A DNA stretch of 64,000 nucleotides from Malacoraja senta (taxonomy: Eukaryota), in the NCBI GenBank assembly GCA_038087875.1, contig CM075992.1, forward strand, positions 8,868,001-8,932,000, written 5' to 3'. Both the position numbers and the translations under genes were made by a program. Shown one piece after another: positions 1-64,000 of this stretch. The notes beneath the pieces were generated by a model. The model was not told the DNA's origin. It made no database searches and saw nothing but the letters and a program-made list of their open reading frames with translations. Numbering within the stretch: the stretch's first letter is position 1; every line of letters begins with the position of its first letter.

Positions 1-240
1 GAAGCCAATTAACCTGCAAATCTACACATCTTTGGGACGTAGGATAAACTGGAGCACCCGGAGGGAACCCACAAGAGTCAAAGATAGAACTTCCCTGGTC
101 CACATCCATATAGTACACCTCAAGTACTATGCATTCAACTTGCACATTAAAGTGTTCAAGTAGTTTCATTCCTAGCTTATGCCATCACAAACAGCTCATA
201 CAGTCCTCATTCCACTCATTCAGACCCTCCACCCCCTTCC

Positions 241-370
241 CAAGGTGGTTCGTGAGCATATTCGTGGAAGGTCGTAGGAGTTCGTAGATCACCAAAATCT
301 TGAATTTTTTTTTAGGTCCTTTAAACTCAGCAGAGGTTTTGGATTAAGTCGTGAAAGTGGGACAGGCCCT
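241..370. mobile_element. Right end of a Harbinger-type MITE
   Basis: gtcgtgaaagtgggacaggccct followed by tta. No left TIR found; left boundary approximate. Confidence 0.6.
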
Positions 371-445
371 TTAGAGATCGCAGCCCAGAATGTTGAGTCC
401 TTAATGGATATGACAAAGGTAGAAAGCTGTCCCAGCTCACATTAC

Positions 446-594
446 CTCATAACTTCAGCATAGCTCATGGCTTCATCGATGCCTGGGAACGCACTCATTG
501 CCTCCTGCATCATCTTCTTGCCCATGCTCAACATATTATCTTCTTCGAAAAATTCATCGGGTAGTTCAGCTACACCAAGGCTTGGATCAATTTC
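446..594 (-). CDS. GET3: GET3/ASNA1 coding exon 3 (gene continues beyond window start)
   Basis: Acceptor gagcag| and donor AG|GTAAT. 149 nt: [49 protein letters not shown](R). Confidence 0.97.
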
Positions 595-2289
595 CTGCTC
601 AACAAACAGGAAAACAATTAAGTGTTAAGTTTAATTTCATCTAGGTAACCAAATTTGCACAGAAAAAGAAATGTCCAAATATGATATCTTCAAATAGTAA
701 TCAATCCTATTTTCTTCAATAGAAAAAAGGATTTCCCAGATTTGACCCTGAATTACTGAATGAATCAATATCTGATGAAGAGGAGTACTGAAGGAGTACG
801 TATAGAAGAGGAGATTGCATTTGGTAATGTCGATATTCTCAGCTAGAGCTAATGCAGTCATGTCCGGTGCCTCCTTTAATTCAGACAAAATCATGAGCAC
901 ACTCGAAACCCCTCCCCAGAAGTCCCGAAAATGTGGCGTCAGGCCGGGTAAGGCTGCCAATCCCGTCCTCGATCGGGACTTCCATGCCGATTGACTAGTC
1001 GAATTTGCCCCCTGCAGCTGCTCCTTTTCCTGTGCCCCACTCTCTGGTGTGCACCCATTTCTCCCACACTCCCTTCCACCTATATCCTTCCCTTTAGATG
1101 TCACTGTTTGCCTCAGACACCCTTGTGTCTCCTTTTCAGCCCTGGCCGTTGTACACCCATCCGCAAACCAAATCGCCACCTATCACTTACCAGGGTTTGT
1201 CCCACCCCACTGCTTTCTCCCACCTACTGCAATCAATCTGAAAATGGATCTCAACCTGAAACATCACCTATCCATGTCATAATGTCATGTGATAGTAGAA
1301 TTGGGCCATTCGGCCCATCAAGTCTACTCTGCCATTCAATCATGGCTGATCTATCTCTCCTTCCTAACTCCATTCTCCTGCCTTCTCCCCATAACCCCTG
1401 ACACCCACACTAATCAAGAATCTATCTATCTCTGCCATAAAAATATGCATTGACAGCCTCTACAGCCGTCTGCGACAAAGAATTCCACAGATTAACCACC
1501 CTCCATAGATGTTGCCCGACCCCCTGAGTTACTCCAGTACCGTGTTTTTTTGCATATTGGGTGCAGTACTGGTCACTGCATTATAGGAAGGATGCAGAAC
1601 CTGTAGAGGTGCAGAAGAGATTTACCAGGATGCTGTCCGGATTGGAGTGTATTAGCTATAAGGGGAGGCTAAACAAACTTGGATTGTTTTTGCAGGCGTG
1701 TCAGAGACTGCGGGACAATCTGATAAAGTATATAATATTACGAGAGACACAGATTTTGCCCCTCTCCCATCGGGCAAAAGGTATAGAATTGTGAAAACGC
1801 CCACCTCTAGATCCAGGGACAGTTTCTTCCCAGCTGTTATCAGGCAACAGAATCATCCTACCACAACCAGAGAGCAGACTGAATTACTATCTACCTTATT
1901 GGTAACCCTTGGACTATTTTTGATTGTACTAAACTAGCTTTACCTTGCACTAAATGTTATTCCCTTAACATGTATCTATGCACTGTAAATGGCTCGATTG
2001 TAATCATGTATTGTCTTTCTGCTGACTGGATAGCACGCAACAAAAGCTTTTCACTGTACCTCGGTAAACGTGACAATAAACTAAACTGAGGTTAAATAGT
2101 GAAAACATCAATTAATAGAGGGTTTTTGGTGACAGGAAAAAGATTTAAAGGAGATTTGCAAGACAAAGTTTTTGCACTGTGCGGTTGGTGTCTGGTATAC
2201 ACAACCAAGGGAGGTGGTAGAGCAGATGTGACAGCAATCTGTAAATGACATTTTGAGACACGCAAATATGACGGGAATAGAGGGACACA

Positions 2290-2972
2290 GACCATGAGCA
2301 GGCAAGTGAGGTGCCGTGGTAGTCTGACCTATACCACCGCACTTGCCAGCTCTCGGACACCTCCTCCTACTTATAATTGGACTTATCCCACAGATGAGCA
2401 CCAGGCCATAATCTCACAGACCATTTCTGATGTTTAAGAAGGAACTGCAGATGCTGGAAAATCGAAGGTAGACAAAAATGCTGGAGAAACTCAGCGGGTG
2501 AGGCAGCATCTATGGAGCGAAGGAAATAGGCGACGTTTCAGGTCGAGACCCTTCTTCAGACCTTCTTCAGTCTGAAGAAGGGTCTCGATCCGATTCGTCG
2601 CCTATTTCCTTTGCTCCATAGATGCTGCCTCACCCGCTGAGTTTCTCCAGCATTTTTGTCTACCGACCACTTCTGATGTTATCAATTCTGGCTGTCTGCC
2701 CTCCACAGCCTCCAACCTTATCGTTTCCCAGCCTTAAACAGATTGGTTTTACCTTCTCTCCAAAATCCATAAACACACTGCCCTGGCAGACCCATTGTTT
2801 CTGCCTGCTCCTGTCCCACTGAAATGATTTCCACATACCTCGACTCCATCCTATCCTCCCAGTCTAATCTCTCCCAACCTATGTCCAAGATACCTCGCAT
2901 GCCCTTCGTCTCTTTAATGACTTCCACTTTCCGAGCCCCCACTCACTCATCTTTACTATGGACGTTCAGTCA
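2290..2972 (+). mobile_element. Decayed Penelope-like reverse transcriptase fragment with nested pseudo-LTR hairpin (2435-2664)
   Basis: FYLLSKIHK..., PGRPIVSACSCPTEMISTYLDSIL..., PTYVQDTSHALRLF...LIFTMDVQS motifs. The nested hairpin is flanked by a 16-bp TSD gacca(t/c)ttctgatgtt (2419-2434, 2665-2680). Confidence 0.8.
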
Positions 2973-2979
2973 CCAGTCT

Positions 2980-3510
2980 GAAACATAGAAACATAGAAAA
3001 TAGGTGCAGGAGGAGGCCATTCGGCCCTTCGAGCCAGCACCGACATTCATTGTGATCATGGCTGATCGTCCCCTATCAATAACCAGCCTTCTCCCCATAT
3101 CCCTTGACTCCACTAGCCCCTAGAGCTGTATCTAACTCTCTCTTAAATCCATCCAGTGACTTGGCCTCCACTGCCCTCTGTGGCAGGGAATTCCATAAAT
3201 TCACAACTCTGTGGGTGAAAACGTTTTTTCTCACCTCAGTCTTAAATGACCTCCCCTTTATTCTAAGACTGTGGTCCCTGGTTCTGGACTCGCCCAACAT
3301 TGGTAACATTTTTCCTGCATCTAGCTTGTCCAGTCCTTTTATAATGTTATATGTTTCTATAAGATCTCCCCTCATCCTTCTAAACTCCAGTGAATACAAG
3401 CCTAGTCTTTTAAATCTTTCCTCATATGACAGTCCCGCCATCCCAGGGATCAATCTCGTGATCCTACACTGCACTGCCTCAATCACAAGGATGTCCTTCC
3501 TCAAATTAGG
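2980..3510 (-). mobile_element. CR1/HER1-type LINE 3' fragment
   Basis: ORF 3076-3549: LSYEERFKRLGLYSLEFRRMRGDLIETY...RTRDHSLRI...VVNLWNSLP. 8-bp tail repeat (gaaacata)n on the + strand. Confidence 0.9.
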
Positions 3511-4702
3511 ATGTCCTTCCTCAAAAAAGAAGAAGGGTCGAAACGTCACTCATTCCTTCTCCCCAGAGATGCTGCCTGTCCCGCTGAGTTACTCCAGCAT
3601 TTTGTGTCTATCTTGAGATTAGTATAATTTGGCAATGTGATCGGTGCAAATATAGTGGGCCGAAGGGCTCGTTCCTCCACCATATTTTGCTATGCAATTT
3701 AAAAGTAAAACTGGTAGTTATGGAAATCAAAACCCAAATTAATATTGTGTAAGAAGGAACTGCAGATACTGGTTTAAACCAAAGATAGACACAAAAAGCT
3801 GGAGTAATTCAGCGGGAACTACCCTGACTTTCAGTCTGAAGAAGGGTCTCCACTCAAAAGTCACCTATTCTTTTTCTCCAGAGATGCTGTCTGACCCACT
3901 GAGTTACTCCAGCTTTTTGTGTCTATCCCGAATTAATATTTGTTGGCGATACAAACTTAGGTATGGTACTTCCCAATTTCCTCTCTGCATACCAAAATCA
4001 CAATGGGGATCAAACTAGGATCCATAATAAAAGATGGTTCAGGGTGGAGTGGGCAGATTTCATATATTCTTACAAGATCTTATCTTCAGTCTGAAGAAGG
4101 GTTTTGGCCCGAAACGTTGCCTATTTCCTTCGCTCCATAGGTGCTGCTGCACCCGCTGAGTTTCTCCAGCACTTTTGTCTAACTCAGACCAACAGTCCTC
4201 GAACCAGAATTACCCTTTTTGCATATTTCAAGGCTGCACTTATCTTGAGATTTTTTATAATATATTTTAATTCTCCACCTATCAAATATGAAAACACTTC
4301 TAGGACAAAGTAGCATCAATGTTTAGCTTAGTAACAGACCCTTCTGTCCACTGAGTACACACTGATCATCCATTCACACTGGTTCTCTGTAATCTTACTT
4401 TCCCATTCAATCTCCACACACCTGGGGGCAATTTACAGAGGGTCAATTAACCTATAAACTCATGCATCCTTGAGATGTGGGAGAAAATCAAAGCACCTGG
4501 AAAAAACAGGTTATAGGGAGAACGTACAAACTTCTCACAGATAGCACCCGAGGTCAGGATCGAACCCAGGACTCTGGCACTTAGAGGCAGCAGCTCTACC
4601 AGCTGCACCGCTGTGTTGCTTACATATTTTGATACATTGAATTACTGAGTAAATTATGGAACATATGTAGAAAGTTATCGCCACTGCTAACATTTTACTT
4701 AC

Positions 4703-4850
4703 CATAGCAAAAAGGTTGTCATAACCCTTCACCTTTGTTGGCACTTTGGAGAATTTCTGATCAAATGCATCAGAAATGTTATGGGCTGGGTCCGTGGAAA
4801 TAATCAGCACAGTCTCTCGAACCTCTGCCAACTGCACAGCCAAGCTGCAA
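4703..4850 (-). CDS. GET3: GET3/ASNA1 coding exon 2
   Basis: Acceptor ttccaaacag| and donor ATG|GTAAGT. 148 nt: (S)[49 protein letters not shown], with the switch I motif STDPAH. Phases join exons 1 and 3. Confidence 0.97.
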
Positions 4851-7311
4851 CTGTTTGGAATAAAAAGATTTGTATTGAGGAGACACAAGGAACTGCTGAT
4901 GCTGGAATCTCGAGCAAAAACGAAGTGCTGGAGGAACTCAGTATCTGTGGAAGGAATGGATGAGTGACATTTCAGATCTGGTCCCTTCTTCAGAGTTTAT
5001 CGATTTCCTCCACAGCGTGACCCAATGAGAACCTCTAACCATTTATGTTTTGCTCAAGGTTTGTATTTATATACAGATGTATTCACACAGTGAAGTGCTT
5101 TTAGCCAATAATCATCTTTTGATCTGAAGACATTTGTACTGTCGAAGGGGGAAACCGTCCTCACTCAGCAAGCTCCCGCACACTGCAATCTGATAATGAC
5201 TGGAAAGTGATAGTCGGATCAGGTGAGGAGAGATACTGGCAGATGGGTGTAAGTTGTAACCAAGGCTGGAGATAAAGTGGAAAAGGGAGTAGATATTAAA
5301 TCTGTTAAGAAGATGAGGAGTGAAATGTAGAACTAGAGGAAGGGGTGGAGGGGATTGGGGGCTGAAAAGAAAAATTGGGGGTATGGTGTAGGGAAGGATG
5401 GGAGATGAGCAGATGGAGGAGGAAAAAGGAACTAGGTAGTTTTCACCCACTCTCACTCCGTCCGGTTCTACATTTCACTTCCCATCTTCCTTTTTATCAG
5501 ATTCCACATTCTGTCACCGCGTCACATAAAGAGCTTTCTCCTCACCTCAATACTAAATGGCTTACCTTTATTCTGAAACTGTAACCCCTGCTTTCAGATC
5601 CTACAGCCAAGGGAACATCATCCCTGCCGATACCCGGTTAAAATGAGGTCCATTTAAACACTAGAGAATACAGGTCTAGTTTACTCAATCTAATCCCAAA
5701 CAGCAAGCTATCACTCGCAAACCAATCTGATAAACCTTCATTACAATCCATGACAAATCTTATTTTTTACAAAATTGGACACAAGGCTCCAGGTGCAGTC
5801 TCACTAAGGGTTGTAAATAGAGTAAGACATCATCACGACAGCACTCCCATAATAAAGGCCAATAGACCATTTTCCTTCTTGTGAAAATAATGTAAAAATT
5901 CAAACTTATAACTAAATAGGAAGGAACTGGAGATACTGCTTTACATGCAAGATAGACATAAAATACTGAAGAAGGGCTGAAGATGGGTCTCGACCCAAAA
6001 CGTTGCCTATTTCCTTCACTCCATAGATGCTGCCTCACCCGCTAAGTTCCTCCAGCATTTTTGTCTACCTTCGATTTTCCAGCATCTGCAGTTCCTTCTT
6101 AAACATAAAATACTGGGGTAACTCAGCGGGATAAGCAGCATCTCTGGAGAGAAGGAATGGGTAACGTTTCGGATCGAGATCCGAAGAATCAGTCTGAAGA
6201 AGTGTCTCGACCCAAAATGGCATCCATTCTTCTCTCCAGAGAGCCTGTCCCGCTGAGTTAATCCAGCATTTTGTGTCTAGTAACTAAAGTGTGTTATTAA
6301 ACAAATGGTGCCAGAGAAGTATTGTTCTTATTGTGACTTTCTTCCACAGAAACAAACAATTTGTGGCAAATTCCAAATTAAACAGTGTTGCAACTAATAG
6401 ATCATGGCACATACTTTAAAGTGGCACAGCCTCAATATAGTTACAACCATTAAGGATCAAAATAGCACACTAGAGATACAGCAGATGAATGGTCTCTAAA
6501 TCTGTTGAAGAATAACTTGCCTGACATAAAAAATTCACTTTGGGCCACGTTTTAATCTAACACAGCAGCTTGTTTTCATCTAACCCACAGCTAACCATGG
6601 ACTGTTTCCTTGATCATTGTTATTTTTTTTTGCATATTTTTCATTCATTTCTTCTATATCTCTCTATATCTTTTTTTTAAATCGTTCGAAATAAAAAGAT
6701 ATCAAATATCAAATCACGAATCAATATCTCTAATTTCCCTTTCACTTTCCCCTGATTCTCATTCGAAAGAAGGGTTTTTGACCCCAAACGTCACCTATTC
6801 CTTTTCTCCAAAGATACTGCCTGACCTGCTGTGTTACTCCTGGATAGAGTGTATGTGGAGAGAATGTTTCCACTAGTGGGAGAGTCTTGGACCGGAGATC
6901 ATAGTCTCAGAATTGAAGGACTTTCCTTTAGGGAGGAGATGAGGAGGAGTTTCTTTAGTCAGAGGGTGATGAATCTGTGAAATTAATTGCCACAGAAGGC
7001 AAGTCAATTGATATTTTTAAGACAGAGATAGATTCTTGATTAGTACGGATGTGTCAGGGGTTATGGGGAGAAGGCAGGAGAATGGGATTGGGAGGGAGAG
7101 AGATCAACCATGATTGGCACAGTAGACTTGATGGGCCAAATGGTCTAATTTTGCTCCTATCACTTATGACCATGATCATTTTGTGTATATCTTCGGTAGA
7201 AACCAGCATCTACGATTCCTTCTTGCACACAACTGTATTTATGCAATGTTTTGAATCTATTAAAGGGGCTGAAGGCAGAGTTTGCGACGAACCGTCACGC
7301 AGAATTAGGAG

Positions 7312-7530
7312 GTAGACCAAAAGTGCTGGTGAAACTCAGCGGATGCAGCAGCATCTATGGAGCGAAGGAAATAGGCAGGGTTTCGGCCCGAAACGTTGCT
7401 CAGTCTGAAAAAGGGTTTCGGCCCGAAACGTTGCCCATTTCCTTCGCTCCATGGATGCTGCCTCACCGGCTGAGTTTCTCCAACACTTTTGTCTACCTTC
7501 GATTTTCCAGCATCTGCAGTTCCTTCTTAA
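7312..7530. mobile_element. Penelope pseudo-LTR fold-back insertion (representative of dozens of copies in the window)
   Basis: Inverted arms with a one-sided tail ttcgattttccagcatctgcagttccttcttaa. Perfect 15-bp TSD acgcagaattaggag (7297-7311, 7531-7545). Confidence 0.85.
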
Positions 7531-7909
7531 ACGCAGAATTAGGAGACGTGGACCAAGGGCTTGTTCGTGGAGAGAGGCTCCTATGGGAGGATACAGGCGG
7601 CTGAGAACCCGCTGCGGGGAAATATAGACACAAAAAGCTGGAGTAACTCAGCGGGTCAGGCAGCATCTCTGGAGAGAAGGAATAGGTGACAGACTTTTCT
7701 CGACCCTATTCATGTTCTCCAGAGATGCTGCCTGACCCGCTGAGTTACTCCAGCTTTTAGTGTCTGCCTTCGGTTTAAACCAGTATCTGCAGTTGCTTCC
7801 TACACGCTGCGGGCGGGGAGACTCCGGGCATCGGGCCTGACACTGACAGCCGCCCCATGGCAACTCCACCAACAGCCCCGGCCCCGGCCCTGACCCCGGC
7901 CCCTTCTAC

Positions 7910-8058
7910 CTGCAGGTGGTTTTGCCCACTCCTCCTTTGCCGCCCACGAAGATCCACTTGAGTGATTTCTGCTCGATGATGTTGGAAAGGGTGGGCTCCA
8001 GGGGCTCCACGTCGATGGCGTCCTCGAACTCCTCGTCCATCGCCGCCGCCGCCGCCAT
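7910..8058 (-). CDS. GET3: GET3/ASNA1 tail-anchored protein insertion ATPase, coding exon 1
   Basis: ATG at 8058 reads [49 protein letters not shown], containing the deviant P-loop GKGGVGKT. Donor AG|GTAGAA at 7909, phase 2. A second in-frame ATG is at 8040. Confidence 0.96.
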
Positions 8059-9460
8059 CTTGCGCCGTCACGTGACGGGGCCTCAGGCCTCGCCCTGTCC
8101 CCTGTCCCCGTTCCCCCCGCGACTGCCGCCACCTCAGCTCAGCACCGCGCCGCCACAACCCGCCTGCAAACCTCCCGACAACAACAACGATGGCCGAACT
8201 CACTCCTAATCACCGCAAATACAAACCAATTCACCCCCCCCCACACCAACAACAACTTGGCATCACCACCCCCTCCTATCCGCGCCGCTGATTGGCGCAG
8301 CCGCTCCCAACACAATATCTTCACATTCCTTAAACAGCCACCAGGCTAAAGTTATGCATTTAAAGTGTTTTATCCTTCGCTATTCCTGCCCAGAAATGTG
8401 GGCTTTTAAACTTCTAATTCCTGTCTTAAATCTTATGCCACCACCGAAAGCACATCAGCGCCTCTACTTCCTGAGAAGATTACGGAGAGTCGGTTTGTCA
8501 AGGAGGACTCTCTCTAACTTCTGAAGTTTGAAGTAGGGTTTCGGCCTGAAACGTTGCCTATTTCCTTCGCTCCATAGATGCTGCTGCACCCGCTGAGTTT
8601 CTCCAGTATTTTTGTGTACCCTCTCTCTAACTGCTACAGGTGCACAGTAGAGAGCATGCTGACCAGTTGCATCGTGGCTTGGTTCGGCAACTTGAGCGCC
8701 CTGGAGAGGAAAAGACTACAAAAAGTAGTAAACACTCCCCAGTCCATCATCGGCTCTGACCTCCCATCGAGGGGATCTATCGCAGTCGCTGCCTCAAAAA
8801 GGCTGGCAGCATCATCAAGGACCCACACCATCCTGGCCACACACTTATCTCCCCGCTACCTTCAGGTAGAAGGTACAGGAGCCTGAAGACTGCAACGACC
8901 AGGTTCAGGAATAGCTACTTCCCCACAGCCAACAGGCTATTAAACTTGGCTCGGACAAAACTCTGAACATTAATAGCCCATTATCTGTTATTTGCACTTT
9001 ATCAGTTTATTTATTCATGTGTGTATTACGTATATAATGGTATATGGACACGCTGATCTGTTTTGTAGTCAATGCCTACTATGTTCTGTTGTGCTGAAGC
9101 AAAGCAAGAATTTCATTGTCCTATCTGGGACACATGACAATAAACTCTCTTGACTTGTCTTGACTCAAGATCCTAGACGAGCCTCCTTTGCTCTTGACTT
9201 GTCTGCAGCACCGGCATGCTTTGCAAGTTGAGCTTGGCCAACTTTTCCACTTAAGATGGACATAAAGTGGATGCTGCCGACTGTATTTGACAGTGGCAAC
9301 TATATTTATAGTAGGCTATATACTATTTAGCTTTCGTCCGCGTAGTGACATTGTTAATTTTAACGTTTATTGCCCCCCCGGGGCGGCAGTCAGTCAGTCA
9401 GCCCGCCCGCCCTCACTCTCTCCCAGCAGGCTCGGCGGCCGCCCTTCCCAAGATGGCGGA
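8052..9460. promoter_or_regulatory. Bidirectional GET3/TRIR promoter region with CpG-rich flanks
   Basis: Divergent ATGs at 8058 (-) and 9453 (+). CpG-rich at about 7590-8330 and 9330-9960. A YY1-type CAAGATGGCGG overlaps both start codons. Palindrome CCGTCACGTGACGG at 8065-8078. CCAAT boxes at 8226-8230 and 8291-8295 (reverse). Confidence 0.75.
8443..9165 (+). mobile_element. Rex1/Babar-type LINE 3' fragment inside the GET3/TRIR promoter, interrupted by a pseudo-LTR (about 8523-8620)
   Basis: KAHQRLYFLRRLRRVGLSRRTLSN / YRCTVESMLTSCIVAWFGN...LQKVVNT. TSD ctctctctaactNct (8508-8522, 8621-8635). Tail (cttga)n. Confidence 0.8.
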
Positions 9461-9749
9461 GAGGCGAAGGAGCCGCGAAGTTTCTCGAAGCTCCGAAGCG
9501 GAGAGCAAAGGGGTGAACGCCTTCGCCAACGACGGCAGCTTCATGGCGCTCTTCAAGAAGATGGAGGAGGAGAAGGCGGCGCAACGGGAGTCGGGCGGCG
9601 GCGGAGGCGGAGGCGGAGAAGGAGGAGGAGGAGGAGGAGAAGGCGGGGACGTGGAGCGCGGAGGGCGGCCGAGACCGGTGGCGGCCACGGCAGCAGCGGC
9701 GGGCCCGGGGGCGGAGGCCGAGGCCGGCAGGAGGCCCGCGCCGAACACT
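9453..9749 (+). CDS. TRIR: TRIR (C19orf43, telomerase RNA component interacting RNase) coding exon 1
   Basis: MAERRRSREVSRSSEAESKGVNAFANDGSFMALFKKMEEE..., where the N.FANDGSF..LFK motif is typical of TRIR. A poly-Gly linker follows. Donor ACT|GTAAGG, 297 nt, phase 0. Confidence 0.9.
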
Positions 9750-12700
9750 GTAAGGGCCGGAGGTTTCGCCTGCGGGTACCGAGCGGGGCTGGGGCTGGAT
9801 CTGCCGTTGTTATCCATCCTTCCCCCCCAATGTCGCCCCATTTACTCACCTGGGGCGAGGGAGGGAGCGATCCGCCCGCCCGCCCGCCCGACCGCCCGGG
9901 AACAACACAAACACATTGCAGTCGCCCACTGTCATCCCACCCTCGGCTCCCTGCTTTGTCCCATAGCCGACACACTAGCCAGCTTCCATTCTTCATTCCC
10001 AATGGGGATATATATACCCAAGCCGTGACTTCCCACAGTCATCTAATCCTTTCAATCGTACAGCACCAAAAACAGGCTCGAAGACAGACGCAAAACGCTG
10101 GAGTAACTCAGTGGGACGGGCAGCATCTCTGGAGAGAAGGAATGGGAAACGTTTCTGTCTTCAACTCGTCCATACCATCCAGACCCGTCTTCAGTCTGAC
10201 CCGCTGAGTTATTCCAGCTTCTTGTGCCTCTCTTCAGCCTGAAGAAGGGCCCCGACCTGAAATGTCTCACCTATTCCATTTTTTTCTATAGATGCTGCCC
10301 GGCCCGCTGAGTTACTCCAGCGTTTCGTGGCTATCTAAATTTAGAGTATAGTGTTCAGTTCTGTAGCAAAGGTGTTGTCAACCTAGAAAAAAATCACAAG
10401 GATGTTGCCAACTCGAGGGTCTGAGCTGCACGGAGAGGATGGATAAGCTCGGACTCCATTCTTTGGAGTGCAGAAGGATGAGGGGTGAAACCGAGGTGTA
10501 TCATATAATGCGAGGAATAGATTGGGTAAAAGCACAAAGTCTTTTACCCAGAATAGGGTGTTCAAAAACTAGAGGACATAGTTTACGTTGAGGGGGGAAA
10601 GATTTAATAGGTATCCAAAGAGCAAATTAGGTACACGGAATGAGCTGCCAGAGGAGATAGTTGAGGCAGGTACTATAATATAATTTTAAAGACACTAGTA
10701 GCTGGTACATGGATAAGATGAGAACGGTTCACTTGGATAGCTTAAGGATGTTTCCACCAGTGGGAGAGTCTAGGACCAGAGTAAAGCCTTTAGAAAGACG
10801 AGGAGGGATTTCTTTAGTCAGAGGGTGGTGAATCTGTGGAATTCATTGCCACAGATGGCTGTGGAGGCTGTCAATGGGTGTTTTTAAGGCTAAGATTGAC
10901 AGATTCTTGATTACTAAGGGTGTCAGGAGTTTTGGGGCGATGGCAGGAGAATGGCATTGAGAGGGAAAGATAGAGCATCCTGACACAAGATTATAGGAGA
11001 AGTAGATTTAAATCTTTTCAAAGACTACTGCAGATGTTAGCTGCTTGAAGTAAAATGCTGGAAATATTTGGATCAGGCAGCATTTGGAGAGGGAAAAGTA
11101 GTGTATTAGGTCAATGAAGGGTAGACTAGTAGATTCAGAACATTGAATTGCTCTATTGGTTATATTAATTAAACAATGTAGCAAAACAACATACTAAATC
11201 TTAACTGGAAAAAACATACAAAAGTGCTGGAGTAATTCAGTGGGTCAGCCAGCATCTCTAGAGAACATGGTGAGTATTGTTATGGGTCGGAACCCTTCTT
11301 CATACTGACCTGATGCTGCCTGACCTAAGTTTTTTTTGTTGTAAACCAGCATCTGCAGGTTATTGTTTCAGAATCTTAACTGGAGTACAGTATTGTCTAA
11401 TTCTAAGCACAATAATGGTGAAGGAAGGAACTGCAGATGGTGGTTTAAATCGAAGATAGGCAACAAATACTGGAGTAACTTAACGGAACAAGCAGCATCG
11501 CTGGAGAGAAGGAATGGATGATGTTTCGGGTCGAGACCCTTCTTCAGACTATGGATATGTGACGTTTCGGGTCGGGACCCTTCTTCAGATTAGAGTTAGG
11601 GGAAAGGGAATCGAGAGGTTTAGCTCGGGTGAAAGGGAAACATTTCCATTTCCCTTGTTCCTAGTCTGAAGAAGGGTCTTGACCCGAAGCATCACCCATT
11701 CCTTCTCTCCAGAGATGCTGTCTGTCCTGCTGAGTTACTCCAGCATTTTGTGTCCATAATGGTAAAGGGGAGAGAGATCTGTTGAGTAGAGGAGTGGAGC
11801 AAATTGTTTCCGTTTGAATCCAAAGTTATGTGGAGATATAATGCCAATTCTAAAATTGATGAAGCTTGTAGATAGTATTTAAAGAGAGGATACTGACAGA
11901 TACTGATTTAAACATATACTCCTTAAAATAGGGACACAAGAGATTGCTAATGCAGGGATATTATGCAAAACATAATAATCTGGAAGGGCTCAACGGGTCA
12001 AGCAGCATCTGTAGAGGCAAAAGGATGGTCGACTATTTTGGTCAAGACCCAGCATCAGAGCTGGGAATGTAGATGGAAGATAGTCTGGATAGATCAGTGG
12101 GAAATAGGGATGAGGTGATTGCTGGATCCAGTTTTTTTTTTTTTTTGAGGGGGGGGTTACCGGAAATATGAAATGAAGCACAGAAAATGGTGGGGATATT
12201 TGGACCAGGCAGCATCCGTGGAGAAAGAAATATTCAACATTTCAGACCGACCTTTCATCGGATGGAGAGTGAGGTAGTTTCCTGCTTAATATTTGCCCCC
12301 TCGCCAATTTTGCTAGGACAGATTAGTTCACTGATGTTTTGGGGCCCTCACTGTGTGCAAATTGGTTTCTGTGCTTTCAATGTTGTAATAATAATTGTAT
12401 TTCCAAAATAACTTTGTAGTGCTTTGAGATGTTGCAAAGCGGTGAACAACAGATATAAGAAAACATCCTTTCTATTTTGTATGATGAAAAAAAAGTGAAG
12501 TAGTGATGGTAGGCAAAAAAAAATAATCACTTTTTGGGTATTTATATAAAAAATCAACAACAAAGGAAAGCATCGAAATGTTAGCTGACGTGTGTATTTC
12601 TTTCACTTTTTTGCTTTGTTTTTAGTTCCTAAATTGATGTACTTTGATGATACAACTTGATGACTTTCTCAAAGAATTTCTTCCAGGATTTTTAAAAATT

Positions 12701-15537
12701 GTTCTCTATTCTATTATGTTTAAGGACTACTACATTTGGGTTTTTTAAAACACCTTTATTTGTTTTCCCTGGATGCTTTACCGAACAAAGATCTGTCGAT
12801 ATGGTTTTGAAGATACCAATTGGCCCAACTTTAATTTTTGCACCAATTGTTAGATTTGTTTTTGTGACATGACTGGGTATCGTGGGAAAGAGAACACTCC
12901 ATACCAGTCTGGTTTAAATCCAGTTTTTTCAAATCCCTGTTGTCAGACTTCTGATGTGAACAGAAAAATCCAGTTATTTGGGGAATGAATAAGAATTATG
13001 GATTTTGCAGTACACCTCAATTGGAGGCTACAAATTACCTCTTGACATTATGTGCAGAAAATTCTGGTTCTGTTGAGAAAGTTGGTGTTCGATGTGACTT
13101 GTCTTTTCCGGGCAGTTAGTCAACTGTTTGGTTGCTGGCTGAATGGTTTGTATCTTTTCTTTGAAGATATAAACTCTGGTCAAATGATTCTTCCTGATGG
13201 TTATGTAACAGATTGCACCTGAACTGGTGATGATGAACTCAATCTCCGGAATTTCAGGTTCAATTGCTCTTTAGGTTGATCCTTTAAACACTCGGCTAAA
13301 TTTCAGATTGTCAGAATATAATCCTCTTCATCTAGGGTTGACATATCTTTAAGGTGGTGTCCACATGCAAAGCCCAGTTTACTAAGACCATCTACTTTGG
13401 CCCAGAAACAATAATTTCTTCAGCAGCAAACTAGAAAAATAACCAAATTCAAAACTGAGAAATAAAAGATCGGATCAATGTAATACGAGTATTGTAAGCA
13501 GTCAATTCCTTGTAACTTTCTTTGCTTTACAGCTTCAAAAGTCGTCCTGTGCTCCGGTGGGAGTGTTGACATTATGTAAACCAAGTGATGTGATTTGTCA
13601 TTGTGTGCTGCTGATGTGTGCTCACCAGAGCAGTAATGTCGTTATCCAGATTGTTGAAAAATTCACTTAATGAATAGACCTGAGAATATTTAACCTCTCT
13701 CTTTAAAAGCATTCCTTAATACAATTTAATTTAATGTTTATGGTCCCATTGGACTGGTGTCCAAATATCCATTTGTTGAGTAGACCAAGGTAAAGTTAAG
13801 GATTTATCTAGTTACATACTGATATTGCATGTGTTCTGCATAATGTTGGTTTATCTGGCAGCTATTAACATTCTTTGGTATAATGTATTATAGCTGGGGT
13901 GATTAATTTTGTGACACTGGTATGATTGCACCCTGGTTAGAGTCCTATGTTCAAATGTAATCATTTGAGAAACACAGATTTAATGATCTCTGGGGCATTA
14001 AAAACCTGTGGACACAGTATGCAGTGTGGGACCAGCATTTTGCACGATATACAAGTGTGTGATACTCACCTAATCTTTCTCAGCACCTGACACCACACAC
14101 TAATATAACAAATTAATAAACTATAATGTTACCTTTTATGTGTTACAATATTTTCTCCTGGATAGCATTAAAAGACAATTAATGTCAATAACTAGCTGAA
14201 AATGACCAGATTTATCTTTCTGCGATCATTTATAACATGGATTTGTTGACTCATTAATGGATTTAACAAAATTCTTAAACATCCAGCCATATAAAATAGA
14301 ATATACTTGGCACAGGTTTTAAATCATTTCTCATTGGATTTGTGTTTCACAAAATTTAAATTGACACATTTTCCTTTTTAATTGTTGTGCAGCTTGTATT
14401 CTGAGCCCAGTGATTGTTCGGTAACCAGAGTGATCATATCAGATATTGATAATATTGATAATATCGCTAATCTAAATCAATTGCTTTCTGGGTATTCTTC
14501 CTGTTTCATGTACAGGTTTGAACATCTCGCTGCCTTGCAAAATATTTTGTGCCAAACTTTTTGAAATCACCTCCTGGAAGAAAATGTTGATAAAAAAAAA
14601 GAGTAAATCCTTTGAAACATTGTGATTAAAAAATATATTATGTAGCAAAATTAAAACTCAAATACATGCAAGTATTGATATTAGCATTTAGTGAGCAGTT
14701 AGTTTGATTGTTCATTGGAGTAACCATGTTCAACATTTGTAAGGTTTTTCTTTACAGGTTCCCCGTTGTAGAAAGTGAACACGAGATAGAACCATCATTT
14801 GTCAGTTTGCAGACTAACCCTTGACTTTGAAGCATGCATATCCTCAATTTTAAGTTAGAATTTTAAATTTGGTAGTCAGTCAGAAATTGTGCCAAGCTAT
14901 AACAACATGTATATCAAATGAGTAACAAAACGCAGAAAAGACATGTGATTGCTTTTGGAAATAATTTATTGAATAGAACTTTGTATTCCCCAGCCCTGCC
15001 CTGGTGGTTATTCACTGTTTAACCCCCTTGTTATACAAACATGAGGCTTGGATTAAGCTGTGTAGTTAAACGGGGATTGGTTCTACGTCATCTAGTCAAA
15101 GCATTGCTTATTTAAAAAGCCAGTGCCACAGATTTTTAACATTTACACAAGTCTTCACGTTGCAGCAAGAAATCCAATTTATAATCTATCTTTTGTTGCA
15201 GGAAAAAATGTTGCGAAAATGTTGATGGTATTGCAAATGTACATGTCTGGCTAATTTGCCATTGCACAATTTAAAGAGCTGTTGCTGGTCTTTAAAATGG
15301 TAACACCTGCACTGTCACTTTTGCCTTATAGGAGAGTGTAAAGAATGGCCTACCTCCGCTCACAGTAGCTTGTATACTGTATGTTAGAAGTGCGTTGAGA
15401 CGTTGTCGTGGGAGATGCATTCTGTTGTGGAATGAGATCTAAGTTCAGGACCCGTGTTTAATTACATAATGGGCAGCATTGACATTGCAGCTCCAAGCGC
15501 TCGTGTAATGGTTGCAGTCTTCTGTCCCTTACACCAG

Positions 15538-15615
15538 GTGGGAAAGCGGCGAGGTGGGGCAAAGTTAGCCCTCAAGACGGGAATGGTAGCCAAGAAACAC
15601 AAGGCCGATGAGGAG
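15538..15615 (+). CDS. TRIR: TRIR coding exon 2
   Basis: Acceptor acaccag| and donor GAG|GTAAGA. 78 nt: VGKRRGGAKLALKTGMVAKKHKADEE. Confidence 0.95.
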
Positions 15616-16830
15616 GTAAGAATCGCAAGCTTTTCGGTTGTGATTTCCACAATCTGACTTGCAAAATTGTTTTTTACCTCGCAGTACAGGAGATAAATAA
15701 TTACGCTTGTGTGCCTGTGCCAGTTTTTGATTGAGCTTGCAAACTTATTCCACTTCCCAGCACTTTCCCACTGGGCCTGCTTTAAGATTTTCAATTCTTG
15801 ACCAATGTTCTTCTGAAATCCTTCCAGCTCTACATGCGGAAGAGTCCAGATGACAGTAATTTTGTTTATATATTTTTTTAAAGGTGCTTCATATCACCTC
15901 TGGTGACATAGTAAGGTAATCGGTAGTACGGTGGTTTAAAAGGGAAATGTGAACTCTCTTTTAACTGACAGGCTGGTGCTCTGATTCACACTGCCTGAAA
16001 GGCTGGCACAGGGGACAACTCAAATGTATTTATGAAGTACTTTAAGCTGCACCTGAAATGTCCCTACATATGCAGCAATGAAACCAGGTGCTGGGCAGTG
16101 GGATTAAACTGGAGAATTATTTCATCTTAAGGACAAAATGGTCTGAATGGCATCATTTTGCCACAAGATGGTTCTTTTGCCAATTGCTCTAAACCTTTGC
16201 CCTCTGATTATTACTCTTTTGCCACTGGAAACATTTCTCTTTATTTACCGTCAAAACCGTTTATAATGTTGTCTACCTCTTTCAAATCCTCATGATCTGT
16301 GCCCTGGTGTAAATCTTTCCTTCCTGTTACCATTCTTATAAATCTCTTGATAATCTATCTAGAAAGTCTAACCTGCTTAATTTGTAATCTACATTTTCTT
16401 TCTTTTATCAATATATTGAAAAGTAAATTTTAAATATTGATAGATTCACAATATTTTTGAATGAATACAGCCTTAGATATTGGTCCTTGTTTTAAACCGA
16501 GCTTGAATCAGTCCTGGCAAGGGAGAGGGCCATCAAATAACATGTGTTCTTTTGTCAAAATAACTTGATCTTCCCAAAGGAAGCACATGAATGTTTTCCT
16601 GCATGAGGTATTAAGGGACTGTCGTGTAAAACTGTAATGGGTCAGTGCCTCTAAAAAAGAAGTAAAAACAAAAGCTAGTGATTTTCTGTGAATGCTGCAA
16701 CAGGATTTGCATCTGAGCCTTTGTGTATAATGTTCAGAGGTTTTCCTGCACTTGCCTCAATGCTGTTTGCTATCTCCAGCATGTTGAACACCTATGTTTA
16801 GTCTACCCGTTTCTCTCCCCCTCTCCCCAG

Positions 16831-16938
16831 GCAGAGGCACGAGGAGGAGATGCTTGGGCCAAATACATGGCAGAGGTGAAGAAATACAAAGCACATCAGT
16901 GCAGCGATGATGACAAAACCAGACCGCTTGTTAAATAG
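16831..16938 (+). CDS. TRIR: TRIR coding exon 3 (terminal)
   Basis: Polypyrimidine acceptor ctctccccag|. Reads AEARGGDAWAKYMAEVKKYKAHQCSDDDKTRPLVK-TAG, the highly conserved TRIR C-terminus. Total protein 160 aa. Confidence 0.96.
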   Translation, partial: AEARGGDAWAKYMAEVKKYKAHQCSDDDKTRPLVK

Positions 16939-17002
16939 CCTCAGTTGCAAGCCCATGCAAACAACTTGTTAAATAGCCTCAGTTGCAAGCCCATGCAAAC
17001 AA
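16927..17002 (+). repeat. Perfect 2 x 38-bp tandem duplication spanning the TRIR stop codon
   Basis: cttgttaaatagcctcagttgcaagcccatgcaaacaa at 16927-16964 and again at 16965-17002. Confidence 0.95.
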
Positions 17003-17883
17003 GAACTGTATTATATTTTACACCGTTAAGATCAAGTCCTCAACCCATTGCCCTGACTGCACAGAGATTTTTTGATGGCCTGAAATGTATTTATTTGAAT
17101 TTGTGGTATGAAACCGACACCTGCAAAACATCCAATGCATTGTTTAAGTTCCAGCATTGAGATCCTGTCCATTTTCAAAGTGATTATTAATGTACAGTTT
17201 CCCTCTCATTCCTATCCCAAATATTGTTTTCACCGTAGAACATAGTTTTCGGACTCTTTTAATCTTTATTTTTTATAATATGCACAATATAGCTCCAATT
17301 GTCAGTAAACTGTAAACTCCATGCATATTTGCTCTTTTGTGCCTCCAGTTATTAGCTACAGTACGGTGGCCAATTTTTTGAACAATGTACATAATCTTGT
17401 ATACTCTGCAGCCTCCCGCTGGCAAGTGGATTTGCCAGGTTGCCATTGAACACATCCTGGGACCGGCCAGTTTTGGAATTGGCTGGTCCGATGCTTCCTG
17501 CCTTGCTCTGAGGAGCCCAGTGCCAAGTGGTGCTGTCAGCGCCCTCTGCTATCTCCATGAAGCTCCAGGGGTAAGAGGCAGCGAGGCTCGTTCCTTGTAG
17601 TCTGTTGTTTACACCACTAGGAGGCCTGGTGGTTCCACTCTGGGGATGTGGTATATCCAGGGGACAGAATAGGACTGGCCACTGTCCCCTGACGGCACTT
17701 TCCAGTGGATCAATCTGGGGTTCATGAATGGACGTCCCAGTGTAGTTAAGGCGGACCGAGCAGTTGTGAACAGGGATTGGAGTGGGGTTAGCAAAGGTTT
17801 CTCAAGTCCACAAACTAACCTCAGATGTATTTAGCAGAACATTTTCACACCACTGTGAATATAATTTTCACCCAGCTAGCTTT

Positions 17884-18083
17884 NNNNNNNNNNNNNNNNN
17901 NNNNNNNNNNNNNNNNNNNNNNNNNNNNNNNNNNNNNNNNNNNNNNNNNNNNNNNNNNNNNNNNNNNNNNNNNNNNNNNNNNNNNNNNNNNNNNNNNNNN
18001 NNNNNNNNNNNNNNNNNNNNNNNNNNNNNNNNNNNNNNNNNNNNNNNNNNNNNNNNNNNNNNNNNNNNNNNNNNNNNNNNNNN
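17884..18083. other. Assembly gap (200 N)
   Basis: Run of exactly 200 N, probably a fixed-size scaffolding gap. Confidence 0.99.
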
Positions 18084-18795
18084 CCTCTATTTTGCATGTG
18101 GCCTCACACTGACAGTGGAGGAGGCCTAGGACAGGAAGGTCAGTGTGGGAATGGGTGGGGCAATGAAAGCGCTGACGAGTCATCGTCTGTTGATCTGAGC
18201 AAGACCATTTGTTCCCAGGCTTTTCTCCCTGGCTGATCACCAACTCGCAATCCATGCTGGATTTATTCTCTATTTGGACCCAACTGAAGAGGCATCTAAA
18301 TCCCAGCCACCTCGGTGAGCCTGGATTCGATATAAATGGTCATTTGGATCGGCTGCAAATGCATTTCATGTGCTCATGATCGCAAGGGGGAGCAACACAC
18401 ACGACGGTTTGATCTTGGAGACACGGAACTGCATGTGCGGGAACCTTGAGAAAAACACAAAGTGCTGGAGGAACTTGGGCGGGAACATGGAGAGGAAAGA
18501 TTTAGAGGGATATGGACCAAATGTGGGGAAATGGGACCACACCCTGAACTTTTGTTTCCATCCGTTATGTACTATGTTTACATATTGTGTTGTGCTGCAG
18601 TGAGTAAGAATTTCATTGTCCTATCTGGGACACATGACAATAAAACACTCTTGACTCTCTCTCTTGACTCTATTCTGGTAAACCCTCCTCTAATCCTTTC
18701 CATATTCACTATCCTTCCTGTAATGGGGTGACCAGAACGGCATGCAATACTCCAAATACGGCCGAAACAGTCCTATACAGCTGCATCATGACTTA

Positions 18796-18996
18796 AGGGC
18801 CTGTCCCACTTGGGTGTCATTTGCGCGTAATTTACGCAACACCATTTACGCGTCACGACGCACAACGCGCGCATGGTGCGTGGTGACGTAGGCAGTGACG
18901 CAGGGTCGCGCGGGGTGCCCCCGGATTTTGAGACGTACAAAATCTTCGCGCGCCATCTGCGTGACGCGCAAATAACGCCCAAGTGGGGCAGACTCT
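18796..18996. mobile_element. PIF/Harbinger-type MITE (CpG-rich subfamily, degenerate right TIR)
   Basis: tta-agggcctgtcccacttgggtgtcatttgcgcgt.../...acgcgcaaataacgcccaagtggggcagactct. Confidence 0.7.
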
Positions 18997-19789
18997 TGTC
19001 TCCATGCCTCTCCCAATGAAGCAAACCATACGCATCCTTTACCATTCTAGGTACTTGTGTTTGCAACTTTGTGGACTTGCACCCCAAGATCCTTTTTGTG
19101 CATTATTGAACAAGGACTGGTTACTTTCATAATTCATATCAACATGTGACCTATCACTCAGTTCAAAAGGGCTTAAATGAGCTTGTTCTGTGTACTAAGG
19201 AAATATAGAAGCAAGCTTTGACGAGTTGCTGGGATGCATTGTATGGATGGTACACACTGTGGCAACTGCGTAATGGAATGGCAGGAGGGAAAACCATAGA
19301 TGTTGTTTATATGGACTTCAGGAAAGCATTTGATAAGGTTCCAAATGGTAGGCTACTTTGGAAGGTTAAACCACATGAGACCTAGCCAACTGAATAGGCA
19401 ATTGGCCTCTTGGAAGGAAGCAGAGGGTGATGGTGGAAGATTTATTTTTGGACTAGAGGCCTGTGCCAAGTGATGTGTTTCAGGAATCAGTGTTAGGCCC
19501 ATTGTTGTTTGTGGTTTGTCTCAACGATTTAGATGAGAATGTGCAAGGCATTATTAGTAAGTTTGCAGATGGCACTAAAGTGATTTATGTTGAAACAAGG
19601 AACTGCAAATGCAGAAGAAGGGTCCCGACCCAAAACGTTTCCTACCCGTGTTCTCCAGGGATGCTGCCTGACCCGCTGAGTTACTCCACAACTTTGTGTC
19701 TTAGCTGTATGACTTAGTTAGTTTAGACATACAGCATGGGAACAGCCCCTTCGGCCAATTAACCCAGTTAAGTCCTTCAGGACTCAATA

Positions 19790-20290
19790 GACATTAGACA
19801 ATAGACAATAGGTGCAGGAGTAGGCCATTCGGTCCTTCAAGCCAGCACCACCATTCAATGTGATTATGGCTGATCATCCCCAATCAGTACCCCGTTCCTG
19901 CCTTCTCCCCATATCCCCTGACTCCGCTATCTTTAAGAGCCCTATCTAGCTCCCTCTTGAAAGTATCCAGAGAACCGGCCTCTACCTCCCTCCGAGGCAG
20001 AGAATTCCACAGACACACAACTCTCTGTGAGAAAAAGTGTTTCCTTGTGTCCATTCTAAATGGCTTATCCCTTATTCTTAAACTGTGGCCCCTGGTTCTG
20101 GACTCCCCCAACATCGGGAACATGTTTCCTGCCTCTAGCGTGTCCAAACCCTTAATAATCTTACATGTTTCAATAAGATACCCTCTCATCCTTCTAAACT
20201 CCAGAGTGTACAAGCCCAGCCTCTCCATTCTCTCAGCATATGACAGTCCCGCCATCCTGGGAATTAACCTTGTAAACCTACGCTGCACTC
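19790..20290 (-). mobile_element. CR1/HER1-type LINE 3' fragment (near-identical relatives at 22175-22490, 36880-37195, 45000-45415, and on + at 63680-64000)
   Basis: VQRRFTRLIP.MAGLSYAERMERLGLYTLEFRRMRG...RTRGHSLRIR...WNSLP. Tail (acaataga)n on the + strand. Many older CR1 pieces occur elsewhere, e.g. 6840-7175, 10345-10975, 19290-19580 and 55490-55845. Confidence 0.9.
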
Positions 20291-22130
20291 CCATCCTTAA
20301 CATTGGTGCCACCGATCAGCAGGGGAGTTGGGTTGTAGAGATCACGCACCAACATCACAAATCCAGCTATCATCCGAAACAAACCAGCTTTATCCAGAGT
20401 TTCCAGCAGTTGTATAAATGGAAGACATTTTCTGAAAGTTAAATATTATGTTCTTGAACCTGAAAGCCCAACGTCTTGCAACAAGTCTTTACAGTGTTAC
20501 TCATGCTCAAAATAGTTATGTGATTGAGTTGAAACAAGCACACCCATATAATTGTCTGTACACCACGGTGTGTATTAACAGTGCTAGTCACACTTCAACC
20601 ATAAGTTTAGAGTTAGGCATGGAAACAGGCCCTTCGGTCCACTGAGTCCATGCCGACCATCTATCACCCGTCCGCACTAGTTCTACGCTACCCCCACTTT
20701 CTCATCCACTCCTTGCACACTTAGAGGGCTAGTTAAGCTACAAACCCGCACGTCTTTTGGATGGGGGAGGAAACCGGAGCACCCGGAGGAAACCCAGGCT
20801 GTCACAGGGAGAGCGATCAAACTCTACACCGTCAGGGAGTTTGAACGTACTCCCTGTGACAGCGTGGGTTTTTCTCCAGGTGCTCCGGTTTCCTCCCACA
20901 ATCCCAAGGACGTACAGGTTTGTAGGGTAATTGGCTTCGTTAAAAATCTAAATTGTCCCCATTGTGTAGGATAGCGCTCGTGTATGGGATCGCTGGTCGG
21001 CGCAGACTTGGTGGGCCGAAGGGCCTGTTTCCCCGATGTATCTCACAAGTAAGCTTTATAAGTCAGGATCGAAGCCGGGTCTCTGACGCTGTGAGGCAGT
21101 GGTTCTACCAGCTGCGCCACTGTGAACACCCTGCCACTGACTGTGTGGGGTTGGATAGGTCTGAGGAGGACTATGCTGGCGTCTGGAATAGTTGGATGTC
21201 TGGGACACTTCATTCCTTGACCAGGTTGTACGTCACACTCACACGTTATTCTTCCATGGGCCTTCAAGGAACAGCAGGGTCAGCTTGTGTCGTGCAGGTG
21301 AATGGGGCTAGGAGGGAAAGATAGATCAGCCATGATTGAATGGCGGAGTAGACCCGATGGGCCGAATGGCCTAATACTACTCCTAGAACTTATGAACACC
21401 AATTTTGAGATCTTTGGCCTAATCCTCATGGCTCTTCCTAGTAGTGTGGTAACTAAGGGCATGTGGAAGGTGTAAGAAAGAAATGGTATAAGTCGAAGGT
21501 AGACACAAAATGCTGGAGTAACTCAGCGGGTGAAGCAGCATCTCTGGAGAAAAGGAATGGGTGACGTTTCGGATCGAGACCCTAGAAGTGTCTTGACCCG
21601 AAACGTCGCCCATTCCTTCTCTCCAGAGATGCTGCCTCACCCGCTGAGTTACTCCACCATTCTGTGTCTACCTAAGGGCGTGTAGACACATACAGTCGGG
21701 TAGACACTACTGTCGGGTTCCTTCCGCTCAGAGATAGTCACCATTACCGGCAGTAGGCTTTTCAATTCCACGTTTGCTCAATGGACTGCATGTTAATTCC
21801 CACCCTGAGGTGGTGATGAAATTTGAACTGACATCCACCGAACTGGAGGATTATCGGCCCGACAATGACTCTGCTGCTGCATTGTTTTTACTGTAATATC
21901 TTTGTGCTGAGTTGCCGTGGCAGTGACCGCCAGCTTCCCTCTGGGCTGGAACAGGCTGTAACTTTGCAAAGGACATTGCGCAGTGAGGATGTTGCACCAA
22001 CGTTCACACTTTCACATAAAGAGCTCTTGCTCAAACGTCTGTGCTTTCATGTTCCAGGCCAGCCACACTTTGACACTGCTGGTGAAGGGAGTTTTAGGGA
22101 CACCTTCGCTCAGTCCGCCTTGGCCTTTGC

Positions 22131-22834
22131 CAGGGGTCGGCAACCTACGGCCCCAGGGCATTTTTATCCCCGTAATAGACAATAGACAATAGGTGCAGGA
22201 GCAGGCCATTCGGCCCTTCGAGCCAGCACCGCCATTCAATGTGATCATGGCTGATCATCCCCAATCAGTACCCCGTTCCTGCCTTCTCCCCATATCCCAT
22301 GACTCCGCTATTTTTAAGAACCCTATCTAGCTCTCACTTGAAAGCATCCAGAGAACCTGCCTCCACCACCCTCTGAGGCAGAGAATACCACAGCCTCACA
22401 ACTCTCTGTGAGAAAAAGTGTTTCCTCGTCTCCGTTCTAAACGGCTTACTCCTTATTGTTAAACTGTGGCCTCTGGTTCTGGACTCCCCCAAATCATCCA
22501 GCCCGTCGAGCTCTGGCTGTACCGCATCCTGCGCAAAGCCGCCAGCACGACCGCACACCTTCTGTGAACACGTTTAAGAAAGAACTGCAGATGCTGGAAA
22601 AATAGAAGGTAGACAAAAATGCTGGAGAAACTCAGCAGGTTAGACATGCAAGGATTGCACGAGGCTGTCTCACCCGCTGAGTTTCTCCAGCATTTTTGTC
22701 TACCTTCTGTGAACACGTGATTTGATGCCTGCCATCCGAGGCGGGATCCATGTGTACACGTGATAGATGTGGCCCGCCATCCGCTCACAGACATGTGTCC
22801 CGGCCCCCATGCAGAACAAGGTTGCCCACCCCTG
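22131..22834. mobile_element. hAT (Charlie-like) MITE with nested CR1 3' end and Penelope pseudo-LTR
   Basis: 15-bp TIRs CAGGGGTCGGCAACC / GGTTGCCCACCCCTG (1 mismatch). Nested CR1 at about 22175-22490. Nested pseudo-LTR with 17-bp TSD accttctgtgaacacgt (22557-22573, 22702-22718). Confidence 0.7.
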
Positions 22835-23188
22835 GCCTACACGATCTCCCGGTTGCCAAACATTTTGTCTGAACCTGAAACAGCACCCATTCCTGCTCAC
22901 CAGAGATGCTGCCTGTCCCGCTGAGTTACTCCAGCTTATTGTGTCTATCTTCGGTTTAAACCAGCATCTGCAGTTCCTTCCTACACACTTTAACTCCCCC
23001 TCCCATTCCCATACGAACCTTTCCGTCCTGGGCCTCCTCCACTGTCAGAGTGAGGCCCAATGCAAATTGGAGGATCAGCCCCTCATATTCCACTTGGCAG
23101 CTTACAACCCAGCGGTATGAATATTCCCCGATCTACGCATTACATATGGCTTCTTTACCAGCCTTGTGCTGCTACTTTCAGGGAGTTA

Positions 23189-23507
23189 AAGCCCTGTCCC
23201 ACTGTACGAGTTCATCCAAGAGCTCTCCCGAGTTTAAAAAAAATCAAACTCATGGTAAGCACGGAGAATGAACGTAGCGGGTACGTCGGAGCTCGGGGAC
23301 GTCTCTTAGCGCTAATGGCAGGTACTCGGGAAGACTAGCTAACGGCAGGTAAGCACGGGAAGACTCGTGAAGATTTTTCAACATGATGAAAAATGTCCAC
23401 GAGAGCCCCGAGTACCGACGAGTGGCCATTACCGTAAATCTCCGAGCTCGAATCAGGGCAAACTCGGGAGAACTCTTGGAATGAACTCGTACCGTGGGAC
23501 AGGGGTT
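23189..23507. mobile_element. PIF/Harbinger-type MITE
   Basis: aagccctgtcccactgtacgagttc.../...gaactcgtaccgtgggacaggggtt, with TTA TSD. Confidence 0.85.
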
Positions 23508-24269
23508 TTACGGACTTTGTGATCTGATGTCTGCAACCCTCCCCCTTCCAATTGTGTAGTCTGCGAGTTGCATTTCACAGCTGCCCTCAAGCAGATATAA
23601 TGTCAGCTCTCGAGCACTGGATAGAGAAATTAATTCAAGCTCACTGCCAGTTAAGTAGAATCACTCCTAGCAACTTTTCATTTCTGCTATTTTAATTGGA
23701 ACCACTAGCCTCTTCACTACAAATGAATTAAACACCCTGAACAAGGAAAGAGTATGGAATTTTATCCCAGCTCGTTGAGTCTTCTCATAATTATACTCAA
23801 GGATAAGCTTCAAGCTTGCTCAGCGGTACAGTTGCTGCCTCACGGCGCCAGAGACCCGTGTTCGATCCTGACTACGGCTGTTGTCTGTACAGAGTTTGTA
23901 CGTTCTCCCAATAACCGCGTGGGTTTTCTCCGGGTGCCCCGGTTTCCTCCCACACTCCAAAGACGCACAAGTTTGCAGGCTAATTAGCTTCTGTAAATCG
24001 CTCTGGTGTGTTGGATAGAACTAGTCTATTGGTGAACGTTAGTCGGCGTGACCTCAGAGGGCTGAAGGGCCTGTTTCCGCACTGTACCTCCATACTAAAA
24101 CTAAACTGCAGATGCTGGAATCTTGGGCAAAAACACAAAGTGCTGGAGTAATTCAGCAGAGCAGGCAGCATCTTGGAGGACATGGATAGGTGACATTTTG
24201 GGTTGGGATCTTTCTCCCAAGTGCTTTTCAGTCAAGTCATCAAGGACATTGTTTTAAAGAAAGTTGAAT

Positions 24270-24539
24270 GAAATTTTAACACCATCTTTTATTCACAATC
24301 ATTAAAAATCTATAAAAGGAGCTCAGGGAAAGGATGTATTATAATTCATAGGGTTCTGGCAGTGAGCTAAGAGGAGACTGGTGTAGCAGGCCACTGAGAA
24401 CATCTTCCAAGATGGCCACGAGACTCTCCATGGAAAGCAACACATTTTTCCTGCCATCGCAAGTCCAAGCCCTGCTTCGTGAGGTGATGTTCTCCCAGGC
24501 TTGCTTAGAAAACCATAACACGGTGTCAAGTTTCCCGAG
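24270..24539 (-). other. KRI1: Probable non-coding terminal (3' UTR) exon of KRI1 with poly(A) signal
   Basis: Strong acceptor ttttcttttctccactatag| at 24540 and unique non-repeat sequence. AATAAA at 24293-24288. Matching donor AAA|GTAAGC at 28579, 34 nt after the KRI1 stop. The 3' end is approximate. Confidence 0.6.
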
Positions 24540-27085
24540 CTATAGTGGAGAAAAGAAAATATATAAAATCAGCAAGGCTTCTGATTTACGTGTTCACAGA
24601 AGGTAGACTAAAATGCTGGAGAAACTCAGCGGGTGAGGCATCTATGGAGCGAAGGAATAGGTGAGGTTTCGGGTTGAGACCCTTCTTCAGACTGCTTGGC
24701 ACATACACTGGAATGTGTGATGTGCTGATTTGAAATGACTGCTACAGAGAGCATACTATCTGGATGCACCACCGCTTGGGTTTGGCAACGGCTCTGCAGA
24801 AGACCACAAGAAATTGCAGTCGAGGATGTCGCCCAGTCCATCACACATCCCAAACTCCCCACCATCAACACCTCACACTGCCTCAGGATAGCAGCCAACA
24901 TAATCAAGGACTATTTACGCCCTGGTCATTCCCTCCTCTCATCTCCCCCATCGGGCACAAGATACAACAGCCTGAAAGTGCCAAACAGTCTGAAGAAGGG
25001 TCTCAACCCGAAACCTCACCTATTCCTTCGCTCCATAGATGCCTCACCCGCTGAGTTTCTCCAGCATTTTAGTCTACCTTCTGTGAACACGTGATTTGAT
25101 GCCTGCCATCCGGGGCGGGATCCATGTGTATACGTGATAGATGTGGCCCGCCATCCGCTCACAGACATGCGTCCCGGCCCCTATGCAGAACAAGGTTGCC
25201 CACCCCTGGCCTACACGATCTTTGATCTTTGATTTTTCCAGCATCTTCTTAAGCACCAGATTCAGGATCAGCTTCTTCCCCGCTGTTATCACAGTACATG
25301 ACCTGGAATGTAGTCCTGATCTCCCACCAGTCTCATTCCAGACCATGGACCTGTCCTCTGTAAGTGTAACACAATATTCTGCTGCCTGTTTATCTTTCTC
25401 TCTGCACCACCTGCTATACTAGTGTGTGGCTTAATTGTACTTGCATGTTGTACGATTTGACTAGACAGCACAGTGGCACAGGTGGTAGAGCTGCTGCCTC
25501 ACGGCTTCCTCTGGTGCCGTCTGTGTGGAGTTTGCACGTTCTCCCTGTGTGATTGCGTGGGTTTCCTCTGGGGTTCTGCGCTTTCCTCCCACACCACAAA
25601 GATGTGTAGTTTGTTAGTTCATTGACCTCTGTTAATTGCCCTTTATCTTGCAAGGAGTGGACGAGAAAGTGGAATAACATAGAACTTGTATGAAGGGGTC
25701 TTGGAGCCATACAGTGTGGAAACAGGCCCTTCGGCCCAACTTGCCCACACCAAACTACATGCCCCATCTACACTAGTCCCATTTGCTGGCGGCTGCAGCG
25801 AATCGTCCGATCAGCAGAGAAGGTTATTGACTGCAACCTTCCCTCCATTGATGAACTGTACACTGCAAGGGCCAGGAAGCGAGCGGGCAAGATCATCTCT
25901 GACCCCTCTCACCCTGGCCACAAACTCTTTGAATCACTTCCCTCTGGAAGGCGACTCCGGATTGTCAAACCCGCCACAGCCAGGCATAAAAACGTTTTTT
26001 ATCCAAGAGTAGTTGCTCTACTTAACAGCCAAAAATCTGTAGCCTCCCTTTGATCTGGTATTTTGTTGGTTCACATGCTTGATCAATGGTGTTTTATCAT
26101 TAATGTCTTATTATTATTAATTAGTGTTTTCTGAGTCATTCGTAACTGTCACTGTATGTCATGTTGTTACTTGTGGGTGGAGCACCAAGACAAATTCCTT
26201 GTATGTGAATACTTGGCCACTTACTTACTTACTTACTTGCCCGCATTTAGTCCATATCCCTCTAAACCTGTCCTATCCATGTACCTGTCTAATTGCTTCT
26301 TAAACGTTGCCCCAATTATCTCCCACGGCAGCTCGTTCCATACGCCTACCACCCTATGTGTGAAAAAGATATCCCTCAGATTCCTATAAAATCTTTCCCC
26401 CTTCTCCTTAAATCTATGTCCTCTGGTTCTCGATTCCCTTACTCTGAGCAAAGAGCAAGAGTCCACGCCAACCATCGATCACCCACCCGTTCACACTAGT
26501 TCTATGTTATCCCACTTTCTCATCCACTCCCTACACACCAGGGGCAATTCGCAGAGGGCCAATTAATCTACAAGCCCGCATGTCTTCAGGAAGCATGGGA
26601 AACCGGAGCACCCGGTGGAAACCCACGTGGTCACAGGGAGAACGTGCAAACTCCACCCAGACAGCAACTGACGTCAGGATCGAACCCGAGTCCCTGGTGC
26701 TGTGAGCAGCAGCTCTACCGGCTGCACCACTGTGCCATTCCATCAGACTGAATCAAAACACAATCCTAATGCAGAACGAGTTGCACCTAAACTAAACCAG
26801 ACAAGAAGAGTTACGAGGATGTTGCCACGAATTCCAGGGCCTGAGCTACAGGGAGAGGATGGGCAGGCTGGGACTTTATTCCTTGGAGCGCAGGAGGCTG
26901 AAGGGTGATCTTACAGAGGTGTATAAAATCACGAAGGGAATAGATAGCATGAATACAGAGCCTTTTCCCAGGGTCGGGAATGAAGAACCAGAGGGCATAG
27001 GTTTCAGGTACGAGGGGAAAGATTTAATAGGAACCTGAGGGGCAACTGTTCCATACAGATGGTGTGTGTAGGAAGGAACTATGGA

Positions 27086-28100
27086 TGAATGAATGAATAA
27101 GTTTATTGACCAAGTATGTACACATACAAGGAATTTGCCTTGGTGCTCCACCCGCAAGTAACAACACGACATACAGTAAACCATTAAGAATAAAACATAA
27201 AACATTAAGAATAAGACATCATAATTTAAACATGTGAATGAAATAAAATACCAGAGCAAAAATGGCCTACTCCTGCACCTATTTTCTATGTATCTATAAA
27301 AGGAGGCTACAGATTTCTGGCTGTTGAGTAGAGCAACTACTCATGGATAAAATCTGTATTTATTTCCAGCTGTGGCAGCTTTGACAATCCGGAGCCGCCT
27401 TCCAGAGGGAAGTGATTCAAAGAGTTTGTGGCCAGGGTGAGAGGGGTCAGAGATGATCTTACCCGCTCACTTCCTGGCCCTTGCAGTGTACAGTTCATCA
27501 ATGGAGGGAAGGTTGCAGCCAATAACCTTCTCTGCTGATCGGACGATTCGCTGCAGCCTCCGGGTGTCGTGCTTGGTGGCTGAGCCAAACCAGACCATGA
27601 TGGAGAAAGTGAGGACAGACTCTACGATGGCCGTGTAGAATTGGACCATCATTGCCTGTGGCAGATTGTGCTTCCTCAGCTGCCACAGGAAGTACATCCT
27701 CTGTTGTGCCTTTCAGACTGTGGAGTCGATGGTGGCCCCCCACTTAAGGTCCTTGGAGATGATGGTTCCCAGGAACTTAAAAGACTCCACAGATGTGACT
27801 GTGGTGTTGTTGATGGTGAGTGGTGGGAGGGGAGAGGGAGCTCTCCTAAAGTCTACAATCAATTCCACCGTCTTAAGAGCATTGAGCTCTAGGTTGTTGC
27901 GACAGCACCAGGACACCAGCTGTTACACTTCTTGTCTGCAGGCAGATTCCTCCCCATCCTGGATCAGTCCAATCAGGGTTGTGTCATCCGCAAACTTGAG
28001 AAGCTTGACAGAGGTGTCTGTGGAGGTGCAGTCGTTGGTGTAGAGGAGAGGAGAGAGTACGCAGCCTTGCGGTGCTCCTATGCTGAGGGTCTGCGGATCC
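27086..28100 (-). mobile_element. Rex1/Babar-type LINE 3' fragment (RT domain to tail)
   Basis: GAPQGCVLSPLL..., KFADDTTLIGLI, NNLELNALKTVELIVDFRR, FKFLG, ESVLTFSIMVWFG...LQRIVRSAEKVIG. (ttca)n tail. Confidence 0.85.
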
Positions 28101-28613
28101 GAGATGTGCTTTATACTGAAGATAGACACAAAATGCTGGAGTAACACAGTGGGACAGGCAGCATCTCTGAAGGAAAGGAATGGACCTGAAGAAGGGTGTT
28201 AACCCGAAACGTCACCCATTCCTTCTATACAGAGATGCTGCCTGTCCCGCTGAGTTACTCCAGCATTTTGTGTCTATCTTCCATACAAATGGTATTTGCA
28301 ACACTACCATAGGAGGTAGTTGAGGCAGGGGCAATAGCAATGTTTAAAGGACATTTGGACAGGTCCATGGATAGGAAAGGTTTAGAGGGATATGAACCAA
28401 ATGTGACTGGCTGAGATGGGGCATCTTGGGCAGCATGACGTGACACTATGAGAAGCAGAAACCTCTTGAACGTCCTCATTTAAGGGACACTGAGAGACAA
28501 TTCCTATTGAACAAGGACCAAAAGGTGCCAGTAACAGGAGGTAAAGTTATCTAAATAATGATTGAAGAAACCTGCTTACTTTTCACAAAATGACCTTGCT
28601 CATCAACAATAAA

Positions 28614-29103
28614 TCAGGCTTTTGTTTGCTTCTTTCCTTGTTTCTTCTTTCCTCTGTTCATCAGCTTGTATCTCAGCTTGCGTGGGTCCAGCCCGTACGC
28701 CTGCAGCCTGGAGCCGCTGAACACCCGGCCACCCATCTTCACCCGCGAGCCCAGCCGCACGTTTCTCCTTCGGAGTTTCCTCTTCTTAACGGGCTGCGCC
28801 GCCTTTTCCCCCTGGGCGGCCGGAGGAGCAGGTGACGTTCCCGGTGCTTGGCCGGCGCCCGCTTCCTCCGCCAATGTTGCAGTCACACCGCCGCTCTGCT
28901 TGCCAATCAGGACGGCTTCATCCACCTCAGCATCCGGTCCACCCATCCCGGCCTCCAGCCTCCCGCCCACCGGGCTGGCATTAGTGCTCTCCATCTCCGC
29001 TCCGACTCCTTCCTCCAGCAGCCTTGCCGTTTGCACTTTATCCCTGCGCTTCTTGCCCATCTTGGTTCTGCCAGCAGCCTCGTCAGTCTGAGATTCTTCT
29101 TCC
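28614..29103 (-). CDS. KRI1: KRI1 last coding exon
   Basis: Acceptor ttgttctgcag|. Reads EEESQTDEAAG...VKMGGRVFSGSRLQAYGLDPRKLRYKLMNRGKKKQGKKQTKA-TGA. SRLQAYGL matches the KRI1 C-terminal motif. Confidence 0.92.
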
Positions 29104-30776
29104 CTGCAGAACAAAAACATTTTTGTTTAATTTTTAAAAGGGTCAGTAATTTAACCTTCAATTCACTATTAATACTGAATATCTCATGGAGAGAGGCTCT
29201 GTGCTTTAACAGCAGAGGCATTAACTGCCCAAGAAAGGGCTAGGGTGTGTAAAGGTCGGCAGGAGTGTGAGAGTTTGAGAGAGATCGAATAGACATGGGG
29301 TGAAAAGGTGAGACTGAAGAGCGTTATAAAAGATAATATCTTCAGTGTAAACCAGCATCTGCAGTTCCTTCCTACACATTTTGTCTGCTCCACTGCAAAA
29401 TCTCCTCAAGGTATGTGTACTCTGAAGAATGTGTAGGAAAGAACTGCAGATGCTGGTTTAAATCGAAGGAAGACACAACATGCTGGGTGGAGTAACTCAG
29501 CGGGACAGGCACCATCTCTGGAGAGAAGGAATGGGTGAGGTTTCCGGTCGAGACCCTTCTTCAGACTGTCCCGCTGAGTTACTCCAGCATTTTGTGTCTA
29601 CCGTCTACTCTGAAGAAGTTCTCCTCCTCTCTCCGCCCAAACTAGTCTGAAGGAGGGTCTCCACTGTCCACTGATCTGCAAATCAATCAATAATAGATGT
29701 CAATTTATATGTTAAGCATTTAACTGCTGATGAGAATAACAATAAAAATGAAAGTCAGAGGGACAGTTCCGAAGAGCCTAGTCAGAAAACTTGTTTTGAT
29801 TTAAAAGTCTCGGATAAAACTCAGTCGACAATACAGTTCATATGTCAAGCATGCAACTTTAGTTAAACACAGAATGATATCGATCACTCCAGTCGATGAG
29901 GTAAATGGGATAATGCAGGGAAAGGTTGGACAAACTTGGATTGGTTTTTCTGGAGCATCAGAGGCGGAGCGGACACCAGATGGAAATATATAAAATTATG
30001 AGAGGTAGATAGTCAGAACCTTATTCCCTCGGGATGGGAATGACAAAGACCAGAAGGCATAGCTTTAAGACGAGAGGGGCAAAGTTTAAAGGCGATGTGT
30101 GGGGCAAGTATTTGTTCACAAAGAGAGTGCCGAATACGTACTGCCAGGGGTAGCAGTGAAGGCAGATATGATAGTAGCGTTTAAGAGGTTTTTGGTTAGG
30201 CCCATGGATATGCAGGGAATGGAGGGGTACGGATCACGTGCAGGCTGAGGAGATTAATGTAACTTGGCATCATTTTCGCCACAGACATTGTGGGCCGAAG
30301 GGCCTGTGCTGTACTGTTCTATGCTCAACACCCAGAGCGTTACAACAACGAGCTGCAATGATGCAACCCCGAAAATTGTCATAATGTGTTGCTGCAGACA
30401 ATTCACAGGCAATATTATAGACAATGAAAGCTGGAATATTTGCCTAAAAGCTATTTTTTAAATGACTGAAACGACCAGATTTAGCCAACTATAAGAACAA
30501 GAGAAAACCAAAATACAGAGTATGCTGCTTTGACTAAAGAAATAAAGCACACTCCTTTGAAGGCAGGTCACAGAACTGGGCATTAAGCATAATTACGCTT
30601 TATCCACCCCCCCCACCCCACAAAAACCCTGCATGCGAGCGAGTCCTGAAAAGACGGCACCAACTCCGTCATTGTGGTGAACACCCAAGAAGCCACTACT
30701 TCCTTTTTCTGAGCTGATTCCTGTCATTATCAAGACTACTGATGGTATTTGACACTGTTTGACTGGTGACACTTAC

Positions 30777-30872
30777 TGCGGCGCCAGAGACTTAAAGGTC
30801 TGCTGTTTTTTCCAGGAATTCTGTGCTTTCTTCTTGTAAACCTTCAGGTCAAGTACCTCTTCTTTCTCTGTT
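30777..30872 (-). CDS. KRI1: KRI1 coding exon
   Basis: (R)TEKEEVLDLKVYKKKAQNSWKKQQTFKSLAP(Q). 96 nt, phase 2/2, donor CA|GTAAGT. Confidence 0.93.
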
Positions 30873-31912
30873 CTGAGGAAATAGAAAATTGTGTTTTTAC
30901 TGGCTTTGCAGTTAAGATGTGATGTGCAGTTTTAGTTTAGATACAGCGCAGAAACAGGCCCTTCGGCCGACCGAGTCCGCGCCGACCAGCGATCCCCGTA
31001 CGCTAGCACCATCCTACACACTGGCGACTAGTTACAATTTTTACCAAAGCAACACAATCCTATAAAGCTGTGCATCTTTGGGGTGTGGGAGGAAACCAGA
31101 GCACATGGGGCAAACCTACGTGGTCGAACATACAAACTCCGTACAGACAGCACCTGTAGTCAGGTTGGAACCCGGGTCTCTGGCACCGCAAGGCAGCAAC
31201 TCTACCGCTGCACCACCGTGCCGCCCTATCCATGCAGTTCTCACTAAATTTAGATGGCCAAAGCTAAAAGTACTTTATTGCATTTTACAAGCTCTCCTGT
31301 GGAGATATGGCATCACAAAGATCAACTAATTCAGCAAGGACCAGGGCGCTTCCTAATCTGTCCGGAACAAAACACGTAATTACAGTAATAAATAAATCAC
31401 TTATAGGAAATTCCAAGTATGCACGGGAAAATAACTGGGAATGATGCAAGTCTGGACCCTTGCAGAAGTTAGGAATGTGGACATGCAGTTTAGTGATACA
31501 GCATGGAACCAGGCCCTTCAGCCCACCGGGTCCATGCCGACCAGCGATCACCCGTCCACACTCGTTCTATCCTGCACACTTGTGATAATTTACTTATTTA
31601 ATTAATCTATAAACCTGTACATCTCTGGAATGTGGGGGGGAAACTGGAATAGACAGAGAGAACCCATACAGTCACAGGGAGAACGTGCAAACTCCGTACA
31701 GACAGCACCCATAATTAGGATCGAACCTGGGACTGGTGCTATAAGGTGGCAACTCTGCCATTGCCCCACTGTATCGCCCTGCGTTCTGCTTATAACAGAG
31801 TGTTTTGTTTTCATGTTATAATCTGCAGTTAGTTTAGAGATACTGCACGGAAATAGGCCCTTTGGCCCACCGAGTCTGTGCTGTCCGCCAATCCCCGCAC
31901 ATGAACATAATC

Positions 31913-32120
31913 CCACACACAATCCCACACCCACGCACGCACCCACGCACGCACCCACACACACCCACGCACACACATGCACCCACACACACATGCACCC
32001 ACACACACATGCACCCACACACACGCACCCACACACGCACACGCCCACACGCACGCGGCCACCCGCATGCACCCACACGCACGCACCCACACACGCACCC
32101 ACACACGCGCGCACACACAC
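31913..32120. repeat. CA-rich compound microsatellite inside a V-SINE
   Basis: Degenerate array of (gcacccacac)-like and (ca)n units. Confidence 0.9.
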
Positions 32121-32149
32121 GATAATTTACATTTATACCAAGCCAATTA

Positions 32150-32455
<306 letters not shown>

Positions 32456-34064
32456 TTATTGTTGCAGATTTGGTCATGAAGTTAGAGTCATTGAGCATGG
32501 AAACAGGCCCTTTGGCCCAACTTCCCCATGCCGACCAAGATGCCCCATCTACACTAGTCCGACCTGCCCTGTTTGAGTCATATCCCTCTAAACCTATCCA
32601 TCCATGGGCCCGTCCAAATGTCTTTTGAAGACACACTGGCCCCAAAGCTATGTAACAATGTATTGATATTGGATGATTATTGTCAGTCATTCATCACGGA
32701 AACAGGCGCTTCAGCCCAACTCATCCATGCTGTCCATGGCGCCCAAATAAGCTCGTCCCAAGTGCCCATGTTTGGTCTATAATTGCTCTAAACCTACAGA
32801 AGAGAGGTAGTACACAAATACTTTGCTTTGCCTACTATCCAGGCATATCATCTCAAAAACAAGTACAATTATATAGCCTGCACAGACTGCACCAGGAGTG
32901 GAAAACGAGAAAGGAAACAGAATGACAAATAGCGTTACAGAGAAATTGCAGATAACAAAAGTGCCAAGTTTTCAACGGTAGATTTGGAGATACGAAATTC
33001 CCCCCTAAATTGTTAATATGCGTTTGTGACCCGAGAATCTTTTTGTTATTTACACACAATAACGATGCTGTCAGCAGAAACTAATTTACTGATCACCTAT
33101 CACGGCATAGCAGTAGGTTGCAAATAAATGAGAGGCTGGTGGGGATACAGTTGCTGATGCTCATTCAGCATTTAGAGATACAGCAAGGAAACAGGCACTT
33201 CGGCCCACGCCGACCAGCGATCACCTATTCACACTAGTTCTCTGTTATCCCACTTTCTCATCCACCCTCTACACACAAGGGGCAATTTACAGAGGCCAAT
33301 TAAACAACAAATCCGCATATCTTTGAAGTGTGGGGGGGGGGACCAGAGGAAATTCATGCGGTCACAGGGAGAACGTGCAAACTCCACGTAGACAGCAGCA
33401 AAAGTCAGGATCGAAGCCGGGCCTGAGGCAGCAGTTCTACCAGCAGCGCCACTGTGATTTGATCAGGAAATCTGGAATCACATTCTGGACATGACAGATT
33501 TCTTTAAAAACTAAAGTAAAATCCAGCAAGTATGATAATTTCCAGGATCTTTGGCAGTTCTTCTACCAGCCCACTTATTAAAGGGGAACCTGAATGCAAC
33601 ATCTGGGGATCTACTACAGCAGTGCAGCCACTAGTGTCCTCAACACCTGTCTCAAACTCTATAGGTGTACAGTAGAAAGCATATCAACTGGTTGCATTAT
33701 AACCTGGTTCAGCAATTTGAACATCCAGGAGTGAAGGAGACTGCAAAAAGCAGTAAACACTGCCCGGTCCATCACGAGTACTGACCTCCCCACCATCGAA
33801 GGGATCTACAGGAGTAACTGCCTCAAAAAGGCAGCCAGCATCATCAGAGACCCACACCACCCTGACCACGCTCTCATTTTACCCCTGCCATTGGGAAGAA
33901 GGTACAGGAGCCTGAAAACTGGGTCCAGGTTCAGGACCAGCTTCTTCCCTACAGCTATCAGGCTATTACATTAAATACTCCAACCTCCTGATAAGCCCAG
34001 ATCTACATAGACTTGGGGGCATTGGATTTGTCTTTTTGCAATATTATTGTTTGTTTTTAATGTA

Positions 34065-34088
34065 TGAGTGCACGTGAATGTGTGGGTG

Positions 34089-34146
<58 letters not shown>

Positions 34147-34271
34147 CGAGTGTGTGTGTGTGTGCGCGCGTGTGTGTGCCTGTATATTTATATGTATATG
34201 TACCTGTGCGTACCTGTGCGTATGTGTGCGTGCATGTGTGAGAGTGTGTGTGCGCGCATGTACACACACAC
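34065..34271. repeat. (TG)n / TG-rich microsatellite
   Basis: Long TG dinucleotide run with interruptions, in a LINE 3' UTR. Confidence 0.95.
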
Positions 34272-35916
34272 AGATATTACAAAAATATATTTGTTTGTTT
34301 ATTATATTGTTTACAGGGTACTATGTTTACATATTCCGTTGTGCTGCTGCAAGTAAGAATTACATGGTTCTGTTTGGGACACAAGACTATAAAACACTCT
34401 TAGGAAGCAGAAAAGGCAAAAAGGTTACATTACTGGGCTTTTGTATACAAAAATGTCCTTTGTTTTACTCAATCAATAGCAATGAAGATTTTAACTGAAG
34501 TTGTTCCAGTGGTCAGACCACCAGTGTTTTGGAGTTTCTAAGCACGCAGTAACTCAGACTTACATTATAAAGAATTTCTTTAGTCAGAGGGTGGTGAATC
34601 TGTGGAATTCTTTTTGCCACAGGAGATTGTGGAGGCCAAGTCAGTGGATATTTTTTAAGGTAGAGATAGATAGATTCTTGATTAGTACGGGTGTCAGGGG
34701 TTATGGGGAGAAGGCAGGAGAATGGGGTTAGGAGCGAGAGATAGATCAGCCATGATTGATTGGCAGAGTAGACTCGATGGGCCAAATGGCCTAATTCTGC
34801 CCCTACCACTTATGAACGTATGAGCTATATTTTCCATTTCGTGAGATTGTCGACAGAACTTTACAAAGACAAAATTGGGCTCAGTACCACATAAGGAGAG
34901 ACTGAAAGCTGGTCAGAGAAAGATGCACAGCGGTAGAGAGTTAGAGATTGAGTAGATATACACAAAATGCTGGAGTAGCTCAGCGGGACAGGCAGCATCT
35001 GCGGAGAGAAGGAATGGGTGACGTTTCGGGTCGAGATCCTTCTTCAGACAGGTTTCGACCCGAAACGTCACCCTATCCTTCTCTCCAGAGATGCTACCTG
35101 TCCCGCTGAGTTGCTCCAGCATTTTGTGTCCACCTTCGATTTAAACCAGCATCTGCAGTTCTTTCCTCGTGATTGAGTAGGACAGAACTTATCGGGTCAG
35201 ATAGTAGAAAGTATGGCAGTCTTTGGAATGGTGAAGGAGAACAGTAGATAGGACAATGACGCACATTTATTTGTCAATAAATTCTTGCTTTTGTGGAACT
35301 CTTTCCCACTAAATCCCTTTATTTCCGTTCTATCAAAAGGCCCTCCACTCCACAAAGACCTCGTGTCTCAGAGTAGAGCGTCCTTGCAACTCCAAGCACT
35401 CACAACACGTCTGCAAACTCTACATGATAACCTGATATTTGTAGGTCATCGTGCCTGAAGCTTTCATATTTCATAGGAGCAGAACTAGGCCAAGTCTACT
35501 CCTCCATTCAATCCTGGCTAATCTATCTTTCTCTCTCAACCCCATTCTCCTGCCTTCTCCAACATAACCCCTAACACCCGTACTAATCAAAAATCTGTTA
35601 ATCTTTGCCTTAAAAATACCCAATGTCTGGACTTCCACAGCCATCTGTGGCAATGAATACCACAGATTCACCAACTACTGAAAAAAAATAATTCCTCCTC
35701 ATCTCCTTCCGAAAGGAACGTCCTTTTACACTGAGGCTGTGGCCTCTGCTTCTAGTCACTCCCACTAGTGGAAACACCCTCTCCACATCCATTCTAACCA
35801 GACCTTTCACTATTTGGTAAGTTTTAATGAGATCCCCCCCCTCTCATCTTTCCATACTCCAGTGGGCACAGGCCCGGCGACGTCAAATGCTCATCATACG
35901 TTAACTTTAAGCATTA

Positions 35917-36135
<219 letters not shown>

Positions 36136-38123
36136 TCAAACACATTAAAAGAGATAAGGTAAATGCCACATCACCAAATTTACCAAAATGAAAGTAGCAA
36201 GCACAGCTCCTCTGAGTTGTTAGTTAAATCAAAACGACATGATCTGCCCTGCTTTTTATCTTATGTTAATGTGCTTTTCCCCATGTTTTAGTGATTTATT
36301 TTTCTTAGTTTAGCTTAGAAATACAGTACGGGAACATGACATTAGGGTGGCATGGTGGCGCAGCGGTAGAGTTGCTGCCTTATAGCACCAGAGACCCGGG
36401 TTCGATACAGACTATGGTTTTCCCCAGGTGCTCCAGTTTCCTCCCACATGCCAAAGACGTACTGCATTGTAAGTTACACAAAAATGCTGGAGAAACTCAG
36501 CGGGTGCAGCAGCATCTATGGAGCGAAGGAAATAGGTAACGTTTCGGGCCGAAACCCTTCTTCAGACACTGCATTGTAAGTTTATTGGCTTCTAGTGTGT
36601 AGGATAGTGCTAGTGTACGGGGATCGCTGGTCGGCACGGACTCGGTGGGACAAAAGGCCCGTTTCCGCGCTATATCTCTAAACTAAACTAAACTAAACAT
36701 TCAGCACACCGAGTCCACGCCGACCACCGATCTCCCGTTCACACTAGTTCTATATCCCACTTTCCCATCCACTCCCTACACACTGGGGGCAATTTACGGA
36801 AGCCAATTATCCTACAAACCTGCCCGTCTTTGGGATGTTGGAGGAAATCAGAGCGCCCGGAGGAAACCCACGTGATCACAATAGACAATAGGTGCAGGAG
36901 TAGGCCATTCGGCCCTTCGAGCCAGCACCGCCATTCAATGTGATCATGGCTGATCATCCCCAATCAGTATCCCGTTCCTGCCTTCTCCCCATATCCCCTG
37001 ACTCCGCTATCTTTAAGAGCCCTATCTAGCTCCCTCTTGAAAGTATCCAGGGAACCGGCCTCCACCGCACTCAGAGGCAGAGAATTCCACAGGCTCACAA
37101 CTCTCTGTGAGAAAAAGTGTTTCCTTGTCTCCGTTCTAAATGGCTTACTCCTTATTCTTAAACTGTGGCCCCTGGTTCTGGACTCCCCCAACATCAGAGG
37201 GAGAGCGTACAAATTTCACACAGATAGCAGCCGAGGCCAGGATCAAACCCGGTTCTCAGGCACTGTGAGGCAGCAACTCTACCAGCTGTGCTGCTATGAC
37301 ACACAATTCTGCCTGCTACCCTTTTTTTCTGGCTTCAAGCCATCCTTTAAATGCACCAAAACCAATCCGGAAAGAAAGCTTAAAAAAAACACTAATTATG
37401 GGAGACTATAAGGAAGTCTAGAAAATGCAAAGATGCGTTGATGTGAAACAACAGAAAGCAAAGTAATACCTGCCTCACCCTATCACAAGTACAGTAAAGC
37501 TCTGGTAATCCAGCACCCTTGGAATTTCACTGCTGCGGGATAAACAGATTGAATACTATCCTATTTATACCCCAAGCTCTTTATTCTCTACGTAGTGGTA
37601 GAATAAACTCACCCAGTGAGTATAGAGGGAGCTTGAGAGACGGGGCACCAGCAAGTTTAAAGAAAGTATGCACAGCAGGAAAAGTATGGCAAATAATCCG
37701 GGGGTTTGAACAATGGGACAGGATTATGAAAACTTTACTGTAATCCCATTGCCTATGCTCTCTGCTCTCTGCTCCCACCCTTTCTGCAAATGAAACCTAA
37801 CCCGTCTTCTCCCTTTCCCAGTTCTGGTGAAAGGCCTGTGACTCAAACATTAACTTCCTCTTTCCACAGATGCAGAGTGCTGCTACATTTTCATTCTCCT
37901 GCCTTCTCCCACTGGCCCTCGACGCCCTTGGTGAAGCGGTCTCTCCAACCACTCCCCCTCCCCACCCGATCACTGAACTCCCTGCCCCCACACTGAACCC
38001 AGTGGCAGTGGCCTTGGCACCCAAACTCATGGGTCAAGCTCATACCTTCTGGGAACCCTCCCATGGGAATCTGGGAGAACTTCTGACTATTTATCCATCT
38101 TATCTTAGACACAGCCGGAGTAA

Positions 38124-38916
38124 TGCCCCTGTCCCACTTAGGAAACCTGAACGGAAACCTCTGGTGACCTTGCGCCCAACCCAAGGTTTCCATGAGTCGC
38201 CAGGGGTTTTGGTCACTCGCCTGGAAAGCCTCGTCCGAAGCGTGAGCTGCATCTACTGACCAAAGATCCTACAGGATCTTTGCTACCGACCGTACACATA
38301 CACACACACACATCGCCAAGGTGGGGGCCAGGGACAGCGGAGGAGCGCTGTCTGCGCGATGAAGAGGAAGGTAAACGGCTGCCACAGAGCACGGTAAGTC
38401 CTTTAGAGAGCGCGGGAGGGAGGGAGAGAAGGGGAAAGAAGGGGAGAGAAGGGGAGAGAAGGGGAACAGAAGGGGAAGAGAAGGGGAGAGAAGGGGAGAG
38501 AATGGGAGAGAAGGAGTGGAGACAGTTTTAAGAAGTTTAATAAAGTTAGCGGGCATTTCACCTTCCGGCGGATCTTCTAGGTCCTGAAAACCAAAGATCC
38601 TATAGGATCTTTGCGGAAAACTCCAATGAGCCAATCAAAATGGCCGGTGTGCGAAGGAGATGGCCTTCGACTGCCTGTAAGTAAATAGCGACCCCACTGC
38701 ACTGGCTTCCACCAAACGGCAACCTATTTTTAGTCTAGGCCAGTTTTGATTTTGTTGAAATAATCGCAGGAACATAGAAGAAGCCTCGACTACGCGGAAA
38801 CCACTTTCGACCATTAGGGAGAGTGACCAAAACCTCCAGGAACCTCACGGAAACCTTGGGTGGGGCGCAAGGTCACACGAGGTTTCCGTTCAGGTTTCCT
38901 CAGTGGGACAGGGGCA
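38124..38916. mobile_element. PIF/Harbinger-type MITE (793 bp)
   Basis: TIR tgcccctgtcccact.../...agtgggacaggggca extended by about 70 bp of imperfect inverted repeat. TAA TSD both sides. Internal (gggagagaag)n repeat at about 38420-38510. Confidence 0.85.
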
Positions 38917-40845
38917 TAACTCAGCAGGACAGGCCAAATATGGGCATATGGGGCTAAGCTGGATATGGGCCAAATGCGGGCATATGGGACTAGCATAGAT
39001 GGGGCAGGAGAAATGTGTCGGAAGGAACTGCAGGTGCTGCACTAAATCGAAGATAGACACAAAAAGTGTAACTCAGCGGGTCAGACAGCATCTCTGGAGA
39101 GAAGGAATAGGTGACGTTGTGGGTCGAGACCCTTCTTCAGTGTCACTCATCATTTCATAAACCCATACAAGGGTCACCCATCAGCATTCTACATTATAGT
39201 AAGAATAAACCAGCCTAACCAAACTCTCATAAGTAAAGCCCTGTATTTTCAGGCAACATCTCGGTGAATCTTATCTGCACTCTTTTGAACTTCACCACAT
39301 CCTTCTGTAGTGTCGCAAACACAATTGCACACAATACTCCAAATGCAGCCTGGCCATTTTTGGACAGCTGCAACATGACATCCCAACTCCTACACTCAAT
39401 GATAGACACAAAATGCTGGAGTAACTCAGCGGGACAAGCAGCACCTCTGGAGGGAAGGAATGGGTGACGATTTGGGTCGAGACCCTTCCTCAAACTCAAT
39501 GAATTCAATTCAGACTTTAATGAATTCCTTTCCAATTCTTGTACTCAATGCCCTGTCCTGTGAAGGCAAGCCCGCTGAGTGCCATCTTCACTGTCTACCT
39601 GCTTCTCCATTTTGAGGGAGCAAAGAATTTGCATCCCGAGGCACCTGTACAGCAACACTCCCGAGGTGTCTGTGATTAACGTTAGTATTGAACTTCCCAA
39701 AGTGTTTCACACCTCAGATATTGAAGGACAAATTCAAGAGACAGCACAACCAAAAAGATGGAGTAATATTCCTCACATAATGGAAGGGACTGAACACAGA
39801 ACAGTACAGCAAAGGAACAGGCCATTCAGCCCACAATATCTCTGCCAGACATGATGCCCAGTTAAACTAATCTTACAGGGCGGTGCAGCGGTAGAGTTGC
39901 TGCCTTTCAGCGCCAGAGACCCAGGTTTCATCCTGACCGTCTCTGCTGCCTGTATGGAGTTTGTACGTTCTCCCTGAGTCCACGTGGGTTTTTTCCGGGT
40001 GTCCTCTCACATCCCAAAGACATGCGGGTTTGTAGGTTAATAAGCCTCTCTGTAAATTGTCCCTAGTATGTAGGATAGAACTAGTACATAGGTAATGTGT
40101 AGCAAGGAACTGCAGATGCTGGTTTACATCGAAGATAGACACAAAAAGCCAAAGTAACTCGGCGGGTCAGACAGCATCTCCGGAGAAAAGGAATAGGAGA
40201 TGTTTCGGGTTCAGAGCCTTCTTCAGACCATTACGTGATCATTGTGTTTAAGAACTGCAGATGCTGGAAAAATCGAAGGTAGGCAAAAATGCTGGAGAAA
40301 CTCAGCGGGTGAGGCAGCATCTATGGAACGAAGGAATAGGTGACGTTTCGGGTCGAGTCTGAAGAAGGGTCTCAACCTGAAACGTCACCTATTCCTTCGC
40401 TCCATAGATGCTGCCTCATCCGCTGAGTTTCTCCAGCATTTTTGTCTACCTCCTATTACGTGATCATTGGTCGGCACGGACTCGTTGGGCTGAAGGGCCT
40501 ATTTCCACGCTGTAACTCCAAACTAAAATGGTAAACTAAAACTGAACTGAAATGTAAACGCGACTCATCTGGCACAAGGATATGGCACATGGTCCATATC
40601 CTTCCATAGCCATTCTCCCCCAGAATCTCTCAATTGCTCATCTCCCATTACTGCTCCATATTACAAGACATGCAGTAAATATCTTTATTCAGTCTGACAA
40701 TCAGGGTGCTTTTTTTTCTGCTGTAACCTTCTCAGTGAACACTAGTTCAGTTTTAACCATGAAGACATAATAGACATTTACCAAGGAGAGATGAGCTACC
40801 ATCAGTTGTGTGGTTAGAAGGACCACTCAGACCAGAGAGTCTTAC

Positions 40846-40987
40846 TTGGATCAAAAGCTGGCTTCATCTTGCAAACTGCCTCTGCAAATTTAGATTTCCG
40901 TCTTTTCTTGCCCATGAGCGGAACATCTTGTTTCTTTTTCTTCTTGGAGGGGACCACCGTCTGACTGGGATCATAATCTGCATCCAT
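40846..40987 (-). CDS. KRI1: KRI1 coding exon
   Basis: MDADYDPSQTVVPSKKKKKQDVPLMGKKRRKSKFAEAVCKMKPAFDP(K). Acceptor tttcacag|, donor A|GTAAG. Confidence 0.94.
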
Positions 40988-41100
40988 CTGTGAAAGGTAT
41001 AGGTTTATTATTGCGGCATGTATCGAGGTACAGTGAAAGGTTTTGTAATGCAGACTATCCAAGCAGATCAGATGCACTATACATAAATATAATTAAACTC

Positions 41101-41644
41101 AAAATGAATACTTAAATTTTGGAAACTGACAACAGTCCCTGCAGTGAAGATGTGGATCACAAACATGTCCGAGACACTACATTTGGAAAACATCAGGCTT
41201 GTCTTGGTGGAAAAACCAGATCAATTTCTTAAGACATGGACACCCTTTACCGAATTCTTACAACAATAGAATGGTGCAACACAAATTTAAATTTAAATCC
41301 GATGCTGGGTTGGGTGAGGTGGGCGGGGGGGGGGGAACGAGGGGCAAGGTGTATCTCCACCTTTCTTTTTCTTTTTTTAAATTTCTATATCTCTCTGCCA
41401 CACTTCTTTGGTAGTTTCGGGGACTTTCTTTAGTTCTTTTTCGATCTATCTTTTCACTTTCCATTTTTTTTCTTTCTTGTTTTCTTTTTCTTTTCTTTTT
41501 TCATTTTCATAGTTTAGGTCATAAGGTTAAAAATGAAGCTGTACAATAATTGTGTAATTTTAGATGCCGAATGTTTTATCTCTGTACAATTGCTTCTAAT
41601 AAAAATAAATTTTAAAAAAATAAAAAAATAAAAAAATAATTAAT
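41101..41644 (+). mobile_element. L1-clade LINE 3' end with poly(A)-like tail
   Basis: ILKFWKLTTVPAVKMWITNMSETLHLENIRLVLVEKPDQFLKTWTPFTEFLQQ-TAG, then G-rich and T-rich 3' UTR, AATAAA and A-rich tail. Imperfect TSD taaatataat(ta/cc)aactc. Confidence 0.8.
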
Positions 41645-42519
41645 TAAATATAATCCAACTCAAGTACAATAGGTAGAGCAAAAGGGAAGATACAGAGTGC
41701 AGAATATAGTTCTCAGCATTGTAGCGCATCAGTTCCACAGACAAAGTCCAATGTCCGCAATGGGGTAGAGGTGAAATAGCCAGTATCCAAGCTAATGGAA
41801 GGACTAGTCAGAAGCCTGATAACAGAGGGGAAGAAGCTTCCGAGTCTGGTAGTACGCGCTTTCAAGCTTCTGTACTTTCAGGCAGGAGGAGGGAGAAGGA
41901 AAGACCGGAGTGGGATGTCGTTAATTACGTTGACTGCTTTCCCGAAGCAGTGTGAGGTGTAGATGGAGTCCATGGTGGGAAGTCTGGTCTGTGTCATGGA
42001 CTGGGCTACATCGAGAAATTTCTGCAACTTCTTGCGGTCTTGGACACAGCTGTTCTGAAACCAAGCTTTGATGCAACCCAACCATATGCTTTATACGGTG
42101 CATCTGCAGAAGTTTGAAAGATCATTGGAGACATGCCAAATTTCCTCACTCTTCTCAGGAGGTAGAGGAGTTGGTGTGCCTTCTTAGAGATGCAGCGCTG
42201 AAACAGGCCTTTCGGCCCACCGAGTCCGCGATGTCCAGCTATCCTTGTACACTAGCACTATCCTACACACTAGGGACAATTTACAATCATTTACCGAAAC
42301 CAATTAAACTACAAAACCTGTACGTCTTTGGAATGTACGAGGGAACCAGCCACCCGGGGAAATCCCACGCGGTCATGGGGAGAACATACAAACTCCGTCC
42401 GGTCAGCACCCATAGTTTGGATCGAACCAGGGTCTCTGCCGCTGTAAGGCAGTAACTCTACCGCTACGCCACTGTGCCACCCCAGTGTTTATGCTCTGAT
42501 CACAGTGCAGAGATAATAA

Positions 42520-42873
42520 AGGGGTTGTCCCACTGTACGAGGTAATTCAAGAGCTCTCCCGAGTTTTAAAAAAAATCAAACTCGTGGTAATAATAATAAT
42601 AATAGATTTTATTTATATAGCGCTTAAGCACGTAGAATGTACGTGGCGGGTACGTCGGAGCTCAGGACGTCTCTAAGCAGCTCGTAACGCTAACGGCAGG
42701 TACTCGGGAAACGCGGTAAGCTCGTGAAGACTCGTGAAGATTTTTCAACATGTTGATAAATGTCCACGAGAGCCCCGCGTACCTACGAGCGGCTATTACC
42801 GTAATTCTCCGAGTTTGAATCAGGGGAAACTCGGGAGAACTCTTGAATTAGCTCGTACAGTGGGGCAGCCCCT
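42520..42873. mobile_element. PIF/Harbinger-type MITE (same subfamily as 23189-23507)
   Basis: aggggttgtcccactgtacgag.../...ctcgtacagtggggcagcccct, with TAA TSD. Carries a small (TAA)n-containing insertion at about 42590-42625. Confidence 0.85.
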
Positions 42874-43309
42874 TAACTCCCCACCACGTTGCACTCCCAC
42901 AACTTTCTGTCTCTCTTCTGCGATGACACCGATTCATGGTCCATGGGGAAAGGTTGCTGAGTGATGGATGATCCACGAGCTTATTCTTCAGGAGCAAACT
43001 CGATGAAAGCAGCAATGGTTCATGTTCATAGGTTCTAGAGGCAGAATTAGGCCATTTGGCCCATCAAGTCTACTGTGCCATTCAATCATGGCTGACCCAT
43101 CTTTCCCTCTCAACCCCATTTTCCTGCCTTCTCTGCATAACCCCTGACACTAATTGAGAATCTGTCATCTCCGCCTTAAAAATATCCATTGACTTGGCCT
43201 CCACATACGTCTGTGGCAATGTATTCCACAGATTCACCGCCCTCTGACTAAAAAAATTCCTCCTCATCTCCTTTCTAAAGGTACATCCTTTTATTCTGAG
43301 GCTGTGGGA

Positions 43310-43761
43310 ATGGGGAATCAGTGTGGGCAAGCTCACCGCAGAATGAACTCCATACCTTACCAGTCTGGGAGCTGCCCAGTCTGCATGCCGCCTGGGTCAA
43401 GACGAGATGGAGAGACCAGTGGAAGTCAGCAGAACCATCTAGGCTACGCCAGTACATCAATGACCCCATGGGCGTTCCTGGCCAGGACCTGCCCCGAAAG
43501 CAGTGGACAACCCTCAACCGCTTGAGGACAGGCATCGGACGCTATGGAGTAGCGATGAAGAGGTGGGGCCTCGTGGACAGCGAGTGCCTCCTGCGAGTGT
43601 GGGGACCCAACACAGACAGTGGAGCACATAGTCACCAGTTGCCCCAAACACCGGCCACCGAATGGTGAACGAGGTCTGATTGACCTGGACGATGACACGT
43701 TGGCCTGGCTCGCCTCAAAGGAGCTGCAGGTCTAAAAGACACACGACAGAAGAAGAAGAAG
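43310..43761 (+). mobile_element. 5'-truncated Vingi/Ingi-like (I-group) LINE 3' end
   Basis: ...PRKQWTTLNRLRTGIGRYGVAMKRWGLVD, then after a frameshift ASCECGDPTQTVEHIVTSCPKH (CCHC knuckle)...WLASKELQV-TAA. Very short 3' UTR and (GAA)n tail. Confidence 0.7.
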
Positions 43762-44473
43762 CAGCCACCATCACAGGAAGCTTGCACGTGCCAGCATCGG
43801 GTGAGTGGTTTTGATCCTGCTGCCATCCATGGCTGGCACTCACACATGAGCAATCTCTCATTGTACAGATGCCTCCTGATAAAGGTTCTCATTCACAGCA
43901 AAAGTAGAGAGAGGGATCATAATCTCCCTCGTACTGTTCTTTTGCCAACCGTTGTGACCAAGGGCTCTCCATGTGACACCAAGACTGCAAGACACAAGGC
44001 AGTCTGCAGGGTGGTCATGGTGGCGCAGCGGTAGAGTTGCTGCCTTTCAGCGAACGCAGCGCCGGAGACCTGGGTTCGATCTCGACTACGGGTGCTGTCT
44101 GTACGGAGTTTGTACGTTCTCCCCGTGATCTGCGTGCGTTTTCTCCCAGATCTTCGCTTTCCTCCCACACTCCAAAGATGTACAGGTTTGTAGGTTAATT
44201 GGCTTGGTATATGTAAAAATTGTCCCTAGTGGGTGTAGGATAGTGTTCGTGTGTGGGGATCACTGGTCAGCGCGGACCTGTTGGGCCGAATGATCGAATT
44301 CTGCTCCTATCGGAAAAAGGTGCACACGCTAGAATCAGTATAATACTCTGCACGAACTACACATTTGATTTCTAATGCCCAAAGTGGTAAATTTCTAAAA
44401 AAGTTTTAAAAATTCCTGGAGGTAACGCAATTTTGTGGCGATGTTAATTCATTGAACTGGGAGTTTGACTTAC

Positions 44474-44589
44474 AATGAAATCTGGATCGTCACAGTGTGG
44501 CTCACAACTCTCTTGTGGCCACTGGTCTTCTCCCCCTCTCTCTGTCCAGTCCGCTTCATTCCCCGTCCACGTGTCCCAGTTCCACTCAT
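44474..44589 (-). CDS. KRI1: KRI1 coding exon
   Basis: (D)EWNWDTWTGNEADWTERGGEDQWPQESCEPHCDDPDFI. Donor ATT|GTAAGT. Confidence 0.92.
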
Positions 44590-46911
44590 CTGGCGGAATA
44601 ATAAACAGGAATTTCAATTAGGTTAGATTTTTTTTAAAGTGCACTAATAACATATTCTTTATTTTCGTTGCTAAAGTTTCATCTTATGTATTCTTCTTTA
44701 CCAATAAGGTCAGTCGGAAATTGACTTTTTTTGCTGAGTTTGACTGTCGTTTATTGTCTCGCGTACAGTGAAAAGCTTTTGTTGTGTGCTAACCAGTCAA
44801 GCAGAAAGATAATACATGATTACAAGTGAGCCATCCACATTGTACAGATACATGAGTGATGGGTGTCGGGGGTTATGGGGTAAAGGCAGAATGGGGTTAG
44901 GAGGGAGAGATAGGTCAGCTATGATTGAATGACAGAGTAGACTTGATCGCATTGACCTAATTCTGCTCCTATCACTTATGATAGGAGCAGAATTATGATA
45001 ATGTGATCATGGCTGATCATCCCCAATCAGTACCCCGTTCCTGCCTTCTCCTCATATCCCCTGACTCCGCTATTTTTAAGAGCCCTATCTAGCTCTCTCT
45101 TGAAAGCATCCAGAGAACCTGCCTCCACCGCCCTCTGAGGCAGAGAATTCCACAGACTCACCACTCTCAGTGAGAAAAAGTGTTTCCTCGTCTCCGTTCT
45201 AAATGGTTTACCCCTTATTCTTAAACTGTGGCCCCTGGTTCTGGACTCCCCAAACATCGGGAACACGTTTCCTGCCTCTAGCGTGTCCAAGCCCTTAACA
45301 ATCTTATATGTTTCAATGAGATGCCCTCTCATCCTTCTAAACTCCAGAGTGTACAAGCCCAGCTGCTCCATTCTCTCAGCATATGACAGTCCCGCCATCC
45401 CAGGAATTAACCTTGTTGAAGTTTCTTGGATGCGGCCTTATTAGATTACAGCTAACTTAATGCAGCATTCCAACATGAAAAGGTTCCCCACCCCTGGTAT
45501 AAACCAGCATCTGCAGTTGTTCCTACTTCCAGACCAGCCTTGCAGGTGCCACCCTGTCAAAAGCCTTGATAAGTCCATGTAGACAACATCAAACAGACTG
45601 AACTTATCCATCATCTTCATCTAATTTGTGAGATGTTTTCCTACACACAAAGCCATGCTGACTATCTTTCATGAGACATTGCCTTTCCAAATACATATCC
45701 CTCAATCCCTTCCAATAACCTACCCACCACAGATGTTACACTCACCAACCTGTAGCTCTCTGCCTTGAACAAAGGCTATCGATGATACAATCATCTTTTT
45801 CACACACAGAGTGGAATTCTCTGCCTCAGAGGGCAGTGGAGGCTGGTTCTCTGGATGCTTTCAAGTGAGAGTTAGATAGAGCTCTTGAGGATAGCGGTTA
45901 AGGGATATCGAGAGAAGGCAGAAACGGGGCACTAATTGGCCACGCACTCATCTCTCTGCTACCATTGGGTAGATGGTACAGGAGCCTGAAATCTGGTACA
46001 TCCAGGTTCAGGAACAGCTTCTTCCCCACAGCCATCAGGCTATTATAGAAACATAGAAAATAGGTGTAGGAGGAGGCCATTCGGCCCTTCAAGCCAGCAC
46101 CGCCATTCATTGTGATCATGGCTGATCGTCCCAGATCAATAACCCATGCCTGCCTTCTCCCCATATCCCTTGATTCCACTAGCCCCTCGCCAACAAACAG
46201 ACTCTGAACTGTAACAGCCAATTGCACTTTATCTGTCTATTTATGTGTATATTGAACTGAACTGTTCTGTATTAATGCTTACAATATTATCTTGTGCTGC
46301 AGCAAGCAAGAATTTCATTGTCCTATCTGGGACACATGACAATAAACTCTCTTGACTTGACCCTCCGTCTGTCTGACCTCTGGTACCCTCTGCCGGTCTG
46401 ATTGTGGATGATCAGCCATGATCACATTGAATGGCGATGCTGGCTCGAAGGGCCGAATGGCCTAATCCTGCACCTATTGTCTATTAAACATCTCTGCCAA
46501 GAGTCCAGGAATTTATTCTCTAGCTTCCCACAATGTCCCAGGGTACACTTAATCAAGTGCCCGGACATTTATCTATGTTTGGCATTTTAAGATAGCACTT
46601 CAAGGCACTCGGCCCGAGACGTCACCCACTCTTTCTATCCAGGGATGCTGCCTGTCCTGCTGAGTTAATACAGCATTTTGTGTCTATCTTCCTCTTCTGT
46701 AATGTGGATGCTCCTCAACTCTATTAATTGCCCAGAGTTCCCTAACATCTATGTCGCTCTCCACAGCAAATACAGATGTGAATTGAGACTGAATGCTACT
46801 TGTCCTCACCATCATTCCATTCACAGCTTCCTCCACCAACACACAAAAGAATACAAGTGGCTGCATTTCATTTAGATCTTTCAATTAAGTTTCCAGTGGA
46901 AGATACATTAC

Positions 46912-46987
46912 CACCAAATTCCTCCTCATTCTCAAACTGTGGCTTCTGTTGATCATCGACTCCGTAATAGTCATCATTGAAGAATTG
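46912..46987 (-). CDS. KRI1: KRI1 coding exon
   Basis: Acceptor ccctgcag| and donor G|GTAATG. Reads QFFNDDYYGVDDQQKPQFENEEEFG(D). Confidence 0.92.
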
Positions 46988-47451
46988 CTGCAGGGCAGGA
47001 ATAAAATAGTTTTCCCGGTTACGAAAGCTCTATTTCTCTTTGCGATGTCGTCAAGCTGGAAAGGGTGCAGAGAAGATTTACGGGGATGTTGGCTGGACTC
47101 GAGAGCCTCTGCTGCAGGGAGAGGTTGAGTAGGCGAGGACTCTATTCCTTGGAGCACAGGAGGATGAGAGGTAATCTTACAACACCATGAGGGGAATAGA
47201 GAACAAGAGGACATAGATTTAAGGTAAGGGGGGGGGGGGGGAAAGCTTTAATAGGAACTTGAGGGGGTCACTGTTTTTTTACTCAAAGGATGGTGGGTGT
47301 ATGGAACGAGCTGCTGGAGGAGGTAGATGAGGCAACAACTATTGTTACATTTGAGAAACATTTAGACAGGTACATGGATAGGGTAGGTTTGGCGGGATAT
47401 GGGGCAAACGCAGGCTGGTGGGACTAGTGTAGATGGGGCATGTTGACCCTA

Positions 47452-47712
<261 letters not shown>

Positions 47713-48173
47713 CTAAAGGATCCATTTATCAACATTAACAGAAGACGAGGTTAGTTCTTGGAGAGCTCGCTGACTGACCGGTGCTCAAATTCTGCAGCCT
47801 GAAAACTCATGAACTTAGTTGAGAGTTGATGCCATTGAAACGAACAAAGTTGTTGCAGAACAGCTGGTAGAGCCGCTACCTCACTGTGCCAGAGAATTTG
47901 ATCCTGACCTTGGGTGCTGACTGTGTGGAGTTGCATGTTTTCCCTGTGGCCGTGTGGGTTTCCTTCGGATGCTCCGGTTCCCTCCCACATCCCAAAGACG
48001 TGCTCTCTGTAAATTGACCCTCATGTGTAAGCAGTGTACGTGAAAGTGGGATAATTTCAAACTACTGTGAATGGGTGATAGATGGTCAGCCTGCACTCAG
48101 TGGCCGAAGGGCCTATTTTCATGCTGTTCTTCTGGTTGGGCAAGGTGTGCAGAAATGAATTATAGGCTCAACA

Positions 48174-48657
48174 TGAGGTGAGACCAAGCGTAGGCTTGGC
48201 GATCATTTCGCCGAACACCTCCCTCGTTCCGCATTAATCAACCTGTCATCCCGGTGGCTCAGCACTTCAACGCCCCCTCCCATTCCAAATCCGACCTCTA
48301 TGTCCTGGGCCTCCTCCATGGCCAGAGTGAGCACCACCGGAAATTGGAGAAGCAGCACCTCATATTCCGCTTGGGGAGTCTGCATCCTAGCCGGCATAAA
48401 CATTGAATTCTCCAATTTCCGGTAGCCCTTGCTGTCTCCTCCCCTTCTCAGCTCTCCCTCAGCCCTCGGGCTCCTCCTCTTCCTTTTTCCTTTCATCCCC
48501 CTCCCTCCCCCCCACCCCTCCATCAGTCTGAAGAAGGGTTTCGGCCGAAACGTTGCCTATATCCTTTGCTCCATAGATGCTGCATGCACCCGCTGAGTTT
48601 CCCCAGCACTTTTGTCTACCTTCGATTTTCCAGCATCTGCAGTTCCTTCTTCAACAC
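48174..48657 (+). mobile_element. Second Neptune-type Penelope 3' fragment (GIY-YIG end and pseudo-LTR)
   Basis: GETKRRLGDHFAEHL...QHFN.PSHSKSD...KLEKQHLIFRLGSL. Hammerhead core ctgaagaagggtttcggccgaaacgtt at about 48528, then tail ...gttccttcttcaaca. Confidence 0.85.
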
Positions 48658-48888
48658 ATGAGGACTTGGCTGTGAGGACAGAGACCAGAATCTTTCTAAT
48701 TCTCTCCCCAAGATTAATTGTTGACCATATTAAAAATAATCAATACTTTTGTCTGTTAGAGGAAATCAAGAAACATGTAATCATTGCAAGAAAGTGATGC
48801 TGATCAAAAGTGGTGCTGATCAAAATCAGCCATGATTTCTATCCACCTATTCCTTTTCTCCAGAGACACTGCCTGACCCGCTGAGTCT

Positions 48889-49611
48889 GCTTTCCGCAGA
48901 GACCGCTCCCTCCGTAACTCCCTGGTCAATTCGTCCCTTCCCACCCGAACCACCCCCTCCCCGGGCACTTTCCCTTGCAACCGCAGGAAATGCTACACTT
49001 GTCGCTTTACCTCCCCCCTTGACTCCATTCAAGGACCCAAGCAGTCGTTCCATGTGCGGCAGAGGTTACCTGCACCTCCTCCAACCTCATCTATTGCATC
49101 CGCTGCTCTAGGTGTCAGCTGCTCTAAATCGGTGAGACCAAGCGTAGGCTTGGCGATCGCTTCGCTGAAAACCTCCGCTCGGTTCGCAATAACCAACCCT
49201 GATCTCCCGGGGCTCAGCACTTCAACTCCCCCTCCCATTCCAAATCCGACCTTTCTGTCCTGGCCTCCTCCATGGCCAGAGTGAGACCACTGTAAATTGG
49301 AGGAGCAGCACTTCATATTTCGCTTGGGCAGTTTACACCCCAGCAAACATTGACTTCTCAATTTCAGGTAGTTCCTACTTTCTCCTCCCCTTCTCAGCTC
49401 TCCCTCAGCCCACTGTCTCCACCTCTTCCTTTCTTCTCCCCCCCTCACATCAGTCTGAAGAAGGGTCTCGACCCGAACATTGCTTATTTCCTTCACTCCA
49501 TAGATGCTGCCTCACCCACTGAGTTTCTCCAGCATTTTTGTCTACCGCTGAGTTACTCCAGCACTTTGTGTTCATTCTCAGCTTAACCAGCATCTGCAGT
49601 TCCTTCCTACA
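48889..49611 (+). mobile_element. Penelope-like element (Neptune type) 3' fragment: Zn finger, GIY-YIG endonuclease, 3' UTR and pseudo-LTR with hammerhead core
   Basis: AFRRDRSLRNSLV...PGTFPCNRRKCYTC...TCTSSNLIYCIRCSRCQLL*IGETKRRLGDRF..., decayed by frameshifts and a stop. Followed by ctgaagaagggtctcgacccgaac at about 49455. Confidence 0.85.
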
Positions 49612-49763
49612 CTTGGTAAGTGAATGGTGGAATGAGCACAAAGGGCCAATGGCCTAATCCTGTCCTAAAATTCTCATGCAGTTTTTAGACTTCAGACTTT
49701 AGAGATACAGCATCGAAAAAGGCCCTTCGGCCCAACGATTCTGCACCAACCAGCAATCACCCA

Positions 49764-50144
49764 TCTTCTTATGCCTCGTTCGGTCATGGCTGACCATGGG
49801 TGTCTCCAGGGTTGGAGGACGCCTGTGCGTGACTTTGTTTACCGTGGAAGACTGGTGCACAGACAGCCACCCCACGGTCCTTGACAGATCTAGGCCAAGA
49901 TCCAATGCATGGAGTCCAAGACAGACCGGAGACCCTTTTCTGCTGCAGCCTTCATCCACCTTCCCAGCCGTTGTCAGCCATCGTCCTCCGCCTGTTCCAC
50001 CGTTGAGGTCTTGGTTGGATTGCTCTTTGTCAGAGACCTCCCCCTCGACCGTACCGCCATGGGTGGCCCTACCAGGAGCATAGCTCCAGACGGCATCGCT
50101 CTCAGGATCTCAGGACCACACAAGCTTCTCCACCACGACAAGGC
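49764..50144 (-). mobile_element. RTE-clade derived short non-autonomous element nested in a V-SINE
   Basis: Minus strand begins gccttgtcgtggtggagaagcttgtgtg...gtagggccacccatggcgg...tctgacaaa, which resembles RTE/BovB 5' UTRs from recall. Ends ...tgaccgaacgaggcataagaaga with no RT ORF. Confidence 0.6.
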
Positions 50145-50441
50145 CAATACACTTGCACTAATCCAAACACACTGAGGAACAATTTACAATTAACAGAAGC
50201 CAATTAACCTACAAGCCTGTACACCTTTAGAGTGGGAGGAACCCAGCACCTGGAGAAAAATGGTCACAGGGAGAATGTACAAACTCTGAACAGACAGCGC
50301 CCGTAGTCAGATGGGACCCGGGTCTCTGGCACTGTAGGCAGCAACTCTACCGCTGCATCACTGTGCCCGTCCGTAGTTAATCAAAACAAAAATCCCAGAC
50401 ATTGATACCACTCTGCTTCAATGATTATGTGACATACTTAC

Positions 50442-50527
50442 GCTTTTCTTCCGTTGCTTAATTTCTACCTTCTTTTGAATGTCCTTCGCTCTGACTGAGG
50501 TTGCAATGATTCTTGGGTATGATTTAT
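50442..50527 (-). CDS. KRI1: KRI1 coding exon, 86 nt, apparently frameshifted by 1 nt at its 5' end
   Basis: Acceptor tttttaaag| then AT AAA TCA TAC CCA AGA... The conserved frame KSYPRIIATSVRAKDIQKKVEIKQRKKS ends at the phase-0 donor |GTAAGT, but exon length is not a multiple of 3. Confidence 0.85.
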
Positions 50528-52967
50528 CTTTAAAAAGAGAAAGCAATGCATGTTTTTGTAGTCCACAAAATTAATATATCAACGTTTCTAATAGTTTTTA
50601 ATCAAGAGCTCTGTTGAGACTTTCAAGAGTCCTCTATATTTGACATCAACCCTTCCCTGTCTGAGGAAAGGTCTCTACCCAAAACGTCACCCTTTCCTTC
50701 TCTCCAGAGATGCTGCCTGTCCCGCTGAGTTACTCCAGCATTTTGTGTCCATCTTCAGTGTAAACCAGCGGCTGCAGTCCTTCCTACACACTTCCCTGTC
50801 ACAATTGGCCTATCAGGGAACCACCCTGTCTGAGGTCATCTGTTGCCGGGCTTGATTTGTCCAGGTCTTTTCTTGCTTCCAGTCCTCCACCCACTACAAT
50901 CCATCTGAAGAAGGGTCCCAAACCAACACGTCTCCTGCCCATTTTTGCTGCCTACCCCATTGCGTTACTCCAGCATTTTGTGTCTATCTTCCCTGTCACG
51001 TTCAGTGCAAGACAGGATCAAAGCAGGTAGTTTACCCACTTCCTCAACATCATGCAGCTGGAACAAGATTGAATGTAACACTTCAATTAAAATTGGGAGA
51101 CTTGGTAGATTTCTAGTCTAGATTAGTTTAGAGTTACAGCGCGGAATCAGGCCCTTCGGCCCACCGAGTCCGCGCCGACCAGCGATCCCTGTATACTAGC
51201 ACTATCCTACACACTAGAGACAATTTACAATTTACAATTTTTACCAAAGTCGAATTAACATGTTTCTGTCCCATTCTGTTTTGTAATTATTATTTTTTTT
51301 TGCACAATCTGCAGGCATTGCCACTTTTCATTTTACTGCACATCTCCTATGTGCATGTGACGAATAAACTTGACTTGACTTGACAAACTTGCACATCTTT
51401 GGAGTGTGGGAGGAAACCGGAGCACCCGGAGAAAACCCACAAGGTCACATTGAGAACATGGATTCTCAAAATTCCTTTTGTTTTTTCCTGTGCCGTACAC
51501 CATTAGCAGGCTATCCAGAGTCAATCTGAGTCAAACAGCATCTTTCTTCTCCTTCCCAAACTACCAGCTATTAGTTTTATCGAGGCTGGGCTACGTGCAA
51601 CAGTCAGGTGTGGTGCTTGCCTGCGTTATCACCATCCGGCCCTCGTTCCTTAACTGCAACCCCAAAGATTTGAATAGAAACTTTTTTTTTTTAAAGCACA
51701 ACATGCTTGATTAACTCAGCAGGCCAAGGAGCATCTATGGAGGACATGGATAGGAGACATTTCAGGTCAGGACCCTTCTTCAGTCTGACCAAAGATGTGA
51801 ATGTCGGATGATTGCTCAGATGGCTCACATTTTCCTGCCCTCTACTAATGAGTCTCTTCCAGTCGCTTCCTTCCCTTTGGCCCAACCTGTCCATGCCAAC
51901 CAAGATGCCGCATCTAATGTATGGGGCATCTTGGTAAATGTACCCACATTTGGCCTGGACTCCTCCAAATCTTTCCTATCCATGTACCTCATAGTTCAGT
52001 CATTTCAGTTCAGTTTCTCTTTAGTTTATTGTCACCTGCTTTTGTTGCGTGCTAACCAGTCAGAGGAAAGACAATACAATTGAGCCATTCTCAGTGTGCA
52101 GATACGTGATAAGGGGAATAACGTTTAGTGCAAGGTAAAGGCAGTAAAGTCCAATCAAGGATAGTCCAAGGGTCCCCGATTAGGTTGATAGTAAGGCAGC
52201 ACTGCTCTCTGGTTACAGTAGGAAGGTTCGGTTGCCTGATAACATTTAAGAGATCAGTGTAGATAAAGGCCCATCAGCCCTACATGCCCATACCGACCAA
52301 CATATCCCATCTACACTAGTCCCACCTGTCTGCATTTGGCCCATATCCCTCTAAACCTACCCTATCCATGTACCTATCCAAGTATCTCTCAATTGTTTCT
52401 GCATCTGTCTCAAATGCTCTGGCAGCGTGTACACATACCCACCACCCTCTGTGAAAAAATGCCCGTCGGGTTCCTCGTAAATCTTTCCCCACTCACCTTA
52501 AACCTAGTTCTTGATTTCACTACCCTGGGGAAAAAAAGACTCGAGGGATTCACTCCATCTATTCCCCTCATGACTTGTTACACCTCTAGAAGTTCACCCC
52601 TCAGCCTCCGGTTACGAATGACACTTCGACTTGGGAAACAGTGATGTGGGAACATGGAGGAAGTGGACTGAACTTTGCTGCCTTCCCTCACAGTGGGAAA
52701 CGTTGATCCCGCTGTGGGGAGATATTTTTTTATGTTTAATGTTAAATTCTATAATGTTGTGTTTATTTTATTGGTGTGCTGCAATGGCAACTCAAATTTC
52801 ACTACACCAATTGGTATATGTGACAATAAATGTCCTTTGTCCTTTGAATGATTCTTTTCTCTCTCCATTTCTCGAGGCTGTTGCACACTGTGGAGAAATA
52901 CTTTCACCACATGACCTGGAGCTACGTCAACAGATCGCACATTGAACTTGGGACTCAAACTAAATTA

Positions 52968-53168
<201 letters not shown>

Positions 53169-53261
53169 TCAAGATTGTTGTGGGCGAGCAGGAGGGAAGG
53201 AAGGGAAGGAAACAAAAGCAAAGTGAATGTCAAGCTACCTAAATGCGATACGATTATCAGT

Positions 53262-53289
53262 CTGAAGAAGGGCCTCGACCCGAAACGTC
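53262..53289 (+). ncRNA. Minimal type I hammerhead-like core in Penelope pseudo-LTR (representative copy)
   Basis: CUGAAGA-A-stem II-GAAACGUC. Related copies at 28186-28213 (+), 4091-4118 (+), about 53817 (+), 11559-11588 (-) and about 36538 (-). Stem II is GGGU-N4-RCCC in most copies. Confidence 0.6.
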
Positions 53290-55011
53290 ATCCATTCCTT
53301 CTATCCAGAGATGCTGCCCCACTGAGTTACTCCAGCATTTTGTCTATTGTTAGAAGGCTACACCATTATGGCTGCAGATCACCAGTGGACAAGTGCACAG
53401 AGGTGAAGAGGCTAACTTTCTCTTCCTCTCTCACATCATCCAAGTCAGCAGTTCGCAAAAGCACATCTCGGGCGGGTGTCGCTGCAAGTGCCGAGCGCAT
53501 GGATAGGACGCGGCCCGCAGCAGCACCGAGCAGGCTGACCCCAGCAACACCAACCCAGTGCCTCTGCCAGGACAATGAGCCTTTATGGCCAAGTTTAGAA
53601 GGGTCTTGACCCAAAACGTCACCCATTCCTTCTCTCCAGAGATGCTGCCTGTCCCGCTGAGTTACTCCAGCATTTTGTGTCTATCTTCAGACTCTAACAC
53701 TTTTGGCCAAACTATGAATTTTCCTATTTGAACAATGAAGGACATTATTGTCAAGCATAACCTTGTCGTCAGTCACAAGCAGCCTATGCACTGCCAATGA
53801 GGGGAATTATCACTCTCTGAAGAAGGGTTTTGGCCCGAAACGTTGCCTAATTCCTTGGCGCCATAGATGCTGCTGCACCCGCTGAGTTTCTCCAGCACTT
53901 TTGTCTACCTATCACTCTCTACATCCCTAAATATCTCTCTTTCTCCTTAATTTAGCTCAAGGCAAGGATTTCTGCTCCCACCTCATTAACATCACATAGA
54001 AACATAGAAAATAGGTGCAGGAGGAGACCATTCGGCCCTTCGAGCCAGCACCGCCATTCATTGTGATCATGGCTGATCACCTGTTGATGATAACGAGCAT
54101 CACCCAAAAATGAACTGCTTCTTTTAAAAAGTTTCCCTTTACAAGTTTAGTTTAGTTTAGTTTAGTTTAGCGATACAGACCCTTTGGCCCACCGAGTCCA
54201 TGCCAACCTGCCGATCCCCGAACACTAACACTATCCTACACACACTAGGGACAACTTACAATTTTACCAAAGCTAATTAACCTACAAACCTGTACGTCTT
54301 TGGAGTGTGGGAGGAAACTGGAGCACCTGGAGAAAACCCACGCGGGTCACGGGGAGAACGTACAAACTCCGTACAGGCAGCACCCAGAGTCAGGATCGAA
54401 TTCGGGTCTCTGGTGCTGTGAGGCAGCAATACCGCGGCGCCTCCGTGCCGCCCCCGAGTGAATAAGAAACAATTGCCTTCCCCGTCAAGGACCACAGAAT
54501 TGGTTATTGGCTCCCTGGAATTGTTGCTTTGGAGAATAGATCATAGAACTGATGATGGATTCAAGCAGAAATTCTGGGTGATCTGAAGGATAAAATACTA
54601 CAGGGCAGGGTACAATACCACCTGGTGCATGTTATAGAACATAGAACAGTACAGCACAAGAACAGGCCTTTCAGCCCACAATGTCTGTGCCAAACCCGAT
54701 GCCAAGACCAACTTCTACCTACCTACACATAATCCTTATCCCGCAATTCCCTGCATATCCACATATCCCTATTCAAATGTCTCTTAAATGCCACTATCAT
54801 ATCTCCGTAAAGAGTTTCACAGAGTTAGACATTTTCAGAGATTCTAAACATTTACAAAGCTGCATGGAAGATCAGTGGTGACAAAAACGTGTTTAGATCA
54901 TGTCAAAGCCACTTCAAAGTAGGGTTGTTTGAAGAAGGGTTTGAAATCTGTAGAAGGCATCTGATGGGAAATATCACCTATCCACGTTCTCCAGGGGTGC
55001 TGCCAGACTTA

Positions 55012-55250
55012 AGGGCCTGTCCCACTTTCATGACCTAATTCACCACCTCTGCCGAGTTTGCCCTTGACTCACACTCGCTGCATGGTCGTCACGAGGTCCT
55101 AGGAGGTCATAGGTAGGTCGTAGCAGGTCGTGATTCTAGTCGTAGGTACTCGTGGCATCAAGTAGGTTGCGGCGATTTTTTAAGCCTGATGAAAAATGTC
55201 CACGAGTTAAAAAAGGTCGTGAATTAGGTCGTGAAAGTGGGACAGGCCCT
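55012..55250. mobile_element. PIF/Harbinger-type MITE inserted in a Penelope pseudo-LTR
   Basis: agggcctgtcccactttca.../...tgaaagtgggacaggccct, with TTA TSD. Confidence 0.88.
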
Positions 55251-56699
55251 TTACTCCAGCATTTTGTGTCTATTTTTCCTCGGGTTGCTTGGCATTGACA
55301 CCTATGGACAATTGCTCAAATGTTTGGTCAGAGGTTTATTTTCAATAGAATATCAAAGGAGAGAGAAGAATAGTGGGAAGGAAAGAGAACCGAGAGGGAG
55401 TTCCAGAGATTCAGTGCAGCTGCAGTGCAAGGTGGTCAGTGGTGGGGAGATTCAGATTGAGGATGCACAGGAGGCCAGGACTGGAACTGTGGATAGAGTG
55501 GACGTGGAGAGGATGTTTCCACTAGTGGGAGAGTCTAGGACTTGAGGTCACAGCCTCAGAATTAAAGGACGTTCTTTTTGGAAGGAGATGAGGAGACATT
55601 TCTTTAGTCAGAGGGTGGTGAATCTGTGGAATTCTTTGCCACAGAAGGCTGTGAAGGCCAAGTCAGTGGATATGTTTAAGGCAGAGATAGATAGATTCTT
55701 GATTAGTGCGGGTGTCAGGGGTTATGGGGAGAAGGCAGGAGAATGGGGTTAGGAGGGAGAGATAGATCAGCCATGATTGAATGGCAGAGTAGACTTGATG
55801 GGCCGAATGGCCTAATTCAGCTCCTATTCCTTATGATCTTATGAAGGCAGGGCAAGAGGAGTGCATTACCAGAGATGTGCAATAATATACAATTCTCTGG
55901 TTTGCAACCACAGAGGAAATAGGCAGGCCACCGCAGTCTCCACACCTCCTTCCTGATGTGGAGCAATTAGGCAACTTGGAGGGGCAGAAGAAGCAGATTT
56001 TTCTTTTTTTTTAATATCGTGGTTTCATATACTTCTCACCATCTCATACTTAGTTGTTCAAGTAGACTTTTTTTAATATAACAATTTGTGTCAGCTGAAT
56101 GGATTCTCTGCCCTTGCTGCGACTTGTACAGGATCCATTTTCAGAGTGAAAACTGTGAGTTTCATAACTCCGTCTCTTTGCCAACTTATATTTTATTCAG
56201 TCACGATTTGAAATTGACTCATCTTTGCAATTGGGCAATCAGGCACCAGCACTGGTTCGCATTCGAGGCCCTCCCCTTGACCTCAGTTCAACGGGGCAGG
56301 AGGGAAAAAATATAATTTGGTTAGTTTTGTCTTTTTAAAATTTCCCGCTCTTCCCCAACTTGAATGTCACTGGATGGGAGATCGGAGGATTCACCAATGG
56401 AATCAGTCGAACGGGTTTGTATGCTGGCATGGTATCGTTGTAGGTCATGTTGCAGTATCTAATGAGCTTGCAACTTAGTAGCTGGCGCAACCTTGTTCTG
56501 CTACTCTGCAATGCAACAGTGTTACTTACGCACATTCTTTGCTCCAGATGGCTGACCTGTGAATGCCCTCCCTGACCTTGATGTAACATAGTTCACGAGA
56601 GGTGTCCTTCAAAGATCTGCTTGCAGCAGTTTCAAAAATCAAGTACTGTACAGGGAAAGGATCAATTAAGCCCATGGTCTGCTATTCTACTCTATTGAA

Positions 56700-57395
56700 T
56701 CTAATAATAATAATAATAATAATATCTTTTATTGTCATTGCACATAGGCGCAATGCGATTTGGTATGCAGCTTCCATCCGAAGTCATAACTTAAACTAAT
56801 ACAATTTAGATACCCAGAGAAACATGATTTATAAAAAAGAACAGTAAAACAATCAAAAGTGCAAATATATCTGTGCCGTGTCGATGTGCGACGTGACCAT
56901 CCGAGGGAGACAGTCCATGGGGGTGGGGGCCACTCAGCAGGGCCGGTTCAGAGCAGCTATGGCTCTGGGGATGAAGCTGTTCCTGAGTCTGGAGGTGCGG
57001 GCGTAGGCCTTGTAACGTCTGCCGGAAGGTAGGAGTTCGAACAGACTATTACAAGGGTGTGAGGAGTCTTTGTGGATACTGACGGCCTTCCTGAGGCACC
57101 GTGTGTAGTAGATGCCCTCCAAGGCTGGTAGTTGTGTCCCAATTATCTTCTGCGCTCTGTGGACGACGCGCTGAAGAGCTCTCCTCTCCGCCTCCGTGCA
57201 GCTGAGATACCACACAGAGATGCCATATGTTAGTATAGCGGTAGAATGTTGTCAGCAGCTGTTGGGGCAGACCAGTCTTTTTCAATGTTCTCAGGAAGAA
57301 CAGTCGTTGCTGTGCCTTCTTGACCAGCGCAGACCATGTGAGGTCCTCTGAAATGTGTGCGTCCAGAAACCTAAAGCTGGACATTCTCTCCACAC
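56700..57395 (-). mobile_element. Rex1/Babar-type LINE 3' fragment
   Basis: SFRFL...KKAQQRLFFLRTLKK...LQRVVHRAQKIIG...HPCNSLFELLPSGRRY...RLRNSFIPRAI. (tta)n tail. Further fragments at 25790-26235(+), 24703-24977(+), 33650-34030(+), 41690-42180(-) and 59115-59380(+). Confidence 0.85.
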
Positions 57396-57660
57396 TGCAT
57401 CTTATAGAGATGCAGCATGCAAACAGGTCCTTTGGCCCACTGAATCCCCGCTGAATCCCCGCTGAAGCAAAAAAACAATTCATACAACACAGATTTTTTT
57501 TGTATATACAAAGACAATGTTTCTCCCTTCCAACCATCTCATCCACAGAAACGTTTGTGCTAAATGTTGCTGGGATGGTTGCAGCTCTTAGACCTTCTGC
57601 AAATGGTCAATTCTTATGAAAATGACCAGGCCATTCTTACGAACAACAGGCTATTCAACT

Positions 57661-57802
57661 TCTTCTTCATCTTGCATATGGCGTGCACAGCCTAAAGTTG
57701 TAGGACAACTTGTTCTATTTGGTCTTATTTGATTGTGCACGCCAGGTTGATTGCATTCGTCGAAACAGGGCGGACCACGTGAAGGTTGCAATCTCCCACC
57801 CC
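57661..57802 (-). mobile_element. 142-bp non-autonomous retroelement with 5' HDV-like ribozyme and GAA tail (element A)
   Basis: Perfect 12-bp TSD ggctattcaact (57649-57660 and 57803-57814). Starts at ribozyme G1. Internal 11-bp stem TGGCGTGCACA/TGTGCACGCCA. Ends catatgcaagatgaagaaga. Confidence 0.85.
57749..57802 (-). ncRNA. Minimal HDV-like self-cleaving ribozyme (predicted, 54 nt)
   Basis: GGGGUGG(P1)-GA-GAUUGCA(P2)-ACC(P3)-UUCACGU(L3)-GGU(P3')-CCGCCCU(P1', G1.U wobble)-GU(P1.1)-UUCGA-CGAA(J4/2 with catalytic C)-UGCAAUC(P2'). Confidence 0.85.
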
Positions 57803-58966
57803 GGCTATTCAACTAATTGGGGACCACAGCCAAACAAACTCAGCTGCTGTATACTATCATATTGAGTCTCATTACCTGAAACTCCTTTTCACCTAGGCCA
57901 CAGCTAACAATGGCCAGTCGCCTTTGTCATCGTAACTTTTTAACATATTTTTAATTAATTTGTTCTATATATATTTCTCTCTGTATCACCATCTATATCT
58001 CTTGTTTCCCTTTCCCCTGACTCTCAGTCTGAAGAAGGGTCTCGACCCAAATTCCTTTTCTCCAGAGATGTTGTCTGACCGGCTGAGTTACTCCAGCTTT
58101 TTGTGTCTATCTGCTGTACACTATCCATGTGTTTGAGAGTGAGTGGTACTGTTCCTGCAGCCCATCGCTGCCCAGTGACTCTGCCAAAGGCCCACATCAC
58201 TGTTAAGCTGGAATTGTCTTCACTGGTTCCTCATCTCCAAGGCAGAAGTTATAATCTGTGCACCACAAATTCTACACGTGTACCCTTACACCAACCTCCA
58301 GGGACCTCTGCATCTATGGGCAACCAAGGTGTGTGGTACAGCGGTAGAGTTGATGCCTCACAGCGCCAGAGTCCCGGGTTCAATCCCGACTACGGGTGCT
58401 GCCTGTACCGAGTTTGTAAGTTCTCCCCGTGACCCGCGTGGGTTTCCTCCCACATTCCAAAGACGTGCGGGTTTGCAGGTGAATTGGCCTCTGTGTGGTG
58501 GGAAGGAAGCAGGGCTTCAGGATCATCCACCTGACATGGACAGCTCCATCTTGGGGGAGCAGCAGCAACAGCGGAAACCGTTGGATGAAAGGGACTACAA
58601 AAAGTGTGACTGCTGAAATAGCACAGGCAACGAGCCAATGTGTTCCACTTGACACGGCACGAACTCCACAACAAACGGCAGCACCATGCAAGGACGCCAC
58701 TGGTCTTAAAATTGAGCGAAAGTGGATTGTGCAATAAAAATCAGATAAACGTGTTCATAGTTCACCCCTATCTTCAAAAAGTCATTAAAACAGATAAGCA
58801 CCTTGGCTGTACAATTTCACATATCGTTATATACAAATACAACATGGCTCAAAGGATACAGGATGTAATACTTAAACATACTTCATGAAATAAAAGTCAA
58901 ATAAATAACAGAAACAAAAAGTCCAGTGAATGTAGAAAACACCTGTAGCAAATATAAATGTTCTTA

Positions 58967-59107
<141 letters not shown>

Positions 59108-60351
59108 TTAAGTCCAGCACGGATACTGACCTCCCCACCATCGAAGGGATCTACAGGAGTCGCTGCCTCAAAATGGCAGCCAGCATCATCAGAGACCCAC
59201 ACCACCCTGGCCACACACTCATTTCACTCTTGCCATTGGGAAGAAGAGATAGGAGCCTGAAAACTAACATCCAGGGTCTGGAACAGCTTCTTCCCTTCAA
59301 CCATCAGTCTATTAAACACTACAACCTCCAAATAAGCTCTGAATTACATAGACTTGGGAGCATTGTTTTTTTTTGTGTATGTGTATATACAGCTGGAGAT
59401 GAACTGAAAATGTGCAAAAACCCCATGGCACTGCTTGGAAAGCAAGTGAGACACCTTCCCTCACGAAGGAAGAGACTGCCTGGTAGTCTAATGGAGACCT
59501 CGTATAATAATACAGCAGCATTCCTGTTCTTCACTGACCCACCACAATCATCTAACAATCTAGGCCTGTCCAGAACTACGCAGAAGTACACTTCAAGTTG
59601 CTAATTCACAATGGGTTTTTTCTTTAGTTTAAATTATCATCTAATCATAAATAAATTAATATTCCACAGGGAAGATTCCACTTAAATATATTTGTTAGTC
59701 TTTCATGTTAAGGCATTCTTTGGGTTACAGCAGTGCGGGACTCAAAACCAATTGTCTTATGAACCCGACCAAGTTAAGTGATTCTAATACTACCATTCAA
59801 AAAAATCTTGCACGCACACACACAGCATGGAAACAGGCCCTTTGGCCCACTAAGTCCACACCGAACATTGGTCACCTGTTCACTAGTTCTCTGTTATCCC
59901 ACTTTCTCATCCACTTCCTACTCACTAGGGGCAAATTTACAGAGGGCCAATTAAACTACTAACCCGCACGTCTTTGGGATGTGGGAGGAAACAAGAGCAC
60001 CCGGGGGAAACCCACGTGGTCACAGGGAGAATGTGCAAACTCCACACAGACAGTACTCGTAGTCAGGATCGAACCAGGGTCTCTGGTGCTGTTGGCAGCA
60101 GCTCTACCAGCTGTGCTGTACATCCAAAAAGAAAAAAAATCTTGAATTCCAATCTTCCAATCTACCTTGCTGAAGCCCATGCATTCTTTTTCATCTGCAC
60201 ATTCCCTGTAGCAGTAACACTATATTCTGCACTCTTTATTTATTTATTTTTGCACTATTTGGTGTAATCATGCATGAAATGATTTGCCTGGAAAATACAG
60301 TGTAAAACCTTGTTTTGTGTATCTCAGTACACATGCCGTTAGTAAATCAAT

Positions 60352-60418
60352 GGCCCCATAGCAGAAGCGTCCACGTCGCGGGGCTGGAGACTGGAAGTAT
60401 CCTGAGCTAATTCTGCTA
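60352..60418 (+). ncRNA. HDV-like self-cleaving ribozyme, CPEB3-like core (predicted, 67 nt)
   Basis: GGCCCC(P1)-A-UAGCAGAA(P2)-GCG(P3)-UCCACGU(L3)-CGC(P3')-GGGGCU(P1', G1.U)-GG(P1.1)-P4 region with GGA-AGUA-UCC-CUAA(J4/2, C60407)-UUCUGCUA(P2'). Confidence 0.85.
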
Positions 60419-60543
60419 CCACCATCATCTATTGCGACAAGTGATGGCTTCCACTGATTGTCACAGCAGGAAGCTTGCGTCCTTTTCAGGACGGACGATG
60501 ACAGCGAGGTCAACATTTGTAACAAGATGGACATGAAAAGAAG
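60352..60543 (+). mobile_element. 192-bp non-autonomous retroelement with 5' HDV-like ribozyme and GAA-rich tail (element B)
   Basis: 11-bp TSD agtaaa(t/c)caat at 60341-60351 and 60544-60554. Starts at ribozyme G1, has three further hairpins, and ends gacatgaaaagaag. Confidence 0.8.
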
Positions 60544-60935
60544 AGTAAACCAATGCCAATAAAAATCAACCATGCACTGTTGGGAGTATTGATATTGGTT
60601 TGTCATTGGCACATGTACAGAGATACAGCGAGAAGCATTGTTTTGCATGTTAGCCCACTAAATAAAACCAAAGGGTTTAAATAAGGCTAGAGGTGAAGGG
60701 GAAGGAAATTGATGACACGAATCTAAACATGTGGAATTCCAACTGGTAATGCAAAGGGATAACTTTTGCAATCCTACACAATTATCACGTGTAGTAGGAT
60801 ATACTACCAAAGTACAATCCTACTTGGAACTGAGTTTATCTGATCTCCAAGTGGGTTCCAGGTAATAAAAGAGCAGCACCATTTTCACCCATATCTTATC
60901 ACCATAATAACAAAATGGTCATTTCTAAAGCAACA

Positions 60936-61255
60936 GGGCGGCACAGTGGCGCAGCGGTAGAGTCGCTGCCTCACAGCGCCAGAGACCCGGGTTTCATCCT
61001 GACTACGGGTGCTGTCTGTACGGAGTTTGTACGTTCTCCCCATGACCTGCTTGGGTTTTCTCAGAGATCTTCAGTTTCCTCCCGCACTCCAAAGACGTAT
61101 CGGTTTGTAGGTTAATTGGATTGGTATAAATGTAAAATTGTCCCTAGTGTGTGTGTGTGTGTAGGGTAGTGATAATGTGCGGGGGATCACTGGTCGGTGC
61201 GGACTCGGTGGGCCGAAGGACCTGTTTCCGCGCTGTAGCACTCAACTAAACTAAA
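60936..61255 (+). mobile_element. HE1-type V-SINE (tRNA head, V domain, CR1-derived tail); representative of about 20 copies
   Basis: A box tggcgcagcggtag and degenerate B box. V domain ggagtttgtacgttctcccc...ggtttt...tttcctccc. Tail tgggccgaaggacctgtttccgcgctgt...(ctaaa)n. Other copies at about 4320-4615(-), 23815-24105(+), 30930-31226(-), 33168-33455(-), 42185-42480(-), 44029-44290(+), 54147-54455(-) and 59820-60120(-). Confidence 0.85.
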
Positions 61256-61416
61256 TAGCAGTGTTACACCTCAGAATTGGCCATTTTACAAGACACTCAT
61301 ATTGAGTCTAAATATTTTTTCTTTAAAATCTAGAAACAGGTCACAAAAGCATTTATGGAACAAGCTGCCAGAGAAAATGGTAAAGGCAAGTGCAATAACA
61401 ACCTTTAAAATACATT

Positions 61417-61569
61417 GGACAGGTACATGGATAGGATAGGTACATGGATAGGACAGGTACATGGATAGGACAGGTACATGGATAGGTCAGGTACATGGAT
61501 AGGACAGGTACATGGATAGGACAGGTACATGGATAGGACAGGTACATGGATAGGACAGGTACATGGATA
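61417..61569 (+). repeat. Minisatellite, 9 x 17 bp (ggacaggtacatggata), within a CR1 remnant
   Basis: Nine contiguous units, two carrying single substitutions. Confidence 0.95.
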
Positions 61570-62913
61570 GGAGAGGATTAGAGGAATATGGATCAAAGGT
61601 GGGCAAGAGTATGGATCAAAGGTTTGATAGGGCATTGTGGTAGGTGTGGATGATATGGGCCAAAGGGCCTGCATCCGTGCTGTATGACTCTGAAGGTCAG
61701 TTATGAAATTCATTATTATTATTTTGGATGGCAGTCTTAATTCAGGAAAAAACATCCGAGAAGCTTTACAGAGACATTTCCTGCTCACAGCGCCACAGAC
61801 CCGGATTCGATCCTGACTACGGGTGCTGTCTGTACGGACTTTGTATGTTCTCAGGTGACCTGCGTGGGTTTTCCCTGGGTGCTCAGATTTCCTCCCACAC
61901 TCCAAAGATGTACAGGTTTGTAGGTTAATTGACTTCAGTAAAAATTGTAAATTGGCCCCAGTGAGTGTACGGGAATCGCTGATCGGCACGGACTCGGTGA
62001 GCCTGTTTCCGTGCTGTGTTTCTAAACTAAAGTAGGGAAAAAATATCACTTCAGTTGGGCACATTCTAGAGAGACTGGGTACTTGGTTCATTTAAAAAAA
62101 AAGAACTTATTAGTGGACTAAGAGTTTGTTAGCCGGAATGATGATAGCACTTGATTTAAGGATTAAGATTTGGCCTGAGGATTGATGAAAATCTCTCTGG
62201 ATTGACCACACATTTAGCCCTGTTGAGTGAATGGCACTTGCTGACATCAAGATTTCCATTGTGATAAAGCCAGTTCCACAGTTCATTAAAGCACGAGGGA
62301 GACACAAAACCTGATGGCGTTAACGATTAGACAATGGACAAGCTTTGAACACAGGAAATCACAGATCTAATCACTGAAAGTGTTATGATTTATAAATACC
62401 CCAAGTAAATCACACATCTGACCCTGAACAGCTGTGAACAAGACACCATCAGTTCCTGTACCATTATTCAACTGTAAATTACAGTAACAATTTCTCCTCA
62501 GAAGCATCAATTTGCTGACCATTTGTAGCAGAAATGACCAAATATTGATCAGGAGAACAGTTCTTTGACAATTAAAACGGACACCTCCAGATTCAGGGAC
62601 AGTTTTTTGCCAGCTGTGATCAGGCAACTGATCCATCCTATCACCAACTGGAGAGCAGTCCTGAACTACTGTCTACCTCAATTAGAGACCCTCGGACAAT
62701 CTTTAATCGGACTTTACTGGGCCTTATCTTCCACTAAATGTTATTCACATTTTATTCCCTTTTATAATGTATCTGTACACTGTGGATGGGTCGAGTGTGT
62801 GGGAAGAACTGCAGATGCTGGTTTACACCGAAGATAGTCACAAAATGCAGGAGTAACTCAGCGGGTCAGGCAGCATCATTGTAATCTTGTATTGTCTTTC
62901 CGCTGACTGGTTA

Positions 62914-63205
62914 AGGCCCTGTCCCACTTTCCCGAGTTACTCACGAATTCTCCCCTTGATTCAAACTCGGAGATGCCAGCCGTAGGTACTCGGGACTATT
63001 TTTTTTACTCGTGGACATTTTTCAACATGCTGAAAAAACCGTCCCGACTTACCTGATGCCCCGAGTACCTACGGCTGGCATTACGAGCCGCTACGAAATA
63101 TCTACGGACTCCTACGGACTCGCTACGGACATTCTCCGAGTTTGAAGAATCGAGGGGAAAACTTGGGAGAATTCGTGAGTAACTCGGGAAAATGGGACAG
63201 GGCCT
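62914..63205. mobile_element. PIF/Harbinger-type MITE inserted in a LINE 3' UTR
   Basis: aggccctgtcccactttcccgagttactcacgaattctcc.../...ggagaattcgtgagtaactcgggaaaatgggacagggcct, with TTA TSD. Flanks rejoin as gctgactggtta|gcacacaacaaaagc. Confidence 0.88.
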
Positions 63206-64000
63206 TTAGCACACAACAAAAGCTTTTCACTGTACCTCGGTACATGTGACTATCAACTAAACTTGTTCCCTGTACTTTACCAGATGGGATCATGAATTAA
63301 ACTTGAACTCCAACGTGCAACCCAACCTTGACTCTTACTCAGTGGTGTTCTGCCTTGAACTACCATGATCTTCACATTTTTGCAGACACAAAGAACTATT
63401 AAAAAAATCACAAAATACTGCAGTAACTCAGCGGGTCAGGCAACGTCTCTGGAGAATGTGGATAGGAGACGTTTCAGGTCAGATTTGTTGTCTGAAGATG
63501 GGTCCCGACCCAAAAAGTCACCTATCCATATTCTCCAGAGATGTGTTACCTATTCTTTTCTTTCAGAGATGCTGCCTGAGCGGCTGAGTTACTCCAGCAT
63601 TTTGTGTCTATCTTTGGTATAAACCAGCAGTTCTTTCATACACATGCTGCCTGTCCCGCTGAGTTACTCCAGTGCTTTGTGTAAGCATGCAGGTACAGCA
63701 GGCAGTGAAGTAAGCGAATGGCATGTTGGCCTTTATAACAAGAGGAGTCGAGTATAGGAGCAAAGAGGTCCTTCTGCAGTTGCACAGGGCCTTAGTGAGA
63801 CCACACCTGGAGTATTGTGTGCAGTTTTGGTCCCCTAATTTGAGGAAGGACATTCTTGCTATTGAGGGAGTGCAGCGTAGGTTTACAAGGTTAATTCCAG
63901 GGATGGCGGGACTGTCATATGCTGAGAGAATGGAGCGGCTGGGCTTGTACACTCTGGAGTTTAGAAGGATGAGAGGATATCTTTTTGAAACATATAAGAT

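Follow-up and report, generated by a model that had tools for sequence, protein, structure and literature searches.

The window analysed here is a 64,000-nt stretch of the Malacoraja senta genome, and all positions are counted from its first letter (Table 1). A short retroelement, which we call element A, lies on its minus strand in an intron, in sense to the host gene and 1,165 nt downstream of the 5′ splice site, so that read-through transcription is available to it. The two exons flanking this intron had no Pfam match and presumably belong to KRI1; a Kri1 domain (Pfam, 9e-14) was found at 47452–47712 on the same strand as the host intron. The window also contains an ArsA/GET3-type ATPase exon and, at 9315–10028 on the plus strand, a first exon without a Pfam match that we take to resemble TRIR/C19orf43. 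An abundant MITE-like family with long inverted repeats (7641–7750, 10097–10321, 21517–21652, 40296–40431, 58024–58100, and others) yields spurious sub-threshold miRNA matches in Rfam. A second short family with an HDV-like fold, element B, and a 3′ fragment of the LINE family V1 are also present on the plus strand.

Element A was originally described as a 142-bp retroelement with a minimal HDV-like ribozyme at its exact 5′ end, and this description proved right throughout when the minus strand was read from the first nucleotide, G1. Within a 54-nt fold, P1 (GGGGUGG/CCGCCCU) formed 7/7 pairs including a G1·U pair, P2 (GAUUGCA/UGCAAUC) formed 7/7, and P3 (ACC/GGU) formed 3/3, with UUCACGU as L3 and CGAA as J4/2. 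The P4 helix is absent and P1.1 consists of a single C-G pair plus a U·U opposition; a 7-nt GUUUCGA stands where P1.1 and P4 would be, and J1/2 is the 2-nt GA. The TSD is exactly 12 bp, with one copy abutting G1 and the other following the GAA tail. Downstream of the ribozyme, the 11-bp outer stem and the 7-bp AAGUUGU/ACAACUU hairpin appeared in both the MFE and centroid folds. On this model, element A would have the nested double pseudoknot of HDV-like ribozymes (P1, P2, P3, L3, and P1.1) and is predicted to be a minimal, P4-less member in which a short loop replaces P4, with self-cleavage expected 5′ of G1. An HDV descriptor, composed after the original finding was known, had elements A and B as its only matches in the window, and none of 20 Markov-shuffled 64-kb sequences contained a match. 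The 3′ domain alone folded better than expected (z = −3.2; 3/500 shuffles equally good), whereas the folding of the whole 142 nt was not exceptional under a model without pseudoknots (z = −0.94; equalled by 30/200 shuffles), and an Rfam scan of element A gave no match at E ≤ 1, including no tRNA or 5S match. The tail of the window copy has two private changes; the majority of element A copies end CCATACGC(AAG)n.

Table 1. Features of the window. Positions are those of the 64,000-nt stretch.
Feature	Position	Strand	Basis or remark
ArsA/GET3-type ATPase exon	4535–4996	−	Pfam 2e-18
5′-truncated 3′ fragment of V1, with (GAA)n tail	43380–43761 (start approximate)	+	V1 family comparison
Host intron, ~5.8 kb, GT..AG	53167–58967	−	Splice sites and frame; exons 58968–59077 and 53034–53166 in frame
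Downstream copy of 12-bp TSD	57649–57660	−	Sequence
Element A, non-autonomous retroelement, subfamily S1	57661–57802	−	Internal-deletion derivative of V5
V5 3′-end part: ORF end, 3′ UTR, terminal motif, (GAA)n tail	57661–57708	−	V5 comparison
Outer stem 3′ arm (V5 3′ UTR)	57679–57689	−	Predicted fold and V5 comparison
Inner 7-bp hairpin spanning deletion junction	57695–57711	−	Predicted fold and V5 comparison
V5 5′-end part: ribozyme and 5′ UTR start	57725–57802	−	nt 9–78 align to L252, 89%
Outer stem 5′ arm (5′-UTR arm of proposed panhandle)	57734–57744	−	11 bp; 8 bp in V5
54-nt P4-less HDV-like ribozyme fold	57749–57802	−	Predicted cleavage 5′ of G1 (57802)
Predicted catalytic C of element A ribozyme	57759	−	First base of J4/2
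Upstream copy of 12-bp TSD, abutting G1	57803–57814	−	Sequence
Element B, short family, 66-nt HDV-like fold	60352–60543	+	Rfam CPEB3 41.1 bits; tail in common with V3

A core 20-mer of element A had at least 5,381 exact matches in the 1.94-Gb genome, and its reversed control had none. Four copies were also met by chance within 522 kb fetched for other queries, a yield from which, as a rough estimate, the true copy number is plausibly ~10,000 or more. The copies are interspersed, monomeric between TSDs, and without coding capacity, and they end in a simple-repeat tail of variable length. To define the 5′ boundary, we used 69 copies not selected by whole-element score, since the best matches favour full-length copies; they had been picked through their 3′ half, their order on the chromosome or a negative pattern, or were met by chance. 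Among them, the P1 5′ strand was retained with no more than one mismatch in 58 and with two mismatches in 4, and was truncated in 4 and unanchored in 3; the sequence upstream of G1 was not shared. Heterogeneous 5′ ends reaching past G1 would have spoken against the ribozyme; the family boundary instead coincides with the predicted cleavage site. Meanwhile, contigs from four runs (four studies with four organism labels) most often ended at 57802, with 73, 34, 11, and 255 loose ends, respectively, although assembled contigs are blind to RNA ends and strand.

An exact TSD of at least 8 nt (mostly 10–12) flanked 59 of 86 copies with an intact P1 and was absent in the other 27. It abutted G1 in 47 of the 59; one extra base intervened in 9 (6 T, 2 C, and 1 G), and two or three in 3. 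The last TSD base before G1 was T in 29/47 such copies of element A and in 9/10 copies of element B, and the extra bases were also mostly T, suggesting either a target preference or non-templated addition combined with pairing at the 5′ junctions of A and B. Two subfamilies were distinguished: S1 (40 copies, including the window copy) has a mean divergence of 4.0% and reads CGAA at J4/2, and S2 (13 copies) has a divergence of 7.3% and reads CUAA. Judged by these divergences, S1 is apparently the younger subfamily. J4/2 began with C in 96 of the 100 copies listed among 4,505, in a count made by hand.

When the tail of element A was searched with a pattern that excluded its middle, 327 matches were found, and in 17 of 30 fetched loci, the tail followed the end of an ORF of a LINE family, V5, several of these reading ..AWMSTLDLQL-stop. 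One locus, L252, carried in order the ribozyme of element A (from nt 9), a 5′ UTR, endonuclease and RT homology, and the tail of element A, flanked by TSDs of 8–10 nt; nt 9–78 and 95–133 of element A aligned to its opposite ends. In L254, a head of the A type continued into the endonuclease in inverted orientation. This locus was one of four among the 20 long V5 loci (L254, L255, L268, and L270) in which a ribozyme-bearing head was inverted and directly adjoined a truncated 3′ part, in a pattern resembling twin priming. Both ends of element A are homologous to V5 and the middle is deleted, as in a bipartite non-autonomous LINE (SIDE). By this comparison, element A is made of the first ~80 nt of V5, a junction patch of ~13 nt, and the last ~40 nt of V5. 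It is thus no orphan parasite; the original description had not recognised this parentage. The 3′ strand of the inner hairpin consists of the final V5 codons together with the stop codon, and its 5′ strand mostly of junction sequence unseen in V5. An improvement of this hairpin from S2 to S1 was considered and dropped, since the pairing base was already present in 7/11 S2 copies.

V5 itself already holds a P4-less ribozyme with CUAA and, at P1 position 5, a U-A pair, and S2 is accordingly the ancestral form; since V5 has both the minimal ribozyme and an 8-bp long stem, both would be LINE features inherited by element A. Homology of the V5 protein, of which only broken copies were seen, to the protein family of V1–V4 covers most of its length (37–57% to P0081). 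No V5 copy among the 20 long loci had an intact ORF or an intact G1/P1 5′ strand (the first 8 nt). V5 may therefore have died out, and mobilisation of the younger copies may be due to a different family. V1 had been suspected as the parent from its 3′ fragment in the window and was rejected because it has neither end of element A; V2–V4 were rejected because element A gave no blastn match in 30 V1–V4 loci, its last ~40 nt being common to V5 only. The loci L222, L237, and L107 are short derivatives that combine the tail of element A with other junctions or middles, implying that internal deletions of V5 probably arose repeatedly and independently. Other classes of element were also considered. 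A SINE with a Pol III head was rejected because Rfam gave no tRNA-, 5S-, or 7SL-derived head and the head derives from the 5′ end of the LINE itself; a retrozyme, because there is a single HDV-like fold, not a hammerhead, and the copies are monomeric without tandem or LTR-like repeats; and a theta ribozyme, because the host is a eukaryotic genome and the upstream flanks are unrelated TSDs, not tRNA 3′ ends.

The sister families of V5 were reached from a Vingi/Ingi-like ORF end at 43300–43668 of the window, which led to V1, and by a distant protein query, which led to V2–V4. Full-length copies of V1–V4 each start with an HDV-like fold of differing sequence, and V1, V3, and V4 also carry (GAA)n tails. 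Stop-free frames of ~1,000 aa were found in V3/V4 copies (L200, L204 with 1,008 aa, and L207 with 986 aa), indicating that these families were active recently. In V3 and V4, the single ~1,000-aa frame matched only Exo_endo_phos and RVT_1, with no RNase H, which fits the description of Vingi as a compact single ORF with APE and RT and no RNase H (PMC13708176). Compared by eye with the 5′ ends printed for Vingi-2_Gav, Vingi-4_Crp, Vingi-2_SPur, and Vingi-1_BF, those of B and V3 agreed nearly letter for letter, and A/V5 had only the fold, L3, and J4/2 in common with them; the tail of SINE2-1_AMi also matched the B/V3 tail (PMC5786205 supplement). On this domain layout and likeness of 5′ ends, V5 and its sisters are probably Vingi-type; a PDB sequence search returned L1 and R2 proteins only and no named Vingi/Ingi reference proteins. 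The search for element B gave 2,054 candidates, and the 20 fetched (18 distinct) all begin at the same G; its CPEB3-model match spans 60339–60417 of the window. Its direct parent was not found, and its terminal motif is that of V3. [quoted passage not shown]

The original prediction also held that differing helix sequences under a common fold give covariation support. This stood across families, where both sides have changed in 11 of 15 helix columns, but not within the copies of element A. Over A, B, V1, V2, and V3, 73 of 75 helix cells pair, a number reached by 0/20,000 shuffles, in a count for which the helices were parsed by the analyst to fit the fold, the families are related, and V4 was excluded because its P1 register is ambiguous. 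Between P1′ and J4/2 there are 7 nt in A and V5, compared with 21–45 in B and V1–V4. On the CPEB3 ribozyme model (RF00622, gathering threshold 35), V3 scored 57–64 bits in all three copies scanned (L201:1307–1390, L202:1307–1390, and L217:4142–4225), and the V1, V2, and V4 loci had no score in the same scan. A P1.1 of one pair plus U·U is compatible with fast cleavage (PMC13635239). In one tested scaffold, cleavage was slight or absent with a J1/2 of 0–1 nt and became faster from 3 nt onwards, so the 2-nt J1/2 of element A is near the lower limit of that scaffold (PMC4908430).

We also considered mutation at CpG sites as a sign of selection on the catalytic C. At the CpG containing this residue, C44>T was found in 350 copies and G45>A in 569, and the non-catalytic CpG of L4 was equally skewed at ~2:1 (hand counts of 16:6, 15:5, and 20:12). 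In the 100 copies listed among 4,505, the hand counts were 6:8 at L3, 32:6 at P1′, 16:6 at L4, and 12:4 at J4/2. The asymmetry was set aside as evidence for selection, since V5 already has the P1′ state from which that skew stems and L4 behaves like J4/2. The sense-strand excess of G>A over C>T of ~2:1 occurs at the L4 and J4/2 CpGs, in which the minus-strand C follows T, and not at L3; lineage effects could account for it, as could a TpC-biased deamination acting on first-strand cDNA.

The long stem unites two arms that lie ~3 kb apart at opposite ends of V5 and already form 8 bp there. In the other families the arms were taken at the same places, one directly after the ribozyme and one directly before the terminal motif, and those of V3 and V4 are unrelated in sequence. 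The matched arms form 9 Watson-Crick pairs in V3, 7 in V4, 8 in V5, and 11 in A, and the pairing is weaker elsewhere, with 5 pairs each in V2 and B and 4 in the V1 copy examined. Only 2 of 720 permutations of the families, the identity counted, equalled the matched arms, in a test with one copy per family and with window sizes set after the pattern was seen. The palindrome GTGCAC is present in both arms of element A. An A·C mismatch of the stem became G-C in at least 29/40 S1 copies, and the A was kept in 9/13 S2 copies. This modelled pairing suggests a 5′–3′ panhandle closed by 5′-UTR and 3′-UTR arms, which may present both RNA ends to the LINE protein.

From the ancestry, copy number, boundaries, TSDs, fold, and cross-family covariation of element A, we consider it probable that it is a bipartite V5 derivative with a ribozyme-cut 5′ end and a panhandle, mobilised in trans by the V5 protein. 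A copy would be transcribed, at least partly by read-through from host transcription, and the 54-nt P4-less ribozyme would cut 5′ of G1, giving an uncapped RNA that starts at the start of the unit. The arm after the ribozyme would then pair with the arm before the tail, joining both RNA ends in the panhandle, and the V5-encoded endonuclease/RT would prime at the (GAA)n tail and copy to G1, leaving a TSD of ~8–13 bp. Insertions copied from capped RNA tend to have an additional G at the junction; by this rule, the extra G in only 1/59 junctions fits an uncapped template.

An unlikely though serious competitor accepts the same ancestry and lets an internal Pol II promoter at G1 set the 5′ end, the pseudoknot being slow or inactive and serving to bind protein or protect the end. 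A promoter starting at +1 would give an equally sharp 5′ end, and in L1Tc/NARTc the same 77 nt (Pr77) act as internal promoter and ribozyme (PMC3383444), so read-through as a source is compatible with an internal promoter too. The original suggestion that element A needs no promoter, because self-cleavage frees it from host transcripts, is accordingly conjectural. The 2-nt J1/2 and the missing P4 may slow cleavage, an intact sense copy is tolerated in the intron of a probably essential gene, and the CpG at the catalytic C is skewed no differently from the L4 control. However, the catalytic-core features were kept in A and five other families despite helix turnover, the extra G expected at the junctions of capped RNA is nearly absent, and NARTc/SIDER ribozymes are active in vitro (PMC4035085). 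A promoter and a ribozyme can also coexist. The ribozyme-cut 5′ end remains our preferred reading.

The choice of V5 as a Vingi-type parent and mobiliser can also be questioned, since RTE elements too make bipartite derivatives and carry ribozymes (PMC5786205). There was no intact V5 among the 20 long loci, (GAA)n tails occur in V1, V3, and V4 as well, and the Vingi placement comes from domain layout and likeness of 5′ ends. Nevertheless, an RTE-clade or other LINE as the parent, or movement of element A by a family other than V5, seems to us highly improbable: the V5 protein belongs with those of V1–V4, the published Vingi 5′ ends recur almost letter by letter in V3 and B (PMC5786205), the intact V3/V4 ORFs are single APE+RT frames without an RNase H match, and the last ~40 nt of element A are found in V5 alone and in none of the 30 V1–V4 loci. 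The unexceptional folding of the whole element and the lack of an Rfam match would suit a fold and TSD arising by chance at a single locus, or an ordinary tRNA-derived SINE, but both ideas are practically eliminated by the thousands of core matches against a control of zero, by the 0/20 shuffled windows, and by a head that is collinear with a LINE 5′ end and has no tRNA or 5S match.

Among known systems, the closest are the trypanosomatid NARTc, RIME, and SIDER elements, which like element A are short, non-coding, and dispersed, combine a 5′ ribozyme with the 3′ end of an Ingi-group LINE, and have an HDV-like ribozyme that cuts just before +1, as predicted for A (PMC3383444, PMC4035085). In contrast, NARTc is 263 nt long with a 77-nt ribozyme that has P4, a poly(A) tail, and L1Tc/ingi as its parent, and element A is ~135 nt long with a 54-nt ribozyme without P4, a (GAA)n tail, and a vertebrate, Vingi-type parent. 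R2 SIDEs are likewise internal deletions that keep a 5′ HDV-like ribozyme and the 3′ RT-binding end (PMC3414825), although R2 is specific to its rDNA site and uses an RLE endonuclease, whereas element A is dispersed and has an APE-type parent and TSDs of 8–13 bp. By analogy, element A may work like NARTc, RIME/SIDER, and R2 SIDEs (PMC4035085, PMC6765202). The internally deleted Vingi-1_EE, SINE2-1_AMi, and SINE2-1_ACar have the same bipartite 5′+3′ Vingi structure as element A, and bipartite elements are reported from four clades including Vingi, which is unlisted among the ribozyme-bearing ones in the available text (PMC5786205).

The minimal drz-Mtgn-1/theta ribozymes resemble that of element A in lacking P4, in their length of ~50 nt, and in having the catalytic C first in J4/2. 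They are phage ribozymes, however, nearly 99% of the minimal HDV-like ribozymes being in Caudoviricetes phages, often beside tRNAs, and in the available text, searches of eukaryote genomes (human, mouse, and protists) are not reported to have found any (PMC10879173); that of element A heads a multi-thousand-copy vertebrate retroelement. With the CPEB3 ribozyme (RF00622), element A has in common the L3 UUCACGU, a GU after P1, the single-pair P1.1, the CGAA of J4/2, and, for the window copy, the intronic sense location. The two differ in P1, P2, and P3; element A has no P4 and no RF00622 score, unlike B and V3, and is mobile, whereas the CPEB3 ribozyme is single-copy and conserved. The Vingi-2_Gav and SINE2-1_AMi sequences look nearly like the CPEB3 consensus (PMC5786205 supplement). 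The scores of V3 and B and these published Vingi sequences suggest that the CPEB3 ribozyme may be a domesticated Vingi 5′ end.

In the available portions of the literature searched, there was no Vingi ribozyme, Vingi panhandle, or element A family, no Vingi origin of the CPEB3 ribozyme, and no P4-less HDV-like ribozyme in a vertebrate; Repbase, patents, and bioRxiv supplements may differ, and ribozymes of lancelet or sea-urchin Vingi elements may already stand there. The words “origin” and “transpos” are absent from PMC8233481, and PMC5753468 lists a Vingi trace in humans and never mentions ribozymes.

Ribozyme-headed internal-deletion retroelements are already known from trypanosomes and R2, and element A is not a new kind of element. 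P4-less HDV-like ribozymes, which the available reports place almost only in gut phages, are predicted here on a LINE and on at least 5,381 short vertebrate copies, and five Vingi-type families in one genome have ribozyme-type 5′ ends in a covarying set. Because V3 lies far above the cut-off of the CPEB3 model and within this set, the origin of the CPEB3 ribozyme becomes directly testable. We tentatively propose, as a generalisation slightly more likely to fail than to hold, that the ribozyme and a whole-RNA panhandle are features of the entire Vingi clade, that element A is a near-minimal template with an active P4-less ribozyme, and that mammals domesticated a Vingi 5′ end of the V3/B type as the CPEB3 ribozyme. 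If a ribozyme and panhandle are clade-wide, this would explain why Vingi parasites must keep both ends. Vingi elements are under development as RNA gene writers with a template that contains both UTRs (PMC13708176); the panhandle, if real, would give a concrete reason why Vingi templates need both, and a natural template of 135 nt would define the minimal cis-elements for the Vingi machinery.

What the first reader, a model, noticed from the sequence alone, without database searches (positions are those of the whole stretch)
60352..60543. TSD-flanked mini-retroelement whose 5' end is an HDV-like ribozyme closely resembling the mammalian CPEB3 ribozyme core
Seen: the 192-bp insert begins exactly at G1 of a complete nested double pseudoknot. 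It has a 6-bp P1 with G1.U wobble, a perfect 8-bp P2 (UAGCAGAA/UUCUGCUA), P3 GCG/CGC, a 7-nt L3 UCCACGU, a 2-bp P1.1 (CC/GG) and J4/2 CUAA with the catalytic C at 60407. Three further hairpins follow (ccatca/tgatgg, gcttcc/ggaagc, cgtcct/aggacg), then a GAA-rich tail and an 11-bp TSD. No tRNA-type Pol III boxes are evident. Established: HDV-like ribozymes process the 5' ends of R2 and Ingi/L1Tc retroelements. From recall, the CPEB3 ribozyme reads ...AGCAGAAGCGUUCACGUCGC...AAUUCUGCU; this element has AGCAGAAGCGUCCACGUCGC...AAUUCUGCU, one difference across P2-P3-L3. Inference: a ribozyme-initiated SINE-like family in cartilaginous fish that may be related to the mobile ancestor of the intronic CPEB3 ribozyme.
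Basis: partly seen in the sequence, partly recalled or inferred. Interest (0 to 1): 0.92.

Follow-up and report, generated by a model that had tools for sequence, protein, structure and literature searches.

The report
Ribozyme-headed SINE with CPEB3-type core
A 192-base jumping-DNA copy begins exactly at the cut site of a self-cleaving RNA very like the mammalian CPEB3 ribozyme, belongs to a family of hundreds to thousands of copies, and hints that the mammalian ribozyme came from such mobile elements.

Summary
Window 60352-60543 is one copy of a young, high-copy, non-coding retroelement. An exact 23-mer at its ribozyme/body junction occurs 752 times in the 1.94-Gb genome. Copies start at G1 of an HDV-like double pseudoknot, end in GACAYGAAAAG(AAG)n, and are flanked by 11-14-nt target-site duplications in 25 of 30 copies. 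Rfam's mammalian CPEB3 model is the only family reaching its threshold in the window (41.1 bits against a cut-off of 35).

The same genome holds a ~3.13-kb single-ORF endonuclease/reverse-transcriptase LINE. By architecture it looks RTE-like. It carries a CPEB3-type ribozyme at its own 5' end (up to 64 bits) and the same 14-nt 3' terminus, so it is the likely mobiliser. At least four further ribozyme-headed families exist, one of them 2.5 kb away in this window. Helices P1, P2 and P4 covary across families (17 of 26 pairs).

A related LINE on metagenome contigs has a ribozyme matching the Rfam CPEB3 consensus at 35 of 37 5' positions and 9 of 9 in the P2 3' strand.

Self-cleavage was not assayed, the host taxon is not established, and descent of the mammalian ribozyme from this lineage is inferred.

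The parts
60341..60351 (+). upstream target-site duplication AGTAAATCAAT
   Evidence: 10 of 11 identical to 60544-60554. The same arrangement is seen in 25 of 30 family copies.
60352..60418 (+). HDV-like (CPEB3-type) self-cleaving ribozyme. G1 = 60352, P1 60352-57/60380-85, P2 60359-66/60411-18, P3 60367-69/60377-79, L3 60370-76, P1.1 60371-72/60386-87, P4 60391-60404, catalytic C 60407.
   Evidence: Rfam RF00622 41.1 bits against cut-off 35. Own model R1 67.5 bits. Descriptor hit. Covariation across families.
60419..60529 (+). non-coding body. It starts with the ACCAC motif shared by the families and holds three short hairpin repeats. No similarity to the LINEs was found.
   Evidence: The window copy carries a private 3-nt insertion near 60462.
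60530..60543 (+). 3' terminus GACATGAAAAGAAG (family form GACACGAAAAG(AAG)n), shared with the 3' end of LINE A
60544..60554 (+). downstream target-site duplication AGTAAACCAAT

Best explanation
The insert is a copy of a short non-autonomous non-LTR retroelement, SINE-like but without a Pol III promoter. It is probably transcribed passively inside longer host transcripts. Its first 67 nt fold into an HDV-like nested double pseudoknot that cuts the RNA immediately 5' of G1. This frees an RNA that begins exactly with the element. Its last 14 nt plus the (AAG)n tail mimic the 3' end of a ~3.13-kb LINE in the same genome. That LINE has a single ORF with endonuclease and reverse-transcriptase domains and is RTE-like by architecture. 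Its protein would copy the RNA into a nicked target by target-primed reverse transcription, leaving 11-14-nt duplications. The ribozyme belongs to a sequence lineage shared by that LINE, by several sister SINE-like families, by a LINE from an unrelated source, and by the mammalian CPEB3 intronic ribozyme. Shown here: the anatomy, the family, the 5' ends at G1, the TSDs, the partner LINE with the same head and tail, the covariation, and the Rfam match. Inferred: cleavage activity, read-through transcription, which LINE does the mobilising, and common descent with the mammalian ribozyme.
For: Rfam: RF00622 is the only family at its gathering score in 64 kb, and no other HDV model appears at E<=10. 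Family size: 2055 first-look candidates, and 40 of 40 scored are 95-100% identical. The exact 23-mer across the ribozyme/body junction occurs 752 times, against 0 for the reversed control. 5' ends: 39 of 40 scored matches start at base 1, 26 of 30 copies begin GGCCCCAT, and similarity stops there. TSDs: 25 of 30 copies have 11-14-nt repeats with at most 1 mismatch that abut G1 and follow the tail. Two pairs of loci are duplicates, so 23 of 28 are independent. Partner: RF00622 over the genome gave 39 of 59 scored candidates above the cut-off, best 64.2 bits. The best ones head a LINE with a 940-aa ORF (RVT_1 3e-32, Exo_endo_phos). Five of 7 LINE copies examined run 3.10-3.13 kb from G1 to GACACGAAAA(GAA)n, and 4 of those 5 have 11-nt repeats abutting G1. 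SINE and LINE share the ribozyme core (18 nt) and the terminal 14 nt only. Structure: on 17 ribozymes from 6 families plus one metagenome LINE, 87.7% of cells pair, against 38-49% when partners are slid. Seventeen of 26 pairs change on both sides, and 0 of 500 shuffles reach the covariation score. No tRNA and no B box in the element. Established knowledge: HDV-like ribozymes cut at the 5' junction of R2, R4, L1Tc and RTE elements (PMC3774820, passages seen).
Against: No cleavage assay was done. In the one raw RNA run laid (X23, poly(A), about 6% of the run read), 128 reads lay on the element on both strands. No pile of read starts was reported at G1. Twenty-six reads at 60351/60352 run on into unlike upstream flanks. 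So most sampled transcripts are uncleaved, antisense, or DNA carry-over. The depth at the boundary is only about 33 reads. P4 is weak in this family and Rfam marks its P4 pairs as non-standard. No LINE in this genome carries this SINE's exact ribozyme: the ribozyme end followed by non-SINE letters matched once, and that was a mutated SINE. The SINE body matches neither LINE, so it is not a simple internal deletion. The 40 scored copies are the best-scoring ones, so 5'-truncated copies are under-sampled.
Confidence: 0.85

Rival explanations
1. The likeness to the mammalian CPEB3 ribozyme is convergent. Any compact HDV-like ribozyme under the same functional constraints ends up looking like this, and there is no common descent.
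For: Only a handful of positions are said to be invariant in the HDV fold, and L3 and J4/2 are functionally constrained (review PMC8256844, passage seen). The ribozymes are short (about 67 nt). P4 of the SINE is unlike CPEB3.
Against: Helix sequences are free to vary, as the covariation among these families shows. Designed ribozymes kept their rates when P1 and P2 were swapped (PMC6326823, passage). Yet the metagenome LINE L069 matches the Rfam consensus at 35 of 37 positions from G1 through P1' and 9 of 9 in P2'. LINE A shares unbroken runs of 18, 8 and 7 nt with the consensus. Two other predicted HDV-like ribozymes give no RF00622 match at E<=10. RF00622 rings in 0 of 14 control genomes.
Confidence: 0.2
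2. The ribozyme is a dead passenger. The element's 5' end is set by an internal promoter that starts at G1, as with the dual promoter/ribozyme Pr77 of L1Tc, or by the end of reverse transcription, and not by self-cleavage.
For: No start pile at G1 in the RNA reads laid. Activity is untested. L1Tc shows that one 5' segment can be both promoter and ribozyme (PMC3383444, abstract seen).
Against: The fold is kept through compensatory changes across at least 6 families with different helix sequences. This is hard to explain without selection on the structure. G1.U, the catalytic C and P1.1 are all intact in the family. The LINE's own 5' end also sits at G1.
Confidence: 0.1
3. It is the orthologue of the CPEB3 intronic ribozyme: a single conserved regulatory element in a host gene.
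For: It passes Rfam's CPEB3 threshold.
Against: There are hundreds to thousands of dispersed copies with TSDs. The CPEB zinc-finger domain (PF16366) maps to contigs C15, C17, C2128 and C2259, not to C16 where the window lies.
Confidence: 0.01
4. It is an ordinary tRNA-, 5S- or 7SL-derived Pol III SINE that happens to contain a pseudoknot-like sequence.
For: Its length, LINE-like tail and TSDs are SINE-like.
Against: ARAGORN finds no tRNA in 60200-60700. No B box within 2 mismatches lies in the element. Rfam finds no tRNA, 5S or 7SL match at E<=10.
Confidence: 0.03

Closest known systems
Mammalian CPEB3 ribozyme (Rfam RF00622)
   Same: Same fold. The core sequence is near-identical (P2, P3, L3, the P2' strand, the catalytic C). 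It scores above the family's curated cut-off.
   Different: It is multi-copy, mobile and TSD-flanked, and it does not lie in a CPEB gene. P1 is flipped by compensatory changes and is 6 bp. P1.1 is a full CC/GG. J4/2 is CUAA rather than CGAA. P4 is unrelated. [quoted passage not shown]
HDV-like ribozymes at the 5' ends of non-LTR retrotransposons (R2, R4, RTE, Baggins, L1Tc)
   Same: The ribozyme cleaves at or near the element's 5' junction to release it from a co-transcript (PMC3774820). The partner LINE here has that layout.
   Different: Here the ribozyme is of the CPEB3 sequence type. Ruminski et al. 2011, the primary RTE paper, could not be read, so I cannot say how similar its RTE ribozymes are.
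R2 SIDEs and trypanosome NARTc/SIDER elements (non-autonomous elements that keep the LINE's 5' ribozyme)
   Same: A short non-coding element with the LINE's ribozyme at its head and the LINE's 3' recognition end (PMC3414825 and PMC3383444, abstracts seen).
   Different: SIDEs are internal deletions of R2 and are rDNA-specific. This element is dispersed and high-copy, and its body is unrelated to the LINE. It is one of several parallel families.
RTE-mobilised SINEs (general class; recalled)
   Same: Short 3' identity to a compact APE-RT LINE, a microsatellite tail, and TSDs.
   Different: Classical ones have a Pol III tRNA-type or 5S-type head. This one has a ribozyme head instead.

Membership tests
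HDV-like self-cleaving ribozymes | Nested double pseudoknot P1-P1.1-P2-P3-P4 | tested here: met
   All helices can be read in the sequence and were found by the descriptor. 87.7% of cells pair and 17 of 26 pairs covary across families.
HDV-like self-cleaving ribozymes | G1.U wobble at the cleavage site and a catalytic C in J4/2 | tested here: met
   G60352.U60385. C60407 is aligned to the model's catalytic C.
HDV-like self-cleaving ribozymes | Site-specific self-scission 5' of G1 | not testable with these tools
   Only indirect support: element 5' ends and TSDs abut G1. The RNA reads showed no start pile.
CPEB3 ribozyme (RF00622) | Covariance-model score at or above the gathering cut-off | tested here: met
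   41.1 bits against 35 for the window copy. Sister families score 36.9-64.2 bits.
CPEB3 ribozyme (RF00622) | Single conserved copy in an intron of the CPEB3 gene | tested here: not met
   Multi-copy with TSDs. CPEB ZZ-domain loci lie on other contigs.
CPEB3 ribozyme (RF00622) | Mammalian host | not tested
   Organism names are coded or absent. A 1.94-Gb genome with a 396-Mb contig and no RF00622 match above 64 bits argue weakly against a mammal.
Classical SINE | Internal Pol III promoter (tRNA, 5S or 7SL head) | tested here: not met
Classical SINE | Short, non-coding, LINE-like 3' end, TSDs, high copy number | tested here: met
SIDE (internally deleted LINE) | 5' and 3' parts collinear with the parent LINE | tested here: inconclusive
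   Only the ribozyme core and the last 14 nt match LINE A. The whole ribozyme (74 nt, 76%) matches metagenome LINE L069. The body matches neither.
RTE clade (partner LINE) | Compact element of about 3.2 kb with a single APE-RT ORF, tiny UTRs and a microsatellite tail | tested here: met
   The features of the clade itself are recalled.
RTE clade (partner LINE) | Placement within RTE in a reverse-transcriptase phylogeny | not tested
   No reference LINE set was available. Relatives at 46-63% identity occur in amphioxus, sea urchins, fishes, a lizard, insects and crabs.

The most novel reading that the evidence does not exclude
The mammalian CPEB3 ribozyme is a domesticated 5' head of an RTE-like retroelement. 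Its sequence lineage is still mobile, heading LINEs and several SINE-like families with hundreds to thousands of copies in this genome and a LINE in at least one unrelated organism. These copies would supply the outgroups that studies of CPEB3-ribozyme evolution say are missing.
Probability: 0.6. Interest if true: 0.9.

Novelty: new variant of a known kind. Interest (0 to 1): 0.8.

Why it matters
The origin of the CPEB3 ribozyme is open. It is one of very few self-cleaving RNAs in mammals and has been linked to memory. The paper that reconstructed its ancestors states that it has not been found outside mammals, so no outgroup exists (PMC8233481). A living retroelement lineage with the same core sequence gives a concrete and testable origin by exaptation of a LINE or SINE insertion. 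It also gives hundreds of natural variants for structure-function work. Finally, it shows SINE-like elements that replace a Pol III promoter with a ribozyme head, a strategy so far documented, in the papers I could see, for R2 SIDEs and trypanosome elements.

Tried and rejected
1. RNA evidence. The look-up of sequencing runs listed no holder on record as RNA. I laid one raw poly(A) run (X23) and three contig sets guessed to be RNA.

2. Host taxon. Run organisms are coded A-G. A homology search with a repeat-encoded ORF (45030-45437) returned 235 proteins, and none of the 120 listed carried an organism name.

3. The CPEB3 locus of this genome. I located CPEB ZZ-domain exons. None of the 51 RF00622 matches listed lies on C15, C17 or C2128, but only 59 candidates were scored.

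4. A parent LINE with this SINE's exact ribozyme was not found.

5. Ribozymes upstream of LINE relatives elsewhere. Only 3 of the 20 metagenome loci with 5' sequence reached the Rfam cut-off. Those 3 are one identical element. Only the same 3 of all 80 loci matched my model R1. One more (L082) was found by descriptor only.

6. Literature. No listed paper couples 'CPEB3 ribozyme' with shark, coelacanth, RTE, elasmobranch or chondrichthyan terms, or with exaptation or domestication terms. No paper prints two 25-26-mers of these ribozymes. Ruminski 2011 and Webb 2009 are not held. Dfam, Repbase and Rfam full alignments could not be consulted.

7. Earlier scan notes: nothing found.

8. A whole-element MFE fold is not better than shuffles (z -1.46), so I make no claim for the three body hairpins.

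Full report
**What is at the coordinates**

- P1 is GGCCCC/GGGGCU, with a G1.U wobble at 60352/60385.
- P2 is a perfect 8-bp helix, UAGCAGAA/UUCUGCUA.
- P3 is GCG/CGC and L3 is UCCACGU.
- P1.1 is CC/GG.
- J4/2 is CUAA, with the candidate catalytic C at 60407.
- P4 is weak (60391-60404).

A scan of the whole 64-kb window with all 4227 Rfam models at their curated cut-offs returns a single match. It is RF00622, 'Mammalian CPEB3 ribozyme', at 60339-60417, with 41.1 bits against a cut-off of 35 and E 1.4e-7. A permissive scan of 60300-60600 at E<=10 adds only four chance-level matches, and none is an HDV-type family. There is one difference in AGCAGAAGCGU[U/C]CACGUCGC, and the P2 3' strand AAUUCUGCU is identical.

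The flanking repeat is 10 of 11 identical (60341-51 against 60544-54). The three body hairpins exist as inverted repeats, but the element as a whole folds no better than shuffles (z -1.46).

**It is a family, and the family begins at G1**

The 192 bases find 2055 first-look candidates in the 1.94-Gb genome that holds the window. All 40 candidates that were scored are 95-100% identical over essentially the full length, and 39 of 40 start at query base 1.

I aligned 30 copies with 80 nt of flank on each side. Similarity begins at GGCCCCAT, which is exact in 26 of 30 copies. It ends in GACAYGAAAAG(AAG)n.

In 25 of 30 copies an 11-14-nt direct repeat (at most one mismatch) ends immediately before G1 and recurs right after the tail. 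Two pairs of loci are segmental duplicates, so the independent count is 23 of 28.

The exact 23-mer spanning the ribozyme/body junction occurs 752 times (367 forward, 385 reverse), against 0 for the reversed control. At about 5% divergence this implies roughly two thousand copies, which is my estimate. The scored copies are the best-scoring ones, so truncated copies are under-sampled.

Compared with the family, the window copy has one private change in J1/4 (G60389, where the others have A), a 3-nt insertion in the body, and a CpG-type C-to-T change in the tail motif.

**The partner LINE**

Running RF00622 over the whole genome scored 59 candidates. Fifty-one matched at E<=0.001 and 39 exceeded the cut-off. 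The best reached 64.2 bits, and the model rang in 0 of 14 control genomes. The tool's own rough first-look count of 102,231 is unscored, and I do not use it.

The best matches head an element I call LINE A. Its ribozyme starts GGGGAUCAAGGUAGAAGCGUUCACGUCGCGAUCCCUGUCA... An open frame begins about 85 nt after G1 and reaches 940 aa in the most intact copy (L061). That frame carries Exo_endo_phos and RVT_1 domains.

Of seven copies examined, five run 3.10-3.13 kb from G1 to GACACGAAAA(GAA)n. Four of those five have 11-nt repeats abutting G1. All seven have broken frames. An exact 23-mer at the LINE's ribozyme/5'-UTR junction occurs 14 times.

The SINE-like element shares only two things with LINE A: the ribozyme core (18 nt) and the terminal 14 nt. 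This is what is expected if it borrows the LINE's 3' recognition end.

The compact single-ORF APE-RT layout with a microsatellite tail is that of the RTE clade. That statement rests on recall of the clade's features, and no RT phylogeny was made. Proteins 46-63% identical over nearly the full length occur in amphioxus, sea urchins, a sea star, fishes, a lizard, insects and crabs. They often lie on contigs of 3.0-3.4 kb.

**A superfamily of ribozyme-headed elements**

The RF00622 hits fall into at least five further sequence families. One of them (D) is a second TSD-flanked SINE-like element of about 185 nt. It has a P4-less ribozyme and a GACUCGAUAAG(AAG)n end.

My model R1, built from 17 of these ribozymes, and my descriptor both found another one in the window itself, at 57660-57802 on the minus strand. 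This element is 143 nt long. It has a P4-less HDV-like head, an (AAG)n-type tail and a perfect 11-bp TSD, GTTGAATAGCC. It belongs to a family with 940 first-look candidates, and all 40 scored are 96-100% identical.

Nearly all families continue with ACCAC directly after P2.

**The structure is under selection**

I took 17 sequences (6 families plus one metagenome LINE) and gave the tool the full pseudoknotted structure.
- 87.7% of 398 cells form standard pairs. The figure is 38-49% when the 3' partners are slid by 1-3 columns.
- 17 of 26 pairs show changes on both sides.
- The covariation score is 0.376, against 0.06-0.12 for the slid versions.
- 0 of 500 shuffles reach the observed values.

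P2 alone appears as AGCAGAA/UUCUGCU, AGCAGGA/UCCUGCU, AGAAGGA/UCCUUCU, GGUAGAA/UUCUACC and GGAAAGA/UCUUUCC. By eye, P1.1 also covaries. L3 UCC goes with J1/4 GG in this SINE and in L069. L3 UUC goes with GU in the other families.

**Relation to the mammalian ribozyme**

I scanned JGI metagenomes for relatives of the LINE protein (544 confirmed, 80 loci kept). I gave Rfam the 20 loci that include the start of the ORF with some upstream DNA. Three of them (L069-L071, identical in sequence) carry RF00622 at 55.6 bits.

That LINE is 51% identical in protein to LINE A. It has its own TSD (TCCGAGTCTT) and ends in GACACGAA(TCA)n. Its ribozyme reads GGGGGCCAUAGCAGAAGCGUCCACGUCGCGGCCCCUG... This matches the Rfam consensus at 35 of 37 positions from G1 through the 3' strand of P1, and at 9 of 9 positions in the P2 3' strand. 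It shares L3, P1.1 and J4/2 with the window's SINE.

So the mammalian consensus looks like a mosaic of states found among the retroelement ribozymes:
- P1 as in L069 and families C and E.
- P2 as in this SINE and L069.
- L3 and J1/4 as in families A, B, D and E.

Helix sequences are demonstrably free to vary here. Designed ribozymes also tolerated a swap of P1 and P2 (PMC6326823, passage). I therefore read this identity as common descent rather than convergence.

There are negative controls. The window's second ribozyme and the ribozyme heading the more distant LINE L082 (36% protein identity) fold as HDV-like by my descriptor, but give no RF00622 match even at E<=10.

There are also limits. 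Only one non-self element shows the type: 3 of 20 loci by Rfam, and the same 3 of all 80 loci by R1. Its host is unknown. I could not examine mammalian flanks.

**What the literature I could see says**

- HDV-like ribozymes cut at the 5' junction of R2, R4, L1Tc and RTE elements (PMC3774820, passages).
- Non-autonomous derivatives that keep the ribozyme are described for R2 (SIDEs, PMC3414825) and L1Tc (NARTc, PMC3383444). I saw only the abstracts.
- Searches coupling 'CPEB3 ribozyme' with retrotransposon terms, with shark, coelacanth, RTE or elasmobranch terms, and with exaptation terms listed no paper proposing this link. A search for the sequences themselves also found nothing.
- The two primary papers on retrotransposon HDV-like ribozymes (Webb 2009, Ruminski 2011) are not held. 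Dfam and Repbase were not available, so prior description cannot be excluded.

**Expression and distribution**

Near-identical words of the element are held by DNA runs under six coded organism labels (A-F) at shares of 0.71-0.86.

In the one raw RNA run laid (organism G), 128 reads lie on the element, and 96 of them are 90-95% alike. They lie on both strands. Twenty-six reads cross the 5' boundary into mutually unlike flanks. No pile of starts at G1 was reported.

This shows read-through transcription of many copies. It gives no support for cleavage in vivo, and at a depth of about 33 reads it gives no strong evidence against it either.

**Verdict**

It is a TSD-flanked, ribozyme-headed, promoter-less SINE-like retroelement. 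It is one of several such families, paired with a compact APE-RT LINE that carries the same kind of head and the same tail. The ribozyme belongs to the CPEB3 sequence type.

The mechanism of 5'-end definition by self-cleavage is known for LINEs. What is new relative to the papers I could see is the CPEB3-type sequence, the high-copy dispersed SINE-like derivatives, and the implication for the origin of the mammalian ribozyme.

Untested: catalysis, the host taxon, the RTE assignment by phylogeny, and the direction of descent.

Noticed in passing
window 57660-57802 (-), TSDs 57803-57813 and 57649-57659: A second ribozyme-headed mini-retroelement of a different family. It is 143 nt long, has a P4-less HDV-like head (P1 GGGGUGG/CCGCCCU, P3 ACC/GGU, L3 UUCACGU), an (AAG)n-type tail and a perfect 11-bp TSD, GTTGAATAGCC. 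The family has 940 first-look candidates, and 40 of 40 scored are 96-100% identical. It does not match RF00622 at E<=10.
   Followed up: partly
window 60419-60423; loci L035, L044, L048, L051, L069 just 3' of P2: An ACCAC motif directly follows the P2 3' strand in the SINE, in families B-E and in the metagenome LINE. LINE A has AAAC instead. Its role is unknown. It may be a helix extension or a protein or translation signal.
   Followed up: no
L069 3781-6990 (metagenome contig; also L070, L071): A full-length relative of the LINE (51% protein identity) from an unknown organism. It has a CPEB3-type ribozyme head, the TSD TCCGAGTCTT, and the tail GACACGAA(TCA)n. The conserved GACACGAA end with a different microsatellite suggests that the LINE's 3' recognition motif is ancient.
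   Followed up: partly
L082 12-83: A LINE relative at 36% protein identity carries a descriptor-predicted HDV-like ribozyme of a different sequence type (P3 ACC/GGU, L3 UUCUCGU) about 95 nt upstream of its ORF.
   Followed up: partly
window about 4680-4850 (-): An exon-like open frame matches ArsA_ATPase (PF02374, E 2e-18), probably a GET3/ASNA1-type gene. The window therefore lies in or near a host gene.
   Followed up: partly
window about 17900-18150: A run of N (translated as X in the ORF 17845-18339): an assembly gap or a withheld stretch.
   Followed up: no
window 3076-3549, 19884-20315, 45027-45437 (-): Repeated open frames of an abundant repeat-encoded protein (motif ...RMRGDLIETYKI...SRTRGHSLRI...). 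The 45030-45437 copy, the only one scanned, has no Pfam family. 235 relatives were found in the protein collection, and none of the 120 listed carried an organism name.
   Followed up: partly
L041/L062 5237-5317 (-): One LINE A copy has a partial duplicate of the ribozyme 5' half just upstream of its intact ribozyme: a 5' junction rearrangement.
   Followed up: no
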